Shown piece after piece: positions 1-64,000 of a stretch of DNA of 64,000 bases. Positions within the stretch are counted from its first letter, which is position 1, and every line of letters starts with the position of its first letter. Position numbers and translations under genes: made by a program. The notes beneath the pieces were generated by a model. It did no database searches. It saw only the letters and a list, made by a program, of their open reading frames with translations, and was not told the origin of the DNA. The DNA is from Octopus sinensis (Eukaryota): the NCBI RefSeq assembly GCF_006345805.1, contig NC_043006.1, positions 49,538,001 through 49,602,000 of the forward strand. Direction: 5' to 3'.

Positions 1-312
1 GAAAACAAGTAAACGACCACTCTGTTAACAAATTTTTTCTGAAAAGCTGATGCAGTAAGAATATATTTATCACGGAAATATGTCTGCAGAAGCATGTCTA
101 TGGAAGAAACAGGTGGAATTTTAATAACAGATTAAAAGCTAAACAAAGATGCTTTCTGTTTCCAAATATACATACATACATACATACATACATACATACA
201 ACATACATAATACACACACACATGTATTATTAATAGTTAGGGAATATAAAATTCCAAGCCAATAGGGAAAAAATTCAATTTAGTACACTAATCATTCATA
301 AATTCACAATAT

Positions 313-423
<111 letters not shown>

Positions 424-639
424 ATGCTATATATATAGTGTATATATACATACATATATTTATATATATATATATATATAATATATAATATAATATAATA
501 ATGTATATTATAATATATATATTTATACATATATATATATATTATACATATATATATATATATGTATGTATAAATAAATATATATATATATACATGCATA
601 CATACATGCATACATATATATATATATATAGAATGTGAA

Positions 640-908
640 GGCGCATGGCTCAGTGGTTAGAGCGTCGAGCTTACGATCATGAGGTTGTGAGCTCGACTCC
701 CGAACCGGGCTGTGTGTTGTGTTCTTGAGCAAGACACTTTATTTCACGTTGCTCCAATTCACTCAGCTGTAGAAATGAGTTGCGACGTCACAGGCGCCAA
801 GCTGTATCGGCCTCTTTGCCTTTTCCTTGGATAACATTGGTGGCGTGGAGAGAGGAGGCCGGTATGCATGGTTGACTGCTGGTCTTCCATAACAACCTAG
901 CCCTGACT
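640..908 (+). mobile_element. tRNA-derived SINE, cut off by the assembly gap
   Basis: A-box TGGCTCAGTGG, B-box-like GCTCGACTCC and central TTGAGCAAGACACTT domain; related copies at about 40455-40718 (-) and 63170-63485 (-). Confidence 0.8.
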
Positions 909-1008
909 NNNNNNNNNNNNNNNNNNNNNNNNNNNNNNNNNNNNNNNNNNNNNNNNNNNNNNNNNNNNNNNNNNNNNNNNNNNNNNNNNNNNNNNNNNNN
1001 NNNNNNNN
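909..1008. other. Scaffold gap (100 N)
   Basis: Run of exactly 100 N between a SINE and a (TA)n tract. Confidence 0.99.
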
Positions 1009-1026
1009 ATTATATATATATTATAT

Positions 1027-1059
<33 letters not shown>

Positions 1060-1105
1060 CTATAACATATATATTATATACATATATATATATACATATA
1101 TATAT

Positions 1106-1237
<132 letters not shown>

Positions 1238-1242
1238 ATAAT

Positions 1243-3105
1243 TTTCCACTCCTTGAAAAGGACGGCACACTCACAGGAAATCCAATGAGAGTAAGTGAAA
1301 TACTAATGAGCAATTCAAGTGTAATTTCACTACCACCCTACGGCATTCAAGTCAGCAATCCAACTGACTTCTTTACCACTGCAGATATAAATAGAGGCAG
1401 CGATGATTGATTACATCAATATAAAGGAAGACGATGTAATAAAGGCTATTGATGAAATGAAAACCAACTCAGCTACTGGCCCCGATGGATTCCCAGCAAT
1501 CCTTCTAAAAGTATGTAAGAGAGTCCTAGCAAGACCACTGCAGTTCCTCTTTCAGAGCTTCCTTGCAACTGGCAAACTTCCAAGAAAACTGAAGGAAGGT
1601 AAAATATTCCCTATTTATAAAAGAGGTAGCAGAGTGGAGGCCAAGAACTACAGACCTATCTCTCTGACCTCACACATCAGCAAGGTCATGGAACGAATAG
1701 TCAGAAGGAAACTAATCACCTTCCTTGAAGAAAATGACTTGCTGCCTGACACCCAACATGGTTTCCGAACAGGAAGAAGCTGCTTAACTCAGCTCCTACA
1801 ACACTATGACTGGGGGTGCTGAAACGACTGCTCAACCACTCAAATGTGGAAGTCATATATCTCGACTTTGCAAAGGCCTTTGATAAAGTCGATCATGGAA
1901 TGATATGTCACAAACTGCGTGATCTTGGCATAGATGGAAAATTGGGAGAATGGCTTCATGACTTTCTGAAGGATAGAAGTCAGGTGGTAGTAGGCAATGG
2001 GGCCACTTCCATTAACACACAAAAGGTGAGCGTCGTTCCGCAAGGCACTGTTCTGGGACCACTACTGTTCATAATGGCCCTCTCAGACATGCCTCCAGCC
2101 ACGCAGAGAGCCACGATCACAAGTTATACAGATGATGCAAAAGTTTCACAGATAATACAGAACCCTGAAGACACTAAGCACCTGCAATGTGAGCTGGACA
2201 AAATATACAAGTGGGCTGAAAATAATAGCATGCAGTTCAATGCTGAAAAGTTTCAAGCTTTATGCTATCAGCATGCAAAACTAAATGCAATACCCAATAA
2301 ATACATTGGACCTGGAGGGATTGCAATCCCAGAGGCACAATCAGTGCGAGACCTGGGTATTTACATGAGTGATGATGCAACCTTTCATGTGCATGTTGCT
2401 AAATTGGCAATGAAATGTAGGTGGCTGACCGGATGGATTCTTAGAATCTTTGGAACAAGAGACCAGGAAACCATGATGGTCCTCTGGAGGACACTTGTCT
2501 TAAGCCACTTTGACTATTGCTCTCAGCTATGGTCACCATCCAGTGTCAAGTTAATCACAGAACTTGAGGCGATCCAACGAAGCTACACGAAGAAGATAGC
2601 CTCTGTGCAGCATATAAGCTATTGGGAAAGACTCAAGAGATTGGGACTCTATTCCTTAGAGCGTAGGCGAGAAAGATATGCCATAATATACATCTGGAAG
2701 ATCCTAGAAGGACTTGTCCCAAACTTTCGCATCGAGAGTTACACAAATGCCAGAACTGGGCGCCACTACATAGTGCCAAGGACTCCAAATTTGCCATCAA
2801 GATGTAGAACAAGATACTGTGATAGCCTGGGCTTCCGAGGCCCACAGCTCTTCAATATCCTCCCGAAGAACCTAAGAGACCTGCATGGGGTGGATGCAGA
2901 TGTCTTTAAAATAAAACTGGATCTATTCTTGTCAGGTGTCCCAGATGAACCAACTTCACGGCAGGAGGTGCAGATGAGGACAGCTGCATCGAACTCTCAC
3001 ATGCACCAAATGGCAATTGCTAAAAAGCATTCGTGAAGTAAAATCATGTAGCAACACCAAAATGCGGTGCCCCAGCATGGCCACAGCTTGTGAGCTGAAC
3101 AAGAT
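1243..3105 (+). mobile_element. 5'-truncated CR1-clade LINE (RT and C-terminus of ORF2), one frameshift near 1816
   Basis: ORFs 1403-1822 and 1816-3036 contain GPDGFP, YRPISLTS, QHGFRTGRSC, YLDFAKAFDKV, VPQGTVLGPLLF, a YTDD RT core and LGLYSLERRR; a short 3' tail ends near 3105. Confidence 0.93.
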
Positions 3106-3295
3106 AATATATAGAATATATATATATATATTATATATATATATTACATACATACCCCTATATAATATATTTATACACATATACACAGAAGGAGATATAT
3201 TTAGCATAAAAAACATAAATATATACAAATGCATATATATGTTTATACGCACACACACGCACGCGCATAAAACCTTCTGGTGTATGCTTATACAA

Positions 3296-6200
3296 AATCG
3301 AAGCGGCCAAAGAAGGCGAAGGAACCGGCGGTCGTTCCTGCACATGATCGTTCTTGTGCGGATTCTTCCTCATCTGCCTTTTCGGTCCCGGAGGTTCCCC
3401 AACCTAGTTCGAGGAGCGTAGACTCAAACCCACCTGAAGACCGTTGTTCTCCCCAAAAGAAGAAACGTAGTCAAAACTCCAGAGGGGCAGATTTGGCTAT
3501 GAAACCTGATCACGATAAAATCTGTTTGGATTCTCCTTCACTTGTCCTTCCCATTAATGCCATTGCTCAACCAATTCTGAACGATCTCGATGTGGGTTCA
3601 TCTGGGGGAGTGTGCTCCCCCAAACCGAAGAAGAGGCAGTGCAGTTCCAAACCAGCGGGAAAATTATGACCACAAATCCATTCCGATCGACCCCACAGGC
3701 CGACATAAGCCGATGGCTATGAAACCACCCTTTCGAAATCCTCCAATGAAGAATCGAATACCGCAGCTCATAGTAGAGACTTTTTGCCCACTCAAGATTG
3801 GCAATAATATATGGCAAGGCTGAATCCACCTGTGATACAGGCATAAACCGCCTAAAAGATGACATTAATTTTGTTTCCGTTTTGGTTGGAAAATTGTTCT
3901 CTGTGAACGAAAATGTCAGTGTTCTTAAGGTCGCTCGGCTAGGAAGATTCCAAGCGAACCCAACCGCAGATACTAGACCACGCCCAATAAGGGTAATCTT
4001 TTCTTCTGATCGGGAGGCTTCAGTCTTTCTGAACAGAGCTCAGACGCATGCCTGGGAGGACCCCAATATGGGTTTTCGCGAGGAATACTCACTAAGAGAG
4101 AGAATTCGCCGGAGGAACCTGATATCCGAGCTAAAGATGAGGAAACAAATGGAGAGAAGGGTTTACGAATCCAAGTGGACATATCAAGTCCTACCTCTGG
4201 TCCCATGCTGTAGTGCTGACAGGAAAGTGATGTGAGGGCAAATCGAAGTGAAGTTGATACCCCCGTCAACGATGCTATCTCTGATGCCCTTTATTCTGTT
4301 TGTGTTCCCAACTCCCGCCCCTCAGACTTCACAGCATCAGCATCGTCTACACCAACTCGTGCTCCTTATTCCCAAAGTTCAGTGAACTATTTACACTGGC
4401 CCTACGCGACTCCCCTGATGTGATAGCTATCACCGAGACTTGGCAGACTCCAGCAGTAAAGGACTCAGAGATCCACCTGCAGGGCTACGTCCTTTTCAGA
4501 TGTGACAGAGGAAAAAGGCGAGGTGGAGGTGTTGCTGTGTATGTTAAGTCTGAGCACAAACCGTCCTGCGGTATTCTACCCACAAATGCTCAACCTACAA
4601 CAAAATTCGATGCCGTCTATTGCAAACTGAGCCTATCTGAGTTTTGCCTGCCCGTGTTGGCTGTCTACAGGCCGCCTCTAGCCGACCCCCAGGACGATGC
4701 TCATCTACTCGAAGCGATAAGATTCGTTTCAGCTTCGCATGACTGCTTGGTACTAGGCGACTTCAACGCTCCCACGATCGATTGGCCCGCATCAATTTGT
4801 ACAACATCTTCCCGGTTCGGCCAGGCCCTTCTTGACGTGGCTGAAGATTGTTTTCTATCGCAACATGTTGAATATCCGACAAGCATCGGTCTGGGCAGCA
4901 GCCATCTATGCTAGATCTGGTATTCTCCCGCTATCCAAGATCAGTGTCAGACGTATCTGTGTGCGCCCCTCTTGCCAAGAGTGATCATGCGGTCCTGAAG
5001 TCGTCACACACAACTTTTTCCACGCCCACGATTACTTCGCTGCCACGTAGAGTCTTCTCTGCAATTAATCTTGAAATTCTAACCGAGGCTTCCGAGCTTC
5101 TGACTGGCGTTCCCTGATGACGTTGTCCTCAGTTGACGAACTATGGTCATCCCTCAAAGCATATGTAATCTGTTTGACTGACCAGGCAGTTCCCGTTGGA
5201 CTTCCCAAGAGGAAGAAACACAAGCCCTGGGTGACGAAGAAGGTTAAACGAGAACGTCGACTCAGAGATATTGCTTGGGCTGAATTCAAAAATCTGGATT
5301 CGACTGCAGCTTTTGAGGTGTACAAAACTCAACGAGACCGAGCCGTGAAAATTGAAAAGAAAAAATTCAGTTATGAATACAAAATCGCGGCAAATGCCAG
5401 TAGCAATCCAAAAACCTTCTTTGCCCATGTCCAGCGGAATTCCCGCTTGAACAACCAGATTGCAACGTTGGTAGACTCAACAGGCGTATCGATTGAGGAC
5501 CCTTATCAACAGAGTCAATTATTTGCCGAGGCTTTTTCAACTATTTTCAAACAAGATGATGGTCGTGAACCCCCTCCATTTGATAGATCGGTACCTCCAA
5601 TGCTTCGATTGATCATCACGCGGGACCAAGTCAAACGTTTATCCAAGGCCTCGATGTCAACAAGGGTCACGGCCCTGACGGCATACACCCACGGTTATCA
5701 AAGCGTTGGCTCCGGTCATCTGCGAGCCCTTAACACGACTATTCAATATGTCATTGGCGACGGGTGTTATACCTGCAGACTGGAGAACAGCGATAATCTG
5801 CCCAATTTTCAAGAAAGGGAGCCGCGAAGACCCGCTTAACTACCGACCGGTTTCCCCTACATCAATAATCAGCAAGATGTCGAAACCATCCTTAAGAAAA
5901 GTATGATGCTCCACCTCCTAAACCCACAGCCTCGATCACTGATTCCCAACACGGCTTCGTGCCGAAGAGATCATGCTTGACCAACTTACTAGTAATGGAA
6001 GAATTGGTGACGTGCATCCTCGATGATAGTGATGCTGTTGACATCGTGTTATTGGACTTTGCCAAAGCTTTTGACTCGGTAAACCACCGCCTACTACTTG
6101 TTAAGCTTCAAGCATATAGTTTCCATCCAGGATATGTACGATGGGTTGGTGCCTTCCTCTCAGATCGCTCCTTCCAAGTTCAAGTTAATGGTTCGCGGTC

Positions 6201-7200
6201 CGACGTCTCCAGTGCGAGCAGTGGCGTGCCTCAAGGTTCAGTGCTTGGGGCCTTGTTGTTCTTAGTCTTCATAAATGACTTGCCCGACGACCTCACGCAA
6301 CACACCCTTCTATTTGCCGACGATATCAAACTGGTCGCTCCTCGCGGTAGTATAGAGGATCTTCGTCGATGCCTCCACCAAATTTGGAAGTGGTCTAACG
6401 ATTGGGACCTGTGTCTGAACGTGTCAAAGTGCTGTCATCTGCCTGTCGGCTCTACTTCTGCAACTCAACTTGATTTCGAGCCGGGTCGTCTGCTGCTGAG
6501 AGGACCGATCAGGTAAAGGACCTGGGTATCTTGGTGGTATTCCTCCTTTTCGCCTTCGGCCCAGTTCGTCCATGCTGCCAACAAAGCGCGCGGAATTCTG
6601 TTTTTGATTCGACGGTCATTCGAATGCTCACAGCAGCCATATTCCTGCCATTCTATGTCACGCTGGTGAGACCCATATTGGAGTATGGGATTCAAGCCTC
6701 TTCTCCTTATCTCCTCAAGACATACAGCACCTCCAAGAGTCCAGAGGCTGGCTACCCGCATGGTTCATGGTCTCAAAAATTTGTCCTACGAAGAAAGGCT
6801 GAGGACGCTCGACCTTTGTTCTCTCTTGAAAAACGCCGCCGCCGTGGTGATCTCATTCTCGCCCACACATCATAAGCGGGAAGTGTAACCTCTCGAAAGA
6901 GCTGTTCTTCACTCCTGCTCCGGAGCGTCGGCTGCGGGGTCATTCCGAAAAGCTCTACCTGCGACGATTTCATCTCAATCGAAGGAGAGGAGCTTTCTCC
7001 GTCCGGGTTGCGGATCCGTGGAACAGCTGCCAGACGAGATGGTGAAGATGCCGACGACCGCTTTGTTCAAAGCCTCCCTGGACCTCAAGTGGCCTGAACT
7101 CTTTACATGAACACCACCCTGTACTTAACTCCATGTCCCCCACATGGCCTTGCTATTGCTTTTGAGCCAAATTAACTAACTAACTAACTAACTAACTAAC
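3296..7200 (+). mobile_element. Near full-length CR1-clade LINE (ORF1 remnant, APE endonuclease, RT), multiply frameshifted, (TAAC)n tail
   Basis: ORF1-type motif RLG..RPRPIRVIF; endonuclease motifs AITETW, RGGGVAVYV, VYRPP, LGDFNAP, SDHAVL; RT motifs LDFAKAFDSV, GVPQGSVLG, FADD; tail (TAAC)7 at 7173-7200. Confidence 0.92.
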
Positions 7201-7379
7201 TCCTAAATACATCTCCTGTATATATATATATATATATAATATTATATTATATACTACCAAACATGACCTTTTTGAACTCCTAATACTTTTCTGTGTATGT
7301 ATATAGATACTTCCAAACAAACATTATTTTTTATGAACTCCTACTATTTTTATTGAACTTTTGTTTAATATTTTCTCAA

Positions 7380-7590
7380 GATATTTCCTTGTAAACTGTT
7401 TTTATCATTTTCTTATTATCAAAGAATGTATATATGTATTTTAATACTTTTGTGACAACCAGTACTTAACAGAACAAAGCTTATTCAAAGTTTTACATTT
7501 TACTTTTAACAATCTTTTTCTAAAAACGCGAAACCGGTCAAGTGAATAAATATCTTTAAAATTGCATTTTCAAACCATTTTTCATATACA
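7380..7590 (+). repeat. Dispersed AT-rich repeat, possibly a Penelope-type remnant; inverted copy at about 22760-22990
   Basis: Shared GAAACCGGTCAA.TGAATAAA core and flanks align in reverse complement. The Penelope assignment is inference. Confidence 0.55.
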
Positions 7591-8901
7591 TTTCCACTCG
7601 TGCGGTACCTTACAACTTCACTTTCTTATATACATATATATATATATATATATTTATACTTTAATAATAAGTAGCAAAAATATCACGGAAACTATTACTC
7701 AAAATTTCACGTTCCCGTTTGACGGACAGTTTTGTTTAGAATGGAGCAAGATAAAGTTATATGCAGAAATACAATTACTTTGTTAGATACACATTTCAAA
7801 ATGGTTTTGTTTTATTGGTCCTTTCAACTAACGGTATTCAAAACAATCGGTTGCATGAAATAACAATTGTTGTTTAAAATCATATTATTGTAAAAATCGA
7901 AGAAAACCCTAAATCACAAATAGAAGGAATAAGGCCTGAATACCCAAGGTCAATAGTTAGGTGTAAAAATAATAATAAATTAAAAGATATATCCGTTTAA
8001 AAACTGTTATGCTAAAATATATATACATTTAACAATATCAAAACAATCTGTTATATACATATATACACTAAACATATAGGCGTAGGTACATGACTGCGTA
8101 CACATACAGACATACATAGGCAAGACATAAGTATATACAAATGCATATATATGTATGCACGCACATACACGCACGCGCATAAGACCTCCTGATGTATGCT
8201 TATACAACTTAGTTGCTACAGGCGAAAAAAAGAAAAGGAAAAATCAAGGAATAATAAGTGGGGGGGGGGAAGAAAGAAAAATGGGAAAGAAGAACGAATA
8301 AAAGAAAAAGAAACAGAAAATTAGAGAGAGAAAGGGAAAATAGATAGAGGTAGAGAGAGTAAAATTATTGGTGCTCCTATAAGTATCTAACAAATGTTAG
8401 ATACTTCGTATGATATATGTATGCATGTATATATAGCAAATTTAAATAGGAGCAAATTTAAAAGAGTTGTTAACTATGAATGGTAATATCCTTACATATT
8501 TTGATAATTTATATCTCTATCTTCTCTCTATATAAAACTGAAATGCGTTTTTACCGCTTGGATCGCTTTCAATGCCACTACATCCCGTCCGATTCGCTCC
8601 AAAATTTACAGGGACATGTAGAATGAGGTGACGAAATCCCTATCTTAAAAGGTGTGGTTGCTAGGGGGCATCTTCCTCACTCACGCTATTTGCTCCTTTC
8701 CCTCTCTTACTCCCCTTCATTATAACTTTGAGAATTCCACTCCCGTTATTTAATGTATTCCCCTTTCACTTTCCCTTTATAAGTTCGTCAAGCGGCGTTC
8801 TTTGATGTATCTGTTTGCATTCATAGGGAGAATTATCATCGCTACCAACAACACACAATCATGAGAACAAATATTATGAATCAGATATTCTTGCGTTCAT
8901 T

Positions 8902-8929
<28 letters not shown>

Positions 8930-8932
<3 letters not shown>

Positions 8933-8956
8933 TCTATATATAAATATGTATATATA

Positions 8957-9001
<45 letters not shown>

Positions 9002-9200
9002 CTATATATAAATATGTATATATAATGTATGTGTGTGCGTGTGTGTGTTCTATATATAAATATGTATATATAATGTATGTGTGTGTGTGTGTGTGTGTTC
9101 TATATATAAATATGTATATATAATGTATGTGTGTGTGTGTGTGTTCTATATATAAATATGTATATATAATGTATATATACAAAGTGTATATATCTGTATT
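8930..9200. repeat. About 40-bp compound minisatellite, (GT)n-TCTATATATAAATATGTATATATAAT, inside Helitron A
   Basis: Repeating unit visible directly; a longer inverted array lies at about 28400-28900. Confidence 0.85.
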
Positions 9201-9464
9201 TATGTACATTAAACTTTTTCATACTTTTTCATAGTTATATATATTTTTAAACAAATTATAATTATGATTTAATAATTTTTATTTTCAATTTAAATAATTT
9301 AAATTTTTCAATTTTATATTTTATATATTTTATATATTATATACTTTTTTTAATGTTTTTGTTTTTGGTTTTTCACTGTTTGATTTGCCTATTTGTGGTT
9401 TTATCTCTAATTTAATTTATACAGATATATATCTCATTTGTATACATTTATATATATAATGCGT

Positions 9465-9529
<65 letters not shown>

Positions 9530-10367
9530 TATATATATATAATGTGTGCATTACGTAGTCGGTCGATTCAGCTGAAAATATGCACACCTATGTTAAAAGT
9601 GCTGGCAAGTTTGCATGACCACTATTTTTTTCCTCAAATGAAAGGCGTCACCTCTAGGACAAAATTCCTCATTTTATAAAATGTGGCCCCAGTAGACCCG
9701 AATGAATCCGGGTTATATTAACCAAAATGTGAAAAGGGGTCTAAATGGGGCAGGAAGGGGATTAAAATTTCATGGAGCGGGTGTTTAGGAATTCTCCGTT
9801 ACATCAAGCTAAAAAATTTGAGCCAGCCTTTTAATCGTCAATGTGTTGTTGTCCATGATGAAGAAGTTTTCAATGCTTGCCATGGTGAGTCTACTGTTGT
9901 GAGAAAGAATCACTTCAAAACTTGGTGTTTAGGGATTTTCTTTTACATCAAGTTCAAAATTTTACGCCAGCCCTTAAACTGTCAATACGTTGCTGTCCGT
10001 CGTTAAGAAATGCCAGTCATGGTGACACTATTATCCTCACATTCTATCCCTTCAAAATTTGGTTTCCAATATTTTATTATTTTTATTCAGCTCGCAAGTT
10101 CGTCTGTCCCTTTTAAATGTTAGTGTTTTGCTGTCTGCCTTGAAGCAGACCTTTCCGTTGTTACTGCCTGATATTTATGATTGATCTTTCTAAATATTTT
10201 ATTTCTCAACTTACTCAAGATCTTCTGTTGTTTATAAATGGGAGAGAGATAGATAAAGATAGAGAGTAAGAGAAAGCGAGGGAGAGTCAGAGAGAAAAGA
10301 AAAGTAAGAGAGTGGGAAAGTGAGAGAGAAAGGAGAGAGAAACAAAGAGGGAGAATCATCTTCATCA

Positions 10368-10665
10368 TCATCGTTTAACGTCTGTTTTCCGTGCTAGCAC
10401 GGGTTGGACAGTTTGACCGGGGTCTGGGAAGCCAGGAGGCTACACCAGGCTCCAGTCTGATCTGGCAGTGTTTCTACAGGTGGATGCCCTTCCTAACGCC
10501 AACCACTCTGTGAGTGTAGTGGGTGCTTTTTTCGTGCCGCCGGCACAGGTGCCAGTGGGGCTCGCAGCGGCAAGGATCGGTTGGTGCTTTTTACGTGCCA
10601 CCGGCACAGAAGCCAGTCAAAGCGGCGCTGCAATCGGCCACGTTTGGATGGTGCTTTTTACGTGC
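10368..10665 (-). mobile_element. SINE 3' portion carried inside Helitron A
   Basis: Minus strand has GGAAGGGCATCCA.CTGTAGAAAC and a GACGTTAAACGATGATGATG tail; the homologous piece lies at about 26110-26375. Confidence 0.7.
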
Positions 10666-10733
10666 TGAAAGGAAGCAACAGAAAGTAACAACCACACTCT
10701 TACCCGCGCGTAGAGCGGGTCACCTTCAGCTAG

Positions 10734-10865
10734 TCTCTCTCTATAAAACTGAAATGCGTTTCGACCGCTTGGATCGCTTTCAATGCCACTACATCCCGTC
10801 GGATTCACTCCAAAATTTACAGGGACATGTAAAATGAGGTGACGATGCGGGTCACCTTCAGCTAG
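10734..10865 (+). mobile_element. 132-bp internally deleted mini-Helitron of family A, head-to-tail after copy 1
   Basis: Starts TCTCTCTCTATAAAACTGAAATG directly after CTAG; ends GGGTCACCTTCAGCTAG. Confidence 0.75.
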
Positions 10866-10911
10866 TATATATATATATATCTATACAATATGTTACATTA
10901 CTCGGTAGTCA

Positions 10912-10973
10912 AGATAAAACTCTGAGTTTCAGATGCCGAAGTGGAAATCACAACACCATCTCTTCGGTTATCT
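10912..10973 (-). ncRNA. Type I hammerhead-like motif (Penelope pLTR type), minus copy
   Basis: Reverse complement of the 10978-11040 motif with a 1-nt indel in stem II. Confidence 0.5.
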
Positions 10974-10977
10974 GGCT

Positions 10978-11040
10978 AGATAACCGAAGAGATGGTGTTG
11001 TGGATTTCCACTTCGGCATCTGAAACTCAGAGTTTTATCT
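10978..11040 (+). ncRNA. Type I hammerhead-like motif (variant core)
   Basis: Stem I AGATAA/TTATCT; core CCGAAGA (U4C variant); stem II GATG..CATC; T-GAAA; stem III AC-TCAGA-GT; cleavage triplet GUU. Confidence 0.55.
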
Positions 11041-11273
11041 TGACTACCGAGTAATGTAACATATGTATAGATATATATATATACTAGCTGAAGGTGACCG
11101 CATCGTCACCTCATTTTACATGTCCCTGTAAATTTTGGAGTGAATCCGACGGGATGTAGTGGCATTGAAAGCGATCCAAGCGGTCGAACGCATTTCAGTT
11201 TATATAGAGAGAGACTAGCTGAAGGTGACCCGCTCTACGCGCGGGTAAGAAGTGTGGTTGTTACTTTCTGGCT

Positions 11274-11336
11274 AGATAACCGAAGAGATGGTGTTGTGGA
11301 TTTCCACTTCGGCATCTGAAACTCAGAGTTTTATCT
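11274..11336 (+). ncRNA. Type I hammerhead-like motif, third copy
   Basis: Identical to 10978-11040. Confidence 0.55.
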
Positions 11337-11444
11337 TGACTACCGAGTAATGTAACAATATTGTATAGATAATTTCCTCTATTTACATAATATTGAGGTC
11401 TCTTTCTTTCTTTTGTATCTTACTACCGTTTTATCAATATGTAT

Positions 11445-11466
11445 ATATATAATATATATTATATAT

Positions 11467-11546
<80 letters not shown>

Positions 11547-11875
11547 CATATACACATACATATATATAGATCATATGGGTGGCAAATTCGCAATTTTACA
11601 ACCTAAAAGTAGAGATATATACATCAATAAACTCTACATGGGCACTAATCAGCAACAGTATTGCTAGAAATAAGAGTCAAAAAACACAAGAGCAACAAAA
11701 AGCATATATATATATATATATAGCGTATATATACTATAGCATATATAAAAAATAAAGTGATGGTATAGTATTGGATTGGTATAGACATCTTTCTTGATGT
11801 ATTTATATTTAATACTTTCAAAATATATGAATATGACATTGTGCTATGTGTGTGTGTTTCATGATATATATATGT

Positions 11876-11921
<46 letters not shown>

Positions 11922-11933
11922 GTGTATATATAT

Positions 11934-11976
<43 letters not shown>

Positions 11977-12031
11977 TGTTGTGTGTGTATATATATTATA
12001 TATGTATATATATATATGTATATATATATAT

Positions 12032-12069
<38 letters not shown>

Positions 12070-12132
12070 GTGTGTGTGTGTATATATATATATATATGTG
12101 TGTATATATAGATATATGTATATATATATATG

Positions 12133-12163
<31 letters not shown>

Positions 12164-12195
12164 GTGTGTGTGTATATATATATCTATATATAGTG

Positions 12196-12260
<65 letters not shown>

Positions 12261-12261
12261 G

Positions 12262-12292
<31 letters not shown>

Positions 12293-12490
12293 GCTGTATA
12301 TATATATGTGTGATATATATATATATATATATGTGTATATATATATATGCATATATATATATGTGTGATATATATAGATATATATATAGATATGTATATA
12401 TATATATATATAGGTATCTATATATATATTATATGTATATGTATATATGATATATGTATATAATATATATCTATATATATATATATGTGT

Positions 12491-12536
<46 letters not shown>

Positions 12537-12575
12537 CATATATATATATATATGATCATAATATATATATATGAA

Positions 12576-12615
<40 letters not shown>
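11445..12615. repeat. Long degenerate (TA)n/(TATG) microsatellite region with an AT-rich non-repeat island at about 11570-11850
   Basis: Visible directly; source of the IY-repeat ORFs. Confidence 0.95.
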
Positions 12616-12616
<1 letters not shown>

Positions 12617-13146
12617 CACACACCACTTCTCTATAGGTATATCTATGTGTGGTGTTCTTTGTGTTCGTGTTTGTTCCCCACCGCCGCTTGACGGGAATAT
12701 TATTGTATTAGATTTGCTGGTATGAAAGATGAAACCAAATTCAGCAAAATTTTAATTCGGAAACTGGAAAGGGTGTGAGGAAATAGTGCAAAGTATTTTG
12801 TCCACCAGTAATGATTCTACCAATCCTACCGCTTATAATTTTACAACAAAATTATAATAAAGGAGGAACCACTTTAATCCGTTGAGGAATAGGAAAGTGG
12901 ACATTGACAGTGATTAATCAAATCCGTGTTTTTTTAGGTGACCAAGAAATTCTATTGTGAAAAGGAAGTTACAATAAAATGAAAAACATTTTAAATACAA
13001 TTGAAAAACATATTTACCAGAATCATAACAATAGAATTTATTATTCCCCCAATTATTACCTTGTTTATAATCTCTTACTCATATTATAACAGGATACAAA
13101 ATGTCACTCACTGTTCGGCCCTGAATTGAAATGGTATTTCCAAGTT

Positions 13147-13154
13147 TATATAAA
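13147..13154 (+). promoter_or_regulatory. TATA box of P1
   Basis: TATATAAA about 30-36 nt upstream of an Inr-like CAAT/CAGT; conserved at 30247-30254. Confidence 0.6.
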
Positions 13155-13177
13155 TACAGGTGTATAGTTTGTGTTGC

Positions 13178-13254
13178 AATACAGTACTTCGTTTGGTGAA
13201 GACCATATCGCAGCACCTTTAGCGCTTCGTTGTACGCTTTCAGTGAATTGACAG
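13178..13254 (+). other. Predicted non-coding exon 1 of P1
   Basis: Lies between the TATA box and the donor CAG|GTACGT (13254/13255); strongly conserved in copy 2. The start position is approximate. Confidence 0.6.
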
Positions 13255-13912
13255 GTACGTTTTATTTAATACAACTAATGTGTTTCAGTATCTTGACTTC
13301 CTACATTAATAGGTGGTGGTCGGTTTTGTCGTGAAAGTTAGACAAAATAGTTGAGGTGTTTTAGTTAATTTCATTACAAACATTGTTCCTATTTCGAAGT
13401 GGAGTAAATTTCATCAATCTTTCAAAGATCGATGAAATAAATATGAATAAGAGTCTCACATATGCGCACGCACGAACACACACACACACACACACATGCA
13501 CACTCAAACGCGCACCACTTGCACGTGCACACACAGAATGTTGTTCACAGTGACTTCGAAGTTTCGACCAGCTAACCCAAAATCTAGCTGCGATGCATTT
13601 GAGTGAATCTTGCCTTCATATAGTCTCTGTTGCATTGAAATTATCTTTGGGTGTTTGGCTTTGTGTGAGGTGATTATTAGGTTCATACAGTCTGTTGATA
13701 TGGAAAGGTGTTTTGGGAAAATATTTTTATTGATGAAATTTGGGGTTTTGTTATTACTTAGAACTTATTCAGGCATGTTGACCTTTATACATTTGACTTT
13801 TGTATTGCCAAAGCAAAAGGAATAAATCCAACAATACCAAAAGCAACAAAAGTACTGCCATACCTTGTGCCTACCTGACAAAAGAGAAACACCTATAAGA
13901 AGTCTACAATAA

Positions 13913-14313
13913 GGCGCAGGAGTGGTTGTGTGGTAAGTAGCTTGCTTACTAACCACATGGTTCCGGATTCATTCCCACTACGTGGCACCTTGGGAACGTG
14001 TCTTCTACTATAGCCTCGTGCCGACCAAAGCCTTGGGAGTGGATTTGGTAGACGGAAACTGAAAGAAGCTCGTCGTATATATGTATATGTATATATATGT
14101 ATCTGTGTATTTATGTATTTGTGTTTGTACCCCCAACATCGTTTGACAACCGATGCTAAGTTACGTCCCCGTAACTTAGCGGTTCGGCAAAAGAGACCGA
14201 TAGAATAAGTACTAGGCGTCCAAAGAATAAGTCCTGGAGTCGATTTGCGTGACTAAAGGTGGTGCTCCAGCATGGCCACAGTCAAATGACTGAAACAAGT
14301 AAAAGAGTAAAAG
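13913..14313 (+). mobile_element. Full-length tRNA-derived SINE (GGCGCAGGAGTGG type) in P1 intron 1
   Basis: tRNA-like head, central (TA/TG)n, tail GGTGCTCCAGCATGGCCACAGTC..GAAACAAGTAAAAGAG; absent at the homologous site in copy 2. Confidence 0.85.
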
Positions 14314-14735
14314 TAATAAAAACATACGTTCACTACAGTTGAAGAAGCATCGGGTTAGCAGAATCGTAAGCACGCCAGACAGAATTCTAGGCTGTATTTT
14401 TTTCTGGCATCACGTACTGAGTTCAAATTCCGCTGAGGTTGACTTTGTCTTTTACTCATTCGGGGTTGATAAAATGTTCAGCACAGGGATCGATGTAATC
14501 AAGTTCACCTCTATCGGACTTTCAGATCTTATGCCTATAATAGAAATAATTATTACAGCTGGAGCAACTATATGATCATAGGTTAGCACTACCAAGCCTG
14601 GTTTGAGAATATCTGCTATAACAACAACAACATTAAACTTAAACTAATAATTGGACTTTTTTTCTTCTTTATTATTTTGAAGTAGTGAGAAAATATTTAC
14701 ACTGATCGTTCTTATTTTTCTATAGATAACCAATA

Positions 14736-14787
14736 ATGAAGACCACTATCTCTCTTTTGTTTGCTATGCTTTGCCTGTTTGCAGTCG
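14736..14787 (+). CDS. P1 coding exon 1: signal peptide MKTTISLLFAMLCLFAV plus 1 nt (phase 1)
   Basis: Acceptor TTTTTCTATAG| at 14725, ATG 10 nt later, hydrophobic core, donor G|GTGAGT at 14787; nearly identical to 33795-33846. Confidence 0.8.
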
Positions 14788-14979
14788 GTGAGTATGAATA
14801 CACACCATTTAGCTTTATATAATGCAGTATTGGATATTAATACGTGGGAATAATTGTTTCGTCATGCATAATTTATACTTCCAAACAACAATGTATACAT
14901 ATACATACATACGTACATACATATAAACATACATACATAGGCAGACATACATCCACGCACACATAGATATGTGTATGTG

Positions 14980-15018
<39 letters not shown>

Positions 15019-15096
15019 TAAAATTATATAATGTATGTATAATGTATATATATAAATCTCACTGTCTCTTTCTCACTCTCTCTCTTTATATATCTG

Positions 15097-15169
<73 letters not shown>

Positions 15170-16160
15170 GTATCTATCTATCTATCTATCTATCTTAGCC
15201 ATCGGTTAGCTATGCTAGGAGACACTTGACCAAGATAGTGTGCACTAGGATTGAACCCAAAATCACGCTAATGTAAAAATTACCATGCTCACATACTCAA
15301 TGTATGTGTTTGGCTCTCTCGCCGGTTCATTGTCGAACAGCACTTTGGAGACGACTTCCTCAAAACACTGGATGTTAAAACACCTGAATGTCATAAACAA
15401 GCTAGACAACTACCTTCCAATTCCATTTATGAGTGATGGATATTTCGCCATTTTTCTGGCGAAATGTCGAATCACCAGTCTATGACTATATACAAATAGT
15501 GTAATAACCATTTCCTGGTATGCCATGATAATGCTTACTTAAGATTAAATTCAATTACGAATGTGTATTATTAGTTCTGAATTTTGGCTCAAGGCGTCAA
15601 ACACCACCGCTCTCAATGAATATTAACATTTATATAAATGTCATATGGAGGTGATCTGGGAAAATCTTTAGCCTGTCGGTCACAAAGCTTAGCGGTATTA
15701 TTTCCGTCTCTACGTTCTGTACAGTAATTCCGTCGAGATCCACTTTGCCTTTCATCCTTTCGGAGTCGATAAAACAGTACCACTTGAACACTGGGTGTCA
15801 ATGCAATCGTTTTACCTCTTACCCCTGAAATTGCTGGCCTTGTGCCAATAGTTGGAATCATTATGAATATAAATTAAAGGGGGTGAGCTGGCAGAATCGT
15901 TAGCATGTCGGGTTCAATGCTTAGTTACACTACATCAGTACTTATGTTCTGAGTTCAAATTTCGCCGATGTCAATTTGCCTTTCATTAGTTCGGGGTCGA
16001 TAAAATAAATAACAGTCGAGCAATTGAGTTGATCTAACCGACTTATTCTTCCTCCGGAATTTCTACCTTTGTGTTAAAAAAAAACTGTAATCATTATTTA
16101 TAGATATGTATATTAATGTGTTTTTTTTTTAGTTTATCCTTTCAACATTTCATATTTCAG

Positions 16161-16345
16161 CTTATAATTGCCCTGCCGCTGCAAAGGTACCTGCAGCAGT
16201 TGCTGAGGCACCTGCCGCTGTAGATGTCGCCGCACCAGAAGTTGCCGCCGCAAATGCACACCTGGCAGCTGATGCCGCACACGTAGCCCCCGCAAATGAG
16301 GCAGCCCTTGCTGATGTTGTTGCAGCTGCCCCACACCGGCGATAA
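16161..16345 (+). CDS. P1 coding exon 2: Ala-rich mature peptide (A)YNCPAAAKVPAAVAEAPAAVDVAAPEVAAANAHLAADAAHVAPANEAALADVVAAAPHRR*; precursor 78 aa
   Basis: Acceptor TTTCATATTTCAG| at 16160; the phase-1 join gives an A-V-A|Y signal-peptidase site; GC-rich exon in an AT-rich background; Arg-TAA end aligns with P2. Confidence 0.75.
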
Positions 16346-17224
16346 AATAAAAGAATGGCCGAATTCTAATGCAAGCGATCAAGTAGCATACTTCCTTGGG
16401 CCATCATTTTTCGCCAGCTACGAAATCATCGCAAACGTAGTCCCCCATCATGAAAACGATAAAGAAATAAGTAGACAAACAACACCCACTTCCACATACT
16501 GCTGTTTAATAAATCAATAAGTGTAACTACAATAACAATATTCAATTAGTAATTGAGTTTGATGGAATATTCTGGAAGTGGAACCAACTATATTTCAATA
16601 ACGTCAGTGATGTTTAAGTATTAATTCCAAGACATTTGTAAAGAGTAAATTTTATTGAAATAAACATAAATTATTTTATCATATCTTTCTTTTGTCTTCT
16701 TTATTGCTCTCTAAACAAATTTATCACAAAATAAAAAAAATTCATAAAGATTTATTTATTTCAGTCATTGGACTGCATTTATACTGGGGTGCCACCTAGA
16801 AATGTCTTAGTCAAACAAGTCTATCGCAGTACTTTCTTTATAATCCTGTTACTTATTCTATCGGCGTCTTTTGCCAAATTGCAAAGTTATGGGGACATAA
16901 ACAAACCGACACCGGTTGTTGACGAGAAACATGAAAAAATGCACGCACACGCGCACACACGTACATAATATAATATATGATATAATATATACATTTAGTA
17001 CGGGCTTCATTCAGTTTCCCTCAACCAAATTCACTCTCCAGACTTTGGTTAACCTGGGGCTGCAGAAGAACACATTTGACCAAAGTGTCACGCGTTGGGA
17101 TAAAGTCCTAAATCATGTTGTAGGGAAGCAATGTTCTTACCACACAGCTAGGCTTCCCCCCATTTTGTATATCTGTAAAAAATGAAATGAAATTGGTATC
17201 TAATTCACTTAGTATCATAAAAAC

Positions 17225-17820
17225 TATCTCAACCTTGCAGCAAAGAAGAGACGAATGGCATTAGCAGCCACAGTGGACGACACAACTGTGGTAGTGTTGA
17301 ACTCTACGGTAAATGAGGTGATCGGTGCCAAGTTAAAGGAATACGAAGTGTGAAGGCAAGCATTAACGACAGCGAGCGGTTGGTTTCATAAGTTGCAGTT
17401 TGGAGCAGCGAGTTCATTTTGGTCAACATTGAGGGTCATGAATCTATAGTCCAGTTGAAGTGCCTGGGTTTTGTTGAAGCTAAACCACTAGATTGCTAAG
17501 AAATAAGGCATGAGAAGAGTGGCTTAACCAAATAAGAGTTGAGAGAAAGAGGAAGTTATGTTTGAAATATCAGGTACAGGTGGTCACCCTTTGTCAGACA
17601 TATCTTGGCAGAGCACATTTTTTTCGATGGGGTTGCCGTCCTAGCTCAAGTGACAACCAGGATTGAGCACCTGGTATCTAAAATGGTGGTAGCTGCTCAC
17701 AGTTCTGTGCAAGTGTGAAAATGCAGTCAGTGTACATTAACAGGTCTTGCGGCTTTGCACGGCTTTGAGACTCTTGCAGTCCAATGAAATCCTATTATAT
17801 GCACTCAGGCGAGTTGTTAA
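17225..17820 (-). mobile_element. Possible highly decayed Tx1-like LINE fragment
   Basis: Weak resemblance of the minus-strand translation (SILVVT*AR) to the SRVVTLAR region of the 56-58 kb element; many stops. Confidence 0.3.
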
Positions 17821-17953
17821 TCTGATACTTGTGTACACATTGCCCAAGCATATACATATATACATACATACGTACACGCACATACACATACATACATAAA
17901 TACATACATGTCTGTCTATCTGTCTGTCTATCTATCTATCTGTCCCTTTCCCC

Positions 17954-18003
<50 letters not shown>

Positions 18004-19315
18004 ATTTATATATATATATATATAGACATGTACAGATTGATATATGTTGATATTCACACACACGCACGCGCGCGCACACACACACACTCACACACATGAA
18101 CGCACACGCACACACACAAACTCACACACATAGATAAACATATAAATCTCGCTCTCTCACTATCCCTCTCTCTCTACATATCGATCTAAACAACAATTGG
18201 TTAGCGAAAGTAGACACATGACCAAGACACTGCGCACTGGGATTGAACCAGAAACTACATGGCTCCAAAATGTGCTTCTTAATCATACAGGCATGCATGT
18301 AGCTGTGCTAGAGTATATATATATATAAATAATTGTTAAAGATGACAACAAACAACGCAAGGAAAACATCTCAAGTCATATACATTATGCGGGTCATAGT
18401 GCTAGCTTGGTATAAATTTGTTAAATTAAAAATTTGGGATAATAAAACATACAATGACATATTAAAAAGACGAATTAAAATTCCAGAGAAAAATACATGG
18501 AAGATAAATATACAAATTTACAAAAATACATAAAATATGCACCAATTAATATGAAACAAATCATATATTTAAAATTGACACCTCCCTCGACAGGATGTTT
18601 TTTACACACAACACATAGTACACGGAAATAAATGCACAATTACATACCTGCTACATGCGAAAGACCAGACATTACGTACTCCCCAAAATTCTCATAGATA
18701 CTGAATGCTACTTTATAAGCATATAATTCAATCTAGCAGCTATAGTAAATGGTATGTGCACAGCTTCATCTGGACTAATTCACTCCTGCACTCAATTAAA
18801 TCTTTCATCTTTTAATTTCTCCCATTCATGCAAAGCCACATATTCGAGTTCAAGTCCTTGATACATTTTATACTAATTGCTATTTTTTCGTTTAATTGTT
18901 ATATTACGATTTAATTACCATACTTTAGTTTTATTTTAATTACTACTTACTATATTTACTATATTTAATTCAATTGTTATTATTACCTCTAACTTTTATT
19001 GCAATTTTTATTTCTAAATGTCTTATGGAACGTCGAGTCGATCTTATGCGTACAATATATTTTTATATGATGTTTATATATTTATATATTACTATATATT
19101 TCTAAACGTCAGGCTGTATGTCTGTTCTGTAGATATAAATGAATATATGAATATATGTATGTGTTTGATCTTTCTGTGAATTTTGTAGGGCTCTTGTAGT
19201 TGCTGCTCGCATTGCTTCCCTCGGATTAAAAAGTGTATACAGCTCGTTTGAGCACTACTATTCCAGTCTGTTATATATTTTGAGCGTTGCTGTCACTAAC
19301 GATCTCAAGATATAA

Positions 19316-19469
19316 CTAGGCAAGAAGTTAGACGTTTTTTTGCCCATGAAACTCCCTGGACCTTAAGTAAGGTATGTGTAAAATTTGAATGAAATTGGTT
19401 ATGTAGTTCTCAAGTTTTAGGGAAACACACAGACAGACAGACACACATTCTCAGTTTTATATATATAGA
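19316..19469 (-). mobile_element. Short Helitron/DINE-1-like element
   Basis: Minus strand starts TCTATATATATAAAACTGAGAATG, then (TGTC)n, and ends CTAG|T; no clear 3' hairpin. Confidence 0.5.
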
Positions 19470-20949
19470 TACTTTTGATGAATGTATTCTCTGGCCAGAC
19501 ATTAATACTTTTACTATTTCAGTCATGTTATTTTGTATTTCAAATTTGCATCTAACATCCGAACGTAATTCTGTGCGCCTTGGAAATTTGCAATAGGTTG
19601 TTTTGTTTTGTGTTTTCAATCATATTGAAAGTGCTCTACATCTTATCTGTACTGCACATACAAGTGCTATTTTCTGCCAGCTGTGTATATGCATACGTGT
19701 ATATGTCGCGGAGCATTGGTAAGTATTCGTTGGACACTCCTATTTCCATAAACATCTCCATATACATCTCCAAAAGTATTAGAAAAATGTTAGTCCCCAA
19801 AGACAGCTATCATCTTTTGGGACAGACATTTCCATTAGAAAGCATTTTTTGCTGATCATCTATAACAATGATATCCAGTTCATCATATTTGATTTCTAAG
19901 TGTGTTTGTGTGAGTGTGGGGTGGTGGTGGTGGTGAGTGAGCGATTGTCTGCCTGTATGTAGATTAGCATAGACTATGGTGTGGTTGCTTCGTCATTCTC
20001 TAAGTCCTTTTCTGCTGTATCTTTTAGTATCATCACTTTTCTATCGGTTATATCATAATGCTGCATGTTTCAATGTTCGTGTTCAGAATTTTTATATATA
20101 TTACTAATTTCTTGTTTTCTGTTTCACTTTTTGGTTTTAAAGGAACTATGTTCCCAAATGCTTGGCTTAACTTTTATTTTCTTACATATTTAGTTGTTTT
20201 TCTCTCTCGTCATCACTCTTGTGCCCGACAGCCTCATTGTTATATATTTTGGTTTTACTGAAGACAGTTTATTTTTAATTTCAGTTATGTCTGATTGTTT
20301 GCTTTCCACTGTTATTTACTAGCTATTTTTGAAGTCTTGAAGTAAATATTTTATTATAATACAAAAGTAATATTTTATAATGTAGTCCTAAAGATAATTT
20401 TAGTTGCAGAAGACCCCTACATTGCATTTATGGCAAATATATTCTTCCAGTCCGATTTAAAAAAAGTTACTCTAAATGCAGTATTACTTATACGCCCTCG
20501 TTCCTAGTGGATAGCTATTACGGAGGCGATAATAATTTTTTTTCAATGTTCTGTGTTTGAAATTAAGGAATTAGGAGAAAAATGCATAGATCACACGCAG
20601 TGAGTTTTTGCATTTTACCTTGTTCGTAGTGTTGTTAATCTAATGCATCGTCATATAACCTATTCTTTAATGGTTTCATACATCTGTGTACGTTATATTT
20701 TGGCTAGTTTATTAGTTCTTAAGTATTTGTACATTTGTGTTTGCTCTAATTACATTATCTTTGTTTCATTTTCTAACTGAAATTAATGTACTTAATTAAT
20801 TTGCTTGATCAGGCCTTGTGCAACTCAACAACAAATAGATCAACACCGTTTTCGAAGGAAGCTCTAGTTAAGTCATTTAAAACATGCTATAGAATTGCTT
20901 TGCCAAAAATTTCTGTTGTTATTATATTTACTTTTGTAGATAACCAACA

Positions 20950-20998
20950 ATGAATCTGGCAATAACTCTGTTGGATTTTCTTTGTGTTATTGCAATTA
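20950..20998 (+). CDS. P3: diverged paralogous signal-peptide exon MNLAITLLDFLCVIAI plus 1 nt (possibly a pseudogene)
   Basis: Acceptor CTTTTGTAG| at 20939, then ATAACCAACA-ATG (P1/P2 have ATAACCAATA-ATG); phase-1 donor-like A|GCAAGT; downstream exon not identified. Confidence 0.5.
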
Positions 20999-21389
20999 GC
21001 AAGTTTTATGCCCTTAAATCTAACAACAGATACATGTTGAGGCTATTTGTATTGGGAAAGAAATCGCAGAGCAATTTTAGTTACCCTGAAATAGCTCCTA
21101 AATACAACTGTAGAGTTAATTTCCTTTGAAATGTCGAGGATGAGAGCTATAGTTCATATAAGACCTTTCTGTTTTTCCGTAGGGATAGTAACCCTAATGC
21201 ACTTTGCCACATATATATACACGAATAATAAAAGCATATATACGCACGCACACATATACAAACACGTACACACACACGCACCAGTATATGCGATTCAAGA
21301 CATACCTACACTTGTACGTCCACACACAAATGCAAGAATGTATTTTTCGCAGAGTTCTTGAAGCATGTCTAGTAATTAAGTGTCGCCTT

Positions 21390-21457
21390 AGTCTGCTGGC
21401 TGTGGACAGATGACACTTTCCATCAGACCCAGCAAAATAAGTTGTGAGTTTTCATCA

Positions 21458-21493
<36 letters not shown>

Positions 21494-21595
21494 CTTACAA
21501 GTAATGGTATGAGCCAATCTAATAACATCAACATCAAACGAGGCATCTTTCAAGATGACTTCCTCTCCCCATTACTCTTTTGCATGGCACTGCAT
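21390..21595 (+). mobile_element. R4/Dong-like non-LTR fragments: 3' tail with (AAT)n, then an RT piece
   Basis: IKRGIFQDDFLSPLLFCMAL resembles the RGIFQGDSLSPLLF RT motif; the tail matches 61730-61772. Confidence 0.6.
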
Positions 21596-22257
21596 GGCAC
21601 GAATAGCTAGTAGGGATGTTAACAACCGTTAAAGGGTTCATCAATGCTTATTGATCGCTACAATTGTTTCAACCCATATAGCATCAATCCCTCTCGGTTG
21701 GAATACTTAACAACTGGTTTAGGGGTATCCGGCGGCATAAATGTGTCTCTTCAGGTGATTACAAGATGTATCGCATTAAAATAAACTCCAACTAGCTATT
21801 TAATTCGTTGTGTGAGCGAATGTGCGTTAAATCACGCGTGTGCGTAAGATTATATGTTCGTGGATGCTTGTACGAGCGAGTGTCCGTGCACCATACAACC
21901 TAACCGAGGGCGTTTATACATCCGTATCTCTTAATGGCTATATTCAATACATTTTAGCTGTACTGTGTATTCGTTTCTTTTTGCATCTGTTATTTATTAT
22001 TGATCTTCTATAGAAATTAAGCTGTATCTATTAATTTGCTGCTTTTCTACACACAAGCCAAGGCGATATCTTGCGGAACAGTCGTTATTTTAAATGAGGT
22101 ACTCGTTGTAATCACTTGAAGCGACATATTTAAAACAATTGTAGTGATTAATAACCAATCGTATCTTCCATCTTCCGTCTATCTCATTAATCAAATACCC
22201 AACGAATACTATGAAAGTGAACGTGCTTTACCGGTATAGAGGTGGCTGTGTGGTAAG

Positions 22258-22436
22258 AAGCTTACTTCCCAACCACATGGTTCTGGGTTCAGTCCCACTG
22301 CGTGGCATATTGTGCAGGTGTCTTCTACTATAGTATCGGGTTGACCAAAGCCTATATATGAATATGTGTGTATTTGTGTCTGTATTTGACTAAAGGTGGT
22401 ATTCCAACATGGTCGCAGTCAACTGAGTGAGACACA
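22258..22436 (+). mobile_element. Internally deleted SINE (GGCGCAGG type)
   Basis: Head GGCTGTGTGGTAAG..GGTTCAGTCC and a degenerate tail. Confidence 0.7.
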
Positions 22437-22541
22437 TACACACACATATACATACATACATTTCAAAATGTAACCACATGTGAAGCGTTGGCAATTTTTT
22501 CCCTTCGTCTTCCTTTTCTATTGGACTTTCCTCTGTCTCCT

Positions 22542-22575
22542 GTTTCCAAGAAGAGCTTTGCTCGAAGCGTAAAAC
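22542..22575 (+). ncRNA. Degenerate hammerhead motif (mutated core)
   Basis: GTTT-CCAAGA-A-GAGC-TTT-GCTC-GAAG-CGTA-AAAC: stem II and stem I are intact, core positions are altered. Confidence 0.4.
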
Positions 22576-22713
22576 CTCCTTTCTTCCTTCCTTGAGCGTC
22601 TGCTAATACTTTACATGTACTACGTCCGCGCTTTGTTGTCTTTTTTGTGTTTGTTCTTCGTTTTTATATTTACTATAAAATAATATATATATATATATAT
22701 ATATAATATATAT

Positions 22714-22765
<52 letters not shown>

Positions 22766-23301
22766 GAAGGTTTGAAAATGCAATTTTAAACATTTTTATT
22801 CATTTGACCGGTTTCACTATTTTAGAAAAAATTGTTAAAAGTAAAATGTAAAGCTTTGTGTAAGATTTGTTGTGTTGAGTATGGTTATCACAAAAGTATT
22901 AAAATACAGTTATACATTCTTTGATAGTAATAAGAAAATGTTAAAAACAGTTTACAAGATTGTATTTAAGAAAGTATTCAACAAAAATTATTATGACATT
23001 TTCTATCTTGTGTGTAGCTAAGGAATGTTTGCTAGTTTAAGGGATAGTGTGGGAGGTTGGTTGGGAGAGGGGGAAGGAAGAGCAATGTGGAATCAAAAGG
23101 ATATTTTTGTTTCTGGGTTGTCTGTCATGGTTCAGTGGTATTTGGGACTGGTCTTAGCGATCAGAATGGTGTGAGTATGTGTTTCTCTGTGCACGTCTAT
23201 ATGTGTGTGTGTATATACATGTGCTTGTGTTTGTGTGTGTGGGACGTTTTTTGGTCCCAGAGTTTATATGGGTCAGTGTGTGTTTTATATTTGGTAGGAT
23301 G

Positions 23302-23343
<42 letters not shown>

Positions 23344-23398
23344 GTGAGTTTGAATAGGGTGATAATATATATATATATTATATATAATATAATATATA

Positions 23399-23447
<49 letters not shown>

Positions 23448-24357
23448 TAAACCTATATATAGCAGTTTAGCTAAGTGTAAATACAGGTAAGGGATATTAA
23501 ATATCCGAAGAATTTTCTGGTTTATATTACCTATATCAACAATGTTACTTCAATAGGTAAATAAAATAAAATAAACATACAGTTTATTAATATGCAAATA
23601 TAAAATAGAAATGGAAAAACAAAACAAAACAATAAATTGAACAATTATATATTCAATTCAATTTAAATATTGTATACAAACAAACGACATCTCTTAAATT
23701 ACAGCTGTTTCCGCTTCATTCATAAACGAAGTTTGTCAAGAGTAGTCGAATCCTTTTGAATGTATAATGCTGCTTCATTAGATTAACATACATTCTTAAC
23801 TGTTTGACGAAAAATATCAAATGAAAATATTTATAATTTCTAAATATTTACAAAGATGCTATATGAACGTGCTTAATCATAAATAAGTAAATAATCTAAC
23901 TGAAATATTGTAAATTCATAACTTTAAATCTCTAACTATTCTGTTCTATAGGTGGTTTATTGGCACAATACATACGTTTATGTATACACATATTTATATA
24001 TACTTATATATATACACACATACACACCTATCCTTTATGTATGCATACATACACACACCCGTACGTATACAGAGATGTATATACACATACACAAGTTTAG
24101 TTAATCATATATATATATATATATATTACGGAGATGTACTTGCATAGCAAGTGACCTGATCTGAAATTGTGTGCTGAAATTCCGTAGTGCACGGAATATT
24201 GTCAGTGATCAGGTCGCGGTCTCAAAGCAACTAAAATATTTCGGCAAATTAAATTTAAATGTTGAAGTGAATCTAACGGATTTTGAGTATTTCTTTAATG
24301 GCTTGTAAACAACTTCCACGCTGCAATTGTTTATATATATATATATATATATATATA

Positions 24358-24522
24358 GGCGCAGGAGTGGCTGTGTGGTAAGTAGCTTGCTTACCAACCA
24401 CATGGTTCCTGGTTCAGTCCCACTGCGTGGCATCTTGGGCAAGTGTCTTCTGCTATAGCCTCGGGCCGACCAATGCCTTGTGAGTGGATTTGGTAGACGG
24501 AAACTGAAAGAAGCCTGTCGTA

Positions 24523-24579
<57 letters not shown>

Positions 24580-24800
24580 GCGTGTATGTGTTTGTGTGTC
24601 AGTGTTTGTCCCCCTAGCATTGCTTGACAACCGATGCTGGTGAGTTTACGTCCCCGTCACTTAGCGGTTCGGCATAAGAGACCGATAGAATAAGTACTGG
24701 GCTTACAAAGAATAAGTCCCGGGGTCAATTTGCTCGACTAAAGGCGGTGCTCCAGCATGGCCGCAGTCAGATGACTGAAACAAGTAAAAGAGTAAAAGAG
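24358..24800 (+). mobile_element. Full-length tRNA-derived SINE (GGCGCAGGAGTGG type)
   Basis: Same architecture as 13913-14313. Confidence 0.88.
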
Positions 24801-25192
24801 TATATATATATATATATATATTACAATTTACATACATATACAATTCATACCCATATGTATCTATTTACGTTAGAACATTACTTTATATATATTACTTCAA
24901 AACTAAATATTTTAAATGTGGCTATTAGAATGCAAGGGATATACACATTTTTACCGTTTATATAAACAAACGAAAAACAAAATGAATTCGATACGGTCAA
25001 CGAAAAAAATCCCTTTAAATATATACATATAACAAAAGCAAAGTAACAAAGTACTACAATACAAAAGAAATGCCCCACATCCTAACAACGAGCCAAGACA
25101 ACAAATTAAATAAGATATATACGCTATATCTACATATATACTCCATTATTTCTTCACACACATACATACACACACAAACACACACACACACA

Positions 25193-25234
<42 letters not shown>

Positions 25235-25380
25235 ATATATTTACCTTTATTAATCGATACTTATAAAACAACACGAAAAACGAAATGGACTCTATTCGGG
25301 CATCGAATATTATATATGCATTAAAACCCAAACACTATCAATATATCTTTTGTTTTAGTTTCGATCCAGCCCTCACGCTT

Positions 25381-25411
<31 letters not shown>

Positions 25412-25440
25412 CACACACACACACCCACACATATATGTAC

Positions 25441-25963
25441 AGGCGCAGGCATTGCTGTGTGGTAAGCTTGCTCCCCAACCGCATGGTTCCAGGTTCATTA
25501 TCACTGCGTAAAAAATATTCGGCAAGTGTCTTCTGTTATGGCTCGACCGAATGCTTGTGAGAGGACTTGGGAGACCAAAATTGAAAGAAGGTCGTCGCAT
25601 ATATATATATATATATATATATGGAAGCACTCTGTCGGTTACGACGACGAGGGTTCCGGTTGATCCGAATCAACGGAACAGCCTGCTCGTGAAATTAACG
25701 TGTAAGTAGCTGAGCACTCCACAGACACGTGTACCCTTAACGTAGTTCTCGGGGATATTCAGCGTGACACAGAGAGTGACAAGGCCGGCCCTTTGAAATA
25801 CAGGTACAACAGAAACAGGAAGTAAGAGTGAGAGAAAGTTGTGGTGAAAGAGTACAGCAGGGATCACCACCATCCAAAACCTTCCATAGAAATAATTCAA
25901 ATCTAAAGGCGGTGCTCCAGCATGGCCGCGTCAGATGACTGAAACAGTAAAAGAGTAAAAGAG

Positions 25964-25964
<1 letters not shown>
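25441..25964 (+). mobile_element. SINE (GGCGCAGG type) interrupted by a second, minus-strand SINE at about 25623-25873
   Basis: Head at 25441-25600 and tail at 25906-25964; the insert matches 63170-63350. Confidence 0.7.
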
Positions 25965-25995
<31 letters not shown>

Positions 25996-25997
25996 AT

Positions 25998-26045
<48 letters not shown>

Positions 26046-27357
26046 TAGCTGAAGGTGACCCGCTCTACGCGCGGGTAAGAGTGTGGGTGTTACTTTCTGT
26101 TGCTTCCTTTCAGCACGTAAAAAGCACCATCCGAACGTGGCCGATTGCAGCACCGCCTTGACCTGCTTCTGTGCTGGTGGCACGTAAAAAGCACCAACCG
26201 ATCGTTGCCACTGCGAGCCCCCCTGGCACCAGTGCCGTCGGCACGAAAAAAGCACTCATTACACTCACAGTGTGGTTGGCGTTAGGAAGGTCATCCACCT
26301 GTAGAAACACTGCCAGATCAGACTGGAGCCTGGTGCAGCCTCCTGGCTTCCGAGACCCGGTCACACTGCCCAACCCGTATTTGTTTCTCTCCGTATTTGT
26401 TTCTCTCTCCTTTCTCTCTCACTTTCCCACTCTCTTACTTTTCTTTTCTCTCTGACTCTCCCTCGCTTTCTCTTACTCTCTATCTTTATCTATCTCTCTC
26501 CCATTTATAAACAACAGAAGATCTTGAGTAAGTTGAGAAATAAAATATTTAGAAAGATCAATCAGAAATATGAGGCAGTGGCAATGGAAAGGTCTGCTTC
26601 AAGGCAGACAGCAAAACGCTAACATTCAAAAGGACAGACGAACTTGCGAGCTGAATAAAAATAATAAAATATTGGAAACCAAAGTTTGAAGGGATAGAAT
26701 CTGAGGATAGTAGAGTCACCATGGCTGGCATTTGTTAACGACGGACAGCAACGTATTGACAGTTTAACGGCTGGCGTAAAATTTTGAACTTGATGTAAAA
26801 GAAAATTCGTAAACACCAATTTTTGAAGTGATTCTTTCTCACGACAGTAGACTCACCATGGCAAGCATTCAAAACTTCTTTATCATGGACGGCAACACAT
26901 TGACGATTAAAAGGCTGGCGCAAATTTTTTAGCTTGATGCAACAGAGAATTCCTAAACACCCGCTCTTTGAAATTTTAATCCCCTTCCAGCCCCATTTAG
27001 ACCCCTTTTCAACCCGATTTCATTCGGGTGTACTGGGGCCACATTTTATAAGATGAGGAATTTTGTCCTAGAGGTGACGCCTTTCATTTGAGGAACAAAA
27101 TAGTTGTGATGCAAACTTGTCAGCACCTTTAACATAGGTGTGCATATTTTCAGGTGAATCGACCGACTACGTAATGCACACATATATATATGTGTATATA
27201 TATGTGTGTGTGTGCACGCATTATATATACAAATGTATACAAATGAGATATATATCTGTATAAATTAAATTAGAGATAAAACCACTAATAGGCAAATCAA
27301 ACAGTGAAAAACCAAAAACAAAAACATAAAAAAAGAAAATATAACATAGAAAATATA

Positions 27358-28273
27358 TCTATATATATAAAACTGTAGTTGTGTGAGTGTCTGTCCCCTT
27401 CGATTTAGATTCCTAACTACTCCCAAATTTTGCGGTGCAGTTTAACCAAATTCGGGTATCTTATAGTCGTGATTCATATCGAGCCCGTCTGGGTATTAGC
27501 GCGCGTCTACAATGAGTGTACGATTTTAAAAATAATTTAACATCATTTTTTATTCCATTTTAATGCATATTTTTTCGTGTGTCGATGGCGGCGGAGTTGG
27601 CGTCCACGCTCACGCCTGCACCTGTGTTGCTTCTCCCCCTTCTTCCCTCCCTCGTGAAGCTGTGGGGAAGGGAGTGTAAGGAAATCAACGTCGTAATGCG
27701 TTGTGAAGGAGACCAGCGTTCTTTTAGAACAACGACTTCATGGCTTGAAGTCGCCAAAACAGAAATCGCTAAAAAAGCTGAAACAGATCCACAAAAACGG
27801 CAAAAACCGCCACACAGGGCAGGTTTCCTGTGCAAACAATTTGCACAACCGAATGTTTTAGTTGTTGCACAAATCTTTATATATAAAAGTAAGGTTGTGT
27901 GTCTGTCTCCTACGATTTAGATTCCTAACTACTCCCACATTTTGCGGTGCAGTGTAACCAAAACCGGGTATCTTATAGTCGTGATTCATATCGAGCCCTT
28001 CTGGGTATTAGCGCGCGTCTACGATGAGTCTACGATTTAAAAAAAAATTTACCATCATTTTTTATTCCATTTTAATGCATTTTTCGCTATTATATAAGGG
28101 AAGTAACTCTCTAAAAATGTCTACGATGAGTCAACGATTTAAAAAAGAAATTACTATCATTTTTTATTCCATCTTTAATGCATTTTTTGCTATTTTTTTT
28201 GCTATAACTCACTAAAAATGCTTATATAGTTATTTCCCTTACAAACCCGAGCAACGCCGGGCGATACTGCTAG
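27358..28273 (+). mobile_element. Non-autonomous Helitron family B nested in Helitron A copy 2
   Basis: A|TC start; hairpin CCCGAGCAACGCCGGG then CTAG|T end; absent from copy 1; second internal 5' end at about 27878. Confidence 0.85.
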
Positions 28274-28462
28274 TAAAATATAAAATTGAAAACTTTAAAT
28301 TATTTAAATTGAAAATAAAAATTATGAAATTATATTTATAATTTGTTTAAAAATATATATAACTATGAAAAAGTATGAAAAAGTTTAATATACATAAATA
28401 CAGATATATACACTTTGTATATATACATTATATATATACATATTTATATATAGAACACACAC

Positions 28463-28576
28463 ACATCATCATCACCATTGTTCGACCGTGGTCGAGACAA
28501 TGGAATTTACCATGTTGCGCCAGACTTCACGGTCCATCATAGCATTACGGAGGTCCTGTTGCTGGATGCCTGTATC
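28463..28576 (-). mobile_element. Short RTE/RTE-X LINE 3' end with (GAT)n tail, inside the minisatellite
   Basis: Translates DTGIQQQDLRNAMMDREVWRNMV, then TGATGATGATG. Confidence 0.7.
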
Positions 28577-29300
28577 CACACACACATACATTATATATAC
28601 ATATTTATATATAGAACACACACACACACACACATACATTATATATACATATTTATATATAGAACACACACACACACATACATTATATATACATATTTAT
28701 ATATAGAACACACACACACATACATTATATATACATATTTATATATAGAACACACACACACACACATACATTATATATACATATTTATATATAGAACACA
28801 CACACACACATACATTATATATACATATTTATATATAGAACACACACACACATACATTATATATACATATATATATAGAACACACACACACACACACACA
28901 CACATATAAATGAACGCAAGAATATCTGATTCATAATATTTGTTCTCATGCTCGTGTGTTGATTGTTGGTGACAGACATATACTTCAAAGAACGCCGCCG
29001 AAGTGATAGGAAGGTAGGAAACAGAGTCAGTGAAAAAGAAAGGAAATAGCGATAGTGACAGATACTTTAAATAACCGTAGTGGCATTCTGAAAGTTATAA
29101 ATGAAGAGGAGTGACAGAGTACTGGAGGAAATAGGGTGAGGTAGGAAGATGGCCCCTAGAAACCACAGCTTTTAAGATAGGGATTTCTAAGGTAGCCCAC
29201 GCGCATCGTCACCTCATTCTACATGTCCGTGTAAATTTTGGAGCGAATCGGACGGGATGTAGTGGCATTGAAAGCGAACCAAGCGGTAAAAGGCATTTCA

Positions 29301-29358
<58 letters not shown>

Positions 29359-29669
29359 ATATTTAAAATCCTTCGAAGCGGTAAGCCCACATTAGCCCAG
29401 CATGGCCCTGAATGACTGACAAATATTAATAAAAAGCAACATAAACAATATAGAAATAATTTTCATTTTGTGTCTTTTATTTGTTGCAAACGGTTCACTT
29501 TCTAATTCCTATATTTTCAGGAATTTGCAGAAGTTGAACTTAAATATATAGTTATCAACGATACTTATTGTCGATAATTTTTATCCAGTGTCCTTCGTAT
29601 CTCGTATCACTTCAACTCCCTTCTTTCATAGACACAGTATATCTGCGTTGCTAAACTTACTTGCATAAT

Positions 29670-29732
<63 letters not shown>

Positions 29733-30246
29733 TGGAACATTTTGAATCTGTGCTTCTTGGATTAGAGCTGATAGAGTTAAACAAGAAACACAAGCCAAGA
29801 AAATGCTTTCGTTGACCTCAAGTTCATGACTGGAACATTATTGTATTAAATTTGTTGGTATGGAAGATAAAACCAAATTCAGCAAAATTTAAATTCGGTA
29901 AGTGAAAAGGGAGTAAGGAAATAGCGCAAAGTATTTTGTCCACCTCAAATGATTCTATCAATCTTACCGCCTTTACAACAAAATTATAATAAAAGAGGAA
30001 TCATTTTTGTCCGTTTAGGATTAGGAATGCAGACATTGACAGTAATTAATCAAATCCGTGTTCAAGGTTTATTTTGGTGACTATGAAATTCTATTGTGAA
30101 TAAAATGAAAGCATATTTACCAGAATCATAACAAAAGAATTTATTACTCAGCTCATTCTTCTTTATAATCTCCTACTCACATTATAACAGGATATAAAAT
30201 ATCACGGTTCTGTTCGGCCCTGAACTGAAAAAGGTATTTCCAAGTT

Positions 30247-30254
30247 TATATAAA
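30247..30254 (+). promoter_or_regulatory. TATA box of P2
   Basis: TATATAAA at the position homologous to 13147. Confidence 0.6.
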
Positions 30255-30277
30255 TACAAGTGTATAATTTCTGCAAC

Positions 30278-30354
30278 AATACAGTCCTTCCTTCGGTGAA
30301 GACCATATCGCAGCACCTTTAGTGCTTCGTTGTACGCTTTCAGTGAATAGACAG
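30278..30354 (+). other. Predicted non-coding exon 1 of P2
   Basis: Donor CAG|GTACGT at 30354/30355; homologous to P1 exon 1. Confidence 0.58.
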
Positions 30355-31588
30355 GTACGTTTTATTTAATACGACTAATGTGTTTTAGTATCTTGACTTC
30401 CTACATTAATAGGTGGTGGTCATTTTTGTCAAGAGAGTTAGGCAAAATAGTTGAAGGTTTTTAGTTAATTTTATTACAAATTTGGTTCCTATTTCGAAGT
30501 GGAGTAAATTTCATCTATCTTTCAAAGATCGATGAAATAAATATGAATAATAGACTCACATATGCGCACGCGAACACACACATACACACACACAAACACA
30601 CGCAAACACACATGCGCACAAACGCACACACAAACACACATACACAAACGCACAAGCACAAACACACACATACACACACACGCGCAAACGCACACGCAAA
30701 CGCGAAAACACACACACGCAAACACACGCAGATGCGAAAACGCACAAGCGTACACACATATATTTTGATGTATATTATGTGTGTATGTGTTGTGCTTGTG
30801 TGTATGTGTGTACGCGCGTGTGCGCGCGCGTTTGTGTGTGTACACAGCACACACACATTATGCTTCTACAAGAATGTTGTTCACAGTGACTTCGAAGTTT
30901 CGACAAGCTAACCCAACGTCTAGCTGCGATGCATTTGAGTGAGTCTTGCCTTCATATAGTCTCTGTTGAGTTGAAATTATCTTTGGGTGTTTGGCTTTGT
31001 GTGAGGTGATAATTAGGTTCATACAGTCTGTTGATATGGAAAGGTGTTTTGGGAAAATATTTTTATTGATGAAATTTGGGGTTTTGTTATTACTTAGAAC
31101 TTATTCAGGCATGTAGAACTTTATACCTTTGACTTTTGTATTGCCAAAGCAAAAGGAATAAATCCAACAATACCAAAAGCAACAAAAGTACTGCCATACC
31201 TTGTGCCTACCTGACAAAAGAGAAACACCTGCAGGCTTGAAAAAAAATGTGTGTAGTACTATGTACAAGAAGTCTACAGTAAACATACGGTGACTACTAT
31301 TGAGGAAGCATCGGGTTAGCAGAATTATAAGCACCCCAGTCAGAATACTAGGCTGTATTTTTTTTTTCTGGTTTCACATACTGAGTTCAAATTCCGCTGA
31401 GGTCGACTTTGTCTTTCACTCTTTCGGGGTCGATACTGGGGTCGATGTAATGAAGTTCACCACTCACAAACTTTCAGATCTTATGCCTTTAATAGAAATA
31501 ATTATTACAGCTGGAGTAACTTTGATCATAGGTTAGCACTACCAATCCTGGTTTGAAGTAAATCGTGGTAACAACTATAAACTAATAA

Positions 31589-33731
31589 CACAACGTTACA
31601 ATTTTCAAAAAAAAAAAAAATTGTTTATTGTAATTTTTTTTTATTGTTTATCAATCCATTTTTTCTGCTGATTACAAAACTGAAATTATTTTTTGTGTAT
31701 CATCAACAGTTAAAAAAATATGTCGACTTTCAATGTTATCATATATTCGGTATTGTTATAATGTTCCGCTACTAAATGCATGTCTAATTTTCTCTTTCAG
31801 ACAAATTACTAAGTTCTGCTACTTTCAGAATGCCTACTAGAGTATGTAAAAATTCTCCAGATACATTTTGCTGTGTGTGGTTATTATATTGAAAACAAAG
31901 CAGGTATTACATAAGATCGTGAGAGGTACCAAATTGTGGATAGCGTACAGACTCTATTTCGGAATGCCCATGGGTGAACAGGACAAACCATGGGTCCCAC
32001 ATGTGATATGTGTAAGCTGTCGATCTACTCTAGAAAGATGGTTAAGAGGTACAGGAAGGTCAATGCTTTTTGCCATTCCAAGGGTATGGAGAGAGCCAAA
32101 GAACCATCACGATGACAGAAAAGTGAAAGGAAGACAATTTCTACGGTATCCAGACATACCACCATCTAGAGCACCTGTCCCACATGATGACAGTTTACGA
32201 GTACCACTACCACCAGAAAATATTTCATCTGAAGAGTCAACAAGTAGCAGCATCCAACAAATGGAGGAGGCTTTCGTACCAAGAACGAATTCGGAGCCTC
32301 ACTTTCCAAATCAGAGTGAGCTAGATGATTTAATTAGGGATCTGGGTCTTACTAAGTAAGGAGCTGAACTTCTTTCATCATGGTTGAAGGAATGAAATCT
32401 ACTGGGAGAAGACTGCAAGACATCTGTGTACCGGAAACGCCATGAAGAATTTGAAATTTACTATGAAAATATTAATGTTCAGTGTTATTGTAAAGATATG
32501 ATTGGTTTGTTTACTGCTATTGGACTCAAGCATGATTCTGTAGAATGGCGACTGTTCATAGATAGCTCAACACGAAGCCTCAAAGTAGTGTTATCCCACA
32601 ATGGAAATAAATATCATTCTTTGCCTCTTACACACTCCATACAGAAGAAAGAAAATTACGATAATGTCAAAGAACTTCTCGACAAAATAAATTACGCTGA
32701 GTTCAAGTGGGATGTTTGTGGTGATTTCAAGATGCTTGCTTTCTTGCTTGGCTTGCAAGGGGGATACAGAGTATTCATGTTTCCTTTGCTTATGGGACAG
32801 CAGAGCTGATGATGATCATTACAAGAGAGTACATTTGGGACCCATGAGTGGAACTGCAGCCAGGAATGTTAAATGTTCTCAAACATCCTTTAGTAGATTA
32901 CAACAAAATCTTATTACCCCCCCCCCCTTCATATCAAACTCGGATTGGTAAAACAGTTTATGAAGGCCTTAGATTTGTCTTATGTTTCAAGGGTGGCATA
33001 TTTGTTGGGCCCCAAGTAACTAAAGTCGAAGAAACTGGAAAGAGCGATGACAAAAGTTGGAAAAGAAGCTTGGTGTGCTTTTCATGATGTAGTTCGTGGA
33101 TTCCTAGGAAATCACAAGGATCCTAATTACAAACAGCTGGTAGCAAAACTTATTGAAAACTTCAAGAAAATGGGTTGTCGTATGTTCTTAAAGGTTCATT
33201 TTTTGCACTCTCACCTAGATTTTTTCCCCGAAAACTTGGGTGATGTCAGTGAGGAGCATGGTGAGAGATTTCATCAGGACATCGCAACTATGGAAAGAAG
33301 ATACCAAGGACGATGGAATACTGCTATGATGGGAGGTTATATATGGTCTCTAGTCAGAAGAGATGAAGGTATACACTCCAGCAAATCTCGATCGTCAAAG
33401 CACTTCTCATCTTAAGAAACAAATTATCAAGGCACTTACAGTGCAGAATTTTATTGTTTCTTTTTCTTCTAACTAATATTATACATCCTAAATACCTTTC
33501 AATATATGAAAAAGTACTTAATGTTGTGTAATTATCCTTACAACACGAGAAGAGATTGAACCAACAAAGTGATGTGGAGAAAAATTACAAATATAACGAG
33601 TAAATATGAAATTAGGAATAAATAGATAACTCTCGATGTTTTCAAAATGAATGGGACTTTTGAATTTAGTGGTAAAAAAAAGCATGTATGAACATTAAAA
33701 AATACAAATAAACAGTACGTGTTATATTGTG
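31589..33731 (+). mobile_element. Chapaev3-like (CMC) DNA transposon, 2143 bp, in P2 intron 1
   Basis: Termini CACAA...TTGTG with imperfect TIRs of about 12 bp; TAA duplicated at 31586-31588 and 33732-33734; P1 has the empty site AAACTAATAA-TTGGA. Confidence 0.8.
31830..33415 (+). pseudogene. Disrupted Chapaev-type transposase
   Basis: MPTRVCKNSPDTFC..CG, EQDKPWVPHVICVSC, WREPKNHHDD, CGDFKMLAFLLGLQGG, GIFVGPQ, HFLHSHLDFFPENLGDVSEEHGERFHQDI; several stops and frameshifts. Confidence 0.82.
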
Positions 33732-33794
33732 TAATTGGAGTATAGAAAGAAAATATTTACTGTGATTGCTATTATTTTCTATAGATAACCAATA

Positions 33795-33846
33795 ATGAAG
33801 ACCACTATCTCTCTTTTGTTTGCTATGCTTTGCCTGTTTACAGTTG
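33795..33846 (+). CDS. P2 coding exon 1: signal peptide MKTTISLLFAMLCLFTV plus 1 nt
   Basis: Acceptor TTTTCTATAG| at 33784 and donor G|GTGAGT at 33846; 16 of 17 residues identical to P1. Confidence 0.78.
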
Positions 33847-34091
33847 GTGAGTATGAATACACACCAATTAGTTTTATATAAAGTAGCAGTGGATATTAAC
33901 TACTAGGGAATAATACTTTTACAATTCCAAAAAACAATGTATATATCCATATACATACATACGCACATACATACATACATACATACATACATACATACAT
34001 ACATACATACATACATACATACGTACATACACACATATACATAGATATGTGTGTTTGCGTTGATATATATATATATATATATATAATATAT

Positions 34092-34141
<50 letters not shown>

Positions 34142-34927
34142 ATATAACGTAAGAGAGGGAGGAGAAACAGATTTCTTCATCCACATTCAAACTCACTTTC
34201 TAATCTGTCGTTGGGCCAAATATCGGCAAAATATGTATGTATATACAAAGACAAAGAAAGGGAGAAAGAGTAGTTAAAGCCAAACTCCAACGTGTTGAAT
34301 GGCCGTTGTTTTTGTAAAAATAAAAATAAAATAAAACCAACGGACTTTTCTTCTTGGTACGAAAATGATGTAAGGCGGACAAAATAAATGAAGTCGATTT
34401 TATTAGTTACTGTGGTCAATACAAAGCTAGTTTCACGATTAATGTACAAACTAAATAAATCAATTTTTTAAAAATTAATTTATTTTTGAAGCACATGTTT
34501 TGATCTTTAGTTATATATATAATATTATAAGAAAAAATATGAATAACTATAAAACATATTTACCTTCATTTATCCACATCAATTCGTAACCTAAAGTATT
34601 CGGTATAATGCAAACAGTAAGAGAGGGAGAAGAAATAGACTTCATCCACATTCAAACACGCTTTCTAATCTGTCGCTGGGGTCAATGTAATTGACTTACT
34701 TCTTCCTCCGAAATTGCTGGTGTGTTCTGAGTTCAAATTTCGATTTGCTTTTCATTATTTCGGAGTCGATAAAATAAGTACCTGCTGAGCATTGGAGTCG
34801 ATCTAATCAACTTACCCTTCCTCCGGAATTTCTACCTTTGTGCTAAAAACAATGTGAACAGTATTCATACATTTGTATATTAATGTGTGTTTTGTTTATT
34901 TCGTCCTTTGAACATTTTATATTTCAG

Positions 34928-35055
34928 TATATAACTGCCTTGTTGCTGCTGCAACCACTGCAAAGGTACTCGCAACAGATGCAACCCACGCAACAGGTGC
35001 AGACTACTTAAATGGAACAAGCTATATGCTATTCCTGTATGCCAAAGACAGATAA
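34928..35055 (+). CDS. P2 coding exon 2: (V)YNCLVAAATTAKVLATDATHATGADYLNGTSYMLFLYAKDR*; precursor 59 aa
   Basis: Acceptor TTTTATATTTCAG| at 34927; YNC start, AKV motif and Arg-TAA end align with P1; 3' UTR conserved. Confidence 0.68.
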
Positions 35056-35492
35056 GATAAAAGAATGGGCGAATTCTCATGCAAACGATCAAGTAGACGT
35101 AGTAACTTGGGTCATCATTTTTCGCCAGCTATTTCGATTAGTAATTGAGTTTGATGGAATATTCTGGAATTGGAACCAGCTATATTTCAGTAACGTCAGT
35201 GATGTTTAAGCATTAATTCCAAGACATTTGTAAAGAGTAAATTTTATTGAAATGGACATAAATTATTTTATCATATCTTTCTTTTGTCTTCTTTATTGCT
35301 CTCTAAACAAATTTATCACAAAATAAAGTACTTCATAAAGATTTCTTTGTTTCATTCATCGAACTGCGGCCATACTAGGGTGCCACCTTGAAATGTTTTT
35401 GGTCAGATGACTTCAAATTTTGACAACATGTGTAGAAATAGCTCAAAAGGTTATGTTTATTGTTTGATATGTTTTTCTTTTCAGGTATAGAA

Positions 35493-35615
35493 ATGGCATT
35501 CAGTGGAAGAGAAAAGGCGTTTTGTGTGTTGGAGTATGCTCGAACACAGTCGAATAAGACTGTGCAGCGTGCATTTGTGAGAGAGTTCTCTGAAAAGACC
35601 CCAACGGTAATGCAG
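35493..35615 (+). mobile_element. Tc1/mariner transposase N-terminal (HTH) fragment
   Basis: MAFSGREKAFCVLEYARTQSNKTVQRAFVREF, truncated by a SINE. Confidence 0.7.
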
Positions 35616-36110
35616 CCTTCAAATTCCGCCGAGGTCGACTTTGCCTTTCATCCTTTCGGGGTCGATAGAATAAGCACCACTGGAACACTGGAGTCGATGT
35701 AATCGAAATCTACTATCCCCTCCCCCAAAATTTCAGGCCTTATGTCTATAGTAGAAAGGATTATTATTATTGTTATTATTACGAAGGCGGCGAGCTGGCA
35801 GAATCGTTACTGTGCCGGACGAAATGCTTTGCAGCATTTCTTCCGACTTTGCAGTTCATCCTTTCGGCGTCGATAAAATAAGAACCAGTTGAACACTAGG
35901 GTCGATTTGATCGACTTATTCTCTCCTCAGAAATTGCTGGCATTGTGCCAAAATTTGAAAACCTTATTATTGTTGTTACTATTAAGGTGGCGAGCTGGCA
36001 GAGTTGTTAGCCCGTTTAACGGAATGCTTAGCGGTATTTCGTCGTTCTGAGTTCAAATTCGGTCGAGGTCGACTTTGCCTTTTATCCTTTCGGGGGTCGA
36101 TAAATTAAGT
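35615..36110 (+). mobile_element. Cluster of three partial SINEs (GGCGGCGAGCTGGCAG type) separated by (TTA)n
   Basis: Repeated GAGTTCAAATTCCGCCGAGGTCGACTTTGCCTTTCATCCTTTCGGGGTCGATAAA core. Confidence 0.75.
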
Positions 36111-37013
36111 GTCTAACCCACATACAAACATACATACATACGTACATATATGCATACACACATACATGCATGCATACACACATATAATTATGGAATAAAG
36201 AGCAGCTTTCATTATTAAGTATTGTTTGGTTCTCTTAGCTTATATAACGCACTGTGTATTGTTAGGTTTCAATGTCGTGGATCATTCGAAGATTCCCTGC
36301 TTTATGGTGTATGAGGTATTATTGGTCTACAGATCCCAGATATGGCTTGGTAACGTAGTTATATTATTTTTATTTCTGTGGCATATTTTAAAAATAGTTA
36401 TGCAAACCGCCAGTCTTCTTTCCGAAACGTTAAGAAGAAAGCCACAAAGTTAGCAAGCCACATCTGGAACTTAAAGGCCAACAATACAACACATCCCAAA
36501 GCAAAGCATTGTAGAACGATCCATGCCATATCTTAATGCGTTAAGGAGGTTCAAGCTTTGTATAGCTGAACCTGAAAGATCTCATATAACTCATAATATT
36601 TTAAAATTCAAGAACTTTACCCATCTTCTGACTTCTACATTTTATGTTTTCAGATAAGTTTCTATTATGGACCTGGAAAAACACCAACTTCTCCGGATTA
36701 AGCATGTAACCCCATTAACTTTAACCATTACCGGTTGAATTAATTACATCAACCTTGTTAATTCCCATTCTAACAGTCTAAAGGGAGGCAACTCTTATCT
36801 CCATTTTCACCATGCTTCTTTTTATTTTCTCTTTCTCATGCCAATTTACTCCCTTCGTTCTTTATGTTTTTTGTTTTCCAAGAGCAGCCATATTGTATTT
36901 TGTGTCTGTATGATTGCCTGAAAATATACGGCCTGCTATACAAGCTTCTCCGATGACAGTATTATCTGATGTCTGAAGCTAATTGTAACTTGCTTCTAAC
37001 TCTCATGTATATA

Positions 37014-37419
37014 CTCTCTTTACTCTTTTACTCTTTTATTTGTTTCAGTCATTTGACTGCGGCCATGCTGGAGCACCGCCTTTAGTCGAGCAAATCGACC
37101 CCGGGACTTATTCTTTGTAAGCCCAGTACTTATTCTATCGGTCTCTTTTGCCGAACCGCTAAGTGACGGGGACGTAAACACACCAGCATCGGTTGTCAAG
37201 CAATGCTAGGGAGACAAACACAGACACACAAACACATACACACACACATACATATATATATACATATATACGACAGGCTTCTTTCAGTTTCCGTCTACAA
37301 AATCCACTCACAAGGCATTGGTCGGCCCGGGGCTATAGCAGAAGACACTTGCCCAAGATGCCACGCGGTGGGACTGAACCCGGAACCATGTGGTTGGTTA
37401 GCAAGCTACTTACCACGGC
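37014..37419 (-). mobile_element. Near full-length SINE (GGCGCAGG type)
   Basis: Reverse complement of the 24358-24800 architecture. Confidence 0.85.
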
Positions 37420-37787
37420 TTTGCCATAGCAGGGCAAATAACCGATTATTAGAACTCAATATGCTTATAATTGCTGGTATCCACAGGCTCCGGTTGTGAA
37501 GCAGTGTGAAAGCACAGTTATGCTCCCATAAAGATTTTCGTATAAAAGGTAACAGAACAGAGCTAATTATAAACTACTAAATGGCCCAATAGCAATAATT
37601 AGGTAATATGGTCATTAGCTTACAGATGCTTCAGCTAAGAGAACAAAACAACACCGTAGTGAGAGCTGCTCTGTATTCTCTGTGTGTGTGTGCGTGTGTG
37701 TGTGTATGTGTTTGTGTGTATTATGTTATATTATACACACATGCCCACACACGCGCGTACGCAAGCACACACACACGCGCGTACGCA

Positions 37788-37845
<58 letters not shown>

Positions 37846-37877
37846 GTACCTACTAAATTCTTTACAGTATCTACTAA

Positions 37878-38295
37878 GGCGGCGAGCTGGCAGAAACGTT
37901 AGCACGCCGGGCGAAATGCCTCGCGGTGTTTCGTTTGTCTTTACGTCCTGAGTTCAAATTTCGCCGAGGTCGACTTTGCCTTTCATCCTTTCGGGGTCGA
38001 TTAAATAAGTACCAGTTACGTACTGGGGTCGATGTAATCGACTTAATCCGTTTGTCTGTCCTTGTTTGTCCTCGCTGTGTTTAGCCCCTTGTGGGTAGTA
38101 AAGAAATAGGTATTTCGTCTTCCGTTACGTTCTGAGTTCAAATTCCGCCGAGGTCGACTTTGCCTTTCATCCTTCCGGGGTCAATTAAATAAGTACCAGT
38201 TACGCACTGGGGTCGATGTAATCGACTTAATACCATTGTCTGCCCTTGTTTGTCCCCTCTATGTTTAACCTGTTGTGGGCAATAAAGAAATAAGC
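37878..38295 (+). mobile_element. SINE (GGCGGCGAGCTGGCAG type) with a tandemly duplicated body
   Basis: Body of about 180 bp present twice. Confidence 0.8.
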
Positions 38296-38449
38296 ATCTA
38301 CGAAATTTTTATTTGAAGGAATTCACCATGCCAGCAGCTACAGTAGAAGTCACTTAATGAAAGTTCTGTGCAGTTAAAGCAAATTTGCTTAACCACATGA
38401 CTAATTGAATAGAAAAGAGATATCAATAGACATTTAATACCTGTGAGTG

Positions 38450-38745
38450 GCGAATGGCTTAGTAGCTAGGGTATACGGCTCATGGTGTGAATTTGATTCC
38501 TGGCAGCTCGCTGCACCCTTCAGTTTACGAAGCACAAAACCACTCAACTACCAAAAATGAGTATCACCGTATTTTAAAGGGCCAGTCTTGTCACATTCTG
38601 TGTCGCACTGAATCTCTATGAGGACTACATTAAGGGTACACGTGTCTGTGGAGTGCTCAGCCACTTGCACGTTAATTTCATGAGCAGGCTATTCCGTTAA
38701 TCAAATCAACTGAAACACTCGTCGTCGTAATCGACGGAGTACCAG
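38450..38745 (+). mobile_element. tRNA-derived SINE
   Basis: TGGCTTAGTAG head; body matches 25623-25873 and 63170-63350 in the opposite orientation. Confidence 0.65.
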
Positions 38746-39110
38746 TAAACTACCTGTGGCCAGTTACAATATAAACTTCTACTACATGTTACATGTCCCT
38801 TTCTACAGAATAACCATCTACTTTATTCTGCTATAACAGCATACACCATATGGTGCAGTGTAACCATATACTAAATGCTAGAAGATAAACCGTATGTTAC
38901 ATGTTACTCATAATATATAAAAAAAGGCTGCTACATGTTACAATATAATCACCTGCTAGATGATAACATATAAAATGCCACATTGTAAAATATAACAATC
39001 CAATACATGATGTAATATGAAACATACTACACTTTTAAAATGTAAAATTTAATGGAAGTGGTACCAAAAGGTTTCCGTACTAGTTATGCTTAATAAAAAT
39101 AACTTATTTA

Positions 39111-39676
39111 CCGTAAATCCTCGAGTATAGTCTGCCCTTGAGTATAATACGCAGGGGAGTTTTAGGGGGCTGTACCTCTGAAAAGCCTAAACCTTGTGTA
39201 TAATACGCAAGGGATGTTTAGGGGGCAGTACATCTGAGAAACCTAAACATTGTGTATAATACGCACCCCTTCTCAAACTTGAGTCCAGGAGGTCTATATA
39301 ACGTCATTGGTTTGTAAAAATGTATAAGGTAACGTCCTTTATTATTAATGTATATATAACATAATGCAAACGTGTAGCTTTTTTATGCATTTTGTTTGCA
39401 GAAAATAAAGAAATAACAGTAATAATGTTTAATAAATGTTGCTTACTGCAAGTTATAGATGATTCTTTTATGACTTCATTGCTTTCAGGCTTAGCTTAAG
39501 CTATTTTCGCGCCCGACATCACAAAATGCGTCTGAATAAACGTTGCCAGACAACAAATAGAGACTCGGACATTGCTTAGAAAATAATTTTCATTTTTAAC
39601 CTCGTGTATAGTACGTACTAAGAATTTTGACCTTTAAATTTTGGGAAAAATGCGGATTATACTCGATGATTTACGG
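39111..39676. mobile_element. pogo/Tigger-like MITE, 566 bp
   Basis: TIRs CCGTAAATC(C/A)TCGAGTATA, flanked by TA at 39109-39110 and 39677-39678. Confidence 0.85.
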
Positions 39677-39684
39677 TACTTAAG

Positions 39685-40447
39685 TTTTAACATCATCACC
39701 TTCGAAATAGCTACCTTGCACAGCAATGCACTGGTTTTAGCGTTCTTGCCACTTTCGGAATCCGGCCTGGAAGTCGTTTCCGTAAGTGAGTTGAGAACGT
39801 CTGGATCTTGACAATGGTGTTAAAACGGCGACCTTTCAGCTACTTTTTCGTCTTGGGTTAAAGGCGGAAGTCCGCAGGCGCTAAATCTGACGAAGCGATA
39901 CTATGTTGTTTTTGTCGAGAAACTCACGCATGAGGAGAGCTCGGTGAAGAATTCAATTCTTTGCGCTCCACAGATCCGATCGCTTTCGCCGACTTTCCTC
40001 CTCCATTCAAAACGTCGCAGTAGAACTGTCGGTTGAAGGTCTGACCCTAAGGGACAAATTCTCGATGCACAATACCATATTTCCAAGGCTGACTCTCGTG
40101 GCAGGTCTTCCAGGTCGATCGTCGTCTTTCAGAGACTTTCTTTCGCTTTTAAAGCACCTGTGCCACTCAGAAACATTGCATACGAGCCATTGCCTCCCCG
40201 TCGCAGTAAGTTTTCCCAAACATGCTCAATGTCTCTGCAGCAGACTTCCCAATTTTAACGCAACATTTCAGGTTGGTTCTTCAGGTTGGTTCCTGTCCAT
40301 GAAAAAATCGCAGACTACATAGAAATTTCAGAACTTGCCAAGTAAATACACTGTTTCATGAAGGTTACTGCTAGCTCTCACTGCACACGCAACCATGTGT
40401 TGCCGTCTGTTGGCGCGCTACAGAAGTAGTCTGGGAACTTCCTGATA
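39685..40447 (-). mobile_element. Internally deleted mariner relic
   Basis: Minus-strand VSEWHRCFKSERKSLKDDDRPGRPAT (mariner HTH region) and a decayed C-terminal segment. Confidence 0.7.
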
Positions 40448-40454
40448 CTTACTA

Positions 40455-40718
40455 CTTGCTATATGTTCCTTCTTCCTTCTCGAGCCATGCCAGGCTCATA
40501 AGGGCCGGTTTCCCGGTTTCAGGGGCGTAGAAATTCCCCACCTTGACGGGACGCCAGTCCGTCGCAGGATTACTCACTTTTGCCAGCTGAGTGGACTGGA
40601 GCAAGGTGAAATGAAGTGTTTTGCTCAAGAACACAATGCATCGCCCGATCCAGGAATCGAAATCACAACCTTACGATCATGAGTTCAACACCTTAGCTAC
40701 TAAGCCATGCGCCTCCAC
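40455..40718 (-). mobile_element. tRNA-derived SINE (GGCGCATGGCT type)
   Basis: Reverse complement of the 640-type head and TTGAGCAAAACACTT domain. Confidence 0.8.
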
Positions 40719-40819
40719 TTGCTATATGGTTAGCATATGGTATAAATCTTTGAATTGTTTCAGTCTCAAAGCTGCGGACATGCTGGGGCACTACCGTTGG
40801 TATGTTAGAATATAAAACT

Positions 40820-41475
40820 TTAACCACGTATATATAAATATAAACAAACTGACATTTGTTTTTTATAAGCACCAAAATGTGTATAAGAAACAAATAAAAT
40901 GATAATTTATTTTCGAATGCAGAAACGCCGCTAAAAGAATAGAAACATAAGGTAAATTACCCTTACAAAGAGGAAAAAATTTGTCAACAGACGACCATGG
41001 GACCCGAATCCATATCTCTTGATATGACCCCGGCCAAGTGCTTTACCATTAAGCTAAATTGCCGGCCAACAAATTAACCTGCTTTTTAGATGCTTTTAAA
41101 ACTAAATGTCTAACAAGCGGAAAAAATTGTTAACAGACAACTATGAGTAATTTACCCAATGTTTTTGCTGTTCAAACGGTGTCTCTGCGTTCGAAAATAA
41201 ATTGTCATCACATTTCAGGGGTTATAAAAAAACAAATGTTAGTTTGTTTATATTCATACACACGTGGTTGCACATTCAGCTTTAAAAGCGTTTAAAAAGC
41301 GGATTAATTTGTCAGCGGGCAGTTTAGCTTAATGGTAAAGCACTTGGCCGGAGTTATAAGGGTTCGAGTCCCATAGCTGTCTGTTGACAAATTCTTCCGC
41401 TTTGTAAAAGTAATTCACCCAATATTTCTACTGCTTTAACGGCGTCTCTGCATTCGAAAATAAATTATTATCTTA
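40820..41475. repeat. Unit of about 290 bp with a tRNA-like head, in inverted and tandem-permuted copies
   Basis: 40820-41110 is the reverse complement of 41150-41475 (permuted); A-box TAGCTTAATGG and B-box GGTTCGAGTCC at about 41325-41372. Confidence 0.7.
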
Positions 41476-42525
41476 TTTGTATCTTAATATACTACTTTAA
41501 GACGTAATCAACTGATGAATATTATATTAAACAGCTACCACATAGTGAATATTAAAGTGGAATTCAAATATGTGCCATAATTTGAAGTGCCTACTACATG
41601 TTGCTATATAAACATGATCAAACATTTGCCACGTCTTTGCTTTTGTTGCGTGTTTGAATGTCATGATTTACAATATGTTGCAGTAAAATCATGTGGTACA
41701 TGCTACGAGATAAACGGAAATAGTCAAAATAAATTATGCAAGTGAATAAACGTCATCAAATTTCATTGGTTTAACTATTAATGATATAGCAAGCAGCAGA
41801 GCCACATTCTACAGATAGTGTGTGCGTGAGAGTGAGAGAGAGGGAAGGGGAGATAGAGAGAGAGAGAGAGAGACACAAAGAAAGAGAGAGAAATGAAGAG
41901 TAACAAGGAAATGACATTCAGCACAGAAGAGTTCTGGAAATAACATGAATTTCCAAATAATAAACGAAAAAATATTAAGCTAAGTGAAATATCCGGAAAA
42001 CTGATAAAAAAAAATTCAATTTTAAAAAGTTATAAAGCAGAATTAAACCAAGTTAAGAAAGACTTGTAACTGAACAAAAACTTGAAATGTTTTAAAATTA
42101 TAAAGTATGGTGAATGTAAGAGGGAAGTAAAAAGAGATGGTATCATGAAATTTTTTAAAAATCGGTAGTAAAAATTAGAAATATCAAATCTTTGAAACTT
42201 GAAGAAGAAAAGCTCTCAAATCAAAGATATGGTCGGTAAAAGAAATGACTTGAAAATACCATTTGGTGTACTTGAAACTGGAAAATAGATAATCAAATAA
42301 CAAATTGGGCGGCAATATTTAATGGTTACAAAATTAAAGAGATAAATACAGATATGCGGTAAAAACAACAAAAAACAAGGCCGTAGGAAAATAATATTAG
42401 TTGGTAACTAGTATTATCATTTTCTACAGTTCTATATTTTCTACAGTTCTATATTTAAGCGATGAGGAATTATGTACATTATTTACACTATTTACATTTG
42501 ACGGATATTTGTCATCTTTGTTGTT

Positions 42526-42572
42526 GACACAACGTTTCGGCTGATATACACCTTCAGCCTTCATCAGGTGCC
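42526..42572 (-). ncRNA. Minimal type I hammerhead ribozyme
   Basis: GGCAC-CUGAUGA-A-GGCUGA(9-nt loop)UCAGCC-GAAA-CGUU-GUGUC; stem I has 5 bp with one GU, stem II is a perfect 6 bp, stem III is the palindromic ACGU. Confidence 0.75.
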
Positions 42573-42621
42573 TTGGGGAAATTTCGAACCTGAGTTCTCA
42601 TTCCTAAGGTACTTTTCGATG

Positions 42622-42715
<94 letters not shown>

Positions 42716-42861
42716 TCACTGCTTGGAATCGAACTCGGAATCTTGGGATTAGTAACCTGCGCTCTTAACCACTACACCATATGCCACGACGGGCTTATGG
42801 CGTAGTGGTTAAGAGCGCGGACTACTAACCCCAAGATTCCGAGTTCGATTCGAAGCAGTGA

Positions 42862-42933
<72 letters not shown>

Positions 42934-43003
42934 TAATAATAATAATAATAACAACATCGAAAAATACCTTAGGAATGAGAACTCAGGTTCGAAATTTCCC
43001 CAA

Positions 43004-43049
43004 GACACCTGATGAAGTCTGGATGGTATATAAGCCGAAACGTTGTGTC
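43004..43049 (+). ncRNA. Minimal type I hammerhead ribozyme with weakened stem II
   Basis: GACAC-CUGAUGA-A-GUCUGG..UAAGCC-GAAA-CGUU-GUGUC; perfect 5-bp stem I, two mismatches in stem II. Confidence 0.65.
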
Positions 43050-44837
43050 AACAACAAAAATGACAAATATCCGTCAAATGTAAATAGTGTAAATAATGGG
43101 AATTTAGTTCGTTGTTCTACTGTTTCTTTCAAGTTTGCTACCTGGAAATAAAAACAATAAGAATGCAACTGCAATATCAGCTTTGTGGTATTTGTTTTTA
43201 CTTTTTAGTGAGAAGGAAGGCATCCGCAGGGCCTGAAGACAGACTGGAGGGAGAATGATATCTTCAAACCAGGCAACTGGCCCGGTTTCTTGCAACTAAG
43301 TGAATACCGCTGAAAGCACCCGAGGTGCAAGAATGTGTTATTGAACCGGATGACGGTTTTAGCTGAACACTCATAAAAGGCATGATAGGATTTGGACTCA
43401 GAATGCAGAGAAACGGAACAACTATTGCAAGAGCATCTAGTCCAACGTTTTTACATTTCCGATAATGCACACCCGGGATTGGTTGTTTTTTTTTTCGACA
43501 CCAAAAAAGGCAGGATTCGAACTCAGAATGTAGGGAATCGGAATAAATACTGCGAGGCATTATATCCGACGCTCTAACGACGCTGCCAAATCGCTGCCTG
43601 AGAATGGCATTAAAATGGAAGTGGAATTAAACAATAACTCGCATTTGAGATAAATATTATTTATTCGTTGGAACAAAAGTTTACAACAATTGGGTATAGA
43701 TAGGAAATTTTCTTCTATAAAAGTTTATAAACACTGATTAGCCGACTTCTTTATATAGCATCCATTTTTTTTTACAGAAGAGCCAATCAGAGAAGTTGGT
43801 TAGAATGAGAAGAAAATGTTTGTTGTTTCAGTTGATTTAATGAAAACTTTTTGTAGAATATTTAAAAGATGACAGAATATCAATCACAGCAACAATTTAA
43901 CAATATTATACTGACCATACTAAATATACCAACCATGCTATTTATGCGACACCAACCACGTTATGGAAGGTATCACACCTTACACTCTGACACCCACTAG
44001 AACATTAAACATACCACACCAATCAGCCCCGCATCGATCAATCATACTCGTCAAAAGTCATCAAGGATGTCACATCAAGTAGCCAAACTAGTTACATGGA
44101 ATTAACAAGGGGGTCCCAATGTAGACGTTCGACTGCTGAAAATAACAGCTAAATTTCCTTCAAACCACACACTACTGTTTGAGACGGTTGAAAACGCATA
44201 TGATGACAGGAGGGACTCGGAATTAAGCAAAATCATATCCCGTTAATCACTGTACCTCAATTGTATACCAATAAACAGAGACCTATTTCAATTTGTATCT
44301 TTAAAATTACACTTAAAAGTTGTTGTCGACAGAGAGGTACCTAATTAACTAATGTCTCACTTGCTGTATAGTAATTAATTACAAGGATTTCGCAGTTATC
44401 TCCCTTGCTTCTGGTAACATGAATTATCATTAGCATTGATCATTCTTTTCATAACAGTGTTATGCTTTTGTCAGAGGATCTCGGTAACAGGTTGGAGACC
44501 TGGTCTGAATGATTCCAACAGAATGTACGCCCCTAATGACACTCAAGGACCAGAGAGTGGTATTAAACCAGATGACATGTAATCTACCACATTTAATCCA
44601 TCCGATGGCTTCCAAACAGTTTCAACCTGCAAACTTTATTCACAAGGTTTGGGTCAACCTGAGACCATGACAGCAAACACTTTCCATAGGTATTGGAACT
44701 TATATCAAACCTGAATCAATACATCTGCGAAGTGAATCTTTTAACTACGCAGTCATAATTATGTCCATGAAATTAAAATTTTTTCTTCTGGACCGCTACA
44801 TTGAATATGTTATCTTCTAACACACATTTATATTACA

Positions 44838-45341
44838 CGAGCAGTATCGCCCGGCGTTGCTCGGGTTTGTAAGGGAAATAACTATATAAGCATTATATAA
44901 GCACCTTATAGATGCCAATTCGGGCTTTCTTAGCCATTTCTGTTTTGGTGTCTTCAAGCCATGAAGTCGTTGTTCTAAAAGAAAGCTGGTCTCCTTGACA
45001 ACGCTTTACGACGTTGATTTCCTTACACTCCCTTCCCCACAGCTTCACGAGGGAGGGAAGAAGGGGGAGAAGCAAACAGGTGCAGGTGTGACCATGGACG
45101 CCAACTCCGCCGCCATCGACACACGAAAAATTATGCATTAAAATGGAATAAAATGATGTTAAATTATTTTAAAAATCGTAGACTCATCGTAGACGCGCGC
45201 TAATACTCAGACGGGCTCGATATGAATCACGACTATAAGATACCCGAATTTGGTTAAACTGCACCGTAAAATGTGGGAGTAGTTAGGAATCTAAATCGAA
45301 GGGGACAGACACTCACACAACTACAGTTTTATATATATAGA
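44838..45341 (-). mobile_element. Helitron family B, 504-bp deletion derivative
   Basis: A|TC start; the same hairpin; end mutated to CTCG|T; matches both ends of 27358-28273. Confidence 0.82.
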
Positions 45342-45799
45342 TGTATACGGGCCTTTTAACTGTTTAAAGAGCGCTCACTTTATAAGATAATATGAGAATA
45401 AATTTCGTTTGTTTGAAGCAAAATTAACAATAACTACATTATCAGCATCAAAGACCGCGTGATAATCAAGTTCATATGAGTGATAATGTTTTATTTTCTG
45501 TAGATAGGGAGCTAATGTTTTTCTTTCACTTTTAGTAAAAATAGTTGACTACAATGAATGTCAGTTTATTCCTAGTTCGATTTTCCACTAACAATAGATT
45601 GTTTTTTTTCTTTCTTTCAACTCTTTCGAAATATTTAAAAGTAAAGATAGGGTATGAATATTAGTAAGATGTTCATTTTTGCGTTTGTTTTTCTCTCATA
45701 CATATTAACGGCCATATTATACAGAATATATTTTGATTGCTAAGAGATATAATCAATTGTGTCCACCTCATATGAGTATAATTTAAACGTGTTAATGAA

Positions 45800-46340
45800 A
45801 GAGCTGCCTCCATGCAGTCTACTGACATGCTAAAAATAGTTACCAAATCTACTCATATCACGCTAGAAACGAAGGCGTTTGCGTTGATTAAAAACGTGCT
45901 CAAGGCACAGAAAGATTTAGCCCTACTTGACAATCGTTTCACTTGCTCAATCCTACATGACCTCTTTTACATACGTAAGACATGGGAAATTACGAAGAAG
46001 GAAGATCATCCACTTGATACGACACAGGTGATCATGGAAAGCGCCGTATTAGTAATTTTATTGCGGAGCATATCGGAAACGAGATAAATTGTGAAGGGAG
46101 TAAAATGAGCGATGTGACTGCGGAACACTAAAAACACAAGCTCCCGAATTCCGTGGGGCCGGACGTACAGCAAAAGCAACAGACAACAAGTGGGTCCGTG
46201 CAGTTGTCGAGTGATATCAAAGAGATCAGAAGACACGCCTCTGGAGATCTTTAAGGTTATGGAAAAACTTCGAGCCCATTGGAAGAGAAGGGCGCAATCG
46301 CGGGAGGAATGGAAGCGCAACGTGGCCAGAGATGAATGAA
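45800..46340 (+). mobile_element. Decayed RTE LINE 3' fragment
   Basis: ILHDLFYIRKTWEITKKEDHPL and AGRTAKATDNKW..AQSREEWKR resemble the RTE C-terminus. Confidence 0.65.
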
Positions 46341-47336
46341 GTCATCTGATTGTCTATTGGATGCAGAAATATCTATCTGTCTATGGATGTATGTATGTAT
46401 GTAGTATGTATGTATTTATGTCTGTTGGTCTTTCCCCCTCCTTCTCTCTCTATATATATGTATGTGTGTGTGTGTGTGTACTTGGCTGATGTTCAGGTTT
46501 AACTACTACAGATTGATTGTCAGAGTGGAAGATATGAGCAATGAGTGGATTTTAGAGTGGTTCGCTTCTGAAAAGGAAGAAACGAACCATTTCCTGGTTG
46601 GTGGTGTTTAGAATCAGATCAAAATTTATTGAGCAAAACTGTGAATAAAGACGTCACAGACTTGACAAAAATATTCAATTTTCATACATAGGGACTCAAT
46701 GATTATATATTTTGATTGTCTTTCTTATTTTAACAGGCTAATACATAGTTTTAAAAAATTCGATTCTTTGGAGATTACAAATTGATTTTTTTTTTTTGCC
46801 AATCAGTTTTACTAATCAGTTTTGCCACTCAATTTTACCAATCAGTTTTACCATTCCAATTTAATTTTTTTCTAACATTGTAATTATGCCAACGTTATTT
46901 AATATGTCGTTTGCTTTTTGGAAAAGTATTCAAGAAAGATTTGGCTGATACTTATAGCAGATCGAGTAGTACATTAGAGGGCACCTGAAAATGTTTAGCA
47001 CCAGGGGGAATCTTATAACTGAAAAAGAACAACATCACTAATAAAAAGACCCAATGAAAATGATAAAAGTGAATATAAGCAATACACGGCTGCAGAGTAA
47101 AAAGTTGGTATTATTTTATCGATGCTCGAAGTGACAGAGGCCAGAAATTACACTTTTTTCCTAAGTTAGGCAATATTCACATTACAAAACGACAATAGCT
47201 AACGTGTTTTACATTTTGACATAATTCTACTAAGACAGAAGACAGGTTTTGACGCAAAGTTTGATAATAAAACTGAAAAGATAACGATATATTAAAACCT
47301 CTAAGATTCTGCTACCTTCTATTGATAATCACCAAT

Positions 47337-47392
<56 letters not shown>

Positions 47393-47613
47393 TATATATA
47401 TATATACATACATACATACATACATAATACATACATACATACATACATACATATGCCTTTGTATGCAGTCAATTCGAGGATGTTAGATTCACTTTAGGGA
47501 TTAAATAATCCCCAAAATTCCACTGGTTAATCACTATCATATAAGGAGAAATTCTCGAAGATATATTAGGGATTATTATTGTAATACATATTAATATTGA
47601 AAGAAAGAAAATG

Positions 47614-48246
47614 GAGAAATATGGATGTATAAATAATTTATTTGTATGATATAAAATTGTTGAAATTTTTTTTTATATACTAACAATACAAATAAATTAT
47701 AAGTTGTGGAGCTCTAAAAGAAATGGCAGACGCGAAAAATCTACATATATGTTTCAGTTCATTCTCTTAGGTGATACAAATAAATTATAAGTTGTAGAGC
47801 TTTAAAAGAAATGGCAGATGGGAAGAACGTACATATATGTTTCGATTCATGCTCTTAGGTGATACGTAATTCTAAGTATTTGGTCATATGCTAAGAATAG
47901 TTATCATTTTCAACTATATGGGGCAGAATCTCGTCAGGGTTTTAAGAACTTATAGAACAAAGGTTAACATATTTCTTGAAAGGACGCATACAAAAGACTC
48001 TTAAAAAGCTCTTAAAAACCTGATGAGATTCTGCCCCATATAGCTGAAAATGATACCAATTCTTAGCATATGACCAAATGTTTAGAATTACGTATCACCT
48101 AGGGACATGAATCAAAACACAAATGTAGGTTTTTCGCATCTGCCATGTCTTTTACAACTGTACAACTTATTTGTATTGTTATTACATAAAAAAATTTCAA
48201 TATTTCTCTATCATACAAATAAATTGTTTATACATCCATATTTCTC
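47614..48246. mobile_element. Foldback/MITE-like element with long imperfect TIRs
   Basis: GAGAAATATGGATGTATA...TATACATCCATATTTCTC; arms of about 250 bp; tandem duplication of about 89 bp in the left arm. Confidence 0.7.
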
Positions 48247-48277
48247 TTCAATATGCATATGTATATATATATATATT

Positions 48278-48343
<66 letters not shown>

Positions 48344-48729
48344 TATATATATACATCATACGCATACATATACAAACACACATCAAATATTGAATTATAT
48401 TAACAAGGTAAAATGAATACATATCTTTTACTTAAGAAAAATTCAATACAGATGTTAAGTCAAAACATTTCAAAGTTTCAACCCTGCTGGGTTTTAACCC
48501 CTCAGTGTGACAAAGAGGCAGTAATAAAACCTCAATGTCGGCGTCATACTTATATATATATATATATATATATATAGTTTAGATAACTTAGATATGTTTC
48601 AACCAAAGATTGGTCCAGGCCATGTCTAACTTACTAGCACCACCTGATAGGATTAGCTAAATCCTTTTAAAGTCAAGTTTTGTGGTATCACGGTCCATTC
48701 TAGAGTAGGGAGTTCGTGTTGAGTGAGTC

Positions 48730-49400
48730 GAATTCAGGTACAAGTGGCTTATCTAGTATTCTTTGAAGAAATTTGCCCAGATTCCGTTTAAAGGTGATGG
48801 GATCCTTTTCCTCTTTCACCTGTTTCGGGATAATGTTAAATTGGGTAGGGCCTGTTGAGGAAAAGAAATTGTATTGCAGTGTATTTATGTGTTGTGATTC
48901 TGAATTGCGTTGAGGAAGTATAGCCCGTGGTCCTAGCTTCGGCTGAATTTTGAGGCCAATGTTGAGCTCATGTGGACAATGCTGATGGTATATTGTTCAC
49001 ACCGTACAAATGATGTATCGCTCACGGCGGCGCTGGAGAGAATAGAGTTTCAATGTTTTCAGGCGGTCCCAATAATCGAGATCAGTCATGCCCTTAATTC
49101 TTTTAGTGAATGATCGCCAGGGTGATTCAATTTTCGAAATGTTTTGTTTTTTATGGGGAGATCACAGAAGGCAGCAGTATTCAAGGTGTGGCCGTACAAA
49201 GGAGGAGAAAAGAGGAATGATGACACCTTGTTGTCTGGACCGGAAGGATCCAGGAGCTAATCCCACGAGCTATATCTACCTGTTATCAACAATTACTCTC
49301 AGGTCTCTGATATTATTAGATGCGTGAGTGGTTATACTGAAGGAAGAAAGTATGGCTGTTTTAGCAAAGTCTTTCTTCCAAAATGCATCAGCTCAAATTT
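48730..49400 (-). mobile_element. Decayed CR1-clade LINE 3' fragment
   Basis: Minus-strand FVRPHLEYCC..LKTLKLYSLQRRRERY. Confidence 0.75.
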
Positions 49401-49959
49401 TCCCTCTTTAGTTACATTTTGTTTTTGCCTGCCCATTGACTCACAGCATGTAAATCAGACTGGATTTCAGTTCGGTCTTCTTCTTCGTTGATAATTTTCT
49501 GGTGTTTAGAATCATCAGCGAATGTATATATACATCTGGAGCTTAGAGTCATCAGTGAATGTATATGCACATCTGGAGCTTAGAGTCATCAGCGAATGTA
49601 TATATACATCTTTCTGTCTGTCTGTCTGTCTATCTGTCTATCTGTCTGTCTGTCTATCTGTCTGTCTGTCTGTTTGTCTGTCTATCTGTTCCTTCTCTCT
49701 CTCCCTCCCTCTTAAGAATAACTACACATGGAATAATGTGGTCAAATGGACCATGACAAGGAAAAGTAAAGGATGATCACAACAGGAATGCATTTGATCA
49801 TAAGCCTACTGGATCAAGACTGACCTAGGGATAAACAACAACTAAAGTTGATTAAATTCTTGGCTCAAGTATCTTAAGCAGTGTCTGTTTCTTTACTGGA
49901 ACTCGTGTATGTTTGCTTTTTTAATTTTTGAGGGGATTAACATTTCGTATACAGTAGGT

Positions 49960-50426
49960 GCAACTGTATAGTTCCGAGTTCAATCCTGTAGTGTAGCACT
50001 TTAATCAAGTGTTTTCTGTCATAGCACCAGGTTGATCAATGCCTTGTGAGTGGTAATTTCGTTGAGAGAAACTACAGAAGTCTGTTATGCCCCTGCCTTT
50101 CTCAAAACTTTTTGTCTTGCGAGTTACGTGGTTACCCTGCCAGTGCTGGTGCCACGTAAAAAGCATCCAGTCCACACTGCGAAGTGATTGGCATTTGGAA
50201 GGGAATCCAGCTGTAAAAATCATGCCAAAACTTACCTCGCCTGTACTAGTGCCACATAAAAAGCACTGGGTCCACCCTGAAGAGTTGGTGTCAGGAAGGG
50301 CATCCAGCCGTAAAAACACTGCCAAACGGATACAATAGACTGGGGGTAGTGTTTTACTTGGCCGGCTCCTGTCAACAGTCCTACCCATGCATGCATGGAA
50401 GACGGACATTAAACGATGATGATGAT
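49960..50426 (+). mobile_element. SINE with a duplicated GGAAGGG(C/A)ATCCAG domain and GAC(A/G)TTAAACGATGATGATG tail
   Basis: Same body and tail as the 10368-10665 fragment. Confidence 0.7.
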
Positions 50427-51215
50427 ACGTATGTATATATTCATTCATTCGTTATTAGGGGTGGAGACAGTATTAATTCAAATTAGCAATCTGTTTATAA
50501 TGCATTAAGAAACTACACTGTTAAGAGCATTCTAAACTACAGTGCTCATCTCAAAAAGAAGCATCCCTTATAGACATATAGTGTTAAAAAACACAGAAAT
50601 ATATCAGCAACACATGGAAAATATCCAGCAGGTACATTGCTAAATCCAGATTTCTGCTTCTTTGAGCTTCATCAGTAGCAAGTATCCACTAGCATTATAT
50701 GCTGAGTGAAAATCAGCCAGTTGCTGTATCAGCCAAAGCTAGATGTGTGTGTTACTTATGTGTATCTGTCACTTATATGTATCTGTGAAGGATAGGATGT
50801 AAACATCAGCAAAAATGAATATATTAATAAAAGTGTCACTGTTGTACTCTCATTGACCCTTACTGTCAAAAATTTATCGAGTCGGCGATTGACTTATTAG
50901 AAAGCTATTATCAAGGATGCCATTGTCCATAAACAATGTAAAATCAAAAACAAACAAAAAAAAAACATCAACAAGTAATACCTACAATCATACAGAGATA
51001 AGCCCATTGTTTAAAAATATTTCCCCCGGATTGTAGATATCGCCCAAATCATATCTAATTATACCCATGGATAAATTTTCTTCACTCATACCATCAAATT
51101 AATTATCTAAACATTGTAATATTTTCTGAAATTTTTGTAAACCTCTCGTTCCCACAACACGCAATTCATAGCGAACATATGATTGATATCAACACACACA
51201 TACACACATATTATA

Positions 51216-51273
<58 letters not shown>

Positions 51274-51294
51274 ATATATGTATTTGTGTGTCTG

Positions 51295-51915
51295 TCTGTT
51301 TCCCCGCCATCACTTGACAACCAATGCGTGGTTGTCCCGAAACTTAGCGGTTCGGCAAAATAACGATAGAATAAGTACTAAGCTCCTGGGGATGATTTCT
51401 TCGACTAACATCATTTAAGGCGATGCTCCAGCATAGCCGCAATCAAATGACTGAAACAAGAAAATGATAAAAAAAGAATAAAAGAAGATATATATATATG
51501 TGTGTGTGTGTGTGTGTATGTGTGTGTGTGTGTGCTTGTGTGTGCATGTATGTATGCACGATGCTACTGTGTGGTAAGAAGCTTTAGTCGAACAAATCGA
51601 TCCCATTACTTATTCTTTGTAAGCCCAGTACTTATTCTATCGGTCTCTTTTGCCGAACCGCTAAGTTTACCGGGACATAAACACACCAGCATTGGTTGTC
51701 AAGCGATGGTGGGGACAAACACAAACACGCACGCACGCACGCACGCACACACATCTATACAATGGGCTACTTTCAGTTTCCATATACACTTACAAGGCTT
51801 TGGTCGGCCCGAGGCTGTAGTAGAAGGCACTTGCCCAAGGTGCCATGCAGTGGGACTGAACTCGGAACCATGTGGTTGGTGAGCAAGCTTCTTACCACAC
51901 AATCACTCATGTGCC
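51295..51915. mobile_element. Two tail-to-tail partial SINEs (+ at 51295-51480, - at 51585-51915)
   Basis: Segments of the GGCGCAGG-type SINE on both strands around a (TG)n tract. Confidence 0.7.
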
Positions 51916-51969
<54 letters not shown>

Positions 51970-52164
51970 ATATATTATATATATATATATACATACACAC
52001 GAGGAATCCGAACACTCAGATATTTATTTTAAATATAGTTTGAATCTGTGAAATTTCAAGTAACCCATATCTAAGTCCAAATACTTTTGCAAAGATGTAA
52101 ACCCTGCAACACATATTGCGTGCTCTTTTCTTTCATATGTACACACACACACACACACACACAC

Positions 52165-52212
<48 letters not shown>

Positions 52213-52981
52213 ACACATATATGTGTGCGTCTTTGTTTGTCTATGTGTGTTTGTATGTATGTATGTGCGTGTTCATCAGAGTCTACTGTTTTGTTGAATA
52301 CACTTTAGAATTTATTTCTGACTCAGTGTGTAGATCAACATTCCACGCCTATACTCGAGCTGCGTTGTACTCATATTGTCCAAGCTAGGATAAGCTGGAG
52401 TGTTATAAACGAGAATCACATCATGTTTGAATAACGACACAACCAAATACTGATATTTTGAGGGAATTTAATACGTACGTTTCAAGTGCTTATGTGACGA
52501 ATTATTACACAAATAATCATCTTCTTCAGTCATTAAAAACAAAATAAATGATAATTTCAAATTTACCCTCATTGAAAGTAGATTATATAAATCATATTTA
52601 AACATAGAAAACTCTATTGAAAGAAACGGGGAAAAAACTAGAACAAGTTAAATATACATAAGGCAAAAGGAAAGATAGTCGGAGAAATATTCCATCCCTT
52701 AAAGAAGGGATGGAATAACTAAATATAATATAATATAAATAAATAAGCAGAGAATAAGCCAAAGCAGGAAAAGAACGAGTAATATACTATACTGCCAAAT
52801 ACAAGACAATTTTTAGGGAAGGAAAATTACTTCTGCCTTTCTCTCTGGAACACGGTAATTTCAAATACAATAAAGTACTTAGGTCATTTCTATGGTCTTA
52901 AGTGGTAAGATCATAAATTGAACTAGAGACAACCATTTGTGCTGTTCAGATATTCTGTTGAATAAAGTTGTGGCCTTGTGC

Positions 52982-53360
<379 letters not shown>

Positions 53361-54254
53361 CACTATCATTGCTACCTTTTTATTGTACGTTCCCCAACTT
53401 TAACACTCCCCAACTTTATTCTGCAGTATAATCCGAATAGTAAGTTTAATTTTAGTTTATTGTACAACTTTACATCTTAATAGCAGAGGCATAGCCCGAT
53501 AAGTACTTTGCATGCCCAAAACATTTTCATATGTTTATCCTAAACGTCCATGCTTGTTTTCAAACTTAGTCCTTTCTTCATAAGTTCTGATGTGATATAA
53601 AGCTTTCCTTTCAGAAGTTCCAAGTTACTCTTGTGGTTGAAAAAATTGGTAATATGTATCATATATAATGCATGGACTAAAGGAAATATGTAAATATGTC
53701 CTGTGTATCATATGTGGTACACAAGAGAAGCAAAGGGTTAAGGACGACATGTCGTCCTTAGAACAATGCAGAAATTCTTTAACTTCTTTAAGAATTGTCT
53801 TTCGCAGTATAATATATTATTCTTTCTTTCCCTTCTGTAGTTGAAATTGATTGACTGTTCATTTATTTATAACTTTATTTATTTTATAATTACGTTATCT
53901 TTACTCCCATCTCCATTGCTAATTTCTATAACTATGCTTTCTTTTGTCTCTTTTCTCTATTACTCCCTTTTATCTATCTCTTTCTGTCTTTTTTAACGTC
54001 TTCTGTGTCTTTATTGAAGGAGACTATTACGTAAAGGGCAAATTTGAAACTACCTGTGCATTTAGTTTGTAATGACTGTAGAGGATAATTATCTTCATAA
54101 CAATTTATTGCATAACCGCTTGAAAGCTACATATTAAATGCACTCAAAATATTAATACACACACATGTATATAAATACTTGTTGAGTGTGTGTGTACATA
54201 AGAACATGATCAACCTATGTAGGATAGAAATGTGCGTGCGTTTGCGTGTATATA

Positions 54255-54347
<93 letters not shown>

Positions 54348-55193
54348 TGCACGTGTATGTGTAAGTTTGTTTTACACTCCGCCCTCCTTAATCACTGTTA
54401 ATGGAGTATAGTTGGCTGCGTTGTTATTCTTGGCTGATTGTCCAGTATTTGTATTAACCAAACGAGAATGACCGTTCAAGTGGATGAATGAGCGAGTGTT
54501 GGCTGCCGGAAACTGGGTTGTTGTCGTATAAGAGCTGCGATCGGCTGGTCGCACCGACGAATCCTTCAAGCGGTCGAACGCCTTCCGAATATGACTGTGT
54601 ACCTTGCGAAGAGAAGATTTAGCACCTGTGAATTATTAATTGATATTTGAATAATGTAAATTATAGTAAAACACACACACACACAAACACTCACACACAC
54701 ATACACACACACATATTATTGTGATAGTTAATTTCCTGATTAAGATTTAATATGATACATTGCTTTCATTGCGACAGCATTTCATTGCACGCTGATTCCT
54801 TGAATTGACATTTTATTGATTCCTAGAGTGAAAAAATTAGAAACGTGCAATAAAGTATCTGATGTTTTCTCGCGAGCAGCTGTTAATTTAGATTATTTTG
54901 TCACACATATTCAGTGACCAGAAGTACTGTATATCTGGCCAAACGATATCTTCTTCAGTCTGTTTATTTTCAGATAGGCCCAACTATTTGACTAGACACA
55001 GTCTGGGGGTTTCTATTTTCTGTTTAAGTACCAATTGTATGTCTATGCTATTCATTATTACATTGACCATAGACAACAAACGAGGAAGCTTCTTTGTGGT
55101 CACCTGGCCTACTAGAAGTAACAGAAAAAAACCTCCTTTAAGTTACATCCTACCGTCTCTCATAGGAAGGCAGCCTTGGACAAAATCATTCTA

Positions 55194-55292
<99 letters not shown>

Positions 55293-55718
55293 TACTACGC
55301 ACACACACATATACATACAAAACACAGTTTGTCGTGGATGGGACACCTTTGATCATAGGTATATATATATATATATATATCGATATATATATTTATATAT
55401 ACATATCTATGTGTGTGTATGTATATATATATGTATATATATATATATATATACATATATATATAGACACACGCACACACACTTACTCGCGCGCATAAAC
55501 ACACACACACACACACACACATACATATATATACAAAGAATTTCAACCGTAATGACATTTGAGTCTATATTTTTAATTTAATTAAATCGGCTTCAGAATT
55601 TCAAGATTTTCGAAATAGTATGAGATTGTTGGGAGCAGGATGTTCATACTTGACAGCCGCAATATCTGTCTAATATATATTTATGTGTGTATGGACGTTA
55701 AGCAGATATAAATAATTA

Positions 55719-55994
55719 TACCTACCTACCTACCTACCTACCTACCTACCTACCTACCTACCTACCTACCTACCTGCCTACCTACCTACCTACCTACCTA
55801 CCTACCTACCTACCTACCTACCTACCTACTACATACCTACATTCCTACCTACCTACCTACCTACCTACCTACCTACCTATTTACCTACCTACCTACCTAC
55901 CTACCTACCTACCTACCTACTACCTACCTACATTCCTACCTACCTACCTACCTACCTACCTACCTACTTACCTACCTTCCTACCTACCTACCTA
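55719..55994. repeat. (TACC)n tetranucleotide array
   Basis: Visible directly; abuts the 5' end of the Tx1-like LINE. Confidence 0.97.
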
Positions 55995-55996
55995 TC

Positions 55997-58936
55997 TGAC
56001 GTTTTGGCGGCGAGGTTGGCCCTCGACCAACACTTCAACGCCAAACACGAAGGATGTGCTGTCAGAGCTAGGATGCGTGCTTTAAGGAACGAAGGTGTTG
56101 GAGCCGCGAGAGAGGCCCGGGTGGCAGAGGCGCAACAGGGCAACAAAGCCACCATTCGGTCCCTGGTAGATGAACAGGGGCGCGAATTGCTCGAGCCAAG
56201 TAAAATGTGTGAGGCCTTTCAGCAGCATTTTGCCCGACTGTTCGGAACGAGTGGAGGGCAAGAACGTAGGGTGGACTTCAGTGCCTACCTACATAGCCTA
56301 CCACGACTCTCGACAAGAAAGGCAGGGTGCTGCGAAGGTGCCATCACGGCGGCGGAAGTGCAGGAAGCGATGGCAGAATGCTCGAGGGACAAATCACCGG
56401 GTTTGGATGGTCTACCCTACGAGCTTTACAATTGTATGCCAGACTTGTTTGGAGATCTCTTGGCGGCGGTGTACTGCAACTGGCAGCAAAACGGGAGCAT
56501 TCCTGGTTTTGTGAGCCGAGGAGCCGTAACACTGCTGAAGAAAGATCTAAACAAGGGAAATGTAATAGATAACTTTAGGCCCATCACTCTGCTTAATGCA
56601 GACTTGAAAATTTTGGCCAAGGTGCTAGCCAAGAGGTTGGCGCTTGTCATCGAGAAACTGGTCGACAAGGCGTAAACATGCGCCGTGCCGGGCCGGACCA
56701 TCCATGAAAACCTTCACCTGATGCGCTACATCATAGACAAGGTAGTTAACGAACCTGGCATGGGTGTGGCGCTGATCAATTTGGATCAATCGAAAGCTTT
56801 CGATAGGGTAGACCATCGATACTTGGAGAAGGTTCTCAGAGCGGCTGGCTTCGGTCCCGTCTTCCGCGGCTGGATAGCCGCTTTGTACAGAGGCATCCGT
56901 TCGGTAATTCGCGTGAATGGACATCTATCGAGACCCTTCGACATCGCACGTTCGGTCCGTCAGGGATGCCCCCTATCGTCGCTTCTATACGTATTGACTC
57001 TCGAGCCATTATTGCGGAAGCTGGCAACTTTGAGGGGCATCCCGCGAGAACTGGGATGCGGGACGAGCGTGTCTGCATACGCGGACGACGTGACCGTCAT
57101 AGTGTCTAGCCAGGAGCACATCGAGCAGGTCGGCGAGACACTGAAAAACTACGAAGCGGTGGGTGACAGGAGCGAAAATCAACCGGGAAAAGTCAGTGGC
57201 TTGCGACTAGGCACCTGGAGAAGCAAGCCCATGCCGTCCACCAGCGCCTCCGTCGTGGACGCTGGACCGACGGCCCAGTTGAGTTGTGGGTGCTGGTTTG
57301 GTCCGAACCTCCAGTGGAAAGTGGAGACGGAGAACTCGGTAAGTGGAGAGAAACTGAGATAACGAGTAGGGTGGTCACTCTCGCCCGGCAATGGGCCGAG
57401 GAGGAAACTGTCCCTAAAAGGTCGAGCGGAGGTGGCGAACACGTACATCGCGTCCGTCATCTACTACCGCCTGACCGTCGTACTTTGTCCCGACCCTACC
57501 ATCACCAAACTACAACGCATTCTCTTTCGCTTCTTGTGGAAAGGATGCGTCCCGATGGTCAGGCGATCCATTTGCTGTCAACACCCGTTAAAAGGAGGAC
57601 TGGGCATGCCGTGGTTGATGATGCGCAGACACACGCTGAGACTGCGACATCTCAGGCTCTTCGTAGACGACGGTGAACAGGTGTGGTCGCCGTTTGTGAG
57701 GCACGCTTTCCCGCAGCTCGTCTCCATGACCGAACTGCAGTCGTGGATAAAAAAAAGGCCGAGGAAGGGCGAATGGCACCGCGAGTGTCGCGTTGCTCTC
57801 AAGCAACTCTGCCGTCCTGGGTCGACCTTGAGTGACTTCAACACAACCAAAGCATTCTATAGGGGATTAGTGGAGGGGAGGTACGACGACGAGCTCGGGG
57901 CCAACCTGGACGTCGACGAGGAGTACCTGACCCGCCTGCTCAGGATGAATTTCGGGCCAGGGCCCATGGATAACTTCCAGAGATCCCTGGCCTGGCAGTG
58001 CTACCGAGAAGCGCTACCCGTTCGGGATAAGCTCTACAGACACGGCTCGAGAAACACGGGGTCAACCTGCCCGAGATGCGGTCAGAGCGACGAAACCGTT
58101 CTGCACGCACTCGTGCAGTGTCCAACAATTTCCGACCTGTGGGCTTATGTCGAACAACTGCTGTCACGTGTGGGACGAGTCGGTTTATCAGCTGAGTCTA
58201 TCGTCAATATTGTCACGCCTCTTTCCTTCAAACGGGAAGGAAGAGCTATTTTCATCATCCTTGTGGCTATGGCGAAAGAATGTATCTGGTGGACGCGTCT
58301 GAAAGGATTGGAGACAAACACTTTCCTCTCTGGTCAATCTCTCATCAACTTCTTCAAGTACCACTTGAAAAGGAAAGTGAGAGTAGAAAGGCAAGTTTTG
58401 TCTAGCGAATGTTTTAAAAAAAGATGGGTGAATGTAGCAAGGATGGCACGTATGAATGACGAAGCCACCTTGAGCATAATCCTATGAACCCAGAAATTGA
58501 AAACAGAGGGTTACCACTTGCAAACAAATGTGGTAACATATAACAATATTGACCAAGGTTACCGTGGTCTTTTTCGGCTTTTCTTCCCACGGATAAACCT
58601 TACTTGCTTTCCCCTTACACCATATATCATAACACTGTGATACACGATCCCTATTGATCGTTTTTATTCCTCTTCCCCTTTTTTTCTTTTTTTCATTTCT
58701 CTTTTCTTTTGTTCCTTTTCCTTTTCTTTCTTTTTTTCTTTTTATTCTTTTTATTTTTTATTTTATTTATTTATTTTTTTTTGTTCTTTTCTTCCCTTTT
58801 ACGATCCCTCTTGATCGAAAACCTACGCCACCTCCTTTTTTTCTTTTGTTTTTTGTTTTTTTCATCCCCCCAAAGAAAAGCTCTACCTTGTAACTTGTCC
58901 CATCTGTGTGCAGACCTGTGTGGCCAATAAAGAGAC

Positions 58937-58937
<1 letters not shown>
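55997..58937 (+). mobile_element. 5'-truncated Tx1/L1-clade LINE (RT, CCHC finger, T-rich 3' UTR)
   Basis: KSPGLDGLPYE, NFRPITLLNAD, LDQSKAFDRV, SVRQGCPLS, AYADD, CPRCGQSDETVLHALVQC; one nonsense codon at 56673 and frameshifts; AATAAA at 58926-58931. Confidence 0.92.
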
Positions 58938-59013
<76 letters not shown>

Positions 59014-59014
59014 A
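58938..59014. repeat. (TATC)n array at the 3' end of the Tx1-like LINE
   Basis: Visible directly. Confidence 0.95.
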
Positions 59015-59385
59015 CAATGAAAAGGTTGACAATGACAATGACTTCGAAGTTTAGGCATGCTCTGATTTATAGAACGTATATGCACATGTATACATACATA
59101 CACGCATACATACATACATACATACATACATACATACATACATACATACATACATACATACATACATACATACATACACGCATATATACATACATACATA
59201 CATACATACATACATAGGTACATACATACATACATACATACATACATACAAGCACATATATATAAATATAAATGCAGAGATTGACATTGAGTGGGTAAGA
59301 GGGCGAGAAGAGAGGAAGAGTCTGCACATACACATATATATGTATATAATTATGTATAACATATATACATGTGTACCTGATATAT

Positions 59386-59438
<53 letters not shown>

Positions 59439-59441
59439 TAA

Positions 59442-60510
59442 CCAAGAAAAAGCAACAAGAATGGATTAGTTGTTCAGTACAATTGTTTCATACGAAGAAC
59501 AGTTTTATTTAAAGCTGCAAATATTGCAGCAAATACAAAAGTCCCGTATTCATCAGCTAAAACACATCAGAGTTTTCCAAACATCTTAGGGAGTGAGGCT
59601 GCCCTCATGAAGTATCGGAGAGAGTTCTATGAAATTCAAAGTTAGATTGTAAGCAGACTTAAAATGTTTTCTAATGATGCACAGTTTTATAAAAAGTTTT
59701 TAAATGATTGTTGACTTCTCAGAGAAGGTGAATCCATCCATAATAATGCAGATGTAATTTCCGGAGATATGAGGAAAGATGTTAATCACAGAGAGGGTGA
59801 ATGTATCCATAATAATGCAGATGTAATTTCCTGAGGTATGAGGAAAAAATGTTGATCACACATCTATTCATTTCACAACTAAGTTGTTGGGAGAAGAGTT
59901 TGGCTATAGTGGCTAAAAAAGTCGCAAAAAAGTCAGTGAAGCAGAAACCGCCCAAATAAGGACATTATGGAAGGAAGGGGGTAAGGGAATAAGAAGGCGT
60001 AATTATACTATAGACAAAGATTAGTTTATTTCTGTGGTGACAGAAAATCTAGGTCGGTGTTGCAGGAATTTAAGATTTATAAGGGAACATTATTTTTGAC
60101 CAGCAAACAGCTTTTAACTGCCACTCCCACAGAGTTCATGGCAAGATAAAGAATATAGAGAATATGAACTCTGTGGGAGTGGCAGTTAATAGCTGTTTGC
60201 TGGTCAAAAATAATGTTCCCTTATAAATCTTAAATTCCTGCAACACCGACCTAGATTTTTATAAAACTGTGCATCATTAGAAAACATTTTAAGTCTGCTT
60301 ACAATCTAACTTTGAATTTCATAGAACTCTCTCCGATACTTCATGAGGGTAGCCTCACTCCCTAAGATGTTTGGAAAACTCAGATGTGTTTTAGCTGATG
60401 AATACGGGACTTTTGTATTTGCTGCAATATTTGCAGCTTTAAATAAAAGTGTTCTTCGTATGAAACAATTGTACTGAACAACTAATCCATTCTTGTTGCT
60501 TTTTTCTTGG
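59442..60510. repeat. Nested inverted-repeat structure A-U-B-spacer-B'-A'
   Basis: A at 59442-59695 and A' at 60256-60510; B at 60044-60139 and B' at 60164-60259; 24-nt spacer. Confidence 0.9.
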
Positions 60511-60628
60511 CTATAATCACCCCACATTATTTTATGGTTTATACCACAAAGATTTCTGGTGCATCTAAGTTAAGCACCGCATTCATTTGAATTCATTGGA
60601 ATTCACTTGAATCTTAATTGTTTTACTG

Positions 60629-60681
<53 letters not shown>

Positions 60682-60769
60682 CAATATATTTGAATATATT
60701 GCACAATGAAATATTATTCTATATATACATATACGCACACATAACTATCATTGTTATTATGATTCTTAA

Positions 60770-61466
60770 TAATAATAATAATAATAATAATAATTTTTCA
60801 TTCATTTGCCTCAAGGTTGAAGGATGAGGGCGATAATACAGAGACAGACATAAAGTGTGGGGGATACATATAATGAAAAAAAAAGTAAGTATACACGGTA
60901 TACACTGAAAAAGAAGGGACAGGCATAGCATAAAAAAGTGAAAAAAACTGTAGGGAAGATGATAGTGATGTGGCCTTCCTGGTACAAGAAGGCCTCTAGG
61001 GGTAATTGACGATCCCCACTGTCAGAGATCTCCCTGAAACTTTTGGAGTAAGTGCCCTCTCTAATTCTTTCTCTCCGATTCCCTAGTCTATTCTTAGAAA
61101 GGTGCCATTTTGGCAACTTTCACCCACCTTTCAATAAACTCGAGGACAACACTTCCCTCCTTCACTCTCAATTTTCTTTTCAAGTGAAACTTGAAGAAGT
61201 CAATGAGAGCTATACCAAAGAGGAATGTATCTGTCCTCATGCCTTTCAGCCTTGTCCACCAAACAACCTCTTTCACCACAGTCACCAGATAAAGGAAAAC
61301 TGCCTTGTCTCCCGATTGAAGGAGGGTGGGGCTGCGATCATCGCTATAGACTCGGCCGACAGACGGATCCGTCCCACACGTGGAAGCAACTGTTCAACAT
61401 AACCCGTTGTCAGCAATGCCCGGTGACTGAACAAGGAGTGCACAACGGTTTCGTCACTCTGCGCGC
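60770..61466 (-). mobile_element. Second Tx1-like LINE 3' fragment with (ATT)n tail
   Basis: VVKEVVWWTRLKG..FFKFHLKRKLRV is homologous to the 58070-58480 region. Confidence 0.8.
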
Positions 61467-61484
61467 ATAATAATATTAATAATA

Positions 61485-61772
61485 AAGAACAGAATCATTT
61501 CTGTTGTTGTAGGCGCCTTGGGAATGATCAAGGTAGGTACTGAAAAATGTTTTGACCAGGTCCATATTCTCAGGAAGTTTCTCTCCATCTCATATATACG
61601 TGCTTTAGTTCTCTGGTTGAGACCTGGTCAGAAGATGAAATGGAATGCACATCAATCGGAAAATCAGCATTGCTTCGAACTGTAAGAATTCTTTGCAGGG
61701 TTCTTGAAGTGGTAAACAAGTGTCACCATAGTCTGCTGGCTATGGACATCTGACACTTTCCATCATACCCAG
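61485..61772 (+). mobile_element. R4/Dong-like LINE 3' end fragments
   Basis: VVVGALGMIK and SALLRTVRILCRVL resemble restriction-like-endonuclease C-termini; the tail matches 21390-21440. Confidence 0.6.
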
Positions 61773-61774
61773 CA

Positions 61775-61952
61775 TTTTCTATTATAGGCACAAGGCCTGA
61801 AATTTGTACTCAACTGGCATTCATTTCATCGCCCACGAAAGGTGGAAAGCAAAGTCAACCTCAGCAGGATTTGAACTCAGAACGTAGCGACGGGCGAAAT
61901 AACGCTAAGCATTTCGTCCAGCGTGCTAACTATTCTGCCAGCTCGCCGCCTT
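61775..61952 (-). mobile_element. SINE (GGCGGCGAGCTGGCAG type)
   Basis: Reverse complement of the 37878-type head and body. Confidence 0.75.
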
Positions 61953-61967
61953 GACGATGATGATGAC

Positions 61968-62001
<34 letters not shown>

Positions 62002-62008
62002 CGAATAA

Positions 62009-62066
<58 letters not shown>

Positions 62067-62173
62067 ACTATAGTCTCATACGGCAATCATGACAATTGGC
62101 TAAAAGCTTAGTATATATACTTACATACATATATACATATACACATATACATGCATATATATATATATATATA

Positions 62174-62223
<50 letters not shown>

Positions 62224-62282
62224 GATATATATGTTTTAATATATACTTATATATGTATGTGTATGCATGTGTGATATATATA

Positions 62283-62313
<31 letters not shown>

Positions 62314-62314
62314 G

Positions 62315-62608
62315 GTGGAGGCGCAATGGCCCAGTGGCTAGGGCAGCGAACTCGCGGTCGTCGGATCGCGTTCGTCGGTACGCGATCGCGGTTGAGCAAA
62401 AACACCTAAAGCTCCACGAGGCTCTGGCAGGGGGTGGTGGCGATCCCTGCTGTATTCTTTCGCCACAACTTTCTCTAACTCTTTCTTCTGTTGGCCTGCT
62501 CGCTTAGCCAGCGAGGTGGCGTCATTTGAAGGCTAAAACAATGCGAAGCGCATTGTGACCAGCGATGTGTAGCAACATCTGATAGCCTGGTCGGTGACGG
62601 TGACGGTG
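62315..62608 (+). mobile_element. tRNA-derived SINE
   Basis: GGCGCAATGGCCCAGTGG head and TTGAGCAAAAACACCT domain. Confidence 0.7.
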
Positions 62609-62626
62609 ATATATATATATAGATAG

Positions 62627-62677
<51 letters not shown>

Positions 62678-63169
62678 CATACATAGATATATATGTATGT
62701 ATGCATCTATGAGTGTGTGCGTGCGTATAACAGGATAAAAATTCACGGCAACACTACAGACTACTTTCAATTAAATATTTAATGGTAAATGAACATATCT
62801 TAATATTTATTAACTCAAAATAGTCTTTATTAATAAAAATACGCAGTTAATAGTATAGAAGACTGAAGCAGTACTCACTTCTCTGTTGAAAAAGCAAAAG
62901 ACAAGCGCAACAAGTCCTCCCTGGAAATAAAAAATCGAGCATTATTTAAGAATTGGACAGTTATCTTTAATATATCATTAGTAATATTCAAAGGTAACAT
63001 ATAAACGTTTAAACTTGAGAGTGGCAACGAGGCTCAATGCAGGAAATCACTGAAATCATCTGTAAATCGTTGAAATTATTTGGAAATCTTTAAAAAATGC
63101 TGAATCCCATCTAAACAGTTTTCAAATTCAAAGTCCTGTCGCAAATTCTTTTATAACCAATATAGGAGA

Positions 63170-63485
63170 ACTCCGTCGGTTACGACGAGGGTCCCAGCTG
63201 ATACGATCAACGGAATAGCTCGCTCATGAAATTAACGTGCAAGTGACTGAGCAATCCACAGACACGCGTACCCCTAACGTAGTTCTCAGGGAGATTCAGC
63301 GTAACTCAGAGTGTGACAAGGCCGGCCCTTTGAAATACAGGTACAACTCATTTTTGCGAGCTGAGTGGACTGGAGCAACGTGAAATAAAGTGTCTTGCTC
63401 AAGGACACAATGCGTCGCCGGGAATCGAAGTCACGACCTTACAATCGTGAGCCGAATGCCCTAACCACTAAGTCACGCGCCTTCA
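63170..63485 (-). mobile_element. tRNA-derived SINE (GGCGC(A/G)TG(G/A)CT type)
   Basis: Minus-strand head, GTGTCCTTGAGCAAGACACTT domain and body shared with 25623-25873. Confidence 0.82.
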
Positions 63486-64000
63486 CAATATAATACCATA
63501 GTTAATATACAAAATGTTTTACATGGACACAATACTCGAGAGAATCTCATAACTTCTTTCTACCTACAACAATTAGAAGCCAAATCACAGCCTTGCTATC
63601 TTAAGTAAATATGGGATATGTTAATGTTACCGTAAATAAACTGTATGAGAAAATGGGTAAATCATAATGAGGCTGACACGTGTTTGATCGTAGGTCTATT
63701 CAATTAGAGCTCATCTGAATGTAAATAACAATAACAACTGCAGAACTATGTGTTACCCCTAACTGACGGTCGCTTAAGAAACTGGTGTATATTTCGTTAA
63801 TGTTCCACTCAGAATATAAGCGGCACAAGTGAAGTAAATAGATATCAATCAAGAAGCGAAAATTGCATTAAAGGTGAAATTATAATGAACTTGGTGGGAC
63901 AAAATGAATAAAATAAAATAAATAAAATGGAAGTAAAAACAAGACCGTAAAATATAATAAAAAATAATGATTTTTCAAAACGAAAACGAAAAGACTCATT

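Follow-up and report, generated by a model that had tools for sequence, protein, structure and literature searches.

Two copies of a short, predicted three-exon gene lie in the window, i.e. the whole stretch of 64,000 nucleotides of Octopus sinensis DNA that was analysed. For the copy called P1, a preliminary description had proposed a TATA box, a non-coding exon, a signal-peptide exon and a GC-rich last exon, joined by GT-AG sites in matching phase. This architecture was confirmed base for base, with both coding exons joined in phase 1 (Table 1). P1 had also been said to be overlooked by the open reading frame (ORF) track, which is correct: the exon 3 frame has no ATG, GTG or TTG start and hence is not on the list. 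The second copy, P2, is located 17 kb away; it was absent from the preliminary description and is the main comparative evidence.

The TATA box of P1 reads TATATAAA. Transcription would start at 13180, as judged by an initiator-like ACAGT about 36 nt past this box. Reading through exon 1 revealed no upstream ATG. Exon 2 is directly preceded by ttatttttctatag and ends at the donor TCG/GTGAGT; its 52 coding bases result in a phase 1 junction. The acceptor catatttcag stands directly upstream of exon 3. The putative 3′ UTR has a presumed poly(A) site; its last AATAAA is the sole one matched by an AATAAA in P2 (35322-35327). No tRNA or Rfam features were found in the region. Repeat proteins encoded in the window indicate an octopod genome; one transposon ORF of the window had no match on record.

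Table 1. Predicted features of the two gene copies (positions in the window)
Feature	Position	Strand	Details
P1 TATA box	13147-13154	+	same bases in P2 at 30247-30254; 12/12 kept
P1 exon 1, non-coding 5′ UTR	13180-13254	+	3′ end is donor CAG/GTACGT, 9/9 kept in P2
P1 intron 1 (GT..AG)	13255-14725	+	(CA)n microsatellite and SINE-like repeats
P1 exon 2	14726-14787	+	10 nt leader, ATG at 14736, 17 1/3 signal-peptide codons (MKTTISLLFAMLCLFAV + G)
P1 intron 2 (GT..AG)	14788-16160	+	(TATC)n and (TA)n microsatellites, SINE-like repeats
P1 exon 3, coding part	16161-16345	+	completes Ala18, then 60-aa YNC...PHRR; TAA at 16343-16345
P1 putative 3′ UTR	16346-16735	+	AATAAA at 16346-16351, 16509-16514, 16659-16664, 16730-16735
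P2 TATA box and exon 1	30247-30354	+	97/108 identical to P1
P2 exon 2	33785-33846	+	ATG at 33795; signal peptide MKTTISLLFAMLCLFTV + G; 60/62 bases as in P1
P2 exon 3	34928-35055	+	completes Val18, then YNCLVAAATTAKVLATDATHATGADYLNGTSYMLFLYAKDR and stop

The predicted precursor and searches for sequence relatives

The spliced coding sequence of P1 (237 nt) translates into MKTTISLLFAMLCLFAVAYNCPAAAKVPAAVAEAPAAVDVAAPEVAAANAHLAADAAHVAPANEAALADVVAAAPHRR (78 aa). Splicing and translation thus reproduce the 78-aa precursor with an A-V-A/Y cleavage site given in the preliminary description, and a residue count of the 60-aa mature part (A27 V8 P6 N3 E3 D3 H3 L2 R2 Y1 C1 K1; zero Thr, Ser and Gly) agrees with the composition stated there, namely 27 Ala and 6 Pro, a lone Cys, an absence of Thr and an HRR end. 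The predicted signal peptide was examined with rules for Sec/ER targeting, which call for a basic residue near the N-terminus, a core of 7-15 hydrophobic residues, and small, neutral side chains at -3 and -1. By this rule-based check P1 conforms to a classical secretory protein, with Lys2, a hydrophobic core (mean Kyte-Doolittle hydropathy 2.8 across residues 5-17) and A-V-A ahead of Tyr19.

The peptide has a pI of 5.31, or 4.56 without the RR pair. In the single-sequence AF2 model, residues 1-24 are modelled with low confidence and lack regular structure, and residues 25-55 are helical (pLDDT 80-96), but a helix call made without an alignment on such an Ala-rich sequence is poor evidence. The hydrophobic moment of this helix is attained by 24% of shuffles. 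An amphipathic helix or a metal-binding stripe was considered and is unsupported, as the moment is not above that of shuffles.

Protein, profile, Pfam and PDB searches gave no match, and the earlier statement that P1 matches no named family was borne out. In a collection of 5.8 billion proteins, no P1 homolog was detected at E<=0.01 and no candidate shared three 5-residue words with P2. This collection includes octopod proteins (NCBI, UniRef) and related ENA, JGI and Logan entries; hence neither peptide has come out of a recorded annotation pipeline or assembled transcript. A profile of the two mature parts had 0 matches at E<=0.001 among 1.84 billion representatives. Pfam-A returned 0 families for P1 and P2 and the PDB sequences 0 matches, both even at E<=10. 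The signal exon, used as a degenerate DNA pattern, had no match in JGI metagenome contigs. Finally, the peptide strings are absent from 8.3 million papers, and a literature search for Ala-rich secreted cephalopod peptides led to general reviews only.

Composition of the window and divergence between the copies

The GC content of P1 exon 3 is 0.60, while the 200 nt on either side have 0.30 and 0.365. By codon position it amounts to 0.90/0.60/0.33: the excess is restricted to positions 1 and 2, and position 3 is close to the general level of the window. The best 40 residues of P1 hold 21 Ala versus 11 in the next best stop-free stretch (antisense frames of P1 excluded), and exon 3 is the sole strongly Ala-rich stop-free stretch within the window. 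Its internal repeats are degenerate and in-frame, with spacings of 21, 18, 30, 27 and 33 nt (all multiples of 3); no tandem repeat was detected at the TRF threshold. An open frame arises in about 17% of shuffles for P1 and about 10% for P2. Eleven ATG-started signal-like stretches occur in the 64 kb, four of them with a GTRAG donor shortly downstream. Two of these four (24572 and 55558) look microsatellite-derived (CVCVCV), which leaves only the signal exons of P1 and P2. As far as the letters can tell, the arrangement of P1 exceeds chance in its Ala-richness, its rare combination of signal and donor, its ATG-free exon 1 and a paralog with the whole structure.

Another signal-like ORF, on the minus strand at 29466, is 24 aa long and a product of chance; it enters an apparent copy of the SINE-like repeat of the window.

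P2 and P1 agree in their TATA box, splice donors and acceptors, the context of the ATG, the phase and the position of the stop, and 76 of the 80 gene-signal nucleotides are common to both copies. Outside exon 3, identity reaches 87% upstream, 90% in exon 1, 87-97% in intron 1, 97% in exon 2, 77-85% in intron 2 and 88-97% in the 3′ flank. The coding sequence of exon 3 is only 56% identical, with 61 gap columns. This divergence island (16185-16344) falls inside the mature-peptide coding sequence and is bordered by 78-97% identity on both sides. Amid the divergent mature part, YNC and the stop position are retained; P1 and P2 differ in length by 57 nt, or 19 codons, and the frames are open in both. 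Several of the differences are Ala (GCN) versus Thr (ACN), with A/G at first codon positions (LAADAAHVA versus LATDATHAT). A side possibility is that A-to-I recoding in coleoids would mimic this change.

The duplication is young, with a neutral divergence of about 10-13%. For this reason the conservation of the gene signals exceeds expectation only weakly (p about 0.04; exon 2 differs at 2 of 62 bases). The predicted cleavage site of P2 is T-V-V. Val at -1 is unfavourable for signal peptidase, and P2 may therefore be in decay.

A proposed secreted peptide and the alternatives

We consider it about an even bet (probability roughly 0.5) that P1 is a real, unannotated gene of a narrow lineage (all octopods or only some of them). 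P1 would be paired with P2 and encode an extracellular low-complexity peptide belonging to the matrix or secretory product of a specialised secretory epithelium or gland. A TATA-type promoter would give rise to a short three-exon transcript, whose first ATG would open a classical signal peptide: Lys2, then a core of 15 hydrophobic residues, and A-V-A, which places small residues at -3 and -1. After entry into the ER the precursor would be cleaved ahead of Tyr19. The product would be an acidic, Ala/Val/Pro-rich peptide of about 5.7 kDa, which is free of Gly, Ser and Thr and hence would not be glycosylated. Its N-terminal third would be flexible and interrupted by Pro, and its C-terminal half is probably helical. 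The Y-N-C motif, the sole piece of the mature part kept between the paralogs, would provide a single free Cys that may form a disulfide with a second P1, with P2 or with a partner in the matrix. A carboxypeptidase probably trims the terminal RR. The mature low-complexity domain would change by in-frame expansion, contraction and rapid substitution, with the promoter, the signal peptide and the UTRs staying constant. Among the roles suggested in the preliminary description, a structural or gland function is still a candidate, a mucin-like (glycosylated mucus) role is disfavoured since P1 contains neither Ser, Thr nor N-x-S/T, and the acidic pI together with a hydrophobic moment no higher than that of shuffles speaks against a classical cationic antimicrobial. 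The sequence of the two genes gives no pointer to a particular tissue or matrix.

The pattern of divergence can also be taken to mean that P1 is an exocrine or signalling peptide with bioactivity (in the salivary or venom gland, in skin defence, or in a reproductive or pheromonal role) under diversifying selection, with its target in another cell or organism and perhaps acting as a disulfide-linked dimer. The signal exon is kept far better than the mature part, and divergence starts just past YNC and stops at the stop codon; the local gene duplication, the TATA-type promoter with a short gene body and the dibasic pair at the P1 C-terminus fit as well. However, the peptide itself renders this explanation unlikely. 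Neuropeptide precursors possess internal mono- or dibasic sites, often an amidation Gly, and are conserved across species. In P1 only the Lys at mature position 8 and the C-terminal RR are basic sites; an internal dibasic processing site and Gly are both lacking, and the mature region has diverged even from P2, against the conservation usual for neuropeptides. P1 is acidic (pI 5.3 or 4.6), with an ordinary hydrophobic moment and no significant amphipathicity, in contrast to cationic amphipathic antimicrobials. One Cys in each of the two mature parts does not amount to the framework of toxins and defensins (at least four patterned Cys). Furthermore, low complexity and degenerate in-frame repeats fit slippage as well as selection, and dN/dS was dropped as unreliable because the mature parts allow no codon-by-codon alignment (pS 0.78).

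The same island of divergence weighs against a silent or decaying pair, in which P1 and P2 would be pseudogenes or a proto-gene and the Ala-rich frame a by-product of a GCN-rich stretch. A neutral region cannot drop to 56% identity between flanks of 78-97% with the island confined to the mature coding sequence. The GC excess limited to codon positions 1 and 2, the in-frame indels, the stop at a homologous place, and a first ATG leading into a textbook signal peptide with a strong donor (unique in the 64 kb outside microsatellites) point in the same direction. We therefore hold the non-functional explanation to be improbable, although the databases searched contain no homolog or annotated product, signal conservation is marginal with respect to neutrality, the residue at -1 of the P2 cleavage site is poor and the surroundings consist of transposon debris. 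GCN-rich sequence also leaves several frames open: none of the three antisense frames of P1 exon 3 is interrupted. It is very improbable that the strand or the extent of the gene has been misjudged. An antisense ORF over exon 3 (16134-16382, minus strand) belongs to a frame that is open across exon 3 in both copies, but it runs across the conserved acceptor and the 3′ flank of the sense model. This ORF was rejected: GCN codons force the frame to stay open, and in P1 no ATG occurs before the last residues. The exons might be part of a larger gene or a mobile element, since what was duplicated has the size of a gene (4.1 and 5.6 kb); nevertheless, a stop codon and AATAAA directly follow exon 3 in both copies. 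No terminal inverted or direct repeats were found at the ends of the unit, which is thus not obviously a mobile element, and with only two copies in the window the mobile element was rejected.

If it is expressed, P1 is a gene missed by standard pipelines, owing to its tiny product, its coding exon without a start codon of its own and its lack of homologs. It would then join the lineage-specific secreted repertoire thought to be behind cephalopod novelties, among them suckers, beak, skin, venom and egg coats. Without expression, P1 is an instructive near-gene. The pair is also a clean case, provided by nature, of signal and regulatory parts staying constant next to a mature peptide that is hyperdivergent and of low complexity, and it would be useful for telling slippage-driven from selection-driven change. 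In either case, the biological reach is modest until tissue and product are known. A bolder proposal, which we regard as a long shot, is that P1 and P2 are the founders of a family of secreted peptides that is confined to octopods and so far unseen, either young or perhaps of de novo origin, with the mature part under positive selection and constant signal and regulatory parts. They would act as Cys-linked dimers and make up an exocrine class new to cephalopods (salivary or venom, skin or reproductive).

Comparison with known systems

Peptide superfamilies of cone-snail venom and amphibian skin combine a constant signal sequence with a hypervariable mature peptide. P1 and P2 resemble them by analogy of evolutionary pattern only, through the near-identical signal exon, the hyperdivergent mature part and the local duplication; unlike them, P1 and P2 possess no cysteine framework, propeptide or cationic amphipathic helix, and the window has only these two copies. 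Type I antifreeze proteins consist of over 60% Ala in an uninterrupted helix with Thr at 11-residue spacing. P1 is likewise small, Ala-rich, and predicted to be secreted and helical, but it has 45% Ala, 0 Thr, 6 Pro and no PDB match. The arthropod CPLCA group comprises low-complexity Ala-rich cuticular proteins with AAP(A/V) repeats. P1 shares with them its small size, predicted secretion and A-A-P-A/V-type motifs (APAAV, AAPEV, VPAAV), whereas it comes from another phylum and has no chitin-binding or other family signature and no Pfam match.

Two further systems are from cephalopods. Suckerins of decapodiform sucker ring teeth are built of tandem P[M1]P[M2] modules with a Gly/Tyr-rich M2 and are high in Gly, Tyr and His (PMC11931252). 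Like [M1], P1 is predicted to be secreted and carries short Ala/Val/His-rich modules between Pro (P-AAVAEA-P-AAVDVAA-P-...), and P2 recalls M1 by its Ala/Thr/His flavour. However, P1 is acidic, contains Gly 0/60, Tyr 1/60 and His 3/60, has no M2-like stretch and showed no similarity in the searches. The histidine-rich beak proteins of squid carry C-terminal GHGXY and GAGFA-type pentapeptide repeats, with Gly, Ala and His together over 50% (PMC11931252). They are secreted structural proteins and resemble P1, itself predicted to be secreted, in N-terminal regions that are Ala-rich and contain His, and in a pI close to 6; P1 has neither pentapeptide, and its Ala and His reach 50% with zero Gly and 5% His.

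Lineage-specific secreted proteins of molluscs often contain Gly- or Ala-rich, fast-evolving, repetitive low-complexity domains (RLCDs), a class also defined by expression in secretory epithelium (PMC5400390). P1 is similar to mantle and shell-matrix proteins of this kind in its predicted signal peptide, Ala bias, degenerate repeats, narrow lineage, and expansion, contraction and rearrangement. It differs in having just 60 aa, weak repeats and no detected sequence similarity, and most octopods have no external shell. Three features of the RLCD class, which is functional and not homology-based, are present in P1: a predicted signal peptide, a biased repetitive low-complexity domain and rapid change. 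Lineage-specific secreted proteins of low complexity are common in molluscan secretomes, and we read P1 as a candidate of this type.

The P1 gene model and its paralog

The P1 locus, a predicted three-exon gene for a small secreted alanine-rich peptide, was read over 12900-16600 and its model was then rebuilt by script. The residue counts and coordinates of the preliminary description all proved correct. An initiator-like ACAGT lies ~36 nt downstream of the TATA box, and the first ATG of the model (14736, in exon 2) has A at -3. The exon 2 donor, TCG/GTGAGT, follows 52 coding bases and leaves phase 1; the spliced coding sequence of 237 nt predicts a 78-aa product. Cleavage at A-V-A/Y would leave a mature part of 60 aa with 27 Ala, 8 Val, 6 Pro, three each of Asn, Glu, Asp and His, two each of Leu and Arg, and one each of Tyr, Cys and Lys; the residue count gave no Thr, Ser or Gly. 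As had been claimed, P1 is missed by the mechanical ORF list, because its exon 3 frame, as it stands in the genome, offers no start codon (ATG, GTG or TTG).

A search of the window with P1 (tBLASTn) detected the signal exon of a paralog, P2 (33795-33845). Self-comparison of the window revealed one gene-sized duplicated unit, 12689-16808 versus 29827-35399, with no further copies and with neither inverted nor direct terminal repeats at its ends. P2 (30247-35055, +) shares the three-exon anatomy of P1, and its predicted product is MKTTISLLFAMLCLFTVVYNCLVAAATTAKVLATDATHATGADYLNGTSYMLFLYAKDR. The signal-peptide core is identical in both. The mature peptide of P2 (41 aa, shorter than that of P1) is Ala/Thr-rich, contains the sequon N-G-T and has a tail of hydrophobic residues; the N-terminal YNC is kept. 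Val at -1 of the predicted P2 cleavage site is a poor residue for signal peptidase, so P2 may be acquiring a different function or degenerating.

Features of the P1/P2 region and its surroundings, with identity between the two copies
Feature	Position (P1 where paired)	P2 counterpart	Strand	P1 vs P2 identity	Remarks
Upstream				87%	
TATA box	13147-13154	30247	+		TATATAAA in P1, by sequence reading
Exon 1	end 13254	to 30354, with donor	+	90%	CAG/GTACGT donor and no ATG in P1
Intron 1 pieces				87-97%	
Exon 2	14726-14787	33785-33846	+	97% (2/62 differ)	preceded by ttatttttctatag in P1; ATG at 33795 in P2
Intron 2 pieces				77-85%	
Exon 3	16161-16345	34928-35055	+	56% plus 61 gap columns (CDS)	in P1, catatttcag precedes, codon 18 completed, TAA 16343-16345
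3' flank				88-91%	
Highly similar non-coding stretch	13535-13894	30871-31230		95-97%	
Highly similar non-coding stretch	16544-16743	about 35136-35335		95-97%	
LINE copies	about 1400-6900, 56000-58500		+		frame-broken; Exo_endo_phos, RVT_1, zf-RVT
SINE-like repeats	13912-14313, 14358-14500, 15644-15809, 15877-16048, many other places		both		

Intron 1 of P2 alone carries an insertion of ~2.2 kb (31557-33747, +). Pfam gave no match for its three consecutive ORFs, which lie in different frames (31868-32359, 32426-32809 and 33047-33415, +). The insertion is probably the remnant of a transposon that either entered P2 once the duplication had occurred or disappeared from P1. Conversely, a 120-nt piece of the P1 3' flank (16421-16540, including AATAAA at 16509-16514) has no counterpart in P2. 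Just downstream of P2, a short ORF fragment (35494-35610, +; MAFSGREKAFCVLEYARTQSNKTVQRAFVREF...) presumably resembles the helix-turn-helix at the N-terminus of proteins derived from transposases.

The remainder of the window is repeat-rich. The organism-named matches of the LINE ORF at 57432-58487 are an Argonauta hians protein (60% identity) and an Octopus bimaculoides UniRef entry, which reaches 97% over a short stretch; one of the closer matches bears a bacterial MAG label. On this basis the window appears to be DNA from an octopod genome. The introns of the P1/P2 region are filled with SINE-like repeats and microsatellites. At least two SINE-like families are present in many copies, also in both P1 introns, and no tRNA or Rfam match was obtained in the region, SINE-like repeats included.

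Divergence and composition of exon 3

The P1/P2 duplication is young. A 40-column sliding count located a divergent island at 16185-16344, within the mature-peptide coding sequence, which runs from after the conserved (A/V)YNC to the stop codon and is bordered on both sides by 78-97% identity. The stop codon occupies a homologous position, both frames are open, and the exon 3 coding sequences differ in length by 57 nt, equivalent to 19 codons. In composition-matched shuffles an open frame arose in 10% (P2) and 17% (P1). A neutral stretch cannot outpace its own flanks in divergence to this extent, which leaves either diversifying selection or a slippage-prone coding repeat held in frame. The dN/dS ratio is unusable, as codon-by-codon alignment of the mature parts is not possible. 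Their sole recognisably homologous stretch is LAADAAHVA in P1 (16262-16290) and LATDATHAT in P2 (34969-34995). At two of its positions Ala (GCN) in P1 faces Thr (ACN) in P2, an A/G difference at first codon positions; that this relates to A-to-I recoding in coleoids is speculation.

With 76 of 80 signal nucleotides conserved, P1 and P2 exceed the 88.5% background only by a small margin (p about 0.04). Identity reaches 95-97% in two non-coding stretches, against 77-91% in other introns and flanks, a hint of gene conversion or of regulatory/UTR constraint.

The GC content of P1 exon 3 rises abruptly to 0.60, compared with 0.30 and 0.365 in the 200 nt on either side, and the exon is the sole strongly Ala-rich stop-free stretch in the 64 kb. 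By codon position its GC content is 0.90/0.60/0.33; the excess is thus confined to positions 1 and 2, position 3 differing little from the window as a whole. This is the pattern expected for amino-acid-level constraint. TRF found no tandem repeat in the exon. Degenerate 28-nt repeats are present at spacings of 21, 18, 30, 27 and 33 nt, each divisible by three, and correspond in the protein to Pro-started Ala/Val modules. A window scan for ATG-started signal-like stretches returned 11 candidates, four of them soon followed by a GTRAG donor; of these, the ones at 24572 and 55558 seem to derive from microsatellites and the remaining two are the P1 exon and its paralog.

The predicted product and competing readings

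By rule-based criteria the N-terminus of P1 qualifies as a signal peptide (Lys2, core mean hydropathy 2.8, Ala at -3 and -1). The mature peptide has a computed mass of 5.7 kDa and a pI of 5.3, or 4.6 with the terminal RR trimmed, and contains no glycosylation site of either kind. Its one Cys, at position 3, belongs to YNC, the only motif common to P2. AlphaFold2 run without alignment left the N-terminal 24 residues at low confidence and without regular structure, and placed a helix at residues 25-55 (pLDDT 80-96). With a sequence so rich in Ala such a prediction counts for little, and the predicted helix has no significant amphipathicity.

Against 5.8 billion proteins, P1 had no match at E<=0.01 and P2 no candidate with even three common 5-residue words; this collection therefore lacks the signal peptide as well. 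A profile of both mature parts matched none of 1.84 billion representatives. Pfam families and PDB sequences gave no match at E<=10, the literal peptide strings are absent from 8.3 million papers, and a degenerate pattern of the signal exon is absent from JGI metagenome contigs. As octopod proteins are present in the 5.8-billion collection, this absence means that the gene is unannotated there or limited to species without products on record.

We favour, with a probability of about 0.5, the reading of P1 and P2 as a real, unannotated, lineage-restricted gene pair whose products are small secreted peptides of low complexity. The P1 precursor would enter the ER by means of its signal peptide; cleavage before Tyr19 and trimming of RR may follow. 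The conserved N-terminal Cys could join the peptide to itself, its paralog or a matrix partner, and the Ala/Val/Pro region would act as a structural or space-filling domain evolving via in-frame expansion, contraction and substitution. A constant signal followed by a variable mature part would also suit an exocrine peptide with bioactivity that evolves under diversifying selection, but P1 is acidic, has a single Cys and lacks processing sites, which makes this reading unlikely. It is similarly doubtful that the pair is a non-functional gene-like duplicate: in favour of this, no product is on record anywhere and the constraint tests are weak, but the coincidence of the divergent island with the coding sequence, the codon-position composition and the in-frame indels speak against it. 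That the strand or the extent of the gene differs from the model, or that a mobile element is involved, is very improbable. Of the preliminary description, which had suggested a structural, mucus, gland or defence peptide, the gene model stands and is strengthened by P2, whereas mucin-like and classical antimicrobial roles are disfavoured for P1.

Relation to known families

P1 does not fit a cationic antimicrobial peptide, a cysteine-framework peptide or a multi-peptide prohormone. Arthropod cuticle proteins, with their AAP(A/V) motif, and type I antifreeze proteins are similar to it in composition only; unlike the latter, P1 lacks Thr periodicity and contains six Pro. The same limited likeness applies to suckerins, with Pro-flanked Ala/Val/His [M1] modules, and to the N-terminal parts of squid beak HBPs, which are rich in Ala (PMC11931252), whereas the Gly-rich M2 module of the former and the GHGXY repeats of the latter are absent from P1. 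The claim that P1 belongs to no named family is therefore borne out, the defining features of each compared family being missing. By their sequences, P1 and P2 are a putative new family of a well-known kind, the taxonomically restricted small secreted low-complexity peptide. Molluscan secretomes comprise lineage-specific, fast-evolving secreted proteins rich in Gly or Ala (PMC5400390), and this pattern matches the reading proposed here for P1 and P2.

Follow-up and report, generated by a model that had tools for sequence, protein, structure and literature searches.

Background

In the conotoxin-type superfamilies of cone snails, the signal exon and the non-coding parts of the gene are conserved between paralogues, while the mature peptide, which shares the last exon with the 3' untranslated region (3'UTR), is encoded by a stretch that diverges several times faster than the introns. 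The precursors contain a propeptide and a cysteine framework, and many paralogues are present per genome. The linear antimicrobial precursors of amphibian skin and of mussels likewise join a conserved secretory leader to a short, probably helical mature part that looks unrelated between members. Fishes produce small secreted Ala-rich products, the type I antifreeze proteins and the Ala-Ala-Thr glycoproteins, and cephalopod genomes hold orphan genes for small secreted proteins, which constitute a category and not a family.

Within a window of 64 kb (the whole stretch of octopod DNA that was analysed), we describe two copies, P1 and P2, of a gene in which one coding stretch has diverged far more than everything around it. 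An initial annotation of P2 had read the locus as a diversifying secreted-peptide family of the conotoxin or antimicrobial-peptide type, with the caveat that P2 might be decaying. That interpretation is weighed here against four others.

Results

Gene pair and gene model

Self-comparison of the window revealed a same-strand duplication of about 6 kb (Table 1). P1 and P2 are paralogous copies standing 18.6 kb apart on one strand, with ATG and stop at 14736 and 16345 in P1 and at 33795 and 35055 in P2, and neither gene had previously been annotated. The alignments bear out that they are true paralogues in which the signal exon and the non-coding flanks have been conserved. There are two copies only, with no third in the 64-kb window.

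The most economical model is a three-exon gene, in which a non-coding exon 1 is followed by a 62-nt signal exon and by a last exon that holds both the mature peptide and the 3'UTR. The putative promoter is marked by a TATA box, and about 100 nt downstream of it both copies carry the donor GACAG/GTACGT (13254 in P1, 30354 in P2). TATA box and exon 1 together are identical at 97 of 108 positions and precede the ATG exon by about 1.5 kb in P1 and 3.4 kb in P2; by eye, exon 1 contains no ATG in either copy. The acceptor of the ATG exon consists of a pyrimidine tract followed by ctatag/.

The coding sequence (CDS) of P2 comprises 33795-33846 and 34928-35055, joined in phase 1 (GTTG/gtgagt ... tttcag/TA), and its predicted product of 59 residues is MKTTISLLFAMLCLFTV-V-YNCLVAAATTAKVLATDATHATGADYLNGTSYMLFLYAKDR. 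That of P1 comprises 14736-14787 and 16161-16345 and specifies 78 residues, the leader being MKTTISLLFAMLCLFAV-A and the mature part 60 residues long. In exon 3 the frame of the gene is the sole open frame in both copies and ends at the same TAA, the difference in length amounting to 57 nt, or 19 codons; exon 3 of P1 has a strong G-C-N codon periodicity. P2 bears no disabling lesion: the TATA box, all four splice sites, the ATG, the homologous stop and the AATAAA are intact and the frame is open. The AATAAA at 16730 (P1) and 35322 (P2) is the only one common to both copies. P1 has an extra AATAAA right after its stop (16346), which P2 lacks, and the 120 nt of P1 3'UTR that are missing from P2 have no other copy in the window.

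Table 1. Features of the duplicated unit in the 64-kb window, with identity between P1 and P2 where available
Feature	Position	Strand	Identity, P1 vs P2	Remarks
P2 copy of the duplicated unit	29202-35399	+	79-97 %	collinear self-BLAST blocks, offset 17-19 kb; partner 11099-16808
Upstream of TATA			88-89 %	
TATA box of P2	30247-30256	+	identical	TATATAAATA; P1 13147-13156; putative promoter element
Predicted non-coding exon 1 of P2	30278-30354	+		start approximate; donor GACAG/GTACGT at 30354/30355; P1 ~13178-13254
TATA and exon 1			90 %	
Intron 1, 5' part			90-93 %	
360-nt block in intron 1	30871-31230	+	350/360 (97.2 %)	P1 13535-13894; highest identity within the unit
SINE part of intron 1			89 %	
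P2-only 2.2-kb insert in intron 1	31557-33747	+		three broken ORFs of a repeat-type metazoan protein; absent from P1
Exon 2 (signal exon) of P2	33785-33846	+		10 nt of 5'UTR, ATG 33795, 17 signal-peptide codons and 1 nt; acceptor ctatag/, donor G/GTGAGT
Exon 2 (signal exon) of P1	14726-14787	+		ATG at 14736
Intron 2 of P2	33847-34927	+		shared 5' end, (ATAC)n and (AT)n microsatellites, P2-specific middle, shared SINE-like fragment 34723-34927 adjoining exon 3
Intron 2 ends			85-88 %	
Coding part of exon 3 of P2	34928-35055	+		-1 residue, 41-aa mature peptide, TAA; hyper-diverged island
Coding part of exon 3 of P1	16161-16345	+		-1 Ala and 60-aa mature peptide, Ala 27/60, ends HRR-stop; GC 0.60
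3'UTR of P2	35056-35345	+	88 % (35056-35131), 94.8 % (35133-35345)	AATAAA 35322-35327, homologous to P1 AATAAA at 16730
3'UTR of P1	16346-16755	+		120 nt (16421-16540) absent from P2

Predicted peptides and search for relatives

Read from the sequence, the leader has the n-h-c organization of a signal peptide, with A-V-A at positions -3 to -1 in P1, and both products are predicted to be secreted. P2 has Val at -1, which would make a poor signal-peptidase site and weakens the predicted cleavage; its specific four-codon insertion (V-A-A-A) may offer small-residue -3/-1 sites a few residues downstream. The signal exon is spliced straight onto Y-N-C..., with no propeptide, spacer or upstream basic cleavage site between them. 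The mature peptide of P2, with 41 residues, an ATD-ATH-ATG run and an NGT sequon, has YNC, AKV and the final R-stop in common with that of P1. These features, together with the exon coordinates, the translation and the 16/17 identity of the signal peptides, had been described in the initial annotation and were confirmed.

Each mature peptide contains one Cys. The net charge is -3 in P1 and 0 in P2, and the maximum hydrophobic moment 0.22-0.23. In P1, which is 45 % Ala, devoid of Thr and without periodicity above shuffles, residues 1-24 of the mature part are predicted as coil (Pro-containing) and residues 25-55 as a confident helix of 31 residues; the single-sequence AlphaFold model of P2, one helix at a pLDDT of ~77, is uninformative. 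By these properties the putative peptides are unlike both the toxins built on a cysteine framework and the antimicrobial peptides of cationic type.

A combined P1 and P2 profile gave no hit at E <= 10 against 5.8 billion clustered proteins, a collection apparently without the source species' genes. Two profile matches among 1.84 billion representatives were rejected as translated tandem-repeat artefacts (23 weak stretches). Neither copy matched Pfam; PDB yielded nothing for P1 and chance hits only for P2 (E ~0.4). Metagenome scans with a degenerate signal-exon pattern and a 3'UTR 25-mer returned 0 matches, and in the literature we found no mention of the signal peptide string or of a 15-mer of the SINE, a keyword search also returning nothing relevant. 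Lack of homologues in collections that apparently omit the source species' genes is weak evidence for lineage restriction. At the RNA level, a structured element in the 3'UTR was unsupported (z = 0.11), the weak Rfam hits all lying in microsatellites.

Introns, insert and flanking repeats

The initial annotation held that the introns and the 3'UTR align well, which is accurate for the 3'UTR (88-95 %) and for the ends of intron 2. Within that intron, between signal and mature exons, alignment is confined to the two ends and to the microsatellites (14788-14890/33847-33935 and 15945-16160/34723-34927), and the middles are copy-specific. The SINE-like fragment beside exon 3 is present in both copies and thus predates the duplication. 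A 67-nt direct repeat of 88 % identity (34149-34215 and 34617-34680) brackets about 400 nt of P2-specific sequence in intron 2; it may have originated by duplication on the spot or mark the two ends of a small insertion.

P2 carries an insert of 2.2 kb that P1 lacks and that breaks the homology between the copies just upstream of the signal exon. The initial annotation is corrected in that the gene has a further, non-coding exon upstream, so that the insert falls in intron 1, 5' of the signal exon. Its broken ORFs occupy 31868-32359, 32426-32809 and 33047-33415, the first of which matches uncharacterised multi-copy proteins (shrimp, sponge and many other contigs) at 45-74 % identity. Since these matches are to multi-copy proteins from very different animals, the insert appears to be repeat-derived and is probably a degraded mobile-element gene; no TIR or TSD was found, and there is no second copy in the 64-kb window.

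The 360-nt block in intron 1 includes two runs of 103 nt without a difference, in surroundings of 85-90 % identity. Neither of its strands has a long ORF, and no Rfam match reached the gathering score. Candidate identities are a gene-conversion tract, a regulatory element of the intron, and an exon or RNA that has escaped annotation.

The window as a whole is AT-rich and full of microsatellites, SINE-like repeats, which may resemble octopus SINEs, and LINE fragments. Fragmented non-LTR retrotransposons with endonuclease, reverse transcriptase and zf-RVT domains occupy 1403-6516 and 56004-58487; among named taxa, the octopod Argonauta hians has the closest relative of the reverse-transcriptase ORF at 1816-3036 (61 %), the others reaching <=50 %, which suggests that the source genome is that of an octopod. 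Rfam tRNA matches above gathering score at 40989-41063 (-) and 41318-41382 (+) were not called by ARAGORN; they probably represent SINE heads of tRNA origin or tRNA pseudogenes. The assembly has a gap at 909-1008, written as 100 N.

A hyper-diverged island in the mature-coding stretch

Nowhere in the duplicated unit is divergence greater than in the coding part of exon 3. All other aligned parts taken together are identical at 1903 of 2106 positions (90.4 %) with 21 gap events; a forced global alignment of the exon 3 CDS gives 85 of 127 with 8 gap events (Fisher p = 4e-12), a gap-event density about 4.5 times that elsewhere in the unit. In 120-column windows, identity inside the island is 0.38-0.47, whereas the lowest window in the rest of the unit scores 0.57 and the median there is 0.89. 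The claim that the coding exon has diverged more than its non-coding flanks is thereby borne out, the divergence being some 3-4 times beyond the local neutral level.

Four parts can be distinguished. The first ~40 nt, which include the 12-nt insertion of P2 (GTT GCT GCT GCA), are anchored in the alignment by an exact CTGCAAAGGTAC; blastn aligns only the first ~22 nt of the CDS. In the second part, P2 LATDATHATGADY has a plausible P1 partner, LAADAAHVAPANE, with 23 of 39 nt identical, but the similarity lacks significance, since 182 of 2000 shuffles do as well and a second register ties. The third, the P2 tail YLNGTSYMLFLYA, is without any similarity to P1. The last ~15 nt and the stop realign, and identity is back to 88 % immediately past the stop. 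Similarity between the central 71 nt of P2 and 137 nt of P1 is no better than that of shuffles, and in the coding ends that do align the divergence is about 24 % by hand count.

The initial annotation had named neutral decay and repeat slippage as processes that might account for the exon divergence. Neutral point decay can be excluded for both copies, since the island lies several times beyond the local neutral distance (K ~0.10-0.16). Tandem-repeat slippage is unsupported: TRF found no array in either exon 3 and no lag exceeded codon-shuffled controls, the CDS being compositionally biased (GCN codons) and not tandemly repeated. Derivation of the P2 tail from frame-shifted P1 was also without support in any of the frames, all of which were checked.

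Elsewhere in the predicted transcript the deviation is in the opposite direction. The signal exon is identical at 60 of 62 nt (50 of 52 in its coding part), its 2 differences being fewer than expected from the adjacent intron (binomial p = 0.006), and the same applies to the distal 3'UTR, with 11 differences in 213 nt (p = 3e-5). Such excess conservation points to constraint acting on both copies, or else to gene conversion.

Discussion

The explanation that we rank first among five, tentatively and at somewhat less than even likelihood, is that P2 is an intact, fast-drifting duplicate of a weakly constrained secreted-peptide gene. P1 and P2 would be copies of a lineage-restricted TATA-box gene of three exons in which the signal peptide is followed directly by the mature peptide. 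Since the duplication, identity would have stayed at 85-97 % in the signal exon, in the 3'UTR and in the flanks, both regulatory and intronic, while the mature stretch would have been remodelled by frame-preserving length changes (+12 nt close to the 5' end, but 57 nt fewer overall) and by many, mostly amino-acid-changing substitutions, including recurrent exchange between Ala (GCN) and Thr (ACN), until in the C-terminal third the resemblance to P1 was gone. The most likely cause would be that an Ala-rich peptide of biased composition, for the most part unstructured, is weakly constrained: because such a sequence tolerates indels and replacements, the copy may drift fast and the gene nonetheless remain intact and, as we predict, probably expressed. 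In its favour are the collinear duplication, the intact signals and single shared frame of the two copies, the conserved signal exon and distal 3'UTR, the concentration of divergence and gap events in the CDS, the lack of a repeat signal beyond codon composition, and an omega that does not exceed 1 on the reliable codons. Counting against this explanation are the Val at -1, the weakly informative open frame of P2 and the extent of the divergence, which is too large for relaxed point substitution at the local neutral rate and hence calls for extra mutational events or for selection.

Selection is the centre of the next explanation, that of a larger secreted-peptide family (venom-like, antimicrobial or signalling) whose mature exon is under diversifying selection while the signal and the non-coding parts are conserved. 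We consider it unlikely, although it accommodates the contrast between a nearly unchanged signal exon, a 3'UTR of 88-95 % identity and a mature CDS at 38-47 % column identity, as well as the retention of frame and stop despite 8 gap events. The initial annotation had suggested comparing dN/dS and indel rates. The indel comparison points to the island (8 gap events against 21 in all the rest). For the signal codons dN is 0.03 and dS 0.09; for the whole mature part they are nominally 0.50 and 0.31 (omega 1.6), but this value comes from a match-optimised alignment of two sequences whose middle is at chance level. Across the 13 safely aligned codons about 6 non-synonymous and 3 synonymous changes (hand count) give an omega of ~0.8, with both rates seemingly above intron level on very small numbers. 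Diversifying or positive selection in the mature part is thus not demonstrated by these figures, and we infer relaxed constraint instead. The paralogy of the two copies and the conservation of their signal exon agree with the family proposed in the initial annotation; diversification does not follow from the reliable codons, and the finding of two copies in 64 kb, with no relatives in protein collections that apparently omit the source species' genes, counts within that range against a larger family. The single Cys, the lack of a propeptide and of positive charge and the low hydrophobic moment likewise fit poorly with it.

Recurrent Ala/Thr differences deserve separate mention, as they could be directional. 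Ala (GCN) in P1 stands opposite Thr (ACN) in P2 at about 7 positions, including A16T in the leader, AA/TT before AKV and three A-A-x/A-T-x triplets (33840 and 34928-35000 in P2; 14781 and 16161-16290 in P1). The 7 Ala/Thr against 2 Ala/Val differences (binomial ~0.09) hint at directionality, within an unpolarised comparison of two copies, and the recurrence could reflect mutational strand bias or selection for hydroxylated (glycosylatable) residues.

It is also doubtful that P2 is dead or dying, with one or a few complex deletion-plus-filler events having replaced the middle and tail of the mature region and the frame being open by chance. Replacement fits better than gradual change with the central 71 nt and the tail, neither of which resembles P1 above shuffles, and the tail is AT-rich like the surrounding genome (GC of the CDS 0.44 in P2, 0.60 in P1). 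An open frame of the P2 length arises in ~11 % of composition-matched shuffles and in 12 % of neighbouring non-coding 123-nt windows; with a chance probability of about 0.1-0.2, the open frame is weak evidence of function (p ~0.1). The Val at -1 and the AT-rich, unalignable tail are in favour of decay, and the 2.2-kb insert in intron 1 may be added to them; the caveat of the initial annotation that Val at -1 weakens cleavage was fair. Against decay, every signal for transcription, splicing, start, stop and polyadenylation is intact, the stop is homologous, the net indel length is a multiple of 3, and differences are fewer in the signal exon and the 3'UTR than in intron sequence. Moreover, no source of the filler is detectable within the 64-kb window, and the alignable coding ends are themselves raised in divergence. 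The intactness of P2, alongside the conserved signal exon and distal 3'UTR, is suggestive of continued function.

An older duplication whose non-coding parts and signal exon were homogenised by gene conversion, leaving the mature CDS to show the true age of the pair, is in our estimation very improbable. Such a history would fit the patchiness of the identity, with 97.2 % in the 360-nt block, 94.8 % in the distal 3'UTR and 96.8 % in exon 2, against 85-89 % elsewhere. Directly beside the island, however, lie the non-coding segments of lowest identity (85 % and 88 %), not fresh tracts, and copy-specific insertions persist in both introns; homogenising some 6 kb while sparing about 130 nt is also unparsimonious.

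That neither copy is protein-coding, the ORFs being incidental in a duplicated non-coding stretch or a long non-coding RNA, is equally remote, for although there is no homologue, annotation or domain and the CDS is the least conserved part of the putative transcript, the n-h-c signal peptide with A-V-A at -3 to -1 in P1, the phase-matched splice sites, the single open frame of both copies, the G-C-N periodicity of P1 and the properly placed TATA box and AATAAA all stand against it, as does a 3'UTR with no RNA-structure signal and no Rfam matches.

Comparison with known systems

With the conotoxin-type superfamilies, compared here by their general features and not by sequence, P1 and P2 share the conserved signal exon and non-coding parts and the placement of a rapidly diverging mature stretch on the last exon with the 3'UTR. 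They differ in having no propeptide, no cysteine framework (one Cys) and no sequence similarity, and in being seen as two copies in 64 kb of octopod DNA. Akin to the linear antimicrobial precursors, they combine a conserved secretory leader with a short, probably helical mature part of unrelated appearance, but the charge of -3 or 0, the hydrophobic moment and the lack of an acidic propiece and of an upstream Lys-Arg site set them apart. The likeness to conotoxins and antimicrobial peptides put forward in the initial annotation therefore holds for the pattern of divergence and not for the peptides themselves.

P1 also recalls the fish antifreeze products as a small secreted Ala-rich peptide with a confidently predicted helix of 31 residues, and P2 carries three A-T-x triplets where P1 has A-A-x, as in the Ala-Ala-Thr antifreeze glycoproteins. 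Type I antifreeze proteins exceed ~60 % Ala, with an 11-residue Thr/Asx periodicity and one long helix, whereas P1 has 45 % Ala, no Thr and a helix confined to residues 25-55; P2 has three triplets only, and the pair shows no PDB match and no significant internal repeat.

P1 and P2 also resemble the orphan small secreted protein genes of cephalopods, which are likewise short, equipped with a signal peptide, devoid of homologues outside the lineage, locally duplicated and embedded in repeat-rich DNA. P1 and P2 might belong to an Ala/Thr-rich orphan family of this kind, with a mature exon made focally hyper-divergent by in-frame indels and Ala-to-Thr changes, the latter possible O-glycosylation sites, and the remainder conserved; we regard this as improbable. 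Were it true, a diversification regime like that of cone snails would have arisen independently in an octopod, in a class of peptides without a cysteine framework. If expressed, the pair would add an unannotated, lineage-restricted secreted-peptide gene to a cephalopod genome and offer an uncomplicated case in nature of a coding island that outpaces its own introns severalfold. With 2 kb of aligned non-coding flank, it carries a built-in neutral yardstick and, given orthologues and transcripts, is suited to the question of selection versus local mutation. In relation to the systems described above, P1 and P2 appear to be a new orphan pair of peptides, predicted to be secreted, Ala-rich and partly helical, that displays a pattern of divergence already known.
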